Assembly: GCA_026415295.1 (NCBI GenBank)
Contig: JAOAHJ010000031.1
Location: 3,098-67,097 of the forward strand
Reading direction: 5' to 3'
Length of the DNA: 64,000 bases
DNA from: Spirochaetota bacterium
GTDB lineage: Bacteria > Spirochaetota > JAAYUW01 > JAOAHJ01
Shown here: in pieces, positions 1 to 64,000 of the stretch
How the letters are laid out: the number at the start of each line of letters is the position of its first letter
How positions within the stretch are numbered: position 1 is the first letter of the stretch
The notes under the pieces: model-generated
The model's input: the letters and a program-made list of their open reading frames with translations, nothing else
What the model was told of the DNA's origin: nothing
The model's database searches: none
Program-made: the position numbers and the translations under genes

Positions 1-217
1 CTTTAAAAGTATACTTTTTTTCATATAGCAATTTTTTAACGATCTCTATTTTTTCAATATCAATCTTTGAATATATTCTATGACCAAATCTGTTTTTTTT
101 TGGAGATAAGAAAGGTATAAAATTCTCCCAATTTCTTAAAGTATAAGGTTTTATATCCAATAAATCACAAACTTCTTTTATAGAATAATAAATTTTTTCA
201 TTTTCAAACTGCTTCAT
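1..217 (-). CDS. MerR-family HTH transcriptional regulator, 3'-truncated by the window edge (not in ORF track)
   Basis: Manual translation from ATG at 217 (ATGA overlap with plsY stop): MKQFENEKIYYSIKEVCDLLDIKPYTLRNWENFIPFLSPKKNRFGHRIYSKIDIEKIEIVKKLLYEKKYTFK. This fits the MerR pattern YSIxEV..L....LRxWE...P...GxRxY...DI. Confidence 0.85.
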   Translation of the reverse strand, partial: MKQFENEKIYYSIKEVCDLLDIKPYTLRNWENFIPFLSPKKNRFGHRIYSKIDIEKIEIVKKLLYEKKYTFK

Positions 218-843
218 TTTTTACTAAATTTTATCTTGTTTTCTTTTCCATTAATTAGTCTTTTTATATTTTCTTTATGTCTCCATAATATTATAAAAAA
301 AACTAAAAAAGTAAAGATTATTAAAAAAATATCTTTAAATAAAAAAATAGAAAGTAAAGAAACAGCAAAGGATGAAATAATAGATCCTAGAGAGACATAT
401 TTAGTTAAAATTACAGTTAAAACAAAAATTAATAAACCAATTAAAACTATAAACGAGTTTAAGAAAAGAAAAATGCCGACTGTAGTCGCAACACCTTTAC
501 CACCCTTAAACTTAAGAAATGGATTAAAAATATTACCTATTAAAATAAAAAATGCACATAATATTAAAAAGTAGTTTTGTGGTACTAAATTGATATTTAT
601 CAATAGATAGATATTTTTTAAAATTATTAAAGTTAAGAAACTCTTTGATATATCAATAAATAGTACAATCGCTCCAAATATAGGTCCTAAAACTCTTAAT
701 GTATTTGTTGCTCCAATATTTCCAGAACCTTCCTTCCTGATATCTATCCCTTTAATCTTACCAATAATATAACCAGTTGGAATAGCCCCTATTAGATAAG
801 AAAAAATAATACATATAAATAGCAAAGTAAATTGTAAAAACAT
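214..843 (-). CDS. plsY: glycerol-3-phosphate acyltransferase PlsY
   Basis: YLIGAIPTG, GSGNIGATN and FKGGKGVAT motifs; hydrophobic; follows der. Confidence 0.95.
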   Translation of the reverse strand: MFLQFTLLFICIIFSYLIGAIPTGYIIGKIKGIDIRKEGSGNIGATNTLRVLGPIFGAIVLFIDISKSFLTLIILKNIYLLININLVPQNYFLILCAFFILIGNIFNPFLKFKGGKGVATTVGIFLFLNSFIVLIGLLIFVLTVILTKYVSLGSIISSFAVSLLSIFLFKDIFLIIFTFLVFFIILWRHKENIKRLINGKENKIKFSKK

Positions 844-886
844 ATTTTTTCTCCCTTTTGATTAATTTGATTTTATAAAATTTTTT

Positions 887-2197
887 TTATTCTCTTTTTT
901 TATATTTTATTTTAACAGGTATAGATTCTAGATTAAATTCTTTTCTTAATCTATTTATTAAAAAATCGGTATAGTAAGAGGGAATGTCTTTAGGATTTTT
1001 ATTAACAAATATAAGAAAAGTTAGAGGAAATTTTGATACAACCACTGAATATAAAAGATTCAAATAAGATTTCCCTATCAATATTTGTTTTGTATTTTTA
1101 CAATTTTCAATATATTTGTTTAACTCTGATGTTTTATAATCTTGATTTAATCGACCATAAAGATCTTTAATATATTTAAAGATTTTCCCAATTCCTCTTT
1201 TTTCTTTTGCACTTATAAAAAACCTTTTTACAAATTTAATATGGGGAAATAGATAATCTATTTCATCTTCTAAATCATCAACATTACCTTCAAATAAGTC
1301 TATTTTATTTACAATTAATATAAAAGGTTTTCCTTTTTTTATTATATAATCTGCAATTTTTTTATCTTGCTTTTTTATAAGATCAGGATAATCAACCATT
1401 AATAAAACAATATCAGCTCTATCAACAGAATCGAATGCTCTTTGTATTGAGTAAAATTCAACATTTTCTTTAATACTTTTTTTTCTTCTTATTCCTGCAG
1501 TATCTATAAATTTTATTTTTAAGCCTTCAAAAGAGATTGTTTCTTCAATAGAATCAACAGTTGTTCCTGGTATTTCTGAAACTATTGTTCTTTGATCGTT
1601 TATGATAGAGTTAAAAAAAGATGATTTTCCAACATTTGGCCTACCTAATATTACTACTTTTATTTCAGTATCCTTATTATCTTTTTCATAGAAAATAGTA
1701 TAGGATGATTTCTTTATGAATTTTAATATCTCTTCTTCAATTAAATCAATATTGTATTTGTTTATAGATGATACAAAAATAAAATTTTTTACTCCCAAAC
1801 TGAAAATCTCTTTATCAGGTATTTCATCTGCCTTTTTATCAGCTTTATTCAATATTAAAATATAATCTTTTTTTAGTTTTTTAATAATCTTTAAATAGTT
1901 TATGTCTTCTTCTATAATATTATGTCGATCGACTACAAATAGTATGAGACTGGCATTTTTAATAACTTTTAATGTTTTATTTTTAACTTCATTATAAAGT
2001 GGATCTTTTGAATTAAATTCAAAACCACCAGTATCTATAAGTTTAATTTTATAACCTTCTATATCAATATAAGCTTCTATATAATCTCTTGTAGTTCCAG
2101 GTTTATCAGATTCAACTGCAATTCTTTTACCTACTAATGAATTAAAAAGAGTGGATTTTCCTACATTAAATCTTCCAGTTATTACAACACTAAACAT
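887..2197 (-). CDS. der: ribosome biogenesis GTPase Der (EngA)
   Basis: Two tandem G domains (GRFNVGKS/DTGG/NKAD and GRPNVGKS/DTAG/NKID) plus a KH-like C-terminus. Confidence 0.97.
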   Translation of the reverse strand: MFSVVITGRFNVGKSTLFNSLVGKRIAVESDKPGTTRDYIEAYIDIEGYKIKLIDTGGFEFNSKDPLYNEVKNKTLKVIKNASLILFVVDRHNIIEEDINYLKIIKKLKKDYILILNKADKKADEIPDKEIFSLGVKNFIFVSSINKYNIDLIEEEILKFIKKSSYTIFYEKDNKDTEIKVVILGRPNVGKSSFFNSIINDQRTIVSEIPGTTVDSIEETISFEGLKIKFIDTAGIRRKKSIKENVEFYSIQRAFDSVDRADIVLLMVDYPDLIKKQDKKIADYIIKKGKPFILIVNKIDLFEGNVDDLEDEIDYLFPHIKFVKRFFISAKEKRGIGKIFKYIKDLYGRLNQDYKTSELNKYIENCKNTKQILIGKSYLNLLYSVVVSKFPLTFLIFVNKNPKDIPSYYTDFLINRLRKEFNLESIPVKIKYKKRE

Positions 2198-2273
2198 ATT
2201 ATTCCATATTATAAATTTTTTTATGTTTCTTGAAAATTAAAAAAATTTATTATGATATTTTTAAAAAGCAGTT

Positions 2274-4019
2274 TTATATTATTAAATCTGGTAAATATTT
2301 TGAAAAAAATTTATTAATTTCTTCCTCAACTTCAGATATATATTTTTTTTGAAGAATTGTTTCGACAAGTTTTTTACAATCTTCGTATCTAATTGAACAA
2401 ATTATTTTTTTTAACTCATTAGTATATATAGGAGATATTGAAAAATTTTTTAATCCAAGTCCTATTAAAATTGGAACGGATTTAACATCTGAAGCCATTT
2501 CTCCACACATCGAAATTTCAATGTTATTTCTATGTGCAGCATCTATTATGATTTTTAGTGCTTTTATTACTGCAGGATTTGAATATTTAAATAGATATGC
2601 AACCTTTTCATTTCCCCTATCACATGCAAGAAGATATTGGATAAGGTCGTTAGTTCCTATAGAAAAAAAATCGCACTCTTTGGCAAAGTTATCTAAATTA
2701 AAGATTATTGAAGGAACTTCAACCATTATTCCAAATTTATATTTTTCGGTGTGCTCAATATTTTGTTTTCTTAAAGTTTCTAAAACTTCTTTAATAATTT
2801 TTTTTGCTTCAATGACCTCTTCTATGTTAGTAATCATTGGAATCATGATATAGAGATTTTTTGAATAATAGCCTGCTCTCAAAATTGCTCTTAATTGAGT
2901 TTTAAATATTTCTAATCTTTCAAGGCAAAATCTTATTGCTCTCCAACCCAAAAATGGGTTTTTTTCAAATGGGGTATTATATCCTGGAATAACTTTATCT
3001 CCACCAAGGTCAAGGGTTCTTATTATTACTTTAGTTTCTTTAGAAAAGAAGTCAAATATTTGTTTATATTTTTTGTATTGATATTCTTCATCAGGAAAAC
3101 TGTTATTTTCTAAAACTAAAAACTCAGATCTAAAAAGTCCTATCCCTGAACTACCATTTTCTTTTACTAGTTGTAATTCTTCAAGTATTTCAATATTTGA
3201 AAGTATCTCTATTTTTCTACCATCAAGTGTAATAGGAACTCTATCTCTAAATATTTTGATACTTTGTTCAAATTCAAATAACTTCTTTTTAAGAAAATAA
3301 GCTTCTTCAAGTTCTTCTTCTGATGGATTTATTATTATTTCACCTTTAGAACTATTAAGAATAACTATATCTCCATTTTTAATTTCAGATGTAATAAACT
3401 CAACACCAAGAACTGTAGGTATATTTAAAGCTCTAGCCATTATAGCCATATGTGATGCTTCTCCACCAATTTCTGTAACAATTCCTAAAATATAATCTTT
3501 CTTTAATAGTGCAGCATCAGTTGGAGATAGAGTTCTGCAGAAAAGTATAGATTCTTCTTTTAATGATTCTAAAGATGGATGTGATTTTTTGAGTAGATTT
3601 CTCATTAATCTTTTGCCAATAGCTGATATATCTTCAGTTCTTTCAGAAAAAATAGAACTTTCGATATTTTTAAATTTAGAGATAATTTCATTTAATACAG
3701 TATATAAAACCCATTCTATATTTTTTTGAGTATTTTCAAGTTCTTTAATAATCATGTCTATTATAACTTTATCATCAAGCATCATAAGGAGGGATTTATA
3801 TATATCTTTTTTATCTCCAGATAAAGAATTATTCAATGATTCTTCTATATCTTTTATTTCTTGTTTTGTTTTTTCAATAGCCTTAAAAAATCTATATTTT
3901 TCATACTCAATATTTTCTATATCATATTTTGGTATTGAAAAAACATCTTCAAGATATAAAAAAGCTTTACCAATTACAAGTCCAGGTGAAGCTGAAATTC
4001 CTTTAAATTTTTTTCCCAT
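2274..4019 (-). CDS. ptsI: PTS enzyme I (PEP-protein phosphotransferase)
   Basis: GISASPG, active-site GGEASH, GIGLFRSEF, RTLDLGGDK, GWRAIR, FSIGTNDL and CGEMA motifs. Confidence 0.96.
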   Translation of the reverse strand: MGKKFKGISASPGLVIGKAFLYLEDVFSIPKYDIENIEYEKYRFFKAIEKTKQEIKDIEESLNNSLSGDKKDIYKSLLMMLDDKVIIDMIIKELENTQKNIEWVLYTVLNEIISKFKNIESSIFSERTEDISAIGKRLMRNLLKKSHPSLESLKEESILFCRTLSPTDAALLKKDYILGIVTEIGGEASHMAIMARALNIPTVLGVEFITSEIKNGDIVILNSSKGEIIINPSEEELEEAYFLKKKLFEFEQSIKIFRDRVPITLDGRKIEILSNIEILEELQLVKENGSSGIGLFRSEFLVLENNSFPDEEYQYKKYKQIFDFFSKETKVIIRTLDLGGDKVIPGYNTPFEKNPFLGWRAIRFCLERLEIFKTQLRAILRAGYYSKNLYIMIPMITNIEEVIEAKKIIKEVLETLRKQNIEHTEKYKFGIMVEVPSIIFNLDNFAKECDFFSIGTNDLIQYLLACDRGNEKVAYLFKYSNPAVIKALKIIIDAAHRNNIEISMCGEMASDVKSVPILIGLGLKNFSISPIYTNELKKIICSIRYEDCKKLVETILQKKYISEVEEEINKFFSKYLPDLII

Positions 4020-4043
4020 TCGTTTGCCCTTTTGTAAAATTTT

Positions 4044-4853
4044 TTATTTAAATTCGCTAATCCTAAAATCATGCAAAAAGTTTTTAATCCAATTAATAAT
4101 AAATTCTAAAAGTTGCATTGTATAAACTTCTTGAGTTTTAAAAGCTTTTACTAAAATAGGATCAATTATCTTTATTTTTAATAAATCCTTACTTATTTTT
4201 GTTTTATTGTTGTTTATAAAAAAAAGAAGTTCGTTAAATATTTTCCCTGTTTCAACAAAAGTATGAATTCTTATTCTTTCAACATCTTTATCATTTGAGT
4301 GTTTTATAGTAGAAACTATATCTTGGAATTGTTTAGATAAAAATCCTTCTTTACTATAACAGTAATAATTGAAATAAGTGTAAAATTTTTCAAATTCCTT
4401 ATAGACCTCTTTGCTTGTATTTTTAATATTAAATATAGTTTCCAAATATGGGAAAAGGTGGTTGTAAAAAAGTATTAATGCTCCATATAAGTATTTTAAA
4501 TCATAGTGAGCACCATCGTAAAAATTGTTGTAGGGATATTTTTTTAACCTTTGATCATATTCTTCCAGAATATTTTCTGCTTTTTTTGTAAAACTATTTT
4601 CTTTGTTTTTTTCTTTTTTTTGTTTTTCTAAACACATTAAGTATTTTTGCTCTAAAGCTTCCTCTTCAGCTTTAAAAAATATTTCTAAATCTATTTTATT
4701 TGTTAAAGCATTTATATATCTATTTTCAAAAGCTTCATAATTAAAACACTCTTTTCCAAAAAGTTTCTCAAATTCTTTATATCTTTCTTTTATCTGTTCA
4801 TACTTTAATTTTATTTCTTTTTCTTTGTTTTTATTAAACATGATATAAATCAC
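4044..4853 (-). CDS. hypothetical helical protein upstream of ptsI
   Basis: 269-aa ORF with normal codon bias. Start is GTG 4853 or ATG 4841. No motif recognised. Confidence 0.75.
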   Translation of the reverse strand: MIYIMFNKNKEKEIKLKYEQIKERYKEFEKLFGKECFNYEAFENRYINALTNKIDLEIFFKAEEEALEQKYLMCLEKQKKEKNKENSFTKKAENILEEYDQRLKKYPYNNFYDGAHYDLKYLYGALILFYNHLFPYLETIFNIKNTSKEVYKEFEKFYTYFNYYCYSKEGFLSKQFQDIVSTIKHSNDKDVERIRIHTFVETGKIFNELLFFINNNKTKISKDLLKIKIIDPILVKAFKTQEVYTMQLLEFIINWIKNFLHDFRISEFK

Positions 4854-4888
4854 TTTTATTATTTTTTTTTTAATATAATTTAAGTTTT

Positions 4889-5989
4889 GTGAAAATCAAG
4901 AATTTGATAATTAATAAATTAATTAGTGCTACCTCTATTAAAACTATAGGAGATTATACAATTAATCCTTATAAAGGCTGTTCATTTGGTTGTAAATATT
5001 GCTATGTTATTAATATGAAAAACATAAAAGAAAAGAATAAGTGGGGTAATTTTGTTTTTGTTAAGGAAAATGTTGATAAAATTTTAGAAAAAGAGTTAAA
5101 TTTGATATTAAAAGAAAAAAAGTCAGAAAAAGAGAAAATTGAAAATTTAAATAGTAAAATTTCAAATAGAATTATTATTGGATCATCATGTGATCCATAT
5201 CAACCTGTTGAACTGATTATGAATTCTACAAGAAAAATAATTGATCAAATAAGAAAAAAAAACTTACCATTCTTTTTGATGACAAAATCTCCTTTATTAT
5301 TAAAAGATTTAAATATATTTTCATATAATATTTACAACAGAATTTGTTTTACAATAAATGATGATATCATAATAAATAATTATGAAAGGTCTTATTCTAA
5401 AATTATGAGATTTTTAACATATTTTATAGTTTTGTTTTATGATATTGATATATATATACATTATGGACCATTTTTCCCATTTTTTTGTGATTTAAAAAAA
5501 TTTGTTGAGGAATTAATTTTTTATTTATTTTTATTTAAAAACAATTTTATTCCTTATTTAGAATTAAATAATAGATTTGAAAAATCTTTAAAAAATATTG
5601 GACCATTTGAAGATAAAGATATTATATTTAAAAATTTTTTTCTTTTAATAAAGAGTATTGGTTTTGATTTTAATTGTTTTGTTGAAAGAATTAAAAATGT
5701 AAAATTTGAAGAAATTATTAAGAAAATAAAAATAAATATAGAAATTATTAACTTAAAGGAGATATATAAACCTAATTTTGAAATTATTTTTAATAAAATG
5801 AAAAATATTAACCTCTATAATTTGGAGAAGTTTATTTCTGTTTTTCAAAGTAAAGATAATTATGATGAATATTTGTTTATGCTTGAAAATATTATTTTAA
5901 GGTTAAAAAATGAATATGGTATTAAAATTTTTTTATTAGAAAGGGAATTTGATAAATTTTATTCTGAAGATTTCAATTTAAAAATTTAA
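4889..5989 (+). CDS. radical SAM protein, spore-photoproduct-lyase-like (COG1533-type)
   Basis: NPYKGCSFGCKYCY (CxxxCxxC), followed by SCDPYQPVE and MTKS motifs; GTG start. Confidence 0.85.
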   Translation: MKIKNLIINKLISATSIKTIGDYTINPYKGCSFGCKYCYVINMKNIKEKNKWGNFVFVKENVDKILEKELNLILKEKKSEKEKIENLNSKISNRIIIGSSCDPYQPVELIMNSTRKIIDQIRKKNLPFFLMTKSPLLLKDLNIFSYNIYNRICFTINDDIIINNYERSYSKIMRFLTYFIVLFYDIDIYIHYGPFFPFFCDLKKFVEELIFYLFLFKNNFIPYLELNNRFEKSLKNIGPFEDKDIIFKNFFLLIKSIGFDFNCFVERIKNVKFEEIIKKIKINIEIINLKEIYKPNFEIIFNKMKNINLYNLEKFISVFQSKDNYDEYLFMLENIILRLKNEYGIKIFLLEREFDKFYSEDFNLKI

Positions 5990-6047
5990 ATAAAAATTAA
6001 GTTAATACAATGTTTAAAGGAAATTTTTTATATAGATATATATTTAT

Positions 6048-7361
6048 TTAATCAACATAAAGAAATAGACATTTTAAGTAATGAGTTTCTCTTGCATAAA
6101 TCAAGATAGGATGATCTTCACTCTGATAGCCTACATCTATAATTTTTGCAATTCTATTAGCTTTCTTGGCTGCAGTCATTACTGCATCAATAAAGTATTC
6201 AAGTGAAATACGACCTGTACAACTTGATGTAATTAAAAAAGATTTATTAGAGAGAAGATTAAAAGCAAGATAATTAATATCAATATATCCTTTAATTGCT
6301 TCCTTAATTTTTTTATTGGAATGAGTAAGTTTTGGAGGGTCTAATATTATTAAATCATATTTATTTTGTTTTGAGATTTCATTTTTGGTAAATTTAAAGT
6401 AATCTTCTACATAGAAATCAATATTTTGAAATTTGTTTAATATTTTATTTTCTTTTGCAGTTTTTATAGCTTCTTCAGAGCAATCAATACTTAATACTTT
6501 TTTAGCTCCACCTTTAATACAATTAAAACCAAATCCTCCAGTATAACAAAAAAAATCAAGAACATTTTTTCCTTCTGCATATTTTGAAACTTTAAATCTA
6601 TTATTTCTCTGATCATAATAAAAACCTGTCTTTTGTGTACTACTAAAATTGATTTTATATTTTATTTCGTTTTCTTCAATTATTGTATAAAAGTTATTAA
6701 TTAAATTTTCTATTTCTTTGTTTTCAATTTTATTTTTATTAATTTTTATATAACTTTTATTATTGTAATATTCAAGATAATTTTTTAAGCTAACAATTTC
6801 ATTATTTATTAAATGTTTATTGTTAATCAGGATTTCATCTTCGAAAAAGAGTCCCTCTTGTTTTTTGATATGAGTTTCATTTTTAATTATAATAATTTCA
6901 GGTGAAAAAAATTCTATTAAAACCTCAATGATTATTTTTAAATATGAAAATGACAAAAGAGATGTAATTTGTATTACCAAATAGTTATTATATTTATCAA
7001 TAGTTAATCCTGAAAATCCATCAGACTCAGAATAAAATATTCGACATGATAGTTCATTAATATTCTTCTTAAATAAATTTTCTCTTAATTTAAAAGCATT
7101 ATTAAAAATATTATTAAAAAATGATTTATCTAGAATATCAATTTTAGAATTTGATATAACTCTTATTCTTATATCACTGTTTTCATTATAAAAACCTGTA
7201 CCTATGAAATTATTCGAATTATCAAAAATGTGAATTAGTTCTCCTGTTTGGGGCTTTGAAGGATTATATGATAGAATAGCCCCTTCAAATATCCATGGAT
7301 GTCCATATAAATATTTATTTTTATTTATTATAGCTTTTTTATTTACAATAGATTTTTTCAT
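6048..7361 (-). CDS. rlmI: class I SAM-dependent rRNA methyltransferase, RlmI family
   Basis: GHPWIF, SESDGFSGLTID, QKTGFYYDQR, VLDFFCYTGGF, ILDPP and SSCT motifs. Confidence 0.88.
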   Translation of the reverse strand: MKKSIVNKKAIINKNKYLYGHPWIFEGAILSYNPSKPQTGELIHIFDNSNNFIGTGFYNENSDIRIRVISNSKIDILDKSFFNNIFNNAFKLRENLFKKNINELSCRIFYSESDGFSGLTIDKYNNYLVIQITSLLSFSYLKIIIEVLIEFFSPEIIIIKNETHIKKQEGLFFEDEILINNKHLINNEIVSLKNYLEYYNNKSYIKINKNKIENKEIENLINNFYTIIEENEIKYKINFSSTQKTGFYYDQRNNRFKVSKYAEGKNVLDFFCYTGGFGFNCIKGGAKKVLSIDCSEEAIKTAKENKILNKFQNIDFYVEDYFKFTKNEISKQNKYDLIILDPPKLTHSNKKIKEAIKGYIDINYLAFNLLSNKSFLITSSCTGRISLEYFIDAVMTAAKKANRIAKIIDVGYQSEDHPILIYARETHYLKCLFLYVD

Positions 7362-7675
7362 CCTAAAATGTCTTCATATGGTATTTTTAAATCAATTTTT
7401 TGACTAATATTTTCAAATGAAAAAGAATATGAGTATGCTTTATTAAGATTTGTAACTTTTGATGGAATATTTTGAGAATTTTCTGCTTTGGTAAGATAGA
7501 AAAACGATGCTTTTTGTAAAAAATCTTCAAGTGGTGAAGTTTTATTTAAAGAATTATTTTCGTTTATGATTGAATTACCATTGGTATTATGTAGATTCTT
7601 GTATTTATTATTATTAGATAATAGATTATTAATAAGAATTGATGAATATAAATTATTATAACCTATTATTTTCAT
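7358..7675 (-). CDS. hypothetical Asn-rich small protein
   Basis: 105-aa ATG ORF whose stop overlaps the rlmI start (ATGA), suggesting translational coupling. Confidence 0.6.
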   Translation of the reverse strand: MKIIGYNNLYSSILINNLLSNNNKYKNLHNTNGNSIINENNSLNKTSPLEDFLQKASFFYLTKAENSQNIPSKVTNLNKAYSYSFSFENISQKIDLKIPYEDILG

Positions 7676-7763
7676 AACACATTTAACTTTCTAAAAATTT
7701 ATTTTAATTATAAAATATAAGATAATTATCTAATACTTTCTATAGAAATTATAATACAAAAAA

Positions 7764-8633
7764 TTAATTTTTAAATAATAAACTTATAAAATATAAAATA
7801 CTCATAAAAATAATAAATATTGGAGTAAATGGTAAATTTAGGTTATAACTAAAAAACAAAGATATATATGAGGCAAAAATATTAACAATAAAAGAAATAA
7901 TAATAACATTTTTCAAATTCTTATTAAGGTTTAATGCAATCATAGCGGGTAAAGTAAATAATGCTATGATTAGAAGTATTCCAACTATTTGTATTAAAAG
8001 AAAAACTGTTAATGAAATTGATAATATAACTAAAAATCTTAGCAAAGAAACTTTTATTTTTTTTATCTTAAGGAGTTCTTCATCAAAACCAAAAATAAAT
8101 AAAATATTAAAAAAAAGTGCAAAAAAAATTATTATAAATAGAGTAATAAAAATAAGCAGGTAAAAACTATTTTTATCTAAAAGTAAAATGTTACCAAAAA
8201 GATATTTTTGTATTTCTTGATTGTAACCAGGAGTAAGGAAAATAAAAAAAATACCTACTGCCATTCCAAGTGACCATATAATACTTAATATTGAGTCAAC
8301 CCTTTCATTTTTTTTATTAATTAATCTTTCAATAATTATTGAATAAATAATTGTAAAAAGTAAACCACCATTAAAAGGATTGAAAATTTCATAGGAAGTC
8401 AATTTATAAATATAGTTAAATAATCCAATACCTCCAAGAACTCCATGAGATATAGCTCCTGCAATATATGTTTGTCTATTAATTACCGTATATGTTCCTA
8501 TTGTTGAAGAAAGAAGGGAGACAAAAAATAAAGAAAAGAAACTATATTGCAAAAAATTATAATTTGTTAGTGCATCAAAAAAATCAGCAAAGAATTGAAA
8601 TAATGTTAAATTATTGAGAATAAATTTTAACAT
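7764..8633 (-). CDS. znuB: Zn/Mn ABC transporter permease
   Basis: ABC-3 family motifs (GTYTVINRQTYIAGAISHGVLGG, YLFGNIL, VGILLIIALFTLPA). Confidence 0.9.
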   Translation of the reverse strand: MLKFILNNLTLFQFFADFFDALTNYNFLQYSFFSLFFVSLLSSTIGTYTVINRQTYIAGAISHGVLGGIGLFNYIYKLTSYEIFNPFNGGLLFTIIYSIIIERLINKKNERVDSILSIIWSLGMAVGIFFIFLTPGYNQEIQKYLFGNILLLDKNSFYLLIFITLFIIIFFALFFNILFIFGFDEELLKIKKIKVSLLRFLVILSISLTVFLLIQIVGILLIIALFTLPAMIALNLNKNLKNVIIISFIVNIFASYISLFFSYNLNLPFTPIFIIFMSILYFISLLFKN

Positions 8634-8650
8634 TAATTGCCCTTTTTTAT

Positions 8651-9424
8651 TTAATTAGACGAAGATTTGTGATCAACTTTTTTTATATTACAATTATAAA
8701 AATCTTTACTTATAAAATTTAGTAAATCATTATTATTTAGGTTAATATTTTTTGCTTGATGCATTATTAGTTTTCTATTTAAACAAAAAATTTTATCAGA
8801 TATTTCAGGTACAATATCAATATCATGAGAAATTAAAATAATAGTATTTTGTTCTTTTAGTTTTTGAAGTTTTTCATATATAAAAATTTGTGTTTCTCTA
8901 TCTAAATTGGATGTTGGCTCATCTAGTATTATAACTTCAGATTTAGAGGCTAAAGCTCTTGCAATCAAAATTTTTTGTTTTTGCCCTCCTGATAATTCCT
9001 TAAAAGATTTTTTTGCTAAATTTTCAATTTTTAATTCCTTCAAAATTTGATAAGCAAATTCTATATCATCTTTTTTGTAAAAATTAACAAATTTCTTTTT
9101 TTTTAATCTTCCTGACAGAACTATATCAATTGCAAGTATCGGATATAGTGGATCATAGTTTAAAAATTGTGGAACATAAGAAATATTTATATCATTAACT
9201 AAATTATTATCCCTAAAATATTTGATAGAACCACTTGATGGCTTATAAATACCAAGGAACAATTTGGCAAGGGTTGTTTTACCACTTCCATTTGGTCCTA
9301 TAATAGAAATGAAATCATCTTTAAATATATTAAAGGAAATATCTTCAAGTATTGGATACTCATCATATTTAGAAAAATAATAGTAAACATTACTAAATTC
9401 AATTAATAAATATTTTTTATTCAT
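8651..9424 (-). CDS. znuC: Zn/Mn ABC transporter ATP-binding protein
   Basis: GPNGSGKTT, YVPQ, LSGGQKQK, LDEPT and ISHD motifs. Confidence 0.9.
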   Translation of the reverse strand: MNKKYLLIEFSNVYYYFSKYDEYPILEDISFNIFKDDFISIIGPNGSGKTTLAKLFLGIYKPSSGSIKYFRDNNLVNDINISYVPQFLNYDPLYPILAIDIVLSGRLKKKKFVNFYKKDDIEFAYQILKELKIENLAKKSFKELSGGQKQKILIARALASKSEVIILDEPTSNLDRETQIFIYEKLQKLKEQNTIILISHDIDIVPEISDKIFCLNRKLIMHQAKNINLNNNDLLNFISKDFYNCNIKKVDHKSSSN

Positions 9425-9454
9425 ATTTTAATTTAATTTTATCTTATCTTTTAT

Positions 9455-10399
9455 TTAGTAATATACCTGAAAAATTCTATATAGATTATCAAATGTTTCA
9501 AATATATTATAATTAAGAATGTTAATCTGTTCGATTTTTAAATTTAATTCTTTTTTAAAGACTCCTTCATATGAAGTTGGAAAGTGTGGACTTGTTATAA
9601 ATACTTTAATGTTATTCATTCTAGCAATTTTAAAGAGATAATTTAAATCTTTTAATGTAGGTTCTTTTCCTTCAATTTCAACTAATATTTGTTTTATATT
9701 AAAATCTTTTGAAAAATAAGTTAATATAGGGTGGTAGACGAGTATAAATTTAATATTCTTCTCTTTTATTATTTTATTAAATAAATCAATATAATTATCT
9801 ATTTTTAAAATTAAATTATCAGAGTTTTCTTTAGCAATTTTTTGTAAATCAGGATAATTATTTTTAATAAATTCATAAATGTTTTTAAGAATTATTTTCA
9901 AATTAATTAAGCTTACCCAGATATGAATATCGAATTGTTCATAATTTTTATTATTATTTTGATTAAATTTTTTATTTGTATTGTTTTTTGTTGAATTTTC
10001 ATTTTTATTATCAGTTTCATGATCAATATTTTCTATTAATTCAATTCCTTCTGAAATATTATATATTAAGAGATTTGAGTTTGTTCTTTTTATTTTTTCA
10101 ATAATTATGGTTTCAAAAGGAAGATTTGTTGAAAGATACACGGAAGCTTGAGCTAATTTTTCCAAATCCTTTGGTAAAACTTCAAAAGTATGGGGTTCGA
10201 AATTTTTATTTATTATTGTCTTTACTTCAATTTTATTATTTGAAATAAAATCTATTAAGTATTTAATGGGTTCAATTGATGTGTAAATAATTTTATTGCC
10301 TTGAGTAAACTTTTTATTGCAAGAAATATAGGAAAAAAAAATTAGTATTATAAATATAGTAATAATTAATTTTGACAAAAAAACATTTTCCTTTAGCAT
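9455..10399 (-). CDS. znuA: Zn/Mn ABC substrate-binding lipoprotein (cluster A-I)
   Basis: Signal peptide with lipobox-like YISC; metal-ligand motifs EPHTFE, DIHIW, YHP and EGKEP. Confidence 0.88.
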   Translation of the reverse strand: MLKENVFLSKLIITIFIILIFFSYISCNKKFTQGNKIIYTSIEPIKYLIDFISNNKIEVKTIINKNFEPHTFEVLPKDLEKLAQASVYLSTNLPFETIIIEKIKRTNSNLLIYNISEGIELIENIDHETDNKNENSTKNNTNKKFNQNNNKNYEQFDIHIWVSLINLKIILKNIYEFIKNNYPDLQKIAKENSDNLILKIDNYIDLFNKIIKEKNIKFILVYHPILTYFSKDFNIKQILVEIEGKEPTLKDLNYLFKIARMNNIKVFITSPHFPTSYEGVFKKELNLKIEQINILNYNIFETFDNLYRIFQVYY

Positions 10400-10521
10400 A
10401 TTTAAGATTTTATAAATTTATATTAATTTATTTTTATTGATTAAAAAACCAATCATAAAAAATTAATTAATATTTTGTTATAAGATTTAAAAATTTTTTA
10501 ATTATTAAAAAATAATTAATT

Positions 10522-10809
10522 TTATTTACTTTTTTTACATTTTATGAAAATTTCTCCACATTTATTACATTTTAAAATTTCATGATTAATTAAAAGTTCT
10601 TCAACATGTTTTTTTTGGTTTTCATTTAAAACACCGCTACCATTGCATAATGGACAAACATTTTCCAATGCTTTTAATATGGCAATTCTAATAAAATTAG
10701 ATTTATCTTCTATAAAAGATAATCTTTCATATAGGTTTTTGTCAATTTTTAAAGATATAATATAATTTTTTTTGTTAATTTTATTCCTTTTATTATTTTT
10801 AATTTCCAT
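10522..10809 (-). CDS. CopG/ribbon-helix-helix regulator fused to a Cys/His zinc-finger
   Basis: IISLKID...DKSNFIRIAI (RHH beta-alpha-alpha), then CPLCNGSG, H, H, CNKC, C. ATG 10809 is preferred over the track's TTG 10839, which lies inside the promoter. Confidence 0.8.
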   Translation of the reverse strand: MEIKNNKRNKINKKNYIISLKIDKNLYERLSFIEDKSNFIRIAILKALENVCPLCNGSGVLNENQKKHVEELLINHEILKCNKCGEIFIKCKKSK

Positions 10810-10827
10810 AATATTATTAATCAAAAA

Positions 10828-10856
10828 AAAGTAATACAAAGTATTAAAATTGTCAA
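10828..10856 (-). promoter_or_regulatory. sigma70 promoter (TTGACA-17-TACTTT) containing a TAATAC-N3-GTATTA inverted repeat
   Basis: -35 at 10856-10851, -10 at 10833-10828, palindrome at 10832-10846. Confidence 0.7.
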
Positions 10857-11055
10857 ATTTTTTATTAATTAAATTTTCTTAATTAAAAAATTGAAAAAAA
10901 AATTAAAATGATATTTAACTAAAAATATTTTTTTATAAGAATTTATTTATAGATTTTATTTAATTGATATAACTTTCATTTAAAGTAATAATTATAATAA
11001 AAATAAAATAGATAAAAATGAAGTATTTAAAAAAATAATTAGATAAGGAAAGTTA

Positions 11056-11967
11056 ATGATTTTAGCTCTTATTTCAGCTTTATTCTCAAGTATTTGTTGG
11101 GCACACAACTCAATAGTTTATACTTTAGCAGGAGAAAGAGTTGGTTCTAAAACTGTTGCAAATATTAGATTATGGTTTTCTATACCATTTTCTATTATTT
11201 TTAATTTGATTTTTTTAAAAAGCTTTATTCCAATTCCTACAAACCAGATTAGTTTTTATTTATATTCCTTACTTTCTGGTTTTTTAGGGTTTTTTTTAGC
11301 TGATTTGTTAATTTTTGAAGCTTTTGTTTTAATTGGACCAAAAAATACTCTTATAACTTTAACTTTGACTCCAGTATTTAATATTATATTTGGTTATCTT
11401 CTATTTAAGGACATTTTTAACATCAAACAAATTATTGGTTCATTTTTCGTTATAATAGGAATTATTGGTGTTATATATTTTGATAACAATAGTAAAGAAG
11501 AAAACATAAGTGATCAAAAAATAAAAAAAGAAGAATATTTTATTGGATTTTTGTTAGCTGTTGGTGGTGCTTTTATTCAATCTCTTGGTTCTGTTTTTGC
11601 TAAATATTCTTTTAACAGCAATGTTGGCCCATTTGAAACTAATTTTTATAGATTAATTGGTGGATTTGTTGGAATAAATTTATATTCTTTAATTAAAAAG
11701 GAGTTAAAGAATGATTTTTTAAAGATGAAAGATAAGAAATCTGTTTTTTTGATTTCATTTGGAGCTTTAGTCGGGCCTGTTCTTGGCGTATCTGCAGCTC
11801 TTTATTCTATAAAGAAAATTTCAATAGGATTAACATCAGTGCTTACAAATTTGTCTCCTGCTTTTGTTGTACCAATGGAATATTTTATCATGAAAAAAAA
11901 GATAAATAAGGTAGTATTAATTTTTATTTTAATATCTATTTTAGGGACAATTGCAATATTTATTTAA
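11056..11967 (+). CDS. DMT/EamA-family transporter
   Basis: About 10 TM segments in two EamA repeats; SD AAGGA upstream. Confidence 0.9.
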   Translation: MILALISALFSSICWAHNSIVYTLAGERVGSKTVANIRLWFSIPFSIIFNLIFLKSFIPIPTNQISFYLYSLLSGFLGFFLADLLIFEAFVLIGPKNTLITLTLTPVFNIIFGYLLFKDIFNIKQIIGSFFVIIGIIGVIYFDNNSKEENISDQKIKKEEYFIGFLLAVGGAFIQSLGSVFAKYSFNSNVGPFETNFYRLIGGFVGINLYSLIKKELKNDFLKMKDKKSVFLISFGALVGPVLGVSAALYSIKKISIGLTSVLTNLSPAFVVPMEYFIMKKKINKVVLIFILISILGTIAIFI

Positions 11968-12082
11968 TTTTTTATTATTGTTAATTTTTTATTTTTATTA
12001 ATATTTTAATAAATACTCATTTATTTTATTTCAGATATATATGCATTAAAATTTCTTAATCATATTTTATTTTAATTAGTGA

Positions 12083-13033
12083 TTATAAATAAATAATATC
12101 TTTTTCCTCTATTATTTTTTTGTTTTTATTTAAATTTAATATCAAATTTCCTTTTAATAAACCTGAAAAATTATAAAATTCTGAAGTAATTAATGTAATA
12201 CAGCTTTTATTAAAAGTAAAACCTTTTACATCTGGTTGGTGACCTCTTATTAAATAATCAAAATTTAATTGAGATTTTATTTTTATATATTCTTCTTCCT
12301 CATAAAAGAAATCTGCTCTTTTAATAAAATTTTTTAATTCTTTGGGTTTTATGTCTCCCCAAAGAATATATTTTATAATATTCTTATTTTTATAGAAAAT
12401 ATCTGAGATTTTATTGCATTTATTAATATTTTCTTCAAAATCATTTAAATCTTTAAAAAAGTAGGGTATCCCGTGTAAAAAAAGTATTTTTTCATATCTT
12501 CCACAAATTGAGAGGGAATCAAAAAAATTGGTAATATATTCGTTATATTTATAAGCAAATTCGGAAAACCAGAAATCAGAAGGCCAAAAAGATATTATAT
12601 GGTATATTTCATGGTTACCAGCAAGTAAAATAATATTTTCTGGATATAATATCTTTAACAATACAATAAGTATTATTACTTCAGCTGAGTATTTCCCCCT
12701 ATCTACATAATCACCAAGAAATACTAAAAGATTAGAATTATTTAAATATTTTAAAATAATTTTTAACAATGAAAATAGGTCCCCATGAATATCCCCAATA
12801 AATATAATATTATCTATTTTATTTAATTGATTAGAATCAACATTTACAAAAAGATTCTGTTTTTTAGTTAATTCACATACAATTATGAATAATTCTTTAA
12901 TGTCAATATCTTTAAATTTATTAAAATCAAAATATAAATTTTCAAATTTTTTTATTTCAAAATTGTTAAAATTAAAGTTATAATTAAAAATATCATATAT
13001 TTTTTGAAGATAATAATTAATATTGTCATTCAT
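12083..13033 (-). CDS. PPP-family Ser/Thr metallophosphatase
   Basis: GDIHG, GDYVDRG, GNHE, LHG and IRGHQ motifs. Confidence 0.88.
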   Translation of the reverse strand: MNDNINYYLQKIYDIFNYNFNFNNFEIKKFENLYFDFNKFKDIDIKELFIIVCELTKKQNLFVNVDSNQLNKIDNIIFIGDIHGDLFSLLKIILKYLNNSNLLVFLGDYVDRGKYSAEVIILIVLLKILYPENIILLAGNHEIYHIISFWPSDFWFSEFAYKYNEYITNFFDSLSICGRYEKILFLHGIPYFFKDLNDFEENINKCNKISDIFYKNKNIIKYILWGDIKPKELKNFIKRADFFYEEEEYIKIKSQLNFDYLIRGHQPDVKGFTFNKSCITLITSEFYNFSGLLKGNLILNLNKNKKIIEEKDIIYL

Positions 13034-14387
13034 ATTTTATAAATGGATCTTCCCCTTTTATTAAACTTTTATGCAGATGATTTATTCCCCAATGATAATA
13101 AATATATTCTAAATTTGGGGCATTAAAAATATTAATAAAAGCATCCTTGCCTTTATTAATAATACCAACATTTTCATTATCTTCTAAATCAATTGCTTTT
13201 GAAGATGTATATGTTGATGCTTTAAGTATTTCCATAGCATTCATTTTAAGTTTAATAGCAGAAATTGTATAGATTAATAAAATATTTTCTGTACAGTTTG
13301 TACCTGGATTAAAATCAGACCCAATTGCTACTTCAATTCCTTTTTCTTTAAATTTGTCAAATGGTGCAAAAGGTTCGTTTAAATAAAAAGCTGTTCCAGG
13401 TAAAAGAACAGGAATAGTTTTAGATTTTTTTATTTCTTCTAGTCCTTTTTCAGAAATTTTTAGTAAATGATCAGCACTAACTGCTCCTAATTGACAAGCA
13501 AGTTCTGTAGCACCTATGTTTGAAAGCTCATCAGAGTGTATTTTAAGTTTAAATCCTACCTCTTTTGCTTTTGTAAGAATTCTCTCTGTATTTTTTAAAT
13601 CAAAAACTTTTTCTTCAGAAAAAATATCAAAAAATATAGCTAAGTTTTTACTTTTGACCTCAGGTATTATTTCATTGATAATAGTTTCAACCCATAAGTA
13701 TTTTTTTTCAGGATAATCAAATTTATATTCTGGAGGATAATCATGAGCTGCAAGACATGTTGGAAATATTTGAATATTTGTATATTCTTTTGCTTTATTA
13801 ATAATTTTAAGAATTTTTATTTCATCATTTTTAGTTAGTCCATAACCAGATTTTATTTCTATATGAGAAACACCAAATTGGGAAAATTTAAAGATTCTTT
13901 GTAAAAGGTTTTTAAGTAAAATTTCTTCAGAAGCTTCTCTTGTTAGCTTTACAGAATAACTTATTCCACCGCCCATTTTAGCTATTTCAAGATAAGAGAT
14001 CCCTTGATTTCTCAAGAAAAATTCTTTTTCTCTTGAGCCATGAAAGATAGCATGTGTATGTGGATCGACAAATGATGGTGTTAAAGTCTTTTGATTACAA
14101 TCTATTACTTCTAATTTATAATTTTGAATCTTTTCATTTTGAATTAAAGTATTTAATATTTTTTCTATTAAGTTTTCTTTTTCATAATTAGAATAATAAA
14201 TAATAAAATTATTCGAAAAATTAAATTTTTCTTTAGTAATTTTTTTTTCAAATATATCTTCTAAAAATAAATAGTAATATTTTCCATTTATTAGAATTAT
14301 ATCACAGTTTGAAAAATTAAAGAAATTACCGTTTAAATCAAAACCGTATAAATTATAGATATCTTTTAAATGAACTATTTTAACCAT
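13026..14387 (-). CDS. hutI: imidazolonepropionase
   Basis: FVDPHTH, GGGISYSV, EIKSGYGL, KIHSDEL, SADHL, LLPGT and SDFNPG motifs. Confidence 0.95.
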   Translation of the reverse strand: MVKIVHLKDIYNLYGFDLNGNFFNFSNCDIILINGKYYYLFLEDIFEKKITKEKFNFSNNFIIYYSNYEKENLIEKILNTLIQNEKIQNYKLEVIDCNQKTLTPSFVDPHTHAIFHGSREKEFFLRNQGISYLEIAKMGGGISYSVKLTREASEEILLKNLLQRIFKFSQFGVSHIEIKSGYGLTKNDEIKILKIINKAKEYTNIQIFPTCLAAHDYPPEYKFDYPEKKYLWVETIINEIIPEVKSKNLAIFFDIFSEEKVFDLKNTERILTKAKEVGFKLKIHSDELSNIGATELACQLGAVSADHLLKISEKGLEEIKKSKTIPVLLPGTAFYLNEPFAPFDKFKEKGIEVAIGSDFNPGTNCTENILLIYTISAIKLKMNAMEILKASTYTSSKAIDLEDNENVGIINKGKDAFINIFNAPNLEYIYYHWGINHLHKSLIKGEDPFIKYE

Positions 14388-14422
14388 AAAATACTCTTTT
14401 TAATATTTTTAGAAAAATATAT

Positions 14423-14458
14423 ATTAATTAAAAAATAATACAATTAATTAAAAAATAA
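14423..14458. repeat. 16-bp perfect direct repeat ATTAATTAAAAAATAA x2 (period 20)
   Basis: Copies at 14423-14438 and 14443-14458 in the divergent hutI/cheR intergenic region. Confidence 0.6.
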
Positions 14459-14622
14459 GCTAAATTATTTATAAAAAATCTTAATTTAAATTATCATTTG
14501 ACATTTAATATAAAATATATTAATAATTTTTATATAGAAATTATTGAATAAAATTTAACTTTACAAAAATTTTTAATTAATATTTTTTATATTAATTAAG
14601 GTAAATTATTAGTGGAGATAAT

Positions 14623-15450
14623 ATGGAATTTGTTCTAACTGAAGAGGATTTCAAAATATTTAAAGATTTTATATATGAAAAATCAGGGATATATTTTTCA
14701 GATATAAATAAGGCAGTTTTAGAAAATAGATTATATGAGATAATGTTGAAAAATAAATATTCAAGTTTAAAAGAATACTATAATATTTTACTAAAAGATG
14801 AAGCAGAAGTTAGAAATTTTCTTGATAAAGTTACTACAAATTTAACAAAATTTTTTAGAAATGAACCACAATTTGATGCATTAAAAAATGTAGTTATAAA
14901 AGAAATAGTTAAAAGAAATAAAGAAAATGGAATTAATAATATAAGAATATGGTCTGCTGGTTGTTCCTCAGGAGAAGAACCATATACTATAGCAATGATA
15001 TTTGCAGAAGAATTAGGTTTTAACTCTGGGATTGAGGTTAAAATAGTAGCTTCTGATATATCATTAAAAAGTCTACTCATAGCAAAGGAAGGCTTTTATA
15101 GTGAAGAAAAAGTTAAAGATGTTCCTCAGAATTATTTAAATAAATATTTTCAAAAAGTAGGAGATGGATATAGAATTATTGATGAGCTAAAAAAAATGAT
15201 CAAATTTGATTATCATAATTTAAAGCATGATTTTCCATATAATGATCTAGATATAATATTTTGTAGAAATGTCATTATATATTTTGACCAAAAAACTCAA
15301 CATGATGTTGTAACTAAGTTTTATAATCTTTTAAGAGATTATGGATACTTGTTTCTTGGTCATTCGGAATCTCTTTTTGGAATGAATACGAAATTTAAAT
15401 TTAGAAAAGTAGAAAATGCAATATGCTATATTAAAGATGAAAGGAAATAA
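14623..15450 (+). CDS. cheR: chemotaxis methyltransferase CheR
   Basis: TTNLTKFFRN, RIWSAGCSSGEEPYT, IFCRNVIIYF and LFLGHSESL motifs. Confidence 0.97.
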   Translation: MEFVLTEEDFKIFKDFIYEKSGIYFSDINKAVLENRLYEIMLKNKYSSLKEYYNILLKDEAEVRNFLDKVTTNLTKFFRNEPQFDALKNVVIKEIVKRNKENGINNIRIWSAGCSSGEEPYTIAMIFAEELGFNSGIEVKIVASDISLKSLLIAKEGFYSEEKVKDVPQNYLNKYFQKVGDGYRIIDELKKMIKFDYHNLKHDFPYNDLDIIFCRNVIIYFDQKTQHDVVTKFYNLLRDYGYLFLGHSESLFGMNTKFKFRKVENAICYIKDERK

Positions 15451-15483
15451 TTTAAATAAATTTTTATAGCTTTTAAAGGTTTT

Positions 15484-16635
15484 ATGAAAGAAAAAATTAA
15501 AGTTTTAGTAGTTGATGATTCTGCTGTAATGCGAAAACTATTATCTGAGATAATAAGTAGTGATCCAGAAATGGAAATTGTTTCTACTGCTATAAATGGT
15601 AAATTTGCACTGCAAAAACTTATTTCTCTAAAGCCGGATATAATAACCCTCGATATTGAGATGCCAGAGATGAATGGTTTAGAATTTTTAAAAGAAAAAA
15701 TGAAAATGAAAGATGAAACTCCTGTTGTAGTTATCTCTTCTCTAACATCAGAGGGATCAAAAGTAACAATGGAAGCTTTTGAATTGGGGGCTAAAGATTA
15801 TATTCATAAGCCATCTGGTTCAATTAGTTTAAATATTAAAGACTTAGAAGAAGAAATTATTTTAAAAATTAAAAATTGGGCTCTTAAATATAAAGATATT
15901 TATAAAAAGAGTACTGATATTAGAAAAATAGATAATGAAAATTATACTACTAATTTAAAAAAAGAATCTATTTCTTATTTGGGAAATAAAATTGATAGAT
16001 CAAGTTTAAAAATTCTTGAGAAAGAGGAAGTTGAACAATTAAAGCACAAGAAAAATAAAATACCTGAAAATCCAGATTTTATTGCTATAGGAATTTCAAC
16101 TGGAGGTCCGGAAGCTTTAAGGACAATATTACCATTATTAAAAATTGATATTCCTATTATTATTATTCAACATATGCCACCATTTTTTACTAGTGAATTT
16201 GCAAAATCCTTGAATAAAATTGTTCAAAATTATAAGGTTGTTGAAGCATCAGACAAAGATAAAATAAAAAGAAATGTTATATATATCGCTCCAGGAGGGA
16301 AGCAATTAGGAGTAAAAAAAGTTTATAATGAATATGAAATATTTATTAATGATGATCCACCTGTTAATAATCATAGACCTTCTGTTGATTATTTTTTTAA
16401 AACTCTTTATGAGATGGATTCAACTAATTTTATAGCTATTATTATGACTGGTATGGGTAAAGATGGTGCTTATTATATTTCAAAATTAAGGTTAAAGGGA
16501 GTTTATACAATAGGGCAGGATGCTGAAACTTCGATTGTTTATGGAATGCCTAAAGTTGCTTTTGAATTAAATGGACTTGATAATGTTTTATCGCTTATTG
16601 AAATTCCTGAATTTTTGAATAATATTAAAGAGTAA
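15484..16635 (+). CDS. cheB: chemotaxis response regulator methylesterase CheB
   Basis: REC domain plus methylesterase with intact S/H/D triad (GISTGG, QHMP, MGKDG). Confidence 0.97.
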   Translation: MKEKIKVLVVDDSAVMRKLLSEIISSDPEMEIVSTAINGKFALQKLISLKPDIITLDIEMPEMNGLEFLKEKMKMKDETPVVVISSLTSEGSKVTMEAFELGAKDYIHKPSGSISLNIKDLEEEIILKIKNWALKYKDIYKKSTDIRKIDNENYTTNLKKESISYLGNKIDRSSLKILEKEEVEQLKHKKNKIPENPDFIAIGISTGGPEALRTILPLLKIDIPIIIIQHMPPFFTSEFAKSLNKIVQNYKVVEASDKDKIKRNVIYIAPGGKQLGVKKVYNEYEIFINDDPPVNNHRPSVDYFFKTLYEMDSTNFIAIIMTGMGKDGAYYISKLRLKGVYTIGQDAETSIVYGMPKVAFELNGLDNVLSLIEIPEFLNNIKE

Positions 16636-16819
16636 TTATAATAAATTTAAAATTGATTTAGATTAATATAAAAATAAGATTAATGTAATAATTAAATTGA
16701 TTTAAAAACACAACTGAATATTTAATTGATAATATAATTAAATTCTAATTGATAATGGGGTTAAATATTAAATAATATAAAAGATTAATTTATTAAAAAA
16801 AATATATTAATATAAAGAT

Positions 16820-16847
16820 TTGATTTTTAACAAAATTATATTAAATT
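16820..16847 (+). promoter_or_regulatory. candidate sigma70 promoter TTGATT-16-TAAATT for cheY
   Basis: Hexamers read directly, just upstream of SD GGGAGG; AT-rich background lowers specificity. Confidence 0.4.
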
Positions 16848-16865
16848 TTAATCGGGAGGAATTCC

Positions 16866-17339
16866 ATGAATCAAATTGATATAGAAAACAATGATTTTTC
16901 AGTTTTGCCATCTATAAATAAGAAAGAACCAGAGGGACTTAAACCTGACGGAACTCCATACAATGTTTTAATTGCTGATGATTCAATGTTTGTTTTAAAA
17001 TTATTAAAACAATTTTTGACTTCTGAGGGGTACAATGTTATTGATACTGCAGCAGATGGAGAAGAAGCTATAGAAAAATTTCAGAAATATATAAATAAAT
17101 TAGATCTTGTAACTCTTGATATTACTATGCCTAAAGTAGATGGAATAACAGCCTTAAAAAAAATATTATCAATAAAACCTGATATTTGTATTATTATGAT
17201 TTCAGCCATTGGTAGAGAAGATCTTGTAAAAGAAGCTTTAACTATTGGAGCAAAAAATTATATTGTTAAACCATTGAATAGAGAAAAAGTTTTATCTAGA
17301 ATTAAACAAACTTTAGATAGAGTTTATAAAAAAGATTAG
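16866..17339 (+). CDS. cheY: chemotaxis response regulator CheY, spirochete type
   Basis: Single REC domain (ADDS, TLDITMP, YIVKP) with an N-terminal PSINKKEPEGLKPDGTPYNVL extension resembling Treponema/Borrelia CheY. Confidence 0.9.
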   Translation: MNQIDIENNDFSVLPSINKKEPEGLKPDGTPYNVLIADDSMFVLKLLKQFLTSEGYNVIDTAADGEEAIEKFQKYINKLDLVTLDITMPKVDGITALKKILSIKPDICIIMISAIGREDLVKEALTIGAKNYIVKPLNREKVLSRIKQTLDRVYKKD

Positions 17340-17469
17340 TATTATTATAAAACAAATGAATTAAGTTATTTAAGTTAATTTAAATATTTATTAATTAAAT
17401 TATAATAATTTTTAAAAAATAAAAAGTATAGAAATTAATAAGAATTATAAAATAATTGAAATTCTAAAT

Positions 17470-18150
17470 TTGATCCAAAAAAAAACTTTCAAATACATTC
17501 TTAATAGTTCTGATATAATTGGAGAGTTAGAATTATTGAATAATTGTAATGATCTTTTTTATGACTTATTTAGAGAAATTTTTTTTGATAAAAAGACATT
17601 AAATAATTATGAAATAGAAAAAGATAATCTGTTTCTTTTTTTTAAACATTTTATTATAATGAATATTTTATTTGTTATACAGTTTTATTTTTATTCTAAA
17701 TTTAATTTTTATTTAAATTTTAGTCCATTAAAAATATTTCTTATAAAAATTCCTCAAAATGGGGATAAATGTTTGGATTTTGATTATAATAGAAATGATT
17801 TTTGCAAATTAGAAATAGATGAAAACTCTTATGGAAATTGCATTTTTCATTATAGGAAGAAAACAAATCTTCCAGCTATAAATTCTTTAAGAGACTATTA
17901 TTCAAATTTCGATAATCTTTTTCTTGTATCTAATAAAACTATAGAAAAAATACTTGATTCATACTTCTATTTTTCAGTTAATAAAGATAAATATTTCGAG
18001 TTATTAAGGTATTTTGATTTAAATATTAATTGCTCACTAAAAGATTTGAAAAAATCTTTTAGAGAAAAAATAAAACAAGAAAATGATAACACAAAAAAGA
18101 GAGAATTAATAGAAAATTATAATCTATTGAAGAATTTATTTTTAGAGTAA
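17470..18150 (+). CDS. hypothetical protein with C-terminal J-domain-like helices
   Basis: C-terminal YFELLRYFDLNINCSLKDLKKSFREKIK...YNLL resembles a DnaJ helix pattern; no HPD; TTG start. Confidence 0.6.
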   Translation: MIQKKTFKYILNSSDIIGELELLNNCNDLFYDLFREIFFDKKTLNNYEIEKDNLFLFFKHFIIMNILFVIQFYFYSKFNFYLNFSPLKIFLIKIPQNGDKCLDFDYNRNDFCKLEIDENSYGNCIFHYRKKTNLPAINSLRDYYSNFDNLFLVSNKTIEKILDSYFYFSVNKDKYFELLRYFDLNINCSLKDLKKSFREKIKQENDNTKKRELIENYNLLKNLFLE

Positions 18151-18176
18151 AAATATAAAAAACAATAAACTTAATA

Positions 18177-18785
18177 TTAAAAATTAATACCTACAATTTT
18201 ATAATTTGGTCCAAAACCCCTAAGAATAAAGAGAAGAGTATTATTTTCTTTTTTAATAAAAACAAATATGTCATCCTCTTGATAAATAAGAGGAATAAAA
18301 TTATATTTTTCTGAAAGTTCATTATAGTTTAATATAGAAAAATTGTCTTCTTTATCGGAAAATAGATTAGAATATTTATTAAAAACGAATTCTAAAGTTT
18401 TGTTAAAATCTTCTTTTTCAAGAATTTCAAAATTGTTTGTTATTTTATAACATGGATATGAAATATAGTTGCCTAATTCTTTATTATTAAATTTCTCAAT
18501 ATTTTCTTTTACTTTTAAAATGATATTAATAAAATCTTGCTTTGTATATTTTTTTAAAACATCTTTTTGAGGTAAAGGTTTGTTGTAATTAACAGGGTCA
18601 AGATATTTTGCAACTTGTAAGAAATCATTTCCCTTTTTTTGATCACCAACACTAAAGTAATACTGTGAAACTTTATAATAAGCAACAGCTAATTTAATTC
18701 TATCCGAATAAGAAATATTTGAAAAATTTGAAGAAAAAAATAAAACCATAATGAATAAAAAAATAAATAAAAAATATTTTTTCAT
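18177..18785 (-). CDS. exported hypothetical protein with a TPR-like N-terminal helix pair
   Basis: MKKYFLFIFLF signal peptide; LAVAYY...G...KG..F...A..LDP pattern. Confidence 0.7.
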   Translation of the reverse strand: MKKYFLFIFLFIMVLFFSSNFSNISYSDRIKLAVAYYKVSQYYFSVGDQKKGNDFLQVAKYLDPVNYNKPLPQKDVLKKYTKQDFINIILKVKENIEKFNNKELGNYISYPCYKITNNFEILEKEDFNKTLEFVFNKYSNLFSDKEDNFSILNYNELSEKYNFIPLIYQEDDIFVFIKKENNTLLFILRGFGPNYKIVGINF

Positions 18786-18788
18786 ACC

Positions 18789-20285
18789 TCATCCTTTTTT
18801 GTAATTAAATTCATAAAGAATAATAATTTCATTTTCTTTAATTTCAAGTTTAAAATTTATTTTGTTGAAATTAAAAATTTCATGCATTACAATAAAAGCA
18901 AATTCAGAAATATCATTATTATCCTCTATAATAAATTTTTTATTATTTAGAGTTTTTAATAATTTTGTAATTAAACTATTTAATGAAGGTTGATTATTTA
19001 TAATAAACTCAATCAAAAAATTTTCAAAAAATGTAAATTTAATATTAAATGAAAGAACTTTTCTTTTTGCAAGAAAAAATATAGTAGCAAACAATAATTC
19101 TTCTAATTTATTATAATCAAAAAATAAAATTGAATCATTGTTTAAGTTTTCGAAAAATAGATTTATATTCGATTTAAAAGAATTATTGAAAAATAAAAGG
19201 ATTTCTTTTAAATCTTCAATTAGATTTAATAATTTGAAGTTTGAATATAAAAAATTATTTTTTTCTGTAAAAAACTGAGAATAATCAATAATAATAAGTA
19301 AAATATTTTTTAAATATAAAGCATTGTGGTATATAGGGAAAACAAATTCTTTTTCAATTGAGTCATCTAATTTTAAAAAATTAGAAAATCCGATTATTGA
19401 ATTTAGAGGAGTTAAAAGTTCATGATAGAGGTTACTAAAAAGGATTTCTCGAGATTTTTCTATATATGTTGCCTTATTAATTTCATTTAGGATTTTAATA
19501 TTTTTTAATTCAAGTTCTTTTTTAAAATTTTCCACAATTATTGTTAAATTGTCTATATATTTTTCTTTAAGATAAAAATTAAATATAATAAAAATAAATG
19601 TTTGTAAGATTGATTCAATTTTTGTATTGAATTCCTTATCTTTAAAAAGAAGTTTTAAAAAAAAATCATTTTTTAATAGATAGACATCTATAAAAAATCT
19701 TATATTATTAAAATTAGCATTTACAAGATGGTAAGTGATCATATGATGGGAGTTATTTATATTTTCAAGTACATTATTTTCAATAAATTCTAAATTATTA
19801 TCAACTATTTTTAAAAAATTCATATTATCAGATTCTAAACTAAATTTAATGAAATCTACATTAAAGAACTTTAAGAAAATTTTTGAAAAATATATAAAAA
19901 TTTTTTCAAGGAAGTCACCTTCTTCATAAATAATTTCTAGTTTTTCATTTTTAAAAAATGAAAAAAGTTCCTCTTGAAAACTAGCTATTTTAATTAAATA
20001 ATTTTTATAATGTGAAATAATAAAATAATTAAGAAAATTAAATATTGTTTCAGAGTTGTCTATTTTTTCGTCATAAGAAAAATTAATTTTTATTTTTACA
20101 TTATTTTCTACATCAAATGTGAAAGTTTTTGTATATTTGAAACTTTCATAGTCTATAATTGATAAGTTATCTGATGGATATATAAAAAAAGGAATAGTAT
20201 TTTCAGATTCTAAAATATATGCAATTACTTGTTTTATGCTAAGATCTTGAAATAAATTGCTAATGCTATTTATTAGGTCTTTCAT
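18789..20285 (-). CDS. degenerate sensor histidine kinase (HisKA intact, catalytic ATP-binding domain eroded)
   Basis: H-box LYHELLTPLNSIIGFS; no recognisable N, G1, F or G2 boxes. Confidence 0.7.
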   Translation of the reverse strand: MKDLINSISNLFQDLSIKQVIAYILESENTIPFFIYPSDNLSIIDYESFKYTKTFTFDVENNVKIKINFSYDEKIDNSETIFNFLNYFIISHYKNYLIKIASFQEELFSFFKNEKLEIIYEEGDFLEKIFIYFSKIFLKFFNVDFIKFSLESDNMNFLKIVDNNLEFIENNVLENINNSHHMITYHLVNANFNNIRFFIDVYLLKNDFFLKLLFKDKEFNTKIESILQTFIFIIFNFYLKEKYIDNLTIIVENFKKELELKNIKILNEINKATYIEKSREILFSNLYHELLTPLNSIIGFSNFLKLDDSIEKEFVFPIYHNALYLKNILLIIIDYSQFFTEKNNFLYSNFKLLNLIEDLKEILLFFNNSFKSNINLFFENLNNDSILFFDYNKLEELLFATIFFLAKRKVLSFNIKFTFFENFLIEFIINNQPSLNSLITKLLKTLNNKKFIIEDNNDISEFAFIVMHEIFNFNKINFKLEIKENEIIILYEFNYKKG

Positions 20286-20480
20286 TGCTTATATATAAAA
20301 TTTTAATATCTTTATATACAAAATAAAATTTATAGAAGCTATATTTAATATTAAATAATTAAAAAGTATGAATAATAAACATTAATTTTGAAATAATATA
20401 AGTTAAATTTTTATAAACTTTATAAAAATATTATAGAAAAAAAAAAAAAATTCTATAAACTTTTAAAAATTTTTTTTAAA

Positions 20481-20508
20481 TTGATGAATTATTTATGTGC
20501 TTTAAAAT
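20481..20508 (+). promoter_or_regulatory. candidate sigma70 promoter TTGATG-16-TAAAAT for hutH
   Basis: Hexamers read directly, about 40 nt upstream of the start; SD GGAGG present. Confidence 0.45.
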
Positions 20509-20549
20509 TAATTTTTTAAAATTAAAATTATTAAATATTTGGAGGTAGA

Positions 20550-22070
20550 ATGATAGTTTTAGATAATGAGTTAAATCTTGAAAATTATAAAAAAATTGTT
20601 TATGAAGGAGAAAAGGTTAAAATATCGGAAAAAGCTAAAAAGAGAGTTAATGTAAATAGAGAAATTGTTAATAAAATAGTAAGTCAGGATAAAGCAATTT
20701 ATGGACTTAATACGGGTTTTGGTAATCTTGCAAATATTAAAATAGGGAAAGAAGAGATAGAAAAATTGCAAATTAATTTAATAAGGTCACACTCTACGGG
20801 TTATGGTGAAAGAGCTTCATACTACGTAGTGAGAGGAACGATATTACTCCGGCTTTTCTCTTTGTTAAAAGGTTATTCTGGAGTAAAATTTGAAAATTTA
20901 GTTGTATTTGAAGAATACTTAAATGAAAATATTTATCCTTATATTCCAGTCCTAGGTTCTCTTGGTGCTTCTGGAGATCTTGCCCCATTGTCACATCTTG
21001 TTTTATCAATGATGGGGGAAGGAGAAATTATAGATGAAAATGGAATAAGAGTTGAATCTTCGAAAATAATAGAGCAGAAAAAATTAACAAAACTAAGTTT
21101 ATCTTATAAAGAAGGATTGGCGTTTATTAATGGTACCTCATTTATGCTTGCTTTCTTATTAGATTGTATCTATAATTCAGAAAATTTAATTAAACTTTTT
21201 GATGTTATTTCTGCTTTTTCTATTGAAAATTTAAAAGGATCATTGACACCTTTTTTGGAGGAACTAAGCTTAGTTAGGCCATATTTGGGACAAAAGAATA
21301 CTTCAAAAAATATCTATAATTTACTTAAAAATTCGGAAATCATAAAATCTCATAAAGATTGCCCAAAGGTTCAGGATGCTTATTCTTTAAGGTGTATTCC
21401 CCAGGTTCATGGTGCTGTTAAAGAGGTTTTTAGGGATGTAATTTCAAAAGTTATAATAGAAATGAATTCTGTAACTGATAATCCACTTATATTTTCTGAA
21501 GATAAAGTATATTCTGGGGGTAATTTTCATGGTGAAATACTTGCTTTTTATGCCGACTTTCTTTCAATAGCTATGTCTGAATTAGGTGCAATATCTGAGA
21601 GAAGACTTGAGAGATTACTTAACCCCTCTTTATCTGGACTTCCTCCATTTTTAGCTAAAAATCCAGGTGTAGAATCCGGGCTGATGATTGTTCAATATAC
21701 AACTTCTGCTTTAGTTTCTTTAAATAAAACATTTTCTTCGCCATCATCTATTGATTCTATTCCAGTTTCTGCAAATCAGGAAGATCATGTTTCAATGGGT
21801 GCAAATGCATGTTTTAAATTGTCAAAGATTATAGATAATTTGTATTATATTGTTGCTGCGGAGCTTTTTGCTAATATAAGGGCAAAAGTATTTCATAGTA
21901 TAAAATTTTCTGAAATTTCTGAGTTTATTTTTGATTATTTTAACTCAAAAGTTGAAATAAAATACTTTGACTATCAATACTATAAAATATTAGAAAATAT
22001 TATAAAGATATTAAAAGATTTCTCATTTATTAAAACTATTGAATCTAAATTTGGAAATATAGAGATATAA
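20550..22070 (+). CDS. hutH: histidine ammonia-lyase
   Basis: IYGLNTGFG, LIRSH, MIO-forming GASGDLAPL, QDAYSLRC, GGNFHGE and NQEDHVSMG motifs. Confidence 0.97.
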   Translation: MIVLDNELNLENYKKIVYEGEKVKISEKAKKRVNVNREIVNKIVSQDKAIYGLNTGFGNLANIKIGKEEIEKLQINLIRSHSTGYGERASYYVVRGTILLRLFSLLKGYSGVKFENLVVFEEYLNENIYPYIPVLGSLGASGDLAPLSHLVLSMMGEGEIIDENGIRVESSKIIEQKKLTKLSLSYKEGLAFINGTSFMLAFLLDCIYNSENLIKLFDVISAFSIENLKGSLTPFLEELSLVRPYLGQKNTSKNIYNLLKNSEIIKSHKDCPKVQDAYSLRCIPQVHGAVKEVFRDVISKVIIEMNSVTDNPLIFSEDKVYSGGNFHGEILAFYADFLSIAMSELGAISERRLERLLNPSLSGLPPFLAKNPGVESGLMIVQYTTSALVSLNKTFSSPSSIDSIPVSANQEDHVSMGANACFKLSKIIDNLYYIVAAELFANIRAKVFHSIKFSEISEFIFDYFNSKVEIKYFDYQYYKILENIIKILKDFSFIKTIESKFGNIEI

Positions 22071-22112
22071 AATACAAAATAAATATAATAATTTGAGTAG
22101 AGGAGATAGTAA

Positions 22113-22880
22113 ATGAACAGTAAAATTACCCCATCGATAGTTATACCAGCAAGACTTAATTCTCAGAGATTAGAAAGAAAAATGTTATATAAGATAGGAA
22201 ATTCTACACTAATAGGATTACTATTAAAAAACTTTGACAGAGATATATATTACAATAATAGCAAAATAAATGTTTATTGCTTAACTGATTCTTATGAAAT
22301 AATTGAAGAGGTTAAAAAGTTCAAAAAGATAGTTCCTATAATGACTCCAGATACTATTAATTCTGGAACCGAGAGGATTATTTATTCTATCAATAATTGT
22401 CTTGTAGAAGGAAATTTCTTTATTAACATTCAAGGAGATGAACCACTTGTTACATGGGAATATATTGAAGATTTTATAAATTGGATATTTTCATTTGACG
22501 ATGAAAAAATTGATTCTTCTATATTTACAATTGGTAAAATTTTTGATTCAAAGGAAATATATTTAAACCCTAACAATGTTAAAGCTATTGTAAATAAAAA
22601 GGGGGAAGCTTTATATTTTTCAAGGGCTGGCTTGCCTTTTTATAGAAGTGAAGAAAAATTTAAGTGTATTTTACATTATGGTATTTATGGTTATTCTAAA
22701 AATACACTTATAAATTATTCTAAAATGAAAGATTCTGAGCTTGAAAAAGCTGAAAAACTTGAACAATTAAAATTTATAGACAATGGTGGAAAAATTTATT
22801 TAAAACTTGTTGAATTTGACTTGGTTGGAATAGATACCGAAAAAGATATTGAAAGATTAAAAAATTATATTAAGTTTTAA
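22113..22880 (+). CDS. kdsB: CMP-KDO synthetase (3-deoxy-manno-octulosonate cytidylyltransferase)
   Basis: IPARLNSQRL, SGTERI, NIQGDEP, HYGIYGY, LEKAEKLEQL and GIDT motifs. Confidence 0.88.
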   Translation: MNSKITPSIVIPARLNSQRLERKMLYKIGNSTLIGLLLKNFDRDIYYNNSKINVYCLTDSYEIIEEVKKFKKIVPIMTPDTINSGTERIIYSINNCLVEGNFFINIQGDEPLVTWEYIEDFINWIFSFDDEKIDSSIFTIGKIFDSKEIYLNPNNVKAIVNKKGEALYFSRAGLPFYRSEEKFKCILHYGIYGYSKNTLINYSKMKDSELEKAEKLEQLKFIDNGGKIYLKLVEFDLVGIDTEKDIERLKNYIKF

Positions 22881-22939
22881 TAAATAGTTTTTAATAAATG
22901 TAAATATTTTTTAAAATTAAATTAAGAAGATTATTTACT

Positions 22940-23659
22940 ATGAATTTTATTAATAGAGAATTTAACATTCTTGCTAATTTTTTAGTTATAAATGGTTCTA
23001 AATGTGGGAAAGTAATTCCTTATTTAGAACATTGTGATGATGTTTTGCAGAAACATTTGGGAATAGATTGTACATTAAATTATGATAAAGATCATGGTTC
23101 TATTTTTATAACTTCAGATGATCTTAAAGTTAATGGTATTAAAAAAGTTAAAGCTTTATTAAGAGATGGAGATATTATTCAAATAAATGATATAAAATTA
23201 AGGTTCTATATTGAAGATTTTAATAGTGTTTTTAGAATATCTGAAATCTATTCTGATGTTTTTTATAATGAACCTCCTTTTTTTAGAAGAGAACTTATGT
23301 ATATTTTAATGAGATATGAATATTTAAAGGTCAAAAGATATGGTATTAATTTTAGTCTAATATTTGTAAAGTTTGTTGATAGTTATTTATACCAAATAAA
23401 AGATATTTTAACTAATATATTGAAAGAAAATTTAAGAGACACCGATTTCATTTCTGATATTTCTGAAAATGATATAATTATTTTTTTACCTTTCTTAAAA
23501 AAAGAAGATTGTGAAAATGTTATGAATAGAATTAGTAGTGAGATTTCTAGATTACTACCAGAAATTAATTTTATAAAAAATTATCTTTCTTTGGATAAAT
23601 CAAATATTGATGACTTTGATAACTTTATAAAGGTTTTATGTCATATTTTTAATATTTAA
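22940..23659 (+). CDS. FHA-like plus degenerate GGDEF domain protein
   Basis: N-terminal VNG...LRDGDIIQI (FHA C-terminal strands); C-terminal YEYLKVKRYGINFSLIF...LRDTDFISDISEND (GGDEF fold). Confidence 0.7.
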   Translation: MNFINREFNILANFLVINGSKCGKVIPYLEHCDDVLQKHLGIDCTLNYDKDHGSIFITSDDLKVNGIKKVKALLRDGDIIQINDIKLRFYIEDFNSVFRISEIYSDVFYNEPPFFRRELMYILMRYEYLKVKRYGINFSLIFVKFVDSYLYQIKDILTNILKENLRDTDFISDISENDIIIFLPFLKKEDCENVMNRISSEISRLLPEINFIKNYLSLDKSNIDDFDNFIKVLCHIFNI

Positions 23660-23692
23660 TTTTTTTAATTAAAAGTTAAAAAAAGGGGTGAA

Positions 23693-24499
23693 GTGATGAG
23701 GTTAAAAAAAATCGAAGATTCATTTTTGAATTCTAAAAGGAGCTACCTTTTTTTTATTGTTTCAGCATTTATTAATTCTTTCATTTTCTCTTTTGGTTAC
23801 TTTTTATCAATAACTTTTTTTAAAGAAATTGATCCACATTTATATTTATTTATATCTTCATTTATTTTAAGTTTAACTTTATACTTTTTAAGTTTAAATC
23901 ATTTTGAAGGTTTTTTTGAATATTCCATTTCTGGTATTCTTGTATTTAATAAAAAATTTAGAATATCTTTGTATTTGCTAAGAATAATAGGTATTTATTT
24001 AGTTGGTTTATTGGGAATTATATCTTTTGTTTTAATCTTTTATTTTTCAAAATTATGGATTACAGGGAATTCTCCAGAAAACATTACATTAAGGATATCA
24101 AGTTATGTATTAAAAACTTATTCATATCCTTTAGATAAATATATTTTGACTTCTTTAATTAGTGGAATTTTTATTGGTTTTCTATTTTACTATAGATTTT
24201 TAGTTGATGAACACAAATATGACCTTAGACTGTTTCTAAATCTATTTCTGTTTTCTTTTATAGTAAATGGAAACTTTTTTATAAATTATTATATTGAGTT
24301 TAATAATTATTTATTTGTTTTGCTTATAAAAAATTTCTTGTTAGATATTGGATTACAAAAGTTTAATCAAATAAATTTTTCAGTTTTTTTATTTAAAATT
24401 TTACTTTCTTCTTTTTTTAACTTCTTAGGAATTTTTATATTTAGTTTACCAATGATTTATTTGTATGAGAAAACAAAAGAGATAAAAGAAGATGAATAA
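23693..24499 (+). CDS. hypothetical multi-pass membrane protein
   Basis: Several hydrophobic segments; stop overlaps the coaD start. Confidence 0.75.
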   Translation: MMRLKKIEDSFLNSKRSYLFFIVSAFINSFIFSFGYFLSITFFKEIDPHLYLFISSFILSLTLYFLSLNHFEGFFEYSISGILVFNKKFRISLYLLRIIGIYLVGLLGIISFVLIFYFSKLWITGNSPENITLRISSYVLKTYSYPLDKYILTSLISGIFIGFLFYYRFLVDEHKYDLRLFLNLFLFSFIVNGNFFINYYIEFNNYLFVLLIKNFLLDIGLQKFNQINFSVFLFKILLSSFFNFLGIFIFSLPMIYLYEKTKEIKEDE

Positions 24500-24995
24500 A
24501 AAAGTAATATATCCTGGTTCATTTGATCCAGTAACTTTTGGTCACATAGATATAATTAAAAGAGCTTCTAATTTGTTTGATGAAGTTTTTGTGGCAGTCC
24601 TTAATAACCAAAGAAAGAATTATTTATTTACTATAGAAGAAAGAAAAAGAATGTTGGAAGAGTCACTAAAAGAATTTAAAAATATTAATATTGTAACTTT
24701 TAATGGATTACTTGTTGACCTTGCAAAAAAATTGGAAGTAAACCATATTGTGAGAGGATTAAGAGCGATATCTGATTTTGAGTATGAATTTGAAATTGCT
24801 TTAACAAATAGAAATATTAGTAATAAATTTATTGATACTATCTTTTTTATGACAGATGAGAAATATTTTTATTTATCCTCTTCTCTTGTTAAAGAAGTTT
24901 ATTTTTTAGGAGGAAATGTTGATAATATGGTTCCAGAATGTGTTAAAAAATATCTTGAGCAAAAAAGAGAAAAAAATAATAAAAATGAAATTTAA
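24492..24995 (+). CDS. coaD: phosphopantetheine adenylyltransferase
   Basis: YPGSFDPVTFGH, VRGLRAISDFEYE and SSSLVKE motifs. Confidence 0.97.
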   Translation: MNKKVIYPGSFDPVTFGHIDIIKRASNLFDEVFVAVLNNQRKNYLFTIEERKRMLEESLKEFKNINIVTFNGLLVDLAKKLEVNHIVRGLRAISDFEYEFEIALTNRNISNKFIDTIFFMTDEKYFYLSSSLVKEVYFLGGNVDNMVPECVKKYLEQKREKNNKNEI

Positions 24996-25036
24996 TTATA
25001 TTATTTTAATAATAAATAAAAAATATTAGGTTTTTT

Positions 25037-25064
25037 TTGACAAATAAATATATATTGGTACTAT
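25037..25064 (+). promoter_or_regulatory. sigma70 promoter TTGACA-16-(TGn)TACTAT for pta
   Basis: Perfect -35 and extended -10, followed by SD AAGGAG. Confidence 0.65.
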
Positions 25065-25083
25065 ATTACAAAAAGGAGTTGAA

Positions 25084-26088
25084 ATGGAATTTTTAGAATT
25101 AATAAGAGATAAAATAAAAAAGAATCCAAAAAGATTAGTGTTGCCTGAATCATATGATGATAGAATGATTAAAGCAGCTACAATTTTAATAAAAGAGGGT
25201 TATTGTAAAGAATTAATAATGATTGGCGATGAAAATTATATATATAATAAGGCTAAAGAATTGAAAGTTAATATAGATGGGATTAAAATATTTAATATTA
25301 ATAATTTTAGAGAGATTGATAAGTTTGCTGAAATATATTTAAACAAAAGAAAAGGCAAGGAAGTTAATACTATTGAAGAAGCTAGAAATATTATTTTATC
25401 TGATGATAAATTTCTCTATTTTGGAGCTTTATTGGTTGAAGCTGGATATGCAGATGCTATGGTTGCTGGAGCATATAATACTACAGGAGATGTTTTAAGG
25501 GCTTCTTTAAGAGTAATTGGAGTTAAAAAAGGATTTAATGTAGCTTCATCATGTTTTATAATGATTTTACCGGATAAAAAGTATGGAGAAAATGGAATAA
25601 TGCTATTTGCTGATTGTGCAACTGTACCTGATCCAACATCAGAACAACTTGCTGAGATTGCTGTGACTACTGCAAATACTGCAAAAGAGTTAATAGGATT
25701 AAAACCTAAAGTAGCTTTACTGTCATATTCAACAAAAGGTTCAGCTACTGGTCCATTAGTAGAAAAGGTTCAAAATGCAGTTAAAATAATGGAAAAATAT
25801 AATTTAGATTTTGAGTTTGATGGAGAAATGCAATTAGATGCTGCTATAATAGAGAATGTTGGTAAAAAGAAAGCACCAAATTCTAAAGTAGCAGGAAAAG
25901 CAAATGTACTTATTTTCCCTGATCTAAATGCAGGAAATATTGGTTATAAATTGGTTGAAAGACTAGGTAATGCTATTGCAATAGGGCCAATTTTACAGGG
26001 ATTTAATAAACCAGTTAATGATTTATCTAGGGGTTGCTCGGTTGAAGATATAGTTAACGTTTCTATAATTACAATGTTAAAAGCATAA
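25084..26088 (+). CDS. pta: phosphate acetyltransferase
   Basis: LVLPES, FADCA, ALLSYSTKGS, DGEMQLDAA, FPDLNAGNIGYK and DLSRG motifs. Confidence 0.97.
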   Translation: MEFLELIRDKIKKNPKRLVLPESYDDRMIKAATILIKEGYCKELIMIGDENYIYNKAKELKVNIDGIKIFNINNFREIDKFAEIYLNKRKGKEVNTIEEARNIILSDDKFLYFGALLVEAGYADAMVAGAYNTTGDVLRASLRVIGVKKGFNVASSCFIMILPDKKYGENGIMLFADCATVPDPTSEQLAEIAVTTANTAKELIGLKPKVALLSYSTKGSATGPLVEKVQNAVKIMEKYNLDFEFDGEMQLDAAIIENVGKKKAPNSKVAGKANVLIFPDLNAGNIGYKLVERLGNAIAIGPILQGFNKPVNDLSRGCSVEDIVNVSIITMLKA

Positions 26089-26102
26089 TAAAAAAATATA
26101 AC

Positions 26103-26130
26103 TTGACATTTTAAAAAGTTAGTCTATTTA
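26103..26130 (+). promoter_or_regulatory. candidate promoter TTGACA-16-TATTTA for rpmF
   Basis: Perfect -35; imperfect -10. Confidence 0.45.
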
Positions 26131-26154
26131 TAGCAAAAATATTGAGGTGATGAA

Positions 26155-26340
26155 ATGGCTGTTCCAAAGAAGAAACCTTCTCATGCTAGAACATTTAGAA
26201 GAAAGAGAGCAAATGAAAAGAGAGATCTTCCTAATTTAACAAAATGCCAATCATGTGAATCTTATATTTTACCGCATAGAGCTTGCCCAAAATGTGGCTT
26301 TTATAAAGGAAGAAATGTTTTAGAACTAAAAACTGAATAA
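26155..26340 (+). CDS. rpmF: 50S ribosomal protein L32 (Zn-ribbon form)
   Basis: MAVPKKKPSHAR...CQSC...HRACPKCG. Confidence 0.97.
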   Translation: MAVPKKKPSHARTFRRKRANEKRDLPNLTKCQSCESYILPHRACPKCGFYKGRNVLELKTE

Positions 26341-26367
26341 GCTGCTAAAAAAAGCAGCTTTTTTTTT
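26339..26367 (+). terminator. intrinsic terminator after rpmF
   Basis: AAGCTGCT-6-AGCAGCTT stem followed by a T tract. Confidence 0.85.
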
Positions 26368-26534
26368 CAATTATATTAAATCAATTATTTTAGTGAAAGA
26401 ATTGGGTATTAGAAAATATTGAGAGAGAGAATTTAATTGTTATATTTTTTGATTTATTAAATTTAAAATTAGAAAATGAGATAAAAAGTAATTTTATATA
26501 GTTTATGTGTAATTATTAAAAAATTGGGAAAAAA

Positions 26535-27545
26535 ATGGCCAAAATTGCTGTTGATGTAATGTCAGGTGATAGACAACCAGAAGTTATTATAGATGGATGT
26601 TTGCTATATATCAATAAAACAAATGATGATTTAGCTATTATTGGTGATAAAAAAAAGATCGAAAAATACCTTAATTTTTATCCATATGAGAGAAAAAAGA
26701 TAGAGGTTATACAGTCCTCTGAAATAATCAAGATGGATGATAATCCTTTAACTTCATATAAGGAAAAACAAGATTCATCTATTGTTATAGGTACAAAACT
26801 TCTAAAAGAAAAGAAAATAGCTGGTTTTTTTTCCCCTGGAAACACAGGAGCTGTTGTAACTTCTTGCCTATTTGAGGTAGGTAGAATAAAAGGTATTAAG
26901 AGACCTGCTTTGGCTGCAATTTTGCCAAATTCAAGAAGTTCTACTATACTTATTGATGCAGGAGCAAATGTAGATTGTAAGCCTTATTTTTTATTTCAAT
27001 TTGCAATTATGGGGCATATATTTTCTGAAAAGATTCTAAAAAAAACAAATCCTAAAATTGGTTTATTATCAAATGGAGAAGAAGAACAAAAAGGGAATTC
27101 TATAACAAAAGAAGCATATAAACTTTTATCTAAAAGTGACTTGAACTTTATTGGAAATATTGAAGGTTATAATATAGTTGATGGGAGTGTTGATATAGTT
27201 GTTTCTGATGGTTTTTTTGGCAATATTGCTCTTAAATCTATTGAAGGGACAGCTAAAGCCATTATGACTCTATTAAAATTGAAGATAAAGGAGAGTTTTA
27301 TAGCAACTTTAGGAGGTCTGTTAATTAAAAATTCTTTATTAGAAATAAAAGAAATGATGGATCCAAGAGAATATGGGGGAGCACCTTTACTTGGAATTAA
27401 TGGTGAAGTAATTATTGGTCATGGAAACTCTGATGAAATTGCAACTTATAATGGTCTTAGAATGGTAAAAAGAATGTCTGAAGTTGGTGTTAATAATATT
27501 ATATCCAAATATTTAAAAGAAAAATTAAATATTTTGAATAATTAG
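26535..27545 (+). CDS. plsX: phosphate acyltransferase PlsX
   Basis: IAVDVMSGD, SPGNTGA, RPAL, DAGAN, GNIEG, DGFFGN and GGAPLLG motifs. Confidence 0.96.
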   Translation: MAKIAVDVMSGDRQPEVIIDGCLLYINKTNDDLAIIGDKKKIEKYLNFYPYERKKIEVIQSSEIIKMDDNPLTSYKEKQDSSIVIGTKLLKEKKIAGFFSPGNTGAVVTSCLFEVGRIKGIKRPALAAILPNSRSSTILIDAGANVDCKPYFLFQFAIMGHIFSEKILKKTNPKIGLLSNGEEEQKGNSITKEAYKLLSKSDLNFIGNIEGYNIVDGSVDIVVSDGFFGNIALKSIEGTAKAIMTLLKLKIKESFIATLGGLLIKNSLLEIKEMMDPREYGGAPLLGINGEVIIGHGNSDEIATYNGLRMVKRMSEVGVNNIISKYLKEKLNILNN

Positions 27546-27711
27546 TTAAAAAAATGTTGAAAAAAAAAATTTAATCAATATATTTTATTTGTAGTGTATT
27601 TATTATTTTATATTATAATAGTGAGATGACATATTTGGTTTCTAATTTTTTATATTTTTTTTGAAGATAGATTTTAAGAAAGAATCTTAATTAAATTTTT
27701 AGGGAAATATT

Positions 27712-28620
27712 ATGCTTGTATTTCCAGGACAAGGAAGCCAATTTGTTGGTATGGGAAAATTTCTTTACGATAATTTTTCTATAGCTAAGGAAATATATGA
27801 TAAGGCAAGAAAAATTGTTTCTGAGAAATTTATAGAAATTTCTTTTAATGGTAATGAAGTTGATATTGCAAAGACTGAATATTCACAGGTTATTATTTTT
27901 CTTTATACTTATTCATTGTTTCAAATTTTAAAAAGTAAAAATATTTTATCTTTTGATAATTATTATGCTGGGCATTCATTAGGTGAAGTAATAAGTTTTG
28001 CTATTGCTGAATATATTAGTTTTGAAGAGTGCTTAAAGCTTATTAGATTCAGAGGAGAAGTTATGTCCTCTGCTACTTCTATTGAAGGTGGTATGGCAGC
28101 TTTAATTTTTCCTGATATTGATCAAATTTTAGAAACATTAAAAAGTAATGAATATAAAGATAAAGTTTTTATTGCAAATTATAATTCTGCAAACCAAATA
28201 GTTATTTCTGGGGATAAAAAGCTAATAGAGAGTTTTTGTAATAATTTTGATAAAAAATTATTTAAGAAATTTGTTATTTTAAAAGTATCTCAAGCTTTTC
28301 ATACTGTTTTTATGAATAGTGCAAAAAAAGAATTTGAAAACTATTTAAAAGATATAAATATAAACCTAAATAGTAATAATATATTTTCAAATGTTACTGG
28401 AGAGATATACCCTAAAGATGAAAAAAAAATAAAAGAATTGCTTGCTAGACAAATAGAATCCTCAGTTTTGTGGTTAGATATTATAAATAATAGTAAAGAA
28501 AAAGTTAAGGAATATATTGAAGTTGGACCTTCAAGTATATTAATTCCTTTTATTAAAACAATAGTTAATGAAAATGATTATAAGCTGCTTACTTATTGTG
28601 GAGATAAATCATTGCTGTAG
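27712..28620 (+). CDS. fabD: malonyl-CoA:ACP transacylase
   Basis: FPGQGSQ, GHSLGE, ANYNS, VSQAFH and EVGP motifs. Confidence 0.95.
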   Translation: MLVFPGQGSQFVGMGKFLYDNFSIAKEIYDKARKIVSEKFIEISFNGNEVDIAKTEYSQVIIFLYTYSLFQILKSKNILSFDNYYAGHSLGEVISFAIAEYISFEECLKLIRFRGEVMSSATSIEGGMAALIFPDIDQILETLKSNEYKDKVFIANYNSANQIVISGDKKLIESFCNNFDKKLFKKFVILKVSQAFHTVFMNSAKKEFENYLKDININLNSNNIFSNVTGEIYPKDEKKIKELLARQIESSVLWLDIINNSKEKVKEYIEVGPSSILIPFIKTIVNENDYKLLTYCGDKSLL

Positions 28621-28679
28621 TTAAAAGTATTGGCCAATTTTGATAAAAAATAGATTTTATTTTTAAAAGGAGGAATTTA

Positions 28680-28922
28680 ATGAAAATTACTTTTGAAGAA
28701 TTAAGAGATATGATATCTGAGAAATTAGGTATTGAGAAAGAACAGATAACTGAAAATGCTTCTTTTATTAATGATCTCGGAGTTGATTCACTTGAACAGG
28801 TTGAATTAATAATGGAACTTGAAAAAAAATTTGATATTACAATTCCTGATGAAGATCAGGATAAACTTGGGACTGTTGGTGATTTATTAAAATATTTAAA
28901 TTCAAAATTGGCTGATAAATAA
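28680..28922 (+). CDS. acpP: acyl carrier protein
   Basis: DLGVDSL attachment motif; acidic, 80 aa. Confidence 0.96.
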   Translation: MKITFEELRDMISEKLGIEKEQITENASFINDLGVDSLEQVELIMELEKKFDITIPDEDQDKLGTVGDLLKYLNSKLADK

Positions 28923-28952
28923 GCAGAGCTTCCCTCTGCTTATTTATTTTTT
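28915..28952 (+). terminator. intrinsic terminator after acpP
   Basis: 14-bp stem ATAAATAAGCAGAG/CTCTGCTTATTTAT, 5-nt loop, T-rich tail. Confidence 0.85.
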
Positions 28953-29097
28953 GTTAAAAAACGAATAAATAATATTAAAAAAATTCTTTATTTTTAAAAA
29001 TATTTTAATTATGATTATTAAGTTTATTAAAAATTTAATAAATTTTTTTTAAATATTTAACTAAATAATAAATAAATTATTTTATTCAGAGGGAATA

Positions 29098-30336
29098 ATG
29101 AAAAGGAAAGTTGTTATTACTGGTTATGGAATGATTACTCCTCTTGCACATAATGCAGATGAAACATGGGAAAAAGTTATTAAAGGTGAAAATGGTGTTG
29201 ATTATTTATTTGGATTGAGAAATATTGAAAAACTTCCTGTTAGATTTGGAGCTCAAATAAAAAATTATGATCCAGAGAAATATTTTAATAAAAAAGATTT
29301 AAAACAATATGACCTATTTACTCAGTATTCTTTAATTGCAACAAGAGAAGCGGTTAAAAAATCTGGCTTATTTGAAACTGATATAGATAAAAGTAAAGTA
29401 GGTGTTATTTTAGGAACAGGAATAGGCGGAATTCAAACCGTATTAAGTGAATTTGAAAATTATTTAAAAGAGGGTGAAAAATCTGTTTCTTTATATCTTA
29501 TTCCTAAAATGATTTCTAATATAGCTGCTGGTATAATATCTATGGAATTTGGATTAATGGGAGTATCTTATGCAATTTCTTCTGCATGTGCCTCTGCTGG
29601 GCATGCTTTAGGAGAAGCTTTAAGAAAAATTCAATATGGAGAACTTGATGCATGTATTGCGGGAGGTTCTGAAGCTCCATTTACAGATATTGCAATTATA
29701 GGATTTTCTCACCTTAGAGCTCTTTCAAAAGAGAATGATAATCCTAAAAATGCTTGTAAGCCTTTTGATAAAAATAGAAATGGATTTGTTATGGGTGAAG
29801 GAGCTGGGATAGTTATTCTTGAAGAATATGAACATGCCAAAAAAAGAGGTGCAACTATATATGGGGAGTTTGCAGGTTTTGGTGCTTCTTCTGATGCTTA
29901 TCATATTACAGCTTCACATCCAGATGGTTTAGGTGCTGCTATTTGTATGGAGAAAGCTATTGAAGATGCCAAGGTTAATAAAGAAGATATTGGTTATATA
30001 AATGCTCATGGGACATCCACACCAGTAGGAGATATATCTGAAACTAAAGCAATTAAAAAAGTATTTGGTGAACATGCATATAAATTAAATATATCTTCTA
30101 CAAAATCTATGCTTGGGCATTCTTTAGGAGCTACAGGAGCTATAGAATTTATTTTAACTTTATTAGCAGTATATTACGGAATAATACCACCTACAATTAA
30201 TTATCAAGAAAAAGATCCTGAATGTGATTTAAATTATACACCAAATGTTGCAGTTGAAAAAAAATTAAATGCAGCTATCTCTAATTCATTTGGATTTGGT
30301 GGACAAAATTCGACATGTTTGATCAAAAAGATATAA
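29098..30336 (+). CDS. fabF: beta-ketoacyl-ACP synthase II
   Basis: ACASAG (Cys), NAHGTST, STKSMLGHSLGA and NSFGFGG motifs. Confidence 0.96.
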   Translation: MKRKVVITGYGMITPLAHNADETWEKVIKGENGVDYLFGLRNIEKLPVRFGAQIKNYDPEKYFNKKDLKQYDLFTQYSLIATREAVKKSGLFETDIDKSKVGVILGTGIGGIQTVLSEFENYLKEGEKSVSLYLIPKMISNIAAGIISMEFGLMGVSYAISSACASAGHALGEALRKIQYGELDACIAGGSEAPFTDIAIIGFSHLRALSKENDNPKNACKPFDKNRNGFVMGEGAGIVILEEYEHAKKRGATIYGEFAGFGASSDAYHITASHPDGLGAAICMEKAIEDAKVNKEDIGYINAHGTSTPVGDISETKAIKKVFGEHAYKLNISSTKSMLGHSLGATGAIEFILTLLAVYYGIIPPTINYQEKDPECDLNYTPNVAVEKKLNAAISNSFGFGGQNSTCLIKKI

Positions 30337-31022
30337 AAATTAAAAATTTACTTAAAAAATTTAATCTTAATTGTGAGATTTTTGAAAAATATAAAGAAGC
30401 TTTTATACATAGATCTTATTTACAAATAGACAAAAATGTTATTCATAATGAAAGATTAGAATTTCTGGGGGATGCTGTTTTAGAACTTATAATTACTGAT
30501 TATCTATATGATAATTTTAATCTATCTGAAAATATTCTTACTCTTATAAGATCAAAAATTGTTTGTGAAAACTCTCTCTCACTTGTTTCTAAAAAATTGA
30601 AATTGGGAGATATTATTTATCTAGGAAAAGGAGAAGAATTAAATGGAGGAAGAAATAAAAGCTCAATCTTAGCTGATACTTTTGAAGCATTGATTGGAGC
30701 AATTTACAAATTTGAAAGTTATGAAAAAGCAAAAGAATTTGTATTAAAAAATCTTGAGAATAATATTAATAAAGTAGTTAAAGAAAAAAGTTTCTTACAT
30801 GCTAAAACACATCTTCAAGAGATAAGTCAGCATTTGTATAAAAAACTTCCACAATATATTATATTAGAAGAGAAAAAAAATAATAGTAGTTATAGATATA
30901 AAATTTTGCTAAAAGTTGGAGAAATGGAAGTGGGACCAGTTATTTCTGATTCAAAAAGGAAAGCTGAAAATGAACTTGCAATAATGGCAATTAATAAATT
31001 AAGGGAAGATCATTATATTTAA
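30315..31022 (+). CDS. rnc: ribonuclease III
   Basis: NERLEFLGDAVL, ADTFEALIGA and a C-terminal dsRBD. Confidence 0.96.
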   Translation: MFDQKDIKIKNLLKKFNLNCEIFEKYKEAFIHRSYLQIDKNVIHNERLEFLGDAVLELIITDYLYDNFNLSENILTLIRSKIVCENSLSLVSKKLKLGDIIYLGKGEELNGGRNKSSILADTFEALIGAIYKFESYEKAKEFVLKNLENNINKVVKEKSFLHAKTHLQEISQHLYKKLPQYIILEEKKNNSSYRYKILLKVGEMEVGPVISDSKRKAENELAIMAINKLREDHYI

Positions 31023-31071
31023 ACAATAAAAAAAATTAATAGTTATAATATTGATTTAAGAAATATTAAAT

Positions 31072-32346
31072 ATGTATAATATATTTTCAGGTAAAAAAAG
31101 AGAGATTGTCAATGTATTTAATAGTAATACTTTTAATATTAATTCTGTTCTAATTATAGGAAGAGAAAAAACAGGAAAGTCTATATTAGCTTTTAATATA
31201 GCTAAAAATTATTTCAATGAAAAAAATCTAATTGATGTTTTTTTTAATCCAAATTTTTTATATCTTTGTAAAAACGATTCTAATAAAGAAATTCAACTTT
31301 TAATTAATTCAATAAAAAATTATTCTGATAGATTGCATAGTAACTATGATCAAAAAGAGAATGATATAAATTTTTTAAAAATATTTGTATATAAATTAAT
31401 TTTTCAATATTATAAAATTTTAAGTCAATATTTTTATAATGTTTCCTCTGTTAAAAAAGAGTTAAAAGGAAAGGAACTTGAAGAATTATCAAAAAGCTAT
31501 TATAAGTTAAAAGATATTTATATTGAAATATTTAATAATAATTCTGAAATATTCAAAGAACATATAGATTATTTATTACTTTTGTCTACTGAAATTAGAG
31601 AACTATTTGATAACATTAAATTAGAATATATATATATTCAGGAAATATTTAATATTCAAAAGTGGATAAATGAAAAACCATTTAGTGAGAAAAAGTTAAT
31701 AATTATTGAATCTGTTGATAAAATGACTGTTGAAGTTGAAAATGCTTTTTTGAAAACTCTAGAAGAACCGAAGGAAGGAACTAAGTTTCTATTGACAACT
31801 ACAAATAAAGAAAAATTATTACCAACTATAATATCAAGATGTGTTAAATATAATATTGATAAAATAGATGAAAGAGAGATTAAAGAAATAATAACAAATG
31901 AATGGGGAGAAAGTTATTTAAGTTTTCTTAATTTATATATTTATGATTTTAAGAGATTTTTTGATATTACAGTAAATGAAGATAAAGGTAGATATATTAA
32001 TCAAAAGGCAGAAGATTTTATTAATGAGTTAATTATAAATGATGTAAGTATTTCAAGGTTTTATAAAATTATTTATGATAAAACTATATTTGAAAACTTA
32101 GAATTATTTTTAGATGAATTAATAATATCATTAATAAAAAAAATTAATAATGAGGATATAAATCAAAAGTTTACAGAAATTAATATAAATTATTTTAATT
32201 TGAAAAATATATTAAATTTTATTGAGAAACTAAAATTTCTAAGTAAAGAAGTAAATTTTTCAATTGAGGATGGTTTAATTTTTTTAGTTCTTAATAAAGA
32301 AGATATAATAAATGGAGTTATTGATGGAATCAAGTTTATTTTATGA
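31072..32346 (+). CDS. holB: DNA polymerase III delta'-like clamp-loader subunit with a large insertion
   Basis: GREKTGKS, IIIESVDKM, NAFLKTLEEP and LLPTIISRC motifs. Confidence 0.8.
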   Translation: MYNIFSGKKREIVNVFNSNTFNINSVLIIGREKTGKSILAFNIAKNYFNEKNLIDVFFNPNFLYLCKNDSNKEIQLLINSIKNYSDRLHSNYDQKENDINFLKIFVYKLIFQYYKILSQYFYNVSSVKKELKGKELEELSKSYYKLKDIYIEIFNNNSEIFKEHIDYLLLLSTEIRELFDNIKLEYIYIQEIFNIQKWINEKPFSEKKLIIIESVDKMTVEVENAFLKTLEEPKEGTKFLLTTTNKEKLLPTIISRCVKYNIDKIDEREIKEIITNEWGESYLSFLNLYIYDFKRFFDITVNEDKGRYINQKAEDFINELIINDVSISRFYKIIYDKTIFENLELFLDELIISLIKKINNEDINQKFTEININYFNLKNILNFIEKLKFLSKEVNFSIEDGLIFLVLNKEDIINGVIDGIKFIL

Positions 32347-33508
32347 GAAAATAATATCTAATATCGAGAAATTATCTATAAACGATTTAAAAAAATTGTT
32401 AAAAAATCTTTATTCTGAAAAAATATTTTTTGTAAAATTTCTTGATGAAGTAGATGATGGTATAATTATTATAGATAAAAATTATAAACTATTGTATATA
32501 AATAGAAAAGCTACAGTTATATTTAAAAGGAATTACCTTGAAGAAATAAGGGATGATTTGCCTGACATTATTATTAATGAAATCAATAATTTGAATGAGA
32601 AAAATAAAAAAATAAAAGGAATTGTTTTGCCCATAAATATATTAAAAGAAAAATATTTGTTTGAATTTAATCTTTATTTTTTGGGAGAAGCATTTAATAA
32701 TGCGATTGCTATAATATTTTATGATATAAATGCTAAATACTTAAAAGAAAGAGAGGAATCTATTTCTAAAGCTTTGTCAAATATTATAGAAATGACATAC
32801 ACTTTTGCACATGAAGTTAGAAACCCTCTCACATCTCTTGATTTAAACCTTCTTCTATTAGGTAAAGAATTACAAATTATTATAAAAGAAAATGAGAAAT
32901 GTATAAAATGCAAGGAAATTATAGATGATAAAATTGAAATTTTAAGAAATGAAGTTAAAAGAATTAATAGTATTGTAGATAAGTTTTTAAACACTACTAA
33001 ACCATTAAAACCAAATTTTCAAAAAGTTAAAATTAATGAAGTTATTGAAGAAACTTCAAAAGTCTTAATAAATGATTTTATTTCTAATAATAAAAAATTG
33101 TCATTATGTTTAAAGAATGATCTTGAAGAAATTTTTTTGGATCCAGATCTTTTAAAACAGATTATTATAAATCTTGTTAAAAATGGGCTTGATGCTATTA
33201 ATAATGTAAAAAATGGAAAGGTTATAATTAAGACTAATTCTGATGAAAAAAATATTTATATAGAAGTAATTGATAATGGTGAAGGTATTCCTCAAGAAAA
33301 TATGGATAAATTATTTATGCCATTTTTTACTACAAAGGCAAATGGTACAGGGCTGGGGCTTACAATAGTATATAGAATAATTAATAATATGGGTGGACAA
33401 ATATATGTTAAGTCTACTTTAAATAAAGGAACAACTTTTAAAATAGTATTTCCAAAAAGTAGATTTAAAAATATTAGTATCCCATTTTACGAAGAAAAAA
33501 TTGATTAA
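32312..33508 (+). CDS. cytoplasmic PAS-HisKA-HATPase sensor kinase (NtrB/Hk2-like)
   Basis: AHEVRNPL, NLVKNG, DNGEGI and FFTTKANGTGLGL motifs; PAS-like N-terminus; true start may be ATG 32324 (SD GGAG). Confidence 0.9.
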   Translation: MELLMESSLFYEKIISNIEKLSINDLKKLLKNLYSEKIFFVKFLDEVDDGIIIIDKNYKLLYINRKATVIFKRNYLEEIRDDLPDIIINEINNLNEKNKKIKGIVLPINILKEKYLFEFNLYFLGEAFNNAIAIIFYDINAKYLKEREESISKALSNIIEMTYTFAHEVRNPLTSLDLNLLLLGKELQIIIKENEKCIKCKEIIDDKIEILRNEVKRINSIVDKFLNTTKPLKPNFQKVKINEVIEETSKVLINDFISNNKKLSLCLKNDLEEIFLDPDLLKQIIINLVKNGLDAINNVKNGKVIIKTNSDEKNIYIEVIDNGEGIPQENMDKLFMPFFTTKANGTGLGLTIVYRIINNMGGQIYVKSTLNKGTTFKIVFPKSRFKNISIPFYEEKID

Positions 33509-34037
33509 AATATTTATCTAAAATAATTACATAAATTAAAATTGATAGAAAACCAACAATTATACCTGCTAAGATTTCCTCTATTTTATGAATTTTAAGT
33601 AAGAATCTTGAAATTAAACTAAGAGAAAATATAATTAAAAATAAAATCAAAATTAAAATTTGATTAATATCTTTTATTTTAATTATAAATATTTTAATTA
33701 AATCTCTTATTAAAAAATTATTATTAATAAAAATGTTTTTGTAATTTTTAAATATTGAAGTTAGCAATATAAAAAAAATCAATATAATACAATTCGAAGA
33801 GTGCCCTGAAGGTAACCGATATTTGTCAGGTATTAAGAATCCTACAGGTTTTCTTTTTTTATTAAAAACTATTTTTAACAAATAAGTTATTATAAAATTA
33901 AGTCCTGATAGAAAAACAAAATTTAATGTAAATCTTACATTTGTCAAAAATATTAAAATAAAAAGATAAATTATTGAAAAGTACCTAGAAGATAAAAAAT
34001 TAAGAAAAATTAAAATATATAAATATATTTTTTTCAA
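33474..34037 (-). CDS. PAP2-family membrane phosphatase
   Basis: K..RKP, PSGH and SRxxxxxH motifs; convergent overlap with the kinase gene. Confidence 0.85.
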   Translation of the reverse strand: MKKIYLYILIFLNFLSSRYFSIIYLFILIFLTNVRFTLNFVFLSGLNFIITYLLKIVFNKKRKPVGFLIPDKYRLPSGHSSNCIILIFFILLTSIFKNYKNIFINNNFLIRDLIKIFIIKIKDINQILILILFLIIFSLSLISRFLLKIHKIEEILAGIIVGFLSILIYVIILDKYFNQFFLRKMGY

Positions 34038-34084
34038 ATTACGAATAGTTAAAAAATATTTTAATATGAAGTATTAAAAAATAT

Positions 34085-35308
34085 TTAATTAAAAAAATAG
34101 AAAAAATAGACAAGTGTAAATATATCATTTAGTAAATTTTTTATATAACAATACTCATTGGGTTGATGTGATGTATTATCATTTGTACACCATGCAATTG
34201 CAGGTATTTCATTAATCCTGAAAAATGAAGCTGTAGTAAGTTTTCCATGTCCTCCAATTCTAATATCAATTTTCTTTAATTCTTTTAATACAGATGTAAA
34301 GTTTTTAATAAAATATATGTCTTTGTTCAAGGGAGGAGGTGATTGAAATTTAAATGGGAAAGTTATTTTTAGTTTTATATCATTAAGTTGTTCAAATTTG
34401 TTTTTGAGTTCCTTAATTTCACTAATTATTGATTCAACATCATATACTGGTAATATTCTACAATCGATAAATAGCTTAGTGTATCCTGGAATAGTATTAA
34501 AATTATCAATATTTGAATTTATGTAAGTAGGTTCAAATGAAGAATAAGGATTTTCAAATGTTTTATCATAATCATTATATTTATTGTAAAGAAAATTTAT
34601 TAATTCATTAGCAAAATTAATAATAGCTCTAGTACTGTTTTTCCCTTTTAATGGATTTGAACTATGAGTCTGTTTCCCGAAAGCTTCAATTTTGAGCCAT
34701 AATACAGATTTTTCAGCTATTTCTATAAAAGCACCATCTGCAGAACCTGAATCTAAAACTAGAACCATATCATCCTTATTGAAAATATTATTTTGGAATA
34801 AAAATTTTATTCCATGCTCAGACCCAGTTTCTTCATCAGAAACAATTAATAAGGATAAATTATATTCAGGCAAAATATCAAGTTTATCTAAAATAATTAG
34901 AGTAAAAATACCTGTAGTTATACTTTGTTTTGTTTCTGAACCTAATCCGAAAATTCTATTAGAGTTTTCAATAGGTTCAAAAGGGTGATACTTCCATTCT
35001 TTAATATCACCTTCACCTACTGTATCCATGTGTGTAACAATATAAAAACATTTATCTTTTCTTCTACCATTTAATGAAGCAAGTATATTGTATCTATTAC
35101 CAAGTATTAAATCTTCGCAAATAAATGTTTTTGTATTAATTGCTCTATAATTAGATAAATAATCTAAAATAAATCTAGCAAGTGTTTTTTCACCTGGTCC
35201 ACCTAATCTTGGGTTAATAGAGTTAATTCTTATTATTTCTTTCAAAAAACTGATTATATCTGTTTTATGTGATTCTATCTGTTTTAATATTTTATCCTTT
35301 ATATCCAT
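34085..35308 (-). CDS. M20-family metallo-hydrolase (DapE/ArgE-like)
   Basis: THMDTV, SDEETGS, VLDSG, IAEKS, QTHSS and HQPNE motifs. Confidence 0.88.
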   Translation of the reverse strand: MDIKDKILKQIESHKTDIISFLKEIIRINSINPRLGGPGEKTLARFILDYLSNYRAINTKTFICEDLILGNRYNILASLNGRRKDKCFYIVTHMDTVGEGDIKEWKYHPFEPIENSNRIFGLGSETKQSITTGIFTLIILDKLDILPEYNLSLLIVSDEETGSEHGIKFLFQNNIFNKDDMVLVLDSGSADGAFIEIAEKSVLWLKIEAFGKQTHSSNPLKGKNSTRAIINFANELINFLYNKYNDYDKTFENPYSSFEPTYINSNIDNFNTIPGYTKLFIDCRILPVYDVESIISEIKELKNKFEQLNDIKLKITFPFKFQSPPPLNKDIYFIKNFTSVLKELKKIDIRIGGHGKLTTASFFRINEIPAIAWCTNDNTSHQPNEYCYIKNLLNDIFTLVYFFYFFN

Positions 35309-35359
35309 AAGAAATCCTACTTAAAATATAAATTGAAAATTTTTGTTCTTTATTAATTT

Positions 35360-36049
35360 CTATTTATTATAAATGATTTTAAAAATTTCTTTCCATCTAA
35401 TTTTTTTAGTTTGTGGATCAATAGAAAAATAAACGATAAGTGGTGCTGAAAAAATATTTTCTCTAGGCAAAAATCCCCAAACTCTAGAATCTGCTGAATT
35501 ATCTCTATTATCTCCCATAACAAAATATTGATTTTCAGGTACAATTATGGGTCCAAAATTTGGTCTTTTAATTTCAGGGTGATTTTCATAAAAAGGATCT
35601 TGTATAAATTGAACATAAGGTTCATTAAGTGGTTTGTCATTTATAAAAACAGTTTTGCCAATTATTTCTATTTTATCCCCAGGTAAACCAATTACTCTTT
35701 TTACAAATATTCTTTTTGGATCTACTGGATATTTGAAAATAACAATATCTCCTCTTTTTATTTTTTTTAATCCTGGCATTTTCAAGTTTATTATTGGTAT
35801 ATATCCTCCATAAACTAATGGTGAACCAAAAAGTAAAGACCCTGTCATTATAGTTTTTTCCATTGATCCTGTTGGGACATAATAACTAGAGAATATCAAA
35901 GGTCTTATTATTAAAAGAAATAAAACCAAAATAATTAAAATTTCTCTAATTAGCACAATAAATTTTTCAAAATTATTAAGATCATCATATTTTTTATTAG
36001 TTTTTCCAATGAAAATTTTAAAGTAATAAATAAATGAATTATTTTTCAT
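35360..36049 (-). CDS. lepB: signal peptidase I
   Basis: PTGSMEKT (Ser), FVKRVIGLPGD (Lys) and MGDNRDNSADSR motifs. Confidence 0.96.
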   Translation of the reverse strand: MKNNSFIYYFKIFIGKTNKKYDDLNNFEKFIVLIREILIILVLFLLIIRPLIFSSYYVPTGSMEKTIMTGSLLFGSPLVYGGYIPIINLKMPGLKKIKRGDIVIFKYPVDPKRIFVKRVIGLPGDKIEIIGKTVFINDKPLNEPYVQFIQDPFYENHPEIKRPNFGPIIVPENQYFVMGDNRDNSADSRVWGFLPRENIFSAPLIVYFSIDPQTKKIRWKEIFKIIYNK

Positions 36050-36401
36050 TTTTCAACCTCAATATTACTTATTAATTTAAGAAGATTAAATATAAAAAAT
36101 TAATTTATTTTAATTAATATAAAAATGAATAAACTTAAATAAAGTTTATAAAAATATTTTTTTTTTACAAGAAATAATATTTTTTATTTTTATTTTATTA
36201 TTTTAATATTTTTTAAAATATTATTTTTTTATTTGATTTAATGATATTGAAAATTTAATTTAAAAGATTAAATAAAATATATTTTTAAAAAGTAATTGTT
36301 TTAAATATATTTATATATATTATTAAATAGGTATTAATAATTTTTATTGTTTATTACTGATTGAATTTAATTAAATAATTGGATAAAATCGGAGCTTTTT
36401 T

Positions 36402-39302
36402 ATGAAAAAAAGAATTGCAATTTTATTTAAACTAATGTTAATATTTAATATTATATTTCTTTTTTCATTTTATTCACCTTTCACAAAGTTAAAAAGAATA
36501 GAAACTGAGAACTATTATGTATTTTATCCTGAAAAATTATCAAATCTAATTGATAGTGATCTTTTAAGTTTTATGGAAGAAAGTTATAATAAACTTTCTA
36601 AACTATTTAAGTATAAGTTTAAGTATAAGGTCAATGTATATTTTTCTGATTCTGAAAAAGTTGCAAATGGATTTAGTAGTCCTATTGGAAGGGCTACAAT
36701 TTATATTATAACAACTCCACCACCAATAACTATGTCTTTTGGTAATATGAATGAATGGTTAAAATATGTTTTTTATCATGAATTAACTCATCAATTTTCA
36801 TTAGCTCTTCAAAATCCGTTTCTTGAGTTTCTTGCAGGATTGTTTGGAAACATATTTTTAATGAATGGCCTTAATAATCCTTCTTTTATGATAGAAGGGG
36901 TTACAACTAGCTTTGAAAGATTAGATCAAGAATATGGAAGAGTATTTGAGCCAGAAATAAGACAATATGTTATGCAGGATATTATAGATAAAACTATAAG
37001 AGATCCTTATAAACTTGAGTTAACATATAATGATGTTTGGCCTTATTATAGTTTGATGTATTGGTATGGAGGATTATTTTCCTATTTTTTGCAACAAAAA
37101 TATGGAATGGAAAAATATATAAATTATTGGCAAAATACTCTTAATATTAATTATGAAGAAGCTTTCAAAAAAGTTTATGAGAAAACTCTTCTTGAACTAT
37201 GGGAAGAATTTTATGAAGAAATGAAACCTAAATTTGAAATAAAAATTAATACAAATGATTTAATGAAGTTTAAAAATAGAAATTTTATTAATAAAGGAAA
37301 ACTTATAAAAGATGGAGATTCTGTTTATTATTATTATTATAATATTAATACTCGTTCAATTGAAAGAATAAATGTTAAAAATAAAAAAATAGAAATTGTT
37401 ATTAAAAATATTATGAATTTTTTTAATTTCGAAGTTTCTGAAAATAATGAAAGAATAATTCTTTCATATGTAGATTATTTATTTTATAATAATATAGCAA
37501 TAAAACATAAAATATATGACATTAAAAAAAGAATCTATTTAAAATCAGAATTAAGTAAACTTATAACATTAAATGAATTAAATTTTTATGATGATTCATA
37601 TATGTCAGGTTACATAGGCATTGATATTAGTAGATCTTTTACAGATCTTATATTTATAGATAAAAATGGAAATAGAAAAGTTCTTTTAGAAGGAAATAAA
37701 TATTTTTATATTTCAAGACCAATTCAAGTAGATAAAAATATTTATTTCTTAGCTTTATATAGAGGAGTAAAAAACTTATATAGTTTTAATATGAAAGAAA
37801 ATAAACTTACAAAAATAGATACTTATGCAAAAAACATTAATAATTTAAATAGTTTTGAAAATAAATTGTTTTATTCTTATAACAATGATTATACTATGAA
37901 CAAATTTGGATTTATTGATTCAGCAAATAATATTGAAGTTGATTATCTAATTAATTATTCTGGAGGTTTTTTTGATCCAGTTATATTTGATAATATAGTA
38001 TATTATATTGGCAGATATTCTAGATTCTGTAGAGTTCAATTTTTAAAATTAGATGAAATTAAGAAAGATTTAAATAAAAAAGAATTAGTGAAAATAGAGT
38101 TTGATTTAAATAAAGGTAAAGTTTTAGATTATCTTGAAGAAGAATATAGAAAGATAAAAAAGATTTCAAATGACAAAGAATCACAAAAAGAATCGGAAAC
38201 AAATATAGTTATAAATAATAAAGATAAACTAATTAAGAAATCAACTAATACAATTTATCCATTTGAAAAGTTTACTTTAATTCCAGATCTTAGACTACCA
38301 TATATGATGATGAGTTCTATTAATGAGGATTACTATTTTGGTGGTTTAGGGATAATGTTTGGGTGGATGCATAATATTACAAATTCAGAATTTTTTATTA
38401 ATTTTGCATTCAATAAAATAGAAGATAAATTTTATCCATCAATAAGTTTATTTTCATTGTTAAATTATGTTAATCCTTTAACTATATTAATTTATTTTGA
38501 ATATTCACACAATATAAATATTTTAGATAAAATTTATAATAATGTAGATAATTATAATAGACTTTTAAATGGAGAAGTTCAAATAGGTTACTATAAATAC
38601 TTATCTTTGCCTTCTAAATTAAACTATTTATTTTTAAATTCTATTTTTGGATATTATAAATTATGGGAATATAGTAATAAAGAATTTAATTTTGATAAAA
38701 GTTTATTTTACTTTGCAGGAATATTTAACTATTACCATGATTTAGGAATAAAAACAGGGGTTGATATTTTATCTATAGAAAATAATGTTTATTATTCTAC
38801 ATATATTAATGCTATTGGCTTGAATGAAAGCAATATTAAGTATGAAAATAAAATTTCTTTGAACTTATCAATTTTTAATATTCAATTTAATAATCAATTT
38901 GTAATTTCTAAAAATAAAAATTTAAAATTTATACATAAAAATGATTTTTACTACCTAACAATACTTGATAATTTTTATGATTTATACTACTCACAGTATA
39001 TTCCACAAAATATAAATTTAATGAATTATTTTGAAACCAATTTGATTATTTTAAGTGGTTATGTAAATAACTTTTTGATTAATTTAATAGGAATAAATAA
39101 TGCTTCTGTTAATGCAGGACTTAGATACTATTTAGCAGGAAATACAGACATTGATATAAGAAATTTTATTAATGATTATTTTGTTTATGGAAATTTAAAT
39201 TTAATAAGCTACAATGTTGTAAATATAACATTTAATATAAGTTATTCTTTTAAGAAACAGATATGGCTATTTTATTTTAATTTTGCTTCTCAAATTTTTT
39301 AA
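36402..39302 (+). CDS. exported 966-aa protein: gluzincin-type metallopeptidase, putative beta-propeller and putative beta-barrel
   Basis: Signal peptide; HELTH...IEG zinc motif; aromatic/beta-rich middle and C-terminus; terminal Phe. Confidence 0.7.
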   Translation: MKKRIAILFKLMLIFNIIFLFSFYSPFTKLKRIETENYYVFYPEKLSNLIDSDLLSFMEESYNKLSKLFKYKFKYKVNVYFSDSEKVANGFSSPIGRATIYIITTPPPITMSFGNMNEWLKYVFYHELTHQFSLALQNPFLEFLAGLFGNIFLMNGLNNPSFMIEGVTTSFERLDQEYGRVFEPEIRQYVMQDIIDKTIRDPYKLELTYNDVWPYYSLMYWYGGLFSYFLQQKYGMEKYINYWQNTLNINYEEAFKKVYEKTLLELWEEFYEEMKPKFEIKINTNDLMKFKNRNFINKGKLIKDGDSVYYYYYNINTRSIERINVKNKKIEIVIKNIMNFFNFEVSENNERIILSYVDYLFYNNIAIKHKIYDIKKRIYLKSELSKLITLNELNFYDDSYMSGYIGIDISRSFTDLIFIDKNGNRKVLLEGNKYFYISRPIQVDKNIYFLALYRGVKNLYSFNMKENKLTKIDTYAKNINNLNSFENKLFYSYNNDYTMNKFGFIDSANNIEVDYLINYSGGFFDPVIFDNIVYYIGRYSRFCRVQFLKLDEIKKDLNKKELVKIEFDLNKGKVLDYLEEEYRKIKKISNDKESQKESETNIVINNKDKLIKKSTNTIYPFEKFTLIPDLRLPYMMMSSINEDYYFGGLGIMFGWMHNITNSEFFINFAFNKIEDKFYPSISLFSLLNYVNPLTILIYFEYSHNINILDKIYNNVDNYNRLLNGEVQIGYYKYLSLPSKLNYLFLNSIFGYYKLWEYSNKEFNFDKSLFYFAGIFNYYHDLGIKTGVDILSIENNVYYSTYINAIGLNESNIKYENKISLNLSIFNIQFNNQFVISKNKNLKFIHKNDFYYLTILDNFYDLYYSQYIPQNINLMNYFETNLIILSGYVNNFLINLIGINNASVNAGLRYYLAGNTDIDIRNFINDYFVYGNLNLISYNVVNITFNISYSFKKQIWLFYFNFASQIF

Positions 39303-39322
39303 TTAATAAAGAAATTTAGTTT

Positions 39323-39363
39323 AATTCCTATTAAGTAAAATAAAACTTAATAGGGATTTTTTT
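39323..39363 (+). terminator. intrinsic terminator after the peptidase gene
   Basis: 14-bp stem AATTCCTATTAAGT/ACTTAATAGGGATT (one G.U pair) followed by a T tract. Confidence 0.8.
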
Positions 39364-39646
39364 AATAAATTCTATTGGATCTATGTAAAAAATAAAATTT
39401 GTTGACAAAAAGAAAAAAATTATTTATCTAAAAAAAAGATTTCAATTTTATTTTCTTAAAAATTATTTTTAATTAAAATTTAATATTAAATTTACTTAAT
39501 ATTAAAATAATTTGTTTTTCTATTTTTTATTGTATTAAGATTTTTCTTATAAAGAACTTAATATAAAAAATAAATTTTAATTATTAAAAAAAATCTAAAA
39601 ATAATGCAATAATAAATTGAATAAATTAATTATAATAGGAGGAAAG

Positions 39647-40567
39647 ATGATAAAATTAGTAAATGTGACTAAAGAGTATGGTAAATTTAAAGCTGTTGAT
39701 AAAATAAGTTTTGAAATAAAAAAAGGAGAAATTGTTGGTTTTCTTGGTCCAAATGGAGCTGGTAAGACTACTACTATGAGAGTTATTACTGGATATTTTT
39801 TGCCAACATCTGGTGAAGTTTATATAAGTAATTACAATATAGAAGAAGAGCCAGATGTTGCTAAATCACTAATTGGATATTTACCTGAGAATCCACCTTT
39901 ATATCCCGAAATGCCAGTAAATGATTATTTGAAATTTGTTGGATTAATAAAAGGTTTATCAAAAAATGTTATAAATAATAGAATAGATTATGTAATAGAA
40001 AAGACAGCTTTACAAGAAAAAAGGTTTGAAAAGATAAAAACTTTATCAAAAGGATTAAAACAAAGAGTTGGAATTGCTGCTGCTATAATACATGATCCAG
40101 AGGTTTTAATTCTTGATGAACCTACAATTGGACTTGACCCCTTACAAATAATAGAGATAAGAAATCTTATTAAAGAGATAGGCAAAGAAAAAACTATTTT
40201 ACTTTCATCTCATATATTAGCCGAAGTGCAAGAAGTATGTGATAAAGTTATTATTATTCATAAAGGGAAAATATTAGCTCAAGATTCAAAGGACAATCTC
40301 AAAAAAAAGATAACTTCCGGATTGAGAATATTAATTAAAGTTAAAAATCCTGATGAAAATATAATTCAGATCCTAAAGGGAGTTGTGGGGGTTAAAGAAG
40401 TTATACTGAATGAAAATAAAGAAATATTAGTTTTTACAGAAGATATTGAAAATATTCAAAATGATCTTTCAAAAAAGATCCTTGAAAATGGATATACACT
40501 TCTTGAAATAAAAGAAGAAGAAATGAGCCTTGAGGAGATATTTTCTAAAATTATTAAGGAGGAATAA
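39647..40567 (+). CDS. ABC transporter ATP-binding protein (GldA-like)
   Basis: GPNGAGKTT, LSKGLKQR, LDEPT and SSH motifs; start moved to ATG 39647 behind SD AGGAGG. Confidence 0.9.
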   Translation: MIKLVNVTKEYGKFKAVDKISFEIKKGEIVGFLGPNGAGKTTTMRVITGYFLPTSGEVYISNYNIEEEPDVAKSLIGYLPENPPLYPEMPVNDYLKFVGLIKGLSKNVINNRIDYVIEKTALQEKRFEKIKTLSKGLKQRVGIAAAIIHDPEVLILDEPTIGLDPLQIIEIRNLIKEIGKEKTILLSSHILAEVQEVCDKVIIIHKGKILAQDSKDNLKKKITSGLRILIKVKNPDENIIQILKGVVGVKEVILNENKEILVFTEDIENIQNDLSKKILENGYTLLEIKEEEMSLEEIFSKIIKEE

Positions 40568-40570
40568 AAA

Positions 40571-41284
40571 ATGGGAAAGATATTTCTAATTGCAAATAGA
40601 GAATTTAATTCAGTTTTTAAAAATTCTATAATGGCATATATACTATTAATTTTATATTATATTATAACATCTTTTTTATTTTATACTTTTGTTATTGTTA
40701 CAAACAGAGCTGAGCTTGTTGGTGTTTTTAATAATATATATGTTGTTCTACTATTTTTTATCCCAGCTTTAACTTCCAGATCCTTTATTGATGAAAAGAA
40801 AAATAATACTATGGAATTACTTTTGACTTCACCTGTTACAAAAACAGAAATTTATCTTGGTAAATTTTTCTCTTATATGTTTTTTTATTTAATTATGATT
40901 CTCCCGACTATTATTTATATAATTTTTATTTTTTTATTTGGTAAACCTCAAATAGGTGTTTTAATAAGTTCATTGATAGGTTATTTGCTTGTTGGACTAT
41001 ATTTTATATGTATAGGTTTATTTTTCTCAAGTATTTCTCCAAATCAAGTTATAGCCACAATATTGGGCATTATATTTTTACTTATGCTTTTGCTTTTAAC
41101 ATGGATTGAAAATGCACAGGTTTCTTTCAAACTTAAAGAGATTATTAAAGATATATCTTATATTTCCCATCTTGATTCTTTTAATAAAGGGTTACTTGAT
41201 TTTAAAGATATATTATATTTTTTATTATATTCATTCTTTTTTTCTTTTTTAACAATAAGTACAATTGATATCAAGAATAGTTAA
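40571..41284 (+). CDS. ABC-2 permease (GldF-like)
   Basis: REFNSVF, SRSFIDEKKNNTMELLLTSP and GLLDFKDILYF motifs. Confidence 0.88.
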   Translation: MGKIFLIANREFNSVFKNSIMAYILLILYYIITSFLFYTFVIVTNRAELVGVFNNIYVVLLFFIPALTSRSFIDEKKNNTMELLLTSPVTKTEIYLGKFFSYMFFYLIMILPTIIYIIFIFLFGKPQIGVLISSLIGYLLVGLYFICIGLFFSSISPNQVIATILGIIFLLMLLLLTWIENAQVSFKLKEIIKDISYISHLDSFNKGLLDFKDILYFLLYSFFFSFLTISTIDIKNS

Positions 41285-41305
41285 ATCTAAATGAGGAGAC
41301 TGAAA

Positions 41306-43096
41306 ATGAAGAAACTTATAGATTTTTTTAAAAAAAACCTTGTATTTAATGAATTATTATTTTATATTTCAGTTGTTTTAATGATATTATTTTCTATATT
41401 TAAATTAATTTTTAAAAATAATCTTTTTTATATAGGAAGTGCATTTGGATTAATTGGATTAATATTCTATTTCATAGTTAATCCTGAAATTTTTATTGAA
41501 TTATTTTCATCTAAAGAAAGTAAAAAAAATTTTTATACAGTTGTTAAAAGTATTTTAATACTAATATTAATTATTTCATTTTTTTCAGTATTTGGAGATA
41601 AATTACCGAAAATAGATTTAACATCTACCAAAATATATTCTCTTTCACCTTTAACTAAAGAGGTCCTTAAAAAATTAGATTCAGAATTAACTATATACTA
41701 TTTTATAACGGGTTCAGAAAGTAGTTCTGCTCTTATAGAATCTATTGAAAAATTGATTAATGCATATGAGAAAAGATCAAAATATATAAAATTAAAAAAG
41801 ATTGATATTAGAAGAGATCCTATTATTGCTCAAAAATTCTCAATCTCTTCTGCTAATTCTATAGTTTTAGTATATAAAAACAGAAAAAAAGAGATAAATC
41901 CTTGGGATCTATATGAAATGCAATATGATCAACAAGAATCTAGTCAGATGTTTATAGGCGAAAAAATATTAACCTCCAGTATTAAATTTTTAATGAATGA
42001 AAAACCAAAAAAAATATATTTTGTTATTGGGCATGAAGAATATTATAGAAATGATTATAATCAAAATGGAATATCTAAATTCAAAGAAATGTTAGAAAAT
42101 TTAGGACATGTTACTGAAGATATAACTTTAATTGAAAAAGGTAAAATCCCTGAAGATTGTGACCTTCTTGTTATAGCAGCACCTAAAAAAAATTATACTG
42201 AAACAGAAATAAAAATAATAGATGAGTTTATAAATAGAGGGGGAAAATTTTTTCTTTTTGATAGATATTACTCTGAAGGAAATATTTCAAACATTGTATA
42301 TCATATTTATAATAAATTTAAAGTTGAAAGATTAAAAGGAGTTCTTATTGATAAAGATAAATTTTACAATGAATTTAAAGAAATTGCTCCTGTAATAAGA
42401 TTGAATTATCATAAGACTACCGAAAATGTCCAAGCTCTAAATTTACCTGTGTTATCACTATTTAGTATTCCATTAAAGGTTGATTTTACAAAGGATTATA
42501 ATGATTTTAAAATTTATTCTATTGCAGATACTTATGAAACAACTTTTAATGCTATATGGGATGAAAAAAAGAAAGATATTAGTGTCGATGATTTAAAGTT
42601 TGAAAATAAATCTGGTCAATATAAGGGGTCTAGACCAATAGTATTAATTATTGAAAAGAAAAATGTTCCTCAGTCAAGTGAAACTACAAATACTAATGAT
42701 GAAAATAATAAAAATAATAATGTTAATCAAGCAAATAAAAGTTCGCCAAATAAAAGTACTGAAAATAATCAAAAATCTACGAATGAAAATAACTTCGTAC
42801 CTCAGGGAGTTATATTTTCTTCTGTTTTAATAGAAAACTGGCTTGCTGAATTACCTATCGGTAACTTCAATCTTGTAGAAAATCTTGTTAATTTTACTGT
42901 TGGTGATATAGAATTAGTAGACATAGGTGGTAAATTAATTAAAGATCCAAAGATAGTGATGAATAATAATCAAAGGAATATATTTACATTTTTTATTTTA
43001 ATATTTGTTCCAATTATTTTGCCACTACTTTATGTACTTTTTATAATTGTAATTCCAAAGCTTAGAATTAAATATTTTTCTCAAAAAAAAGAATAA
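41306..43096 (+). CDS. GldG-family ABC auxiliary protein (DUF7088/IFT52-like)
   Basis: IDLTSTKIYSLSPLTKEVL, YFVIGHEE, LVIAAPKK and GGK motifs; C-terminal TM; ATG 41306 has SD AGGAGA. Confidence 0.85.
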   Translation: MKKLIDFFKKNLVFNELLFYISVVLMILFSIFKLIFKNNLFYIGSAFGLIGLIFYFIVNPEIFIELFSSKESKKNFYTVVKSILILILIISFFSVFGDKLPKIDLTSTKIYSLSPLTKEVLKKLDSELTIYYFITGSESSSALIESIEKLINAYEKRSKYIKLKKIDIRRDPIIAQKFSISSANSIVLVYKNRKKEINPWDLYEMQYDQQESSQMFIGEKILTSSIKFLMNEKPKKIYFVIGHEEYYRNDYNQNGISKFKEMLENLGHVTEDITLIEKGKIPEDCDLLVIAAPKKNYTETEIKIIDEFINRGGKFFLFDRYYSEGNISNIVYHIYNKFKVERLKGVLIDKDKFYNEFKEIAPVIRLNYHKTTENVQALNLPVLSLFSIPLKVDFTKDYNDFKIYSIADTYETTFNAIWDEKKKDISVDDLKFENKSGQYKGSRPIVLIIEKKNVPQSSETTNTNDENNKNNNVNQANKSSPNKSTENNQKSTNENNFVPQGVIFSSVLIENWLAELPIGNFNLVENLVNFTVGDIELVDIGGKLIKDPKIVMNNNQRNIFTFFILIFVPIILPLLYVLFIIVIPKLRIKYFSQKKE

Positions 43097-43193
43097 AATA
43101 AAAAGCTTTCAAGATTGAAATGGTTTATTTTTAGTTATTTACGAGAATTTATTATAGTTTTGTTTACATTTATCAATTTTAGATGGAGGATTT

Positions 43194-44267
43194 ATGCTTA
43201 AATTTCTTTCAAAATTAAAAAGAGAAGAAAGAAATTTAGTTTATACATTAATTGTTTTTGCTATATTATTATCTATTTTTTTTATTTATAATTTTATTAC
43301 GGATTTAATAAATAAAAATAAGTCGAAAAAAGAGGAAAATGTTTCTAAAAATTTAATAATCCAAAATTTTGATAAAAATAAAATTTTCAAGATTGAAATA
43401 GAATATTTTGATGAAATTTCAAAAGAAGTTAATAATAAAGGAAAGAAGGAAAATATAACTGAAAAGAAAAAAGTCAACTTATTGTTAGTAAAAAATAATG
43501 GAAACTGGAGTTATTTAAGTCACAAAGATTTAGAAATTTCTCAATCTTCAGTAGATCTTTTTCTTGATTATTTTAAATCTCTTGAATATTCGGATTTAAT
43601 AGAACAATATAACGATGAACTTTTAGAGACTTGTGGTTTAAAAGATTATAAATTTAAAATAAAAATATATGAAACAGAAAATAAATATTTCGAACTTTTA
43701 CTTGGTAAAGAAACTGTTGATAAATATGGTTATTATATAATGTATAATGGTAAGATTTTTGTAATAGATTCATTTTCTTATGGTGGTATAGCAAAGAAAG
43801 TTTCTGATTTTAGACAGAATAAGATATTCGCAAAATTACCTATTTCAGAGTTAGGGTCATATTTTTTTGGGAATTACATTGATAATATTCAAAATAAATT
43901 TTATTTATTAAATAATAGTTGGGTATGGAATTCTAACTACCAAAGAGAATATTATTTTAACTTACAAAATCCTGCAATTGATGAACTAAATAGAGTTTTA
44001 TTAGAATTTGAAGTAACTGAATTTGATTTAAAATATAAAGATATTAATAAGCCTGAATATGTTATAGAAATAAGGAAGATAAATGGAGATTTGGTTTTAA
44101 AATTAATACTTGTTGAACCGGATGATGAAGTATCCCCAGAGGAAAAATTATTTACAATATATGATACAATAAATAAAAAAGCTTATAAAGCTTATATTAA
44201 AAATCTTTATAGTTATTTTACTAAAAATCCTAATATATTTTCCAAAATAAGAGAAGAGAAGAAATAA
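43194..44267 (+). CDS. DUF4340-like exported protein
   Basis: N-terminal TM; L..CGL....I......LLLGKET....YY pattern; usual last gene of Gld-like clusters. Confidence 0.7.
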   Translation: MLKFLSKLKREERNLVYTLIVFAILLSIFFIYNFITDLINKNKSKKEENVSKNLIIQNFDKNKIFKIEIEYFDEISKEVNNKGKKENITEKKKVNLLLVKNNGNWSYLSHKDLEISQSSVDLFLDYFKSLEYSDLIEQYNDELLETCGLKDYKFKIKIYETENKYFELLLGKETVDKYGYYIMYNGKIFVIDSFSYGGIAKKVSDFRQNKIFAKLPISELGSYFFGNYIDNIQNKFYLLNNSWVWNSNYQREYYFNLQNPAIDELNRVLLEFEVTEFDLKYKDINKPEYVIEIRKINGDLVLKLILVEPDDEVSPEEKLFTIYDTINKKAYKAYIKNLYSYFTKNPNIFSKIREEKK

Positions 44268-44286
44268 AAATTATTAAACTTATAGA

Positions 44287-44314
44287 TTGACTAAAAATAT
44301 TAATTTGTTAAATT
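44287..44314 (+). promoter_or_regulatory. sigma70 promoter TTGACT-16-(TGn)TAAATT for rpsT
   Basis: Hexamers and TG read directly. Confidence 0.6.
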
Positions 44315-44348
44315 CCAAAAAAAATAAAAATTAAAAAAGGAGATAAAA

Positions 44349-44615
44349 GTGCCTAACAAAAAGTTTGCTGAAAAGAGAGATAGACAAAGCAAAAAAAGAA
44401 GACTAAGGAATAGGATGCTTAAAAAACTTATAAAAACTCAATTTAAAAAAATTTTAAATTTAGTTAAAGAAGGTAAAAAGAGTGATGCAATTCAAGCATA
44501 CAATTTTTATCAAAAAATTTGTGATAAAGCAGTTAAAAATAATGTTTTGCATAAAAATGGTGCTGCTAGAAGGAAAAGCAGAGCTGCAAGAATATTAAAA
44601 AGTATTGAAAAATAG
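44349..44615 (+). CDS. rpsT: 30S ribosomal protein S20
   Basis: MPNKKFAEKRDRQ...DKAV...LHKNGAARRKSR; GTG start. Confidence 0.95.
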   Translation: MPNKKFAEKRDRQSKKRRLRNRMLKKLIKTQFKKILNLVKEGKKSDAIQAYNFYQKICDKAVKNNVLHKNGAARRKSRAARILKSIEK

Positions 44616-44651
44616 ATAGTGTAAAATTTTATTTTTTAAATAGTAAAAATC

Positions 44652-44933
44652 ATGGTTAAAATAATAAAAAAGGATTTAATAGAGGAGGTTTTTGCCAGAA
44701 CAAATAATGTTAATAAAATAGTAGTTAAAGATATTATTGATAAATTATTTAATGTTATTGTTGAAAAATTAAATAATGAAGATGAACTTAATATTGAAAT
44801 AAGAGGCTTTGCTATTATCAAAAAAAGAAAAGTAAAGAGTAGGAAAGTTTATAATTTTAAAGAAAAGAAAATTATTAAATCTAAAAGAAATTATAAGATT
44901 AGTATTAAGCCAGCGAAAGAAATAAAATTATAG
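44652..44933 (+). CDS. divergent HU/IHF (Hbb-like) DNA-binding protein
   Basis: KKDLIEEV...IEIRGF...SIKPAK fold pattern; adjacent to rpsT as in Borrelia. Confidence 0.8.
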   Translation: MVKIIKKDLIEEVFARTNNVNKIVVKDIIDKLFNVIVEKLNNEDELNIEIRGFAIIKKRKVKSRKVYNFKEKKIIKSKRNYKISIKPAKEIKL

Positions 44934-44961
44934 TTTTTAATTTAAAGATTAAGGTAAATTT

Positions 44962-45690
44962 ATGTATAAGATTGTTATAGTTGATGACAATTGGGAAACA
45001 TGCGAACTATTTAAGGTAATGTTAGAAAATTTAGAGATATTTAAAGTTGTAGCTTTTGAGAGTGGAGAATCTTTTTTAGAATTTATTAAAGATGGGGAAA
45101 ATTTTGATGTAGCAATAATAGATCTTGATTTGCCAGATGTACATGGTTTTGATTTAATTAAAAATTTGAGGGAAAATTTTAGCATTACATTACCAATTAT
45201 TGTAATAACTGGTTTTGGCGATTCGAATCATAAATTTAAAGCTTTAAGTCTTGGAGCTGATGATTATATTGTAAAACCTATCAATATGTTTGAAGTTGTT
45301 TTAAAAATAAGTAATTTTGTTAAAAAGAAAATATTTATAGAAGAAATCTTAAATAGAGAAGAGATTATTAGAGAAAAAGCAACTATGCTTAATATGTTTG
45401 TAGAATTTATCAAAAATCAGCTTTATCAACCTATGGAGGAGTTTCTAATAAAAATTAAAGAAATAAAAGATAATAAAAATTTAGAAAAAAAGTTTGAAGA
45501 AAGTTTTAATTTTTTAAATCAACTTGATAATAAATTGATAGAAACTATGAAGAAAATAGAGGGAGTTTTAAATATTTATAATGATAAAAAGAATGAAATA
45601 GAAACTAGAAAGAAAAAGTTGCAAAGCCTTGCAGAAATAGAAGAGGTAATAGATTTAAATATTAAAAACAATATTTTTAGGAAAAATTAA
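44962..45690 (+). CDS. response regulator (REC plus C-terminal coiled coil)
   Basis: VDDN, IIDLDLPD (phospho-Asp), ITG and YIVKP motifs; no DNA-binding domain recognised. Confidence 0.85.
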   Translation: MYKIVIVDDNWETCELFKVMLENLEIFKVVAFESGESFLEFIKDGENFDVAIIDLDLPDVHGFDLIKNLRENFSITLPIIVITGFGDSNHKFKALSLGADDYIVKPINMFEVVLKISNFVKKKIFIEEILNREEIIREKATMLNMFVEFIKNQLYQPMEEFLIKIKEIKDNKNLEKKFEESFNFLNQLDNKLIETMKKIEGVLNIYNDKKNEIETRKKKLQSLAEIEEVIDLNIKNNIFRKN

Positions 45691-45764
45691 ATAATTTTAA
45701 TAATTTATATTGAATTTTTTTTATAAAAATTAAAATAATTTTACAAAAAATATAGAGGTAAAAA

Positions 45765-45983
45765 ATGGATGAAAAAAAGAAAAAAATGATAGAAATATAT
45801 AATATAGCAATAGATAAATATTTTAACAGAGAGTTTGAAGAAGCAGCTAAATTATTTAAAAATGTTTTAGAAATTGAACCAGATGACTATGTATCTGAAA
45901 TTCATTTAGCAAGATGCTTAGAATATATTAAAAACCCTCCTGGAGATGATTGGGATGGAGTTTTTAAGTTAACTTCTAAATAA
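45765..45983 (+). CDS. small TPR-like protein
   Basis: YFNREFEEAAKLFKNVLEIEPDD...RC..Y...PP.DDWDGVF.LTSK; SD GAGG. Confidence 0.8.
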   Translation: MDEKKKKMIEIYNIAIDKYFNREFEEAAKLFKNVLEIEPDDYVSEIHLARCLEYIKNPPGDDWDGVFKLTSK

Positions 45984-46026
45984 ACTATTATAATGTAATT
46001 ATTAATATATTTTTTAGGAGAATATA

Positions 46027-46383
46027 ATGAATAAAAAAACTATTGAAACAATGAATGGTTTTGATAAGATTAAAACTATTTTAGGTGAAGAAACTAACCT
46101 CGAAGGAGATTTAAAATATAAAGATTCTCTTATGATAAAGGGTAGATTTAAAGGCACAATAAAAACAGATGGATATCTTATTTTAGATGCTAATTCTAAT
46201 GTTGAAGCAGATATAACTGCGAAGTATGTAAGAATTGCCGGAACACTTAAAGGAAATATTTTAGACTCCTTTAAGATCGAGATGGTTGGTCAGGCAAAAG
46301 TAGCTGGTAATATTAAAACAGAAGTATTAAAAATTGATGATGGCGTTATCTTTGAAGGTAAATGTGAAATGAAAACTAAATAA
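46027..46383 (+). CDS. bactofilin (polymer-forming cytoskeletal protein)
   Basis: TILGEETNLEGDL...IKGRFKGTI...IAGTLKGNI...GNI.T..L.IDDGVIFEGKC. Confidence 0.92.
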   Translation: MNKKTIETMNGFDKIKTILGEETNLEGDLKYKDSLMIKGRFKGTIKTDGYLILDANSNVEADITAKYVRIAGTLKGNILDSFKIEMVGQAKVAGNIKTEVLKIDDGVIFEGKCEMKTK

Positions 46384-46390
46384 AAAAATA

Positions 46391-46418
46391 TTGACTTTTT
46401 AAAAATTAATGATAAATA
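46391..46418 (+). promoter_or_regulatory. sigma70 promoter TTGACT-16-(TGn)TAAATA for tRNA-Thr/rpmG
   Basis: Hexamers and TG read directly, 31 nt before the tRNA. Confidence 0.55.
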
Positions 46419-46449
46419 AGATTCACCTTCCTTATTAATTTTAATTATT

Positions 46450-46522
<73 letters not shown>

Positions 46523-46614
46523 TATGTTGTTTAGAATTTAATTTATTATTAAATTAATGATATTGTTAATTTTTATAATAAAATGATTAAATTTTAAGCT
46601 ATAAAGAGGTAAAA

Positions 46615-46770
46615 ATGAGAGAAATAATTTCTTTACAATGTGGAGAATGTAAAAATAAAAATTATACTACTGAAAAAAACAAGAAAAATACACCTGATAA
46701 AATAGAGTTAAAAAAATACTGTAAATTTTGTAGAAAACATACTTTACATAAAGAAACAAAAGTTAAGTAA
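46615..46770 (+). CDS. rpmG: 50S ribosomal protein L33 (Zn-binding form; not in ORF track)
   Basis: [51 protein letters not shown]; SD GAGG. Confidence 0.97.
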
Positions 46771-46803
46771 ATAAATTTATATAATATATGTGGGATATTA
46801 TTT

Positions 46804-46877
46804 AGGCCAGTAGCTCCAATTGGTAGAGCGTCGGTCTCCAAAACCGAATGTTGGGGGTTCGAATCCCTCCTGGCCTG
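46804..46877 (+). tRNA. tRNA-Trp(CCA)
   Basis: AGGCCAG...CTGGCCT-G acceptor stem; anticodon loop CTCCAAA; GGTTCGAATCC; no encoded CCA. Confidence 0.97.
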
Positions 46878-46927
46878 ATTATATTATTTTTTTATATAAT
46901 CAAACATTTAATTGTTAAGGATTTATT

Positions 46928-47128
46928 ATGAAAAAGATAAAAGATTGGAAAGTAGTTGTTTTTATAAAGCAATGTATTGAGGAGTTAAAAAAGGTTAATT
47001 GGCCAACTTCTGAAGAAGTTCAAGAAATGACTTATGTTGTAATAATTTTTATTTTAATTTTTGCTATTCTTTTAAGTTTTGCAGATGTTGTTTCCGTAAA
47101 ATTGGTTGATTGGGTATTTGGATTATGA
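46928..47128 (+). CDS. secE: preprotein translocase subunit SecE
   Basis: ELKKVNWPT followed by one TM; lies between tRNA-Trp and nusG. Confidence 0.95.
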   Translation: MKKIKDWKVVVFIKQCIEELKKVNWPTSEEVQEMTYVVIIFILIFAILLSFADVVSVKLVDWVFGL

Positions 47129-47694
47129 AAAACTATTATGTTTTGAAAGTTACTACTGGTATGGAATATGAAGTTGCTGATAATTTGAAGAAATTAGTTA
47201 AATTGAATAAAGTGGAAGATTTTGTTACTGATATAATTGTTCCAGAAGAAACAGTTTTAAAAATGCAAAGAGGTAAAAAAAAAGAAGTTAAAAGAAAATG
47301 CTATCCAGGATATGTGATAGTTGAGATGGATTTGAGTGACGAACCTGCAGATGAAAACTATTGGAAAAAGATAGTTAAGATTGTATTGAGTGTACCAAAT
47401 GCTGTTAGTTTTGTTGGGGTTAAAAGGGTTGATAAACCTATACCAATGAAAAAAGCTGATGTTGAAACATTTCTTTTTAATATAGGTGAAAAAAAAGAAG
47501 TGAAGAAAAATGTCTCAATTGTAGATTTTGAGGTAAATGAAAATATATTGATTATAGATGGTGCATTTAAAAACTTTGAAGGATTGATAAAATCCATAGA
47601 TGTCGAGAAAGAAAAAGTTATTGTAGAGATTGACATCTTTGGAAGAAAAACACCAGTTGAGCTGTTGTTTTCACAAATTGAAAAAAAATCTTAA
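47125..47694 (+). CDS. nusG: transcription factor NusG
   Basis: YPGYVIVEM, KOW motif GAFKNFEG and IFGRKTPVEL; ATG 47125 overlaps the secE stop (ATGA). Confidence 0.96.
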   Translation: MKNYYVLKVTTGMEYEVADNLKKLVKLNKVEDFVTDIIVPEETVLKMQRGKKKEVKRKCYPGYVIVEMDLSDEPADENYWKKIVKIVLSVPNAVSFVGVKRVDKPIPMKKADVETFLFNIGEKKEVKKNVSIVDFEVNENILIIDGAFKNFEGLIKSIDVEKEKVIVEIDIFGRKTPVELLFSQIEKKS

Positions 47695-47704
47695 GGAATG
47701 AAAG

Positions 47705-48130
47705 ATGGCAAAAGAAATTAAGCAGATTGTAAAATTGCAGTTGATAGGTGGTTCAGCTACACCAGCTCCACCAGTTGGTCCTGCATTGGGTCAAGCTGGA
47801 GTTAATATTCAGCAGTTTTGCCAAGCTTTTAATGCTAAAACTGCTAATAGAAAAGGTGAAGTAATTCCTTGTATTATAACAGTTTACAAAGATAAGACTT
47901 TTGATTTTATTTTAAAAACACCTCCAGCTACCTATCTTATAAAACAAGTTTTAAAGATTGAATCAGGCTCTGGAGAACCTAATAAGAAAAAGGTAGGTAA
48001 AATTACAAAAGATAAACTAAGAGAAATAGCTGAAAAAAAGATGCCTGACTTAAATGCTAACGACATAGAAGCTGCTATTAAAATTATTGCAGGTTCATGT
48101 AAATCTATGGGTGTTGAAGTTGTTGAATAA
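47705..48130 (+). CDS. rplK: 50S ribosomal protein L11
   Basis: [13 protein letters not shown] and KMPDLNA motifs. Confidence 0.98.
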
Positions 48131-48163
48131 ATTTATTTAATCTTAATTTCAAAGGAGATAATT

Positions 48164-48844
48164 GTGAAAAGAGGCAAAAAGTACAAAATTGCATTAAAGC
48201 AAATAAATAAAATTGAATTATATGAACCAAAAAAAGCTATAGAAACTATAAAAAAAGCAGCTTTTACAAAGTTTGATGAAACAATAGATGTTGTTTTTGT
48301 GTTGAATTTGGATAAAAAACATACTATTAGGGGCACTCATGTATATGATTATCCTTTTGGAAAACAGAAAAAAATTTTGGTTTTTGCTGAAGGTGATTTA
48401 GCTAATGAAGCAAGAATTGCAGGTGCTGATTATGTAGGTTCACAGGATTTGATAGATAAAATAGCTTCAGGATGGATAGATTTTGATGTTTGTATAGCAA
48501 CCCCAGATATGATGAAAAATATTTCAAAGGTTGCAAAAATATTGGGCCCAAAAGGATTAATGCCAAACCCAAAGCTCGGGACAGTTACAACTGAAATTAA
48601 AAAAGCAGTAGAAGAAGTAAAAAAAGGAAAGATTGAGTATAGGGCAGATAAAGCTGGAAATGTTCATGTAAGTATAGGTAAAAAATCAATGGATGATGAG
48701 AAATTGCTTTCCAATTTCAATTCTATATATAAAGAAATACTTAAAAAAAGACCATCTGATTTAAAAGGGGATTATATAAAAAAGGTATTTATTTCCAGTA
48801 CAATGAGTCCATCCATAAAGATTGATTTTTCTCAAATTAAATAA
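48164..48844 (+). CDS. rplA: 50S ribosomal protein L1
   Basis: KFDETID, LGPKGLMPNPK and STMSP motifs; GTG start. Confidence 0.97.
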   Translation: MKRGKKYKIALKQINKIELYEPKKAIETIKKAAFTKFDETIDVVFVLNLDKKHTIRGTHVYDYPFGKQKKILVFAEGDLANEARIAGADYVGSQDLIDKIASGWIDFDVCIATPDMMKNISKVAKILGPKGLMPNPKLGTVTTEIKKAVEEVKKGKIEYRADKAGNVHVSIGKKSMDDEKLLSNFNSIYKEILKKRPSDLKGDYIKKVFISSTMSPSIKIDFSQIK

Positions 48845-48858
48845 TCTGAGGGAATAAT

Positions 48859-49398
48859 ATGGTTGAAAATATTAGAGTTATTAAAAAAGAAAAACAAGAG
48901 TTATTTAATAAATACATTGATATATTTAAAAATAATTCATTTATAATATTTGCTGATTTTGAAAGATTTACAGTGAAAGATTCTACCCAAATGAGAAAAG
49001 AAATAAGAAAATTTGGTGGGAATGTTCTTGTTGTTAAAAATAATATTTTTAGAAAAGCTTTAGAAGCTGAATATGAAAATATTAAAAATGTTGATGAAAA
49101 TATTTTTATTAAAAATACTATAATAGCATATGGCAATGATAATGTTTCAGAAATTACTAAAGCTTTAAAGAATTACTCAAAAAATGGATTTGTAACATTA
49201 AAAGGAGCGATTTACGAAAGAGAATATTTAAATAAAGATAGAGTAAATGCTCTTGCTAATTTACCAACTAGGCAGCAACTTTATGCAATGCTTGCTAATT
49301 TATTAGCGAGCCCTATAGTTAACCTTGCTAGGGATTTAAATGATATAATGGGTAGATTTGCTAGAGTTTTGAATAATGTTGCTGATAAGAAAAAGTAA
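48859..49398 (+). CDS. rplJ: 50S ribosomal protein L10
   Basis: VVKNN and LANLPTRQQL motifs; position in the cluster. Confidence 0.95.
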   Translation: MVENIRVIKKEKQELFNKYIDIFKNNSFIIFADFERFTVKDSTQMRKEIRKFGGNVLVVKNNIFRKALEAEYENIKNVDENIFIKNTIIAYGNDNVSEITKALKNYSKNGFVTLKGAIYEREYLNKDRVNALANLPTRQQLYAMLANLLASPIVNLARDLNDIMGRFARVLNNVADKKK

Positions 49399-49449
49399 TA
49401 TAATATTTTATAAAATAAAAAATTAAAAAAATAATAAAGGGAGATAAAA

Positions 49450-49836
49450 ATGGCAGAAAAAATGACTAAAGAAGTTTTTATTGAGGCTATTAAACAAATG
49501 ACTGTTGTAGAATTAAATGAGCTAGTTAAAGCTATTGAACAAGAATTTGGGGTTTCAGCAGCAGCGCCAATGATGATGGCAGCAGCAGCTCCAACTGTAG
49601 CAGCAACTGAAGCAGCACCAGAAAAAACAGAGTTCGATGTTTATATTAAAAATGTTGGGGATAAGAAAATTGAAGTTATAAAGGTAATTAGACAAATAAC
49701 TAATTTAGGCTTAAAAGAAGCAAAAGATTTAGCTGAAGATTCATCCAAACCTGTTGCAAAAGGTGTATCGAAAGAAGAAGCTCAAAAAATTAAAAAACAA
49801 TTGGAAGAAGCTGGTGCTCAAGTTGAACTTAAATAG
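49450..49836 (+). CDS. rplL: 50S ribosomal protein L7/L12
   Basis: EFGVSAAAP hinge, KIEVIKVIR and LGLKEAK motifs. Confidence 0.98.
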
Positions 49837-49859
49837 TTCAATAAATAAAAATTCATATA

Positions 49860-49900
49860 ATTTCTTAGAGGGAGTATTGTTCCCTCTAAGAAATATATTT
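49860..49900 (+). terminator. terminator/attenuator hairpin after rplL
   Basis: Perfect 14-bp stem ATTTCTTAGAGGGA/TCCCTCTAAGAAAT with a 7-nt loop. Confidence 0.85.
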
Positions 49901-50280
49901 ATTTTAAATTCTTTTTTATTTTTTCAGTAAAGTTGTGTGTATTTTAATCTTTTATAATTCTGTTGTTGAGTATTTATTATATAATTTTATTTTTAAAATT
50001 ATATATTTAATATTTATTTATTAATATTAGTAAGAAAGAAGATTAGATGATTCAAAGATTAATATTATCAATTAAAAAATTCACTCAAGAAATATCTTCT
50101 CAAAAATTTATAAAGAAATTTTTTTATATAAAAATTAAAATAAATATAAATTTTATGGTCATAAGAAATTTTTATTATAGATATTTTTATTATTGTAATA
50201 ATTTATCTAATCTGATAATATTATAATATTATCTTTCATTTTTTAAAATAAAATATAAAAAAAATTAAAGGGAGATATAA

Positions 50281-53200
50281 ATGAAGGTGAAATTATCACC
50301 TATGAAAAAAAATCCTGTAAGACATCTTATTGAAAATAAGGGGGAAGAAATTTTTGAATATCCATATCTTTTGGAGCTTCAGAAAAAATCATATGAATTT
50401 TTTTTACAAAGAGATAGAAAGTTAAATAATTTACCTCTTGAAAATCAGGGTCTTGAATATCTCTTTAGAACTATTTTTCCTATTGAATCCCAAACAAGAA
50501 ATATGGTTCTTGAATATGTTGAATATACAATTGGAGAGCCTAAATATACCGAGAATGAAGCTAGAAAAAAGGGGAAAACTTATGCTGTTCCTATAAAAGC
50601 TCGGATTAATTTAGTTTTGAAAGATACTGGAGAGGTTAAAAGTCAAGAAATATATTTTGGTGAATTTCCTTTAATGACTTCAAATGGTACATTTATTATT
50701 AATGGAGCTGAAAGAGTAGTTGTTAGTCAAATTCATAGATCTCCAGGTGTTGTTTTTTCTTACTCAGAGAAAGATTATGAATTTAATGCAAGACTCTCTC
50801 CTGATAAAGGTTCATGGCTTGAGTTTTTGATTGATGAAAAAAAAGAAATAATGCATGTAAGAATTGATAAAAAAAGAAAGATTTTGGTTACCACATTTTT
50901 AAGAGTAATTGGGTTTGAAAATAATGAAAAAATAATAGAAGCCCTTCATGAAGTAAAAGAAGTTGAAGTAAATGAATCCATAGAAAATAGATATTCTGCT
51001 CAAGATGTTATTGTAGAAACAGATTTTGGCCCTGAAAAAATATTAGCTGCAGGGAAAAAAATTTCATTTACAGATATAATGTCTTTGAAAGAATATAATA
51101 TTGAAAAAGTTAAGGTAGTTGAATTAAATTCTGATAAATTTATAAGTTCCGAAGTAATATTAAATACATTACAGAAAGAGACATTTGAAAAGTCAGCAGA
51201 AAATCCATTAAAATCTGAGATGTCTAAAGATGAAGCAATAAATAAAGTATTTAATATAATTAGACCCGGCGAACCTGCATTGATTGAAGCTGCTGAAAAA
51301 GAGATTCTTGATATGTTTTTTGATCCTAAAAGGTATGATCTTGGTAGAGTTGGTAGATTTAAAATAAATAAAAAATATGGTTATGAAGAAAATATTACAA
51401 CTTTAGCTTTAACAAAACAAGATATAATTAATACAATAATTTATTTAGAAAAAATATTTGAAAGAAAATATAAACCAGATGATATTGACCATTTATCAAA
51501 TAGAAGAGTGAGAGGAGTTGGGGAGTTATTTTTAAATCAACTTAAAAAAGCATTTGCTAGAATAGAAAAAGTTGCACTTGAAAGAATGCAAACATGTGAT
51601 CCAGATACTATACAACCTGTTGATATTCTTTCTATTAAACCAATAAGTGCTGTTATTAATGAGTTTTTTGGTACTTCCCAATTATCTCAGTATATGGATC
51701 AAACCAATCCATTAACGGAACTGACTCATAAAAGAAGATTAAATGCTCTTGGTCCAGGTGGTTTATCTAGAGATAGAGCCGGTTTTGCAGTAAGAGATGT
51801 TCATCATTCCCACTACGGTAGAATATGTCCTATTGAAACTCCAGAAGGCCAAAACATAGGTTTGATTGTTTCATTAACAACTTATGGTAGAAAAAATGAT
51901 TATGGTTTTTTAGAGACCCCATATAGAAAAGTTGAAAATGGTGTAGTTACCAATAAAATTGAGTATTTAACTGCTATTGAAGAAGAAAGATATTATATTG
52001 CACAATCACTTGAAGAGATTGATGAAAATGGTAGATTCAAGAATCAATTTGTAAATGCTAGATACAAAGGAGAGTATGTTTCAGTAGAAAGAGACCTTAT
52101 TAATTATATAGATGTTTCTCCAAGACAGGTATTTTCAGTTTCTACCTCATTAATTCCATTTCTTGAACATAATGATGCGAATAGAGCTCTTATGGGTTCT
52201 AACATGCAGAGACAAGCTGTTCCTCTAATTTGTCCAGAATCACCATATATTGGTACTGGATTAGAATATGTAGTTGCTAGAGATTCTGGAGTTATTGTAA
52301 CAGCAAGGAGAAGTGGTGAGGTTATTTATGTTACAAATAGTATAATTAAAATATTACCTGATAATAGAAAAAATGATAAAGATATTGATGTATATGAATT
52401 AATGAAATTTTTTAGAACAAACCAGGATACTGTATATAATCAAAAACCTATTGTAAAAGTTGGTCAAAGAGTATCAGAGGGTGAGGTTATTGCGGATGGA
52501 CCATCTACTCAAAATGGAGAACTTGCCTTAGGTAGAAATCTTAAGGTAGCTTTTATGCCCTGGTATGGTTATAATTTCGAGGATGCTATTGTAATTTCAG
52601 AAAGAGTTGTTAAAGAAGATCTATTAACTTCAATTCATATTAAAGAATTTCAAATAGAAGTAAGAGAAACTAAGCTTGGAAAAGAAAAAATTACAAGAGA
52701 AATTCCAAATGTATCTGAATCTGATATTAAAGATTTAGATGAAGAAGGGATAATTAGAATTGGAGCTAGAGTTGGGTCAAACTCAATATTGGTAGGGAAG
52801 GTTACTCCAAAAGGACATGAAGACCTTACTCCAGAATATAGGCTTGTAAAATCAATATTTGGAGAGAAGGCATCAGATGTTAAAGATACATCTTTAAGAC
52901 TTCCACATGGAGTTGAAGGTAATGTTATAAATGTAATAAGATTAAGAAGATCAGAAGGAGAAGATTTAGAAGCAGGAGTTGAAGAAATAGTAAAAGTTTA
53001 TGTTGCAGTAAAAAGAAAAATATCGGTTGGAGATAAATTATCAGGAAGACATGGTAATAAAGGAGTAATATCAAAAATATTACCAGAACAAGATATGCCA
53101 TTTTTACCAGATGGTACACCAGTTGATATAGTATTAAATCCACTTGGGGTGCCTTCTAGAATGAATCTTGGACAGTTACTTGAAGCAAGTCTTGGGTGGG

Positions 53201-53787
53201 TTTGTGAAAAATTAGGAGTTAAAGTTGCTGTTCCTGTATTCCAATCAGTTTCTTGGGATAAAATTCAGGAAATGTTAAAAGAGTGTAATTTACCAAATAC
53301 TTCTAAAACTATTCTATATAATGGATTAACTGGTGAACCATTTGAACAAGAAGTGATGGTTGGAAATATCTATATATTAAAGTTAACACATATGGTTGAT
53401 GATAAAGTTCATGCAAGATCCACTGGAAACTATTCTTTAGTTACTCAACAACCTTTAGGTGGTAAAGCTCAGTTTGGTGGCCAAAGATTGGGTGAAATGG
53501 AAGTTTGGGCATTGGAAGCATATGGAGCTTCGTATACTTTACATGAATTTTTAACTCAAAAATCAGATGATAGAACAGGACGAAATAATCTTTATCATGC
53601 AATTGTTAAAGGAAAAGTGATTCCACCTCCTGGAGTTCCTGAAGCTTTCAATGTTATGATTCAAGAGTTAAAAGGATTATGTCTCGATATTACTATATAC
53701 GATGAAAATGACAAAATAATTCCATTATTCGAAAAGGATAATGACATAAATGAACAGAAAAAGCAGCAATCTAGTCAAATATTTTAG
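50281..53787 (+). CDS. rpoB: RNA polymerase beta subunit
   Basis: NGAERVVVSQ, Rif cluster, GSNMQRQ, GDKLSGRHGNKG and GGQRLGEME motifs. Confidence 0.99.
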   Translation: MKVKLSPMKKNPVRHLIENKGEEIFEYPYLLELQKKSYEFFLQRDRKLNNLPLENQGLEYLFRTIFPIESQTRNMVLEYVEYTIGEPKYTENEARKKGKTYAVPIKARINLVLKDTGEVKSQEIYFGEFPLMTSNGTFIINGAERVVVSQIHRSPGVVFSYSEKDYEFNARLSPDKGSWLEFLIDEKKEIMHVRIDKKRKILVTTFLRVIGFENNEKIIEALHEVKEVEVNESIENRYSAQDVIVETDFGPEKILAAGKKISFTDIMSLKEYNIEKVKVVELNSDKFISSEVILNTLQKETFEKSAENPLKSEMSKDEAINKVFNIIRPGEPALIEAAEKEILDMFFDPKRYDLGRVGRFKINKKYGYEENITTLALTKQDIINTIIYLEKIFERKYKPDDIDHLSNRRVRGVGELFLNQLKKAFARIEKVALERMQTCDPDTIQPVDILSIKPISAVINEFFGTSQLSQYMDQTNPLTELTHKRRLNALGPGGLSRDRAGFAVRDVHHSHYGRICPIETPEGQNIGLIVSLTTYGRKNDYGFLETPYRKVENGVVTNKIEYLTAIEEERYYIAQSLEEIDENGRFKNQFVNARYKGEYVSVERDLINYIDVSPRQVFSVSTSLIPFLEHNDANRALMGSNMQRQAVPLICPESPYIGTGLEYVVARDSGVIVTARRSGEVIYVTNSIIKILPDNRKNDKDIDVYELMKFFRTNQDTVYNQKPIVKVGQRVSEGEVIADGPSTQNGELALGRNLKVAFMPWYGYNFEDAIVISERVVKEDLLTSIHIKEFQIEVRETKLGKEKITREIPNVSESDIKDLDEEGIIRIGARVGSNSILVGKVTPKGHEDLTPEYRLVKSIFGEKASDVKDTSLRLPHGVEGNVINVIRLRRSEGEDLEAGVEEIVKVYVAVKRKISVGDKLSGRHGNKGVISKILPEQDMPFLPDGTPVDIVLNPLGVPSRMNLGQLLEASLGWVCEKLGVKVAVPVFQSVSWDKIQEMLKECNLPNTSKTILYNGLTGEPFEQEVMVGNIYILKLTHMVDDKVHARSTGNYSLVTQQPLGGKAQFGGQRLGEMEVWALEAYGASYTLHEFLTQKSDDRTGRNNLYHAIVKGKVIPPPGVPEAFNVMIQELKGLCLDITIYDENDKIIPLFEKDNDINEQKKQQSSQIF

Positions 53788-53844
53788 TGATACCTATATC
53801 TTAACTTTATTTATTTAAATTAAATTTTAGGGAAAGGTAAAGAT

Positions 53845-56800
53845 ATGCTTGAGAGAATAGGTAAATTTTCAAAAATTAAAATAAAACTTGCTTCACCAGA
53901 AGTTATAAAAATGCAATCTTATGGTGAAGTTAAAAAACCAGAAACTATTAATTATAGAACACTTAAACCAGAAAAAGATGGTTTATTTTGTGAAAAAATA
54001 TTTGGAACAACTAAAGATTATGAATGTTCGTGTGGGAAGTTTAAAACTCCAAAATATGAAGGAGTTATTTGTGATAGGTGTGGTGTTCAAGTAACAGAAA
54101 GTAAAGTTAGAAGAGAGAGAACAGGACATATTGTTTTAGCAGCACCAGTTGCACATATATGGTATTATAAAAGTTCTCCAGCTAAAATAGCAGTATTATT
54201 AAATATAAAATTGAAGGATTTGCATTCGGTTCTTTTTCATGAAAAATATATTGTGATTGATGCAGGTGATACAGACTTAAAGGAAAAACAGATTTTGGTA
54301 GAACAGGAATATCTAGAAGCAAGAGAGAAATATGGAATCTCTTTTGAAGCTAAAATGGGTGCAGAGGCTATAAAAGAATTATTAAGTAAAATAGATCTTG
54401 ATGATGAAGCATTCTATTTAAGACAAAAGATGATTGAAAAAGGTGAAAAATGCAATAAAAAAATATTTAAACAACTTGAATTGATTGAAGATTTTAGAAG
54501 ATCTGGTAATAGACCAGAATGGATGATATTAGATTATATTCCTGTTATACCACCAGATTTAAGACCTATGGTTCAATTGGATGGTGGAAGATTTGCAACT
54601 TCAGATTTAAATGATTTATATAGAAGATTGATTCATAGAAATAATAGACTAAAGAGATTGATGAAGATGCATGCACCTGAAATAATTATAAAAAATGAAA
54701 AAAGATTATTGCAGGATGCTGTTGATTGTCTATTTGACAATTCTAAAAGAAAGAGAGCTATAAAAGGACCAAGTAATCGACCTCTAAAATCTCTTTCTGA
54801 ATTGTTAAGGGGAAAACAAGGTAGATTTAGGCAAAATCTTTTAGGTAAAAGAGTTGATTATTCAGGAAGATCAGTAATTGTTGTTGGTCCTGAATTGGCT
54901 ATATATCAGGCAGGTGTACCAAGAATTATGGCTTTGGAATTATTTAAACCATTTATAATTCAAAAATTGATGAAAATAAATGGAGCTTCTATCAAAAATG
55001 CTAAAAGATCAATAGAAAAAGGTGAACCTATTGTTTGGGACATTCTAGAAGAAATTGTATATAAACATCCAATAATGCTTAATAGAGCTCCAACATTGCA
55101 CAGATTAGGATTTCAAGCTTTTGAACCCAGGTTAATAGAGGGAAAAGCTATTCAATTACCACCTCTGGTATGTCATGCCTATAATGCAGATTTTGATGGG
55201 GACCAGATGGCTATTCATGTTCCACTCTCATATGAAGCACAAATAGAATGTTGGTTATTACTTTTAGCTGCAAAAAATTTGCTTGATCCTGCAAATGGCA
55301 ATCCTATAGCATGGCCTACAAAAGATATGGTTTTAGGCTTATTTTTACTAACTAAAGAAAATAAAAATATTAAAAGACCAAAAGAGAGATATTTTAATAA
55401 TATCGATGAAATATACTTTGCTCTTGAAAATAAATATATTACTTACCATGAACTTATCAAATATAAATACAAGAATAAATGGATAGAAACAACAGCTGGT
55501 AGAGTTATTTTTAATTCTATTTTACCTCCAGATTTTGAATTTATAAATGAAGCACTCCCTGAAAAGAAATTAAAAAGCCTTGTATTTGAAATATTTAAAA
55601 ATTATGGTACTTATAAGGCTGCCTATACACTTGATAAAATGAAAGAGTTGGGTTTTAAATATTCAACTCTTTTTGGATGTACTATTTCTGCTGCAGATAT
55701 AATTATTCCAGAAGATAAATATTCAATTATAGAAAAAACACAAAAAGAAGTTAACAAACTAAATGAAGCAATGAAAAAAGGTCAAATTACTGATGATGAA
55801 AGATATAATGAGACAGTTAGAAAGTGGTCAGATGCTAAAAAGAAAATTATTAAAAAATTAAGAACTTTAATGGAAGAAACAAGTGGTGGATTCAATCAAT
55901 TAAATATTATTGTAGAATCTGGGGCAAGAGGTTCTATTACTCAAGTAGCACAACTTGCTGGTATGAGGGGAAATATGGCTACCCCTTCTGGAAAGATAAT
56001 AGATATACCAATTAAATCTAATTTTAAGGAAGGTTTAACAGTATTTGAATATTTCATTTCTACACATGGGGCAAGAAAAGGACTTGCAGATACTGCATTA
56101 AAAACTGCAGATGCTGGATATTTAACAAGAAAACTTATTGATATTGCCCAGGATGTAATAATATCTGAGGAAGATTGCGGAACAATAAATGGAATAGTTG
56201 TTGAAGCTCTATATGAGGGGGAAGAATTAAAAGAAAGACTTTCTAATAGAATAACTGGAAGATTTTCTCAAGAAAAGTTATTTCATCCTATTACAAATGA
56301 ACAGATTCTTGATATTAATGAGTATATAACTTATGATAAAGCACAATATATTGAGAATTTAGGTATTAAAAAAGTTAAAATTAGATCAGTGTTAACTTGT
56401 GAGTCTAAAAATGGTATATGTCAAAAATGTTATGGTGAAAATCTTGCTACAAATAAAGTTGTAGATATTGGAGAAGCTGTAGGAATAATAGCAGCACAAT
56501 CGATAGGTCAACCTGGTACTCAACTAACAATGAGAACATTTCATATTGGTGGTATTGCATCAACAACTGCAGCAGAAGGTTTAATACAATATGGAACACC
56601 GGTTTATTTAAATGCTATTAAAGGGACTTATGTTGAAGATAATGATGGAAATTTAATCTTTTTAAGAGATGGTTTAATATCAATTAATTTTATTTATAAA
56701 GATATATCTGAAGAATGTAAAATGGAGATATTTGTAAAAGAGGGAGAAAAAGTAATAAAAGATACTATTATTGGTAAAGATATTAAAGGTAATGATGTAT

Positions 56801-58038
56801 ACGCTGATAATATTGCAAATGTAGCTAAGATTAAAGATAAATTATATCTTATCAGTGAAGATATTGTTGTAAATATTAAATGTGGTTCAAAATTACTTAC
56901 TAAAGAAGGAAATATTTTAGATGCAGGGCAGACATTGATTGAATTTGATTCACATAATGATTTAATAGTAGCTGAAGAGGAAGGAAAAATTAAATTTGTT
57001 GATTTTATTCTTGATGTTAACTATAAATTTAATGAACAAAATCAAATAAGAATATCTCAAATATTAAATGAAAAAAATCAACCAAAAATATTAATTGTAG
57101 ATCCAGAAAATGAGGAAATTGTTAAATTAAACTATTTAGCTTTACCAAATTCTATTGTAACAGTCAAAGATAATGAAAAAGTTAAAAAAGGACAAGTTAT
57201 AATAAAAATTCCAAAAGGTAAAACTACTCAAGTAGATATTGTTTCTGGTTTACCAAGAGTTAACAATCTTTTTGAAGCTAGATCCCCTAAAAATAAAGCT
57301 GTTTTAAGTATAGTAGAAGGAAAAGTTAAGTTTGGAGAAATAAAAAGACTTAAAAGAGTTATTTATGTAGAAGATGAGCTTGGTCATGTTCATGAACATA
57401 AAATACCTGTTAATGCAAATTTAAAAGTTAGGGATGGAGATTATGTTTATGCTGGACAAGAATTATGTGATGGAGAAATAGATCCATTTGATGTTTTACA
57501 GATAAAAGGAATATATGATTTTTCAGCTTTTTTACTTAATGAAATACAAAAAGTATATAGAGGACAAGGTGTAAATATTAATGATAAACATATATCTATT
57601 ATAATAAGACAAATGCTAAGAAAAATTAGAGTAGAAGATGTAGGAGATACATCTTTTGTATTAAAGCAACTTGTTGATAGAGATGAATTTCTTGATGAGA
57701 ATGAGAAAATTGTTGCAAATGGAGGTGTGCCTGCAAAGGGTAGACCTGCATTGCTAGGTATTACAAAAGCTTCTTTAAGTATAAAATCTTTTATTTCTGC
57801 TGCTTCATTTCAAGAAACAACAAGAGTGTTAACTAATGCTGCTATTAGAGGTGAAGAAGATCCTCTAAAGGGATTGAAAGAAAATGTTATAGTTGGTCAA
57901 AGAATACCTGCTGGAACAGGATTTAGAGATTATAGATTTATTAAAATTTATAGAAACTATAAAGGAGATATTGAAGTTAATTTAGATAAAATATTTGAAA
58001 GGAAATCATTTATAGATAGAACAGAAAGAATTTCTTAA
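53845..58038 (+). CDS. rpoC: RNA polymerase beta' subunit
   Basis: Zn-finger, [20 protein letters not shown] and [16 protein letters not shown] motifs. Confidence 0.99.
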
Positions 58039-58047
58039 TAAAATTTA

Positions 58048-58075
58048 TTGACATTGAAAAAAAAAATGTTATATA
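58048..58075 (+). promoter_or_regulatory. sigma70 promoter TTGACA-16-(TGn)TATATA for the str operon
   Basis: Perfect -35; TG at 58067-68. Confidence 0.6.
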
Positions 58076-58103
58076 TATATTCCAGATTTATAAAGGAGAA
58101 TGT

Positions 58104-58475
58104 ATGCCTACTATAAACCAATTAGTTAGAGAAGGAAGAAAGAAAGTATTTAAAAAATCTAAATCTCCTGCATTACAGGGGAATCCTCAAAAAAGAGGAG
58201 TGTGTACAAGAGTACAAACTATGACTCCCAAAAAACCAAATTCCGCATTGAGAAAAATAGCTAGAGTTAGATTAGTAAACGGAGTAGAAGTTACAGCATA
58301 TATTCCGGGAGAAGGTCATAATTTACAAGAACATTCTGTTGTATTAATTAGAGGCGGGAGAGTTAAAGATTTGCCTGGTGTTAGATATCATATTATTAGA
58401 GGTACACTTGACTGTCTTGGCGTTGAAAATAGAAAAACATCAAGATCAAAATATGGTGTAAAAAAAGGTAAATAA
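58104..58475 (+). CDS. rpsL: 30S ribosomal protein S12
   Basis: [10 protein letters not shown] and [12 protein letters not shown] motifs. Confidence 0.99.
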
Positions 58476-58546
58476 AATATATTTAAATAATAAATAAAAG
58501 TAATTCTATGTTAATTTAAAGATTATTAAAGGAGATTTTAAGATAT

Positions 58547-59017
58547 ATGGGAAGAAAAAAGAAAAGAATTGAAAGGAATATTGGGATAGATTATAAATAT
58601 AATTCAAAAGAAGTTATGAAGTTTATAAACTATGTTATGCTAGAAGGTAAAAAAAATATTGCATACAAAATAGTATATGAGGCTTTCGATATTATTAAAG
58701 AAAAAGTACATGAAGATCCTTTAGTTGTATTTAATAAAGCTATAGAGAATGTTAAGCCTTTAGTAGAAGTAAAATCTAGAAGGATAGGTGGGTCTACATA
58801 CCAAATTCCTGTTGAGGTTCCATCTTATAGACAATTTTTTAAAGCTTGTAATTGGATAATAAATTTTGCTAGAGAAAGAAAAGGCAAATCTATGGCTGAA
58901 AAATTAGCTAATGAATTAATTGATGCATATAATAATGTTGGTTCAGCTGTTAAAAAGAAAGAAGATACTCATAAGATGGCTGAAGCAAATAGAGCTTTTG
59001 CTCATTTAAAGTGGTAA
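58547..59017 (+). CDS. rpsG: 30S ribosomal protein S7
   Basis: VEVKSRRIGGSTYQIP and HKMAEANRAFAH motifs. Confidence 0.99.
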   Translation: MGRKKKRIERNIGIDYKYNSKEVMKFINYVMLEGKKNIAYKIVYEAFDIIKEKVHEDPLVVFNKAIENVKPLVEVKSRRIGGSTYQIPVEVPSYRQFFKACNWIINFARERKGKSMAEKLANELIDAYNNVGSAVKKKEDTHKMAEANRAFAHLKW

Positions 59018-59291
59018 CTAATATTTTTAACAAATAAAATAATTGATTTTATTCGATATATTTGTATTTAAATAGTTAAATTAAAAAATTAAGCTGAAAT
59101 AAAAAATCTCTTAAAAATTTATTTTTCAGCTTTGTAATTCTTAATAAATATATTTAATTATAAATAAATTTTATTCAATTATTTAGCAGTAGTTATCCTC
59201 TAATAAAGTTAAATTTTATTTATTTTTTAGTTTTAATGTTATTAATTTTAAAAATAAAAAGAAGTTGCATATAAATAAGAGAGGGTAAAAG

Positions 59292-61358
59292 ATGAAAGAA
59301 GTTGATATTAAGATGTATAGAAATATTGGTATAATGGCTCATATTGATGCAGGTAAAACTACTACTAGCGAAAGGATACTTTATTATACAGGAAAAACAT
59401 ATAAAATTGGAGAAGTTCATGAAGGTACTACAGAACTTGATTGGATGGAACAGGAAAGAGAGAGAGGTATTACAATAACATCTGCAGCAACAACTACCTT
59501 TTGGCGAGATCATAGAATAAATTTAATAGATACTCCTGGACATGTAGATTTTACAGTAGAAGTAGAAAGATCATTAAGGGTGTTAGATGGAGCAATTGGT
59601 GTATTTTGTGCAGTTGGAGGAGTAGAACCACAATCTGAAACTGTTTGGAGACAGGCTAATAAATATAAGGTCCCTAGGCTTATTTTTGTTAATAAGATGG
59701 ATAGAATTGGTGCTGATTTTTTCAAAGTTGAAAGTGAGATTATTGATAAGCTAAATGGAATACCTTTACCAGTTCAGATTCCTTATGGTAAAGAAAATAA
59801 TTTTAAAGGTGTAATAGATTTAATTAAAATGAAAGCTATCGTTTGGGAGGGAGAGGATTTAGGTGCTAAATATCATGAAGATAAAATCCCTGATGACTTA
59901 ATAGATATTGCTAAACAATATAGAGAAAAATTATTAGAAAGAATTTCAGAAATCGATGATATAATTATGGAAAAATATTTATCTGGAGAGTCTATCAGTG
60001 AAGAAGAAATAAAATCAACTATAAGGAAAGGAACAATTCAGATGAAGTTTTTTCCAATGTTTTGTGGATCTGCGTTTAAAAATAAAGGTGTTCAACCATT
60101 GTTAGATGGTGTTATAGATTATCTACCTTCACCGGTCGATATAGGTAAGATTAAAGGTATTCATCCAAAGACTAGAGATGAGATAGAAAGAGAAAATTCA
60201 GTTAATCAACCTTTTTGTGCATTAGCTTTTAAAATAATGAGTGATCCTTATATTGGTAAATTAACTTTTATAAGAATTTATTCAGGTAGATTAGAGCAAG
60301 GTATGCAAGTTTTTAATTCTACAAAAGAAAAAGATGAAAGAATAGGTAGAATTGTTCTTATGCATGCTAATAAAAGAGAAGAAATATCTTCTGCAAAAGC
60401 TGGAGATATAGTAGGGGTAATAGGATTAAAAAATGTTCAGACAGGTGATACTTTATGTGATAAAAATAACCCTATAATACTTGAATCTATGGATTTCCCT
60501 GAGCCAGTTATTTATATAGCTATTGAACCAAAAACCAAAGCAGATTATGATAAATTAAGTAATGGATTAATAAAATTAGCAGAAGAAGATCCAACATTTA
60601 AAGTTAGAGTCGATCAAGAATCTGGACAAACTATTATTTCTGGGATGGGTGAATTACATCTAGAAATTATTGTAGATAGGTTAAAAAGGGAACATAAGGT
60701 AGAAGCTAATATTGGAAATCCTCAAGTTGCTTATAGGGAAACAATTAAAAGTAGTTCTAAAGTAGAAGGTAAATATATTAAACAATCAGGTGGTAGAGGG
60801 CAATATGGCCATGTTGTACTTGAGGTTGAGCCTCTTGAGAGAGGGAAAGGTTTTGAATTTATAGATAAGATAGTGGGAGGTAGAATACCAAAAGAGTATA
60901 TACCATCAGTTAAAAAAGGTATCGAAGATGCACTTGATAATGGAGTTATTGCTGGTTATCCAGTTACAGACATTAAAGTAACTTTAGTAGATGGTTCTTA
61001 TCATGAAGTTGATTCTTCAGATATGGCTTTTCAAATTGCAGCATCAATAGGTTTTAAGGATGCAGTTAGAAAATCAAATCCGACTATACTTGAACCTATA
61101 ATGGCTTTAGAAGTTATAGTACCTGAAGAATATCTAGGTGATGTTATGGGGGATATAAATGGGCGAAGAGGTAAAATTACTGGAATGAAAGAGTCACAAA
61201 TGGGAAAAATTATAAAAGCTGAGGTTCCTCTAAGTTCAATGTTTGGCTATGCAACTTTATTAAGATCTAAAACTCAAGGTAGGGGTACTTATACTATGCA
61301 ATTTTCACATTATGAAGAATTACCTAAAAATCTACAAGAACAAATATTAAAAAAATAG
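59292..61358 (+). CDS. fusA: elongation factor G
   Basis: [28 protein letters not shown] and [11 protein letters not shown] motifs. Confidence 0.99.
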
Positions 61359-61544
61359 ATTTCATTAAATTATGACAAATTAGCTAATTTTATTAAATTT
61401 TATTTAATTTAAGTTAATAAAAAAGTTAAAAAAATAAAAAATTAAAATATTTCTTATTTTAATTAATTTAGAAATACTTTTTGCCTTAGAATTTGATAAA
61501 TTTAAATTATTTAATCTAAATTTACTAAATTTTGTAAATTTTTC

Positions 61545-61573
61545 TTTACAAAATTTCTTTTTTGTGTTAATTA
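61545..61573 (+). promoter_or_regulatory. candidate internal tuf promoter TTTACA-17-(TGn)TAATTA
   Basis: Lies in the 265-bp fusA-tuf spacer, upstream of SD AGGAGG. Confidence 0.45.
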
Positions 61574-61623
61574 ACTAACACCAGATTTTGGTGTTAAGGT
61601 GGCAATAATTTAGGAGGAAATAT

Positions 61624-62841
61624 ATGGCAAAGGAAAAGTTTATAAGAAATAAGCCTCATATTAATGTTGGGACTATTGGGCATGTTGACCATGGTAAAAC
61701 AACATTAACTTCAGCAATAACCTTAGTATGTGCATCTAGAGGTCTTGCACAAGCAAAAAGATATGATGAAATTGATAATGCACCAGAAGAAAAAGCAAGA
61801 GGTATTACTATTAATACTCAGCATGTTGAATATGAAACACCAAAAAGACATTATGCTCATATTGACTGTCCAGGGCATGCTGATTATATTAAAAACATGA
61901 TTACAGGTGCAGCACAAATGGATGGTGCTATACTTCTTGTTTCAGCAAATGAAGGACCAGAACCACAAACTAGAGAACATATTCTTCTCGCTAAACAGGT
62001 AAATGTTCCATACATAGTTGTTTTCTTAAATAAAGTTGATATGGTGTCTGATCCTGAATTGATTGATATTGCTGAAGAAGAAGTTAGAGATCTTCTTAAA
62101 AAATATGGTTTTCCAGGTGATACTATTCCTATTATAAGAGGATCAGCATTAAAAGCTATGAACTGTGGATGTGGAAAAGATGAGTGTCCTAATTGTAAGC
62201 CTGTAATAGAATTGTTGAATACAATGGATGATTATTTCCCAGAACCAAAAAGAGATATAGATAAACCATTTTTAATGCCAATTGAAGATATTTTTTCAAT
62301 TAAAGGTAGAGGTACTGTAGTAACTGGTAGAATTGAAACAGGTGTTGTAAAAGTTGGTGATAAAGTTGAGATTGTTGGTTTTGGAGAAACTAAGGAAACT
62401 GTAATTACTGGTGTAGAAATGTTTAGAAAGGAACTTGATCAAGGACAAGCAGGGGATAATGTTGGTCTATTATTGAGAGGTATCGAAAAAAATGATGTAG
62501 AAAGAGGAATGGTTGTTGCGAAACCAGGATCTATTACTCCTCATAAAAAATTTACATGTGAAGTATATATTTTGTCAAAAGAAGAAGGTGGAAGAGAAAA
62601 ACCATTTCATGCTGGATATAGACCACAGTTCTATTTTAGAACAACTGATGTAACTGGAGAAATTAAAGAGATCAGAAATTCTCAAACTAAGGAAGTTGAA
62701 AAAATAGCAAATCCTGGTCAAAATGTTGCTATGGATGTTGAATTAATATATACTGTAGCTATGGATAAGCAATTAAGATTTGCTATTAGAGAAGGTGGAA
62801 GAACAGTTGGAGCTGGAGTAGTTACAGAAATATTGGAATAA
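61624..62841 (+). CDS. tuf: elongation factor Tu
   Basis: [30 protein letters not shown] and [13 protein letters not shown] motifs. Confidence 0.99.
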
Positions 62842-62848
62842 TTAAATT

Positions 62849-62894
62849 ATGGGAAGATGCTCAGTCTTGGGTATCTTCTCATTTCATTTTTTTT
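62849..62894 (+). terminator. hairpin/terminator between tuf and rpsJ
   Basis: 15-bp stem (3 G.U pairs) at 62849-62863/62868-62882, followed by a T-rich tract. Confidence 0.75.
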
Positions 62895-62912
62895 ATATTC
62901 TTTGGAGGAATG

Positions 62913-63224
62913 ATGAAAGGTAACATTATAAGAATAAAATTAAAAGCTTTTGAGCATAAGACGGTTGATAAGGCAACTGAGGAAATAGTAAGGGCAGCAA
63001 AAAAGGCAAGAGCTGAAATTTCAGGTCCAATACCTTTGCCCACACAAATTAGACGTTACACCGTTTTAAGATCACCTCATGTTCATATTACTTCAAGAGA
63101 ACAATTTGAAATGAGAATACATAAAAGAATGATAGATATTATTAATCCGAATCAAGAAGTAATTAATGTTTTGTCTAAGCTCGAATTACCTGAAGGTGTA
63201 AACGTAGAAATTAAGCAAATATAA
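62913..63224 (+). CDS. rpsJ: 30S ribosomal protein S10
   Basis: [20 protein letters not shown] and SREQFE motifs; second ATG fits SD GGAGG spacing better. Confidence 0.98.
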
Positions 63225-63272
63225 TTTTTTTAGTTAAATAAAAAATTACAAAATAGTTATAAGGATAAAAAT

Positions 63273-63932
63273 ATGCTTGGATTAGTTGGCAAAAAATTAG
63301 GGATGAGTCAAATATTTAATGAGGATGGTAAGGTTGTTCCTGTGACTATTATAGAAGTCGGACCATGTCAAATACTTGAAATTAAAAATGAAGATAAAGA
63401 AGGATATAATGCATTAAAATTAGGTTATTTCCCAATAAAAGAGAATAAGTTAATAAAGCCTATAAAAGGTTATTTTGATAAGCTTAATTCTTTACTAAAA
63501 GAAAAAAATATTAGAATAGAAACATACAAAATAATAAAAGAATTTAGAACAGAAGAAAAGTTATCTAATTACGAAGTTGGACAATTTATTGATGTTTCAT
63601 TTTTTGAAGGCACTAAATATGTTGATGTTACTGGGAAATCAAAAGGCAAAGGATTTCAAGGAATGATAAAAAGACATAATGCTGGTGGGGGGAAAATGTC
63701 TCATGGTTCTAAATTTCACAGAACACCAGGTTCTACAGGTCAAAGAGAAGAGCCAGGAAGAGTAAGGAAAAATAAGAGGATGCCTGGTCACTTGGGTTGT
63801 GAAACTGTTTCAGTTCAAAATCTTGAGGTAGTTAAAATATTTAAGGATAAAAATGTCATAATGGTTAAGGGAGCTGTGCCAGGAGCTAGAAATTCAATTG
63901 TTTACATTAAAAAGGCTGTAAAAGCTAGTTAA
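63273..63932 (+). CDS. rplC: 50S ribosomal protein L3
   Basis: GKKLGMSQIF, GKGFQG, HGSKFHR and VKGAVPG motifs. Confidence 0.98.
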   Translation: MLGLVGKKLGMSQIFNEDGKVVPVTIIEVGPCQILEIKNEDKEGYNALKLGYFPIKENKLIKPIKGYFDKLNSLLKEKNIRIETYKIIKEFRTEEKLSNYEVGQFIDVSFFEGTKYVDVTGKSKGKGFQGMIKRHNAGGGKMSHGSKFHRTPGSTGQREEPGRVRKNKRMPGHLGCETVSVQNLEVVKIFKDKNVIMVKGAVPGARNSIVYIKKAVKAS

Positions 63933-63958
63933 TTATTACAAAGGATGAAGGATACAAT

Positions 63959-64000
63959 ATGAAAGCAATATTATATGATATTAATAATAGAGAAAAAAAG
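63959..64000 (+). CDS. rplD: probable start of 50S ribosomal protein L4 (truncated by window)
   Basis: ATG with open frame MKAILYDINNREKK after rplC; identity rests on S10-operon order only. Confidence 0.6.
   Translation, partial: MKAILYDINNREKK

What the first reader, a model, noticed from the sequence alone, without database searches (positions are those of the whole stretch)
7764..10856. Candidate Zur-independent metal regulon: an RHH-Zn-finger regulator heads the znuACB operon
Seen: the first gene of the minus-strand metal ABC operon encodes a 95-aa protein. It has a ribbon-helix-helix DNA-binding start (IISLKID...KSNFIRIAI) fused to CPLCNGSG (DnaJ-like CxxCxGxG), two His, CNKC and a further Cys. 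No Fur/Zur/MntR gene is in the locus. Established: ZnuABC operons are normally repressed by Zur or MntR/DtxR; the RHH metalloregulator NikR uses a different, ACT-like sensor domain. Inference: this is a compact Zn-sensing autorepressor of a family I know only as 'CopG family regulator' and cannot recall being characterised.
Basis: partly seen in the sequence, partly recalled or inferred. Interest (0 to 1): 0.78.

Follow-up and report, generated by a model that had tools for sequence, protein, structure and literature searches.

The report
Uncharacterised zinc-uptake operon repressor family
A 95-residue DNA-binding protein with a zinc-finger tail heads a zinc-importer operon, and it belongs to a large, unstudied family that sits in front of zinc importers and behind one conserved operator in many bacterial phyla, so it is probably a new type of zinc-sensing repressor.

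Summary
On the minus strand a 95-aa gene (10522-10809) precedes genes for a ZnuA-type binding protein, an ABC ATPase and an ABC-3 permease. No Fur, Zur or MntR gene lies in the 64-kb window.

The protein has no Pfam or NCBIfam family of its own. It belongs to a large family (157 representatives at 50% identity, more than 3000 clusters at 90%). Sources name it only 'ribbon-helix-helix / CopG family'.

- In 71 of 80 loci from several phyla the gene adjoins znuA-znuC-znuB or znuC-znuB on the same strand.
- In 75 of 79 loci a bipartite operator, GTAWTAC-N3-GTAWTA, lies upstream, usually 5 nt after a TTGACA -35 box and covering the -10.
- The window holds its only perfect copy at 10831-10846, between TTGACA and the start codon.
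- Cys52, Cys55, Cys81, Cys84, Cys91, His68 and His76 are conserved.
- Three remote paralogues lacking His76 and Cys91 are not linked to znu genes.
- The linked binding proteins keep the three zinc-ligand histidines of Synechocystis ZnuA.

Best reading: a zinc-dependent RHH autorepressor of zinc uptake, like NikR in logic but with a different sensor domain.

The parts
10851..10856 (-). -35 box TTGACA of the operon promoter
   Evidence: Read directly. In homologous loci TTGAC lies within 14 nt upstream of operator box 1 in 49 of 75 sites, most often 5 nt away.
10831..10847 (-). Bipartite operator TTAATAC-TTT-GTATTAC: two 7-bp near-palindromic boxes, 10 bp centre to centre
   Evidence: It is the only 0-mismatch match to GTAWTACNNNGTAWTA and the only 1-mismatch match to the 17-mer in the 64 kb. 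The same motif lies upstream of the regulator gene in 75 of 79 related loci, against 0.042 sites per kb elsewhere in those loci. The closest relative L081 has a perfect copy directly after TTGACT.
10522..10809 (-). 95-aa RHH + zinc-ribbon regulator (N-terminal ribbon-helix-helix about residues 16-49; C52xxC55xGxG, H68, H76, C81xxC84, C91)
10400..10521 (-). 122-bp spacer between the regulator gene and znuA, with no terminator-like site and no operator of 2 mismatches or fewer; co-transcription is inferred
   Evidence: The closest relative has only 30 nt here.
9455..10399 (-). ZnuA-type periplasmic or lipoprotein zinc-binding protein with the three-His ligand set (H70, H159, H223) and a His-poor, Asn/Lys-rich loop
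   Evidence: PF01297 1.8e-34. Best solved relative is Synechocystis ZnuA 1PQ4, 1.7e-26, with the three His motifs aligned. The His triad is kept in 37-40 of 40 linked ZnuAs.
8651..9424 (-). ABC transporter ATPase (ZnuC/AztA-like)
   Evidence: PF00005 2.4e-29; NF040873 AztA 5.2e-42, below its cut-off.
7764..8633 (-). ABC-3 family permease (ZnuB/AztB-like)
   Evidence: PF00950 2.8e-52.
7358..7675 (-). 105-aa ORF of unknown function directly downstream; possibly the last gene of the transcript (uncertain)
   Evidence: No Pfam hit. It is conserved at 41% identity, at the same position, only in the closest relative L081-L083.

Best explanation
The 95-aa protein is a transcriptional autorepressor of a zinc-import operon (regulator-znuA-znuC-znuB). 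It represents a widespread, uncharacterised family of RHH metalloregulators.

Shown by computation:
- The gene heads the operon.
- Its family is almost always adjacent to ZnuABC-type genes.
- One operator, GTAWTAC-N3-GTAWTA(C), is conserved across phyla at the operon promoter, between the -35 box and over the -10 box.
- The binding proteins are of the three-His zinc type.
- Five Cys and two His of the C-terminal domain are conserved.

Inferred:
- Two RHH dimers each place a beta-ribbon in the major groove of one 7-bp box, on the same face of the helix. They occlude RNA polymerase.
- C52, C55, C81 and C84 form a structural Cys4 zinc ribbon.
- H68, H76 and C91 (plus H88 and H85 in most homologues) form a second, regulatory site. 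When it is filled at zinc sufficiency, it stabilises the DNA-binding oligomer.
- When zinc falls the site empties, the repressor leaves, and both the importer and the repressor are made.

My odds for each step: controls this operon through this operator, about 0.9. Acts as a repressor, about 0.8. Zinc is sensed directly by the C-terminal domain, about 0.6.
For: - **Operon anatomy:**
- **Synteny:** 71 of 80 loci have znuACB or znuCB adjacent on the same strand. The two AT-rich relatives P0002 and P0037 do as well.
- **Operator, unbiased count:** the 7-mer GTAATAC/GTATTAC occurs in 58 of 76 upstream regions and in none of the top control k-mers.
- **Operator, pattern scan:** the bipartite site is upstream in 75 of 79 loci, against 0.042 per kb background. 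TTGAC lies 5 nt upstream of box 1 in 38 loci, and box 2 coincides with the -10.
- **Operator tracks the znu promoter:** where gene order differs, the site stays with the znu promoter rather than the regulator gene. In L071 the regulator is last and the site is upstream of znuA. In L088 the site lies in the 247-nt gap before znuA.
- **Window site:**
- **RHH support:**
- **Conserved residues (n=323):** C52 and C55 100%, C81 and C84 90%, C91 86%, H68 88%, H76 84%.
- **Paralogue contrast:** remote paralogues lacking H76 and C91 (P0061, P0144, P0088) are not next to znu genes.
- **Zinc-type binding proteins:** the three-His triad is kept in 37-40 of 40 linked ZnuAs, and His-rich loops have a median of 4.5 and up to 10 His.
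- **Other regulators nearby:** a Fur-family or MntR gene lies within 6 kb in only 4 of 84 loci and nowhere in the window.
Against: - No experiment and no expression data exist. The only run holding this DNA is a hot-spring DNA metagenome.
- Metal binding is inferred from conserved Cys and His alone. I could not inspect the geometry of the model.
- The window protein is a stripped-down member. It lacks H85, H88 and H93, and has V for W69 and L for F72 and F20.
- Its ZnuA loop holds a single His.
- In the window and its closest relative the -35 box is only 3 nt from box 1, so the -10 assignment is weaker there.
- Whether these genomes also encode Zur is unknown.
- Three related loci have a Fur-family gene nearby. 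In L069 it is directly upstream of the regulator.
- The pattern scan selects its own core positions. Only the flanks and the k-mer count are unbiased.
Confidence: 0.6

Rival explanations
1. The protein is a metal-blind autoregulator. It binds the operator and damps or buffers operon expression, but its zinc ribbon is purely structural. The metal response comes from another factor (Zur, another Fur-family protein, or a riboswitch) acting elsewhere.
For: A Cys4 ribbon alone would explain four of the five conserved Cys. Many RHH proteins are simple autorepressors. Fur-family genes lie near the locus in L023, L030 and L069.
Against: H68, H76 and C91 are conserved beyond the Cys4 set, and are missing in the three non-znu paralogues examined. 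Many homologues have His/Asp/Glu-rich tails (88 of 323 with 2 or more His). The near-exclusive linkage to one transporter type over several phyla is typical of a dedicated sensor. No second conserved motif was seen at the promoters.
Confidence: 0.2
2. The protein is a sensor of something other than zinc sufficiency. It might sense another divalent metal (Mn, Fe, Co, Ni), or thiol oxidation that ejects zinc from the Cys-rich domain as in Hsp33, RsrA or DnaJ-type fingers. The importer would then be induced by oxidative stress or by a different metal.
For: Cluster A-I binding proteins include Mn and Fe carriers. The SBP, permease and ATPase all fall below the NCBIfam equivalog cut-offs for ZnuA/AztC, ZnuB and ZnuC. 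The C-terminal domain is nearest to DnaJ and anti-TRAP zinc knuckles.
Against: The third metal ligand of the binding protein is His, not Glu, in 40 of 40 linked proteins. The best solved relative is a zinc-specific ZnuA, and His-rich loops are common.
Confidence: 0.12
3. The protein is not a transcription factor. It would be a small zinc chaperone or holdase that serves the importer, or an orphan RHH antitoxin.
For: A DnaJ-like CxxCxGxG motif is present. The protein is very small. Some sources call it a 'DnaJ-class molecular chaperone'.
Against: The N-terminal RHH signature is conserved. A phylum-spanning operator lies at exactly the promoters it accompanies. No toxin partner is present in any locus.
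Confidence: 0.03

Closest known systems
NikR (nickel-responsive RHH repressor of nikABCDE)
   Same: It has an N-terminal ribbon-helix-helix DNA-binding domain fused to a C-terminal metal-binding domain. It represses an ABC metal importer when the metal is sufficient. Its operator has two half-sites bound by a dimer of dimers. It is the only RHH metal sensor listed in the 2024 metallostasis review (PMC11672702).
   Different: NikR's sensor is an ACT-like tetramerisation domain with a His3Cys square-planar nickel site. Here the C-terminus is a roughly 45-residue zinc ribbon or knuckle with one helix. Only 1 of 49 homologues gives even a weak NikR hit, through its RHH part. The protein is about 95 aa, against about 133 aa for NikR. 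The cargo is zinc, not nickel. The operator boxes are 3 bp apart, whereas NikR half-sites are 16 bp apart (from my own knowledge).
Zur (Fur family) and AdcR/ZitR (MarR family) zinc-uptake repressors
   Same: The predicted job is the same: zinc-loaded repressor of znuABC/adcABC-type importers. It is often autoregulated and encoded in the operon. The layout of a structural Cys4 site plus a regulatory His/Cys site resembles Zur.
   Different: The fold is unrelated (winged helix in Zur and AdcR). There is no sequence similarity (no Fur or MntR match to this gene). The operator is different.
Anti-TRAP (RtpA) and the DnaJ cysteine-rich domain
   Same: The CxxCxGxG zinc knuckle is followed by a short helix. 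The family profile matches anti-TRAP chains 3LCZ at E=1.2e-4 and 2BX9 at 3.2e-3. Sub-threshold hits are found to PF00684 and PF15777.
   Different: Those proteins have two or four CxxCxGxG repeats and no DNA-binding domain. Here the second Cys pair is a plain CxxC, with extra conserved His and Cys. All scores lie below the curated cut-offs.
CopG / Arc / MetJ plasmid and phage RHH repressors
   Same: The DNA-binding fold is the same. The operators are short, tandem or inverted repeats that overlap the promoter. The proteins are autorepressors.
   Different: These have no metal-binding extension, and they occur in plasmid copy-control, phage or methionine contexts.
CdrL (VNG0195H) of haloarchaea
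   Same: It has the same domain order: an RHH_1 domain followed by a zinc-ribbon domain (PMC7439475).
   Different: Its C-terminus is a double zinc ribbon (PF12773), which no member of this family hit. It lies in a cell-division locus (cdrS-ftsZ2), and it is archaeal.

Membership tests
Ribbon-helix-helix superfamily (CopG/Arc/MetJ; Pfam RHH_1 PF01402) | N-terminal beta-strand followed by two helices, recognised by RHH profile models | tested here: met
   The window protein alone has no hit at E<=0.1. However, 16 of 49 aligned homologues hit PF01402 (best 3.4e-6) and 41 of 49 hit the RHH model NF053762 (best 3.5e-8). The AlphaFold model with the alignment (pLDDT 85) has helices 24-30 and 36-49 after an unstructured segment at 16-22.
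Ribbon-helix-helix superfamily | Binds tandem or inverted short repeats as a dimer of dimers | not testable with these tools
   This is only indirect. Two 7-bp boxes 10 bp apart are conserved at the promoters.
NikR | C-terminal ACT-like metal-binding and tetramerisation domain (NikR_C) with a His3Cys site | tested here: not met
   No NikR_C hit. The C-terminus is a CxxCxGxG...CxxC zinc ribbon. NikR NCBIfam models are hit by 1 of 49 members, at 2.6e-5 or weaker.
Fur/Zur and DtxR/MntR metalloregulators | Winged-helix DNA-binding domain plus a dimerisation and metal domain | tested here: not met
   tblastn with Fur, Zur, PerR and MntR queries finds nothing in the window. There are no such Pfam or NCBIfam hits.
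DnaJ cysteine-rich domain / anti-TRAP | Repeated CxxCxGxG motifs that bind zinc pairwise, scoring above the curated threshold | tested here: inconclusive
   There is one CxxCxGxG motif plus one CxxC. PF00684 scores 18.1 bits against a cut-off of 32.7, and PF15777 scores 14.2 against 32. The family profile matches anti-TRAP chains at 1.2e-4. This shows a resemblance, not membership.
ZnuABC-type (cluster A-I) zinc ABC importer | PF01297 binding protein + ABC ATPase + ABC-3 permease in one operon | tested here: met
   PF01297 1.8e-34, PF00005 2.4e-29, PF00950 2.8e-52.
ZnuABC-type (cluster A-I) zinc ABC importer | Zinc-type ligand set: three His, with the third ligand His rather than Glu | tested here: met
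   H70, H159 and H223 align with the PHT, PHIW and FHP motifs of Synechocystis ZnuA 1PQ4. That these are its three Zn ligands is from my own knowledge of that structure. The triad is conserved in 37-40 of 40 linked homologues.
ZnuABC-type (cluster A-I) zinc ABC importer | His/Asp/Glu-rich flexible loop | tested here: not met
   The window loop (39 residues) has 1 His and is Asn/Lys-rich. Linked homologues have a median of 4.5 and up to 10 His. The loop is not obligatory for zinc binding proteins; AztC and TroA lack it (my own knowledge).
ZnuABC-type (cluster A-I) zinc ABC importer | Reaches NCBIfam equivalog cut-offs for ZnuA/AztC, ZnuB or ZnuC | tested here: not met
   AztC scores 67.7 against a cut-off of 350, ZnuA 55 against 268, AztA 143.6 against 220, and AztB 101.7 against 280. 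These are divergent members.

The most novel reading that the evidence does not exclude
This RHH + zinc-ribbon family would be a previously unrecognised major class of bacterial metal sensor. It would take the place of Zur as the primary zinc-uptake repressor in Planctomycetota, Desulfomonilia and Syntrophia, many Spirochaetota and other mostly uncultured lineages. It would use one near-universal operator (GTAWTAC-N3-GTAWTAC) and a two-site design: a structural Cys4 site plus a regulatory His/His/Cys site.
Probability: 0.5. Interest if true: 0.85.

Novelty: new variant of a known kind. Interest (0 to 1): 0.76.

Why it matters
Only a handful of protein families are known to sense metals in bacteria. 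Zinc uptake is attributed almost entirely to Zur, or to AdcR/ZitR in streptococci and lactococci. NikR is the only RHH-type sensor listed in a recent comprehensive review (PMC11672702). A second RHH metal sensor with a new, very small sensor domain would add a family to that list. It would also explain how zinc uptake is controlled in large and poorly studied phyla.

The work here yields a ready-made operator for predicting regulons in metagenomes. At about 80-100 residues the protein is one of the smallest candidate metal-switchable repressors, which suits structural work and biosensor design. The claim is directly testable with one purified protein and a 17-bp DNA.

Tried and rejected
- **Word-based homologue search:** the window protein found only itself. 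The exhaustive HMMER search was needed.
- **Exact look-up:** the window protein is not on record.
- **Single-sequence AlphaFold:** the model was poor, pLDDT 52. The alignment-based model reached pLDDT 85.
- **Foldseek against the PDB:** nothing better than E=0.9. This is expected for an extended RHH monomer, so no fold-level relative can be claimed.
- **PHROGs and PDB sequence searches:** only noise for the single protein.
- **Promoter and terminator consensus scan:** uninformative in 20% GC DNA, with 39 sites found against 41 expected.
- **The search for related loci with the full alignment:** failed for lack of a conserved stretch. It worked with a tighter alignment, which biases the 80 loci towards relatives of a Thermodesulfobacteriota query.
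- **Whole-genome search for zur in the own genome:** shut.
- **Further regulon members in the window:** sites with 1-2 mismatches lie inside fabF-like, M20 peptidase, L11 and rpoC genes, or next to a PAP2 gene. None is zinc-related. Sites with 3 mismatches are at chance level, 192 found against 154 expected.
- **Second operator in the 122-bp regulator-znuA spacer:** only a 3-mismatch match, so rejected.
- **Antitoxin reading:** rejected, because no toxin partner is present in any locus.
- **Literature:** seven searches found no description of the family. The 'CopG family' gene in the Paracoccus zinc study is unrelated.
Full report
**1. What is in the window**

The window is very AT-rich, 18-31% GC. 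Between 7764 and 10856 the minus strand carries four closely spaced genes.
- A small ORF at 10522-10839. It gives 105 aa from a TTG, or 95 aa from the ATG at 10809.
- A 314-aa ZnuA-family binding protein at 9455-10399 (PF01297, 1.8e-34).
- A 257-aa ABC ATPase at 8651-9424 (PF00005, 2.4e-29; closest NCBIfam models AztA and ZnuC).
- A 289-aa ABC-3 permease at 7764-8633 (PF00950, 2.8e-52).

Upstream, an EamA transporter gene is transcribed divergently. Downstream lie a 105-aa ORF without any family and an RlmI-like methyltransferase. tblastn with Fur, Zur, PerR and MntR finds nothing in the 64 kb.

**2. The protein belongs to a large, unnamed family**

No Pfam or NCBIfam model reaches its threshold. 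The only hits are weak ones to DnaJ_CXXCXGXG, Lar, YgiT-type fingers and anti-TRAP. A word-seeded search found only the protein itself.

The exhaustive HMMER search of 1.84 billion representatives gave 157 hits at E<=1e-3 and 42 at E<=1e-10. A profile search found 3071 clusters at 90% identity. Source names are 'ribbon-helix-helix domain-containing protein', 'CopG family transcriptional regulator', 'metal-responsive CopG/Arc/MetJ family transcriptional regulator', 'hypothetical protein' and a few mis-annotations.

The N-terminal part is an RHH. Of 49 aligned members, 16 hit PF01402 and 41 hit the 38-residue RHH model NF053762. The alignment-based AlphaFold model (pLDDT 85) has two helices at 24-30 and 36-49. 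These are followed by a knuckle, a helix at 63-75 and a beta-hairpin at 76-91. Foldseek finds no solved structure with this architecture. By sequence profile the C-terminal half is nearest to anti-TRAP, E=1.2e-4.

Over 323 distinct members the conserved positions are as follows.
- C52, C55 and G57 are present in 100%.
- P53, G59 and R41 are present in 99%.
- S37, F39 and I40 are present in 98%.
- C81 and C84 are present in 90%. The shortfall is partly from gaps at those columns.
- H68 is present in 88%, C91 in 86% and H76 in 84%.
- H88 is present in 71% and H85 in 51%.

The window protein keeps the five Cys and H68 and H76, but has F88 and G85. It is a minimal, AT-biased member.

**3.

I searched 80 loci with the window's ZnuA, ZnuC and ZnuB. 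The loci come from Thermodesulfobacteriota (Desulfomonilaceae, Syntrophaceae, Desulfarculaceae), Planctomycetota, Spirochaetota, Bacillota, Verrucomicrobiota, Zixibacteria, Sumerlaeota and others. With two more cases resolved by Pfam (L077 ZnuA 2e-82; L032 ABC-3 fragment), 71 of 80 have znuA-znuC-znuB or znuC-znuB adjacent on the same strand.

In 70 of these the transporter genes lie directly downstream of the regulator. In L071 the regulator is the last gene. Of the nine others, two are cut by the contig end.

The closest relative (P0002, 60% identity) shares the whole neighbourhood: Metallophos, EamA, then divergently regulator-ZnuA-ABC-ABC3-105aa-RlmI. A 78-aa AT-rich member next to a TP_0437-family gene is also followed by ZnuA-ABC-ABC3.

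Three remote paralogues (P0061, P0144, P0088) lack H76 and C91, and they are not next to metal transporters. The linkage is therefore a property of the clade that carries the extra His and Cys. Three cases are a small sample.

**4. A conserved operator**

An unbiased k-mer count on 220 nt upstream of 76 regulator genes gave GTAATAC/GTATTAC in 58 of them. A control coding region gave nothing comparable.

The sites form a bipartite element, GTAWTAC-N3-GTAWTA. It is present with 2 mismatches or fewer, mostly 0, within 250 nt upstream in 75 of 79 loci. Elsewhere in the same loci the rate is 0.042 sites per kb. Several of those 'elsewhere' sites are themselves promoter-like.

The unselected flanks show cTTGACa ending 5 nt before box 1 in 38 of 75 sites. 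Box 2 (GTAWTAa/t) coincides with the -10 hexamer at a 16-nt spacer. The element therefore fills the core promoter.

Where the gene order differs, the operator stays with the znu promoter.
- In L071 the regulator is last, and the site lies 50 nt before znuA.
- In L088 the site lies in the 247-nt gap before znuA.

In the window the only perfect 16-mer match in 64 kb is at 10831-10846. On the coding strand it reads TTAATAC-TTT-GTATTAC. It lies 3 nt after TTGACA (10856-10851) and 21 nt before the ATG. The closest relative has a perfect GTATTAC-TTT-GTATTAC after TTGACT. An earlier first-reader note (e1-5219522) had flagged the same palindrome from sequence alone. The comparative data here give it independent support.

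The TTG start of the 105-aa ORF version lies inside box 2, so the 95-aa version is preferred.

**5. Which metal**

The best solved relative of the binding protein is Synechocystis ZnuA (1PQ4, 1.7e-26). The three motifs that carry its zinc-ligand histidines align with H70, H159 and H223 of the window protein. The ligand identities are from my knowledge of that structure.

In 40 linked binding proteins the three positions are His in 37, 39 and 40 cases. The third ligand is never the Glu typical of manganese carriers. The loop before the second His holds a median of 4.5 and up to 10 His. The window's own loop is Asn/Lys-rich with one His, which fits its extreme AT bias. Zinc is thus the most likely cargo across the family.

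**6. Mechanism proposed**

Computation shows the following.
- The operon structure.
- The link between the family and znu genes.
- The operator at the core promoter.
- Binding proteins of the zinc type.
- The conserved Cys and His pattern.

The following are inferred.
- Two RHH dimers occupy the two boxes, one helical turn apart, and block RNA polymerase.
- C52, C55, C81 and C84 form a structural zinc site.
- H68, H76 and C91, plus H88 and H85 in most members, form a regulatory site.
- Filling that site at zinc sufficiency favours the DNA-bound oligomer.
- Loss of zinc derepresses both the importer and the regulator.

This is the logic of NikR and Zur, carried out with a different and much smaller sensor domain.

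**7. Rivals**

- A metal-blind autoregulator with purely structural zinc (0.2).
- A sensor for another metal or for thiol oxidation (0.12).
- A chaperone or antitoxin (0.03).

Arguments for and against each are given in the Rival explanations section.

**8. What could not be done**

I therefore cannot say whether this genome, or carriers in general, lack Zur. 'Zur-independent' stays a hypothesis.

Earlier notes from this scan, which I did not check, say the genome is an uncultured spirochaete and has a PerR-like Fur-family gene in an oxidative-stress cluster.

Within 6 kb of the regulator, Fur-family genes occur in 3 of 84 loci and an MntR-like gene in 1. No RNA data exist; the only run holding this DNA is a hot-spring metagenome.

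**9. Novelty**

Seven full-text searches found no description of an RHH + zinc-ribbon regulator of znu genes or of this operator. The 2024 review of bacterial metal sensing mentions the RHH fold only for NikR. The nearest architectural analogue in the literature is haloarchaeal CdrL, an RHH plus a double zinc ribbon in a cell-division locus.

The library does not cover subscription journals, so a published characterisation cannot be excluded. I rate the finding as a new variant of a known kind: a metal-responsive RHH repressor with a new sensor module and a new metal. Interest is 0.76.

Noticed in passing
P0003 (185 aa, Elusimicrobiota), P0152/P0153 (173-174 aa), P0040: Some family members are tandem fusions of two complete RHH + zinc-ribbon modules in one chain. 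This amounts to a natural 'single-chain dimer', which fits the obligate dimerisation of RHH domains.
   Followed up: no
L004 ~2956-3000, L009 ~917-960, L016 ~3448-3490, L019 ~3524-3570, L023 ~3276-3320: In Desulfomonilaceae a second promoter (TTGACA) carries two tandem copies of the bipartite operator. It precedes a 570-580-aa secreted protein with no Pfam, NCBIfam or PDB relative, about 2.5 kb upstream of the regulator. This is a likely extra regulon member, perhaps an outer-membrane zinc channel.
   Followed up: partly
L071 3290-3305 and L088 2954-2969: Where the regulator gene is last in the operon (L071), or is separated from znuA by a 247-nt gap (L088), the operator sits at the znuA promoter instead of upstream of the regulator.
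   Followed up: partly
L069 5486-5851; L023 ~11478-11876; L030 ~7731-8129; L052 9051-9410: A Fur-family gene lies directly upstream of the regulator in one Planctomycete locus, and about 5 kb downstream in two Desulfomonilaceae loci. An MntR-like gene follows znuB in one spirochaete locus. These lineages may therefore combine two metal regulators.
   Followed up: partly
L033 6281-6919, L047 6305-6958, L072 6201-6953, L075 1271-1909: In four loci the gene directly downstream of the regulator is a 212-250-aa protein without any family hit, instead of znuA. One has a weak LiaF-TM-like membrane segment. Three of these loci keep the operator.
   Followed up: partly
window 7358-7675 (-): A 105-aa Asn-rich ORF directly after the permease gene has no family. 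It is conserved (41% identity, same position) only in the closest relative L081-L083.
   Followed up: partly
L091 5001-7165 (P0144 subfamily): A remote paralogue has an extra C-terminal Cys-rich extension and lacks the H76 and C91 signature. Its gene overlaps a 215-aa unknown gene and is followed by a GFO/IDH/MocA oxidoreductase gene in three independent contigs. This looks like a separate, also uncharacterised, regulator-target pair.
   Followed up: no
window 10837-10839 (-): The TTG that gives the 105-aa version of the ORF lies inside operator box 2. Automatic ORF callers that take the longest ORF would mis-start this gene.
   Followed up: yes
window 34061-34077 and 35094-35110: Weak operator-like sites (2 and 1 mismatches) lie before a PAP2-family gene and inside an M20 metallopeptidase gene. 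They are judged to be chance matches in AT-rich DNA.
   Followed up: partly
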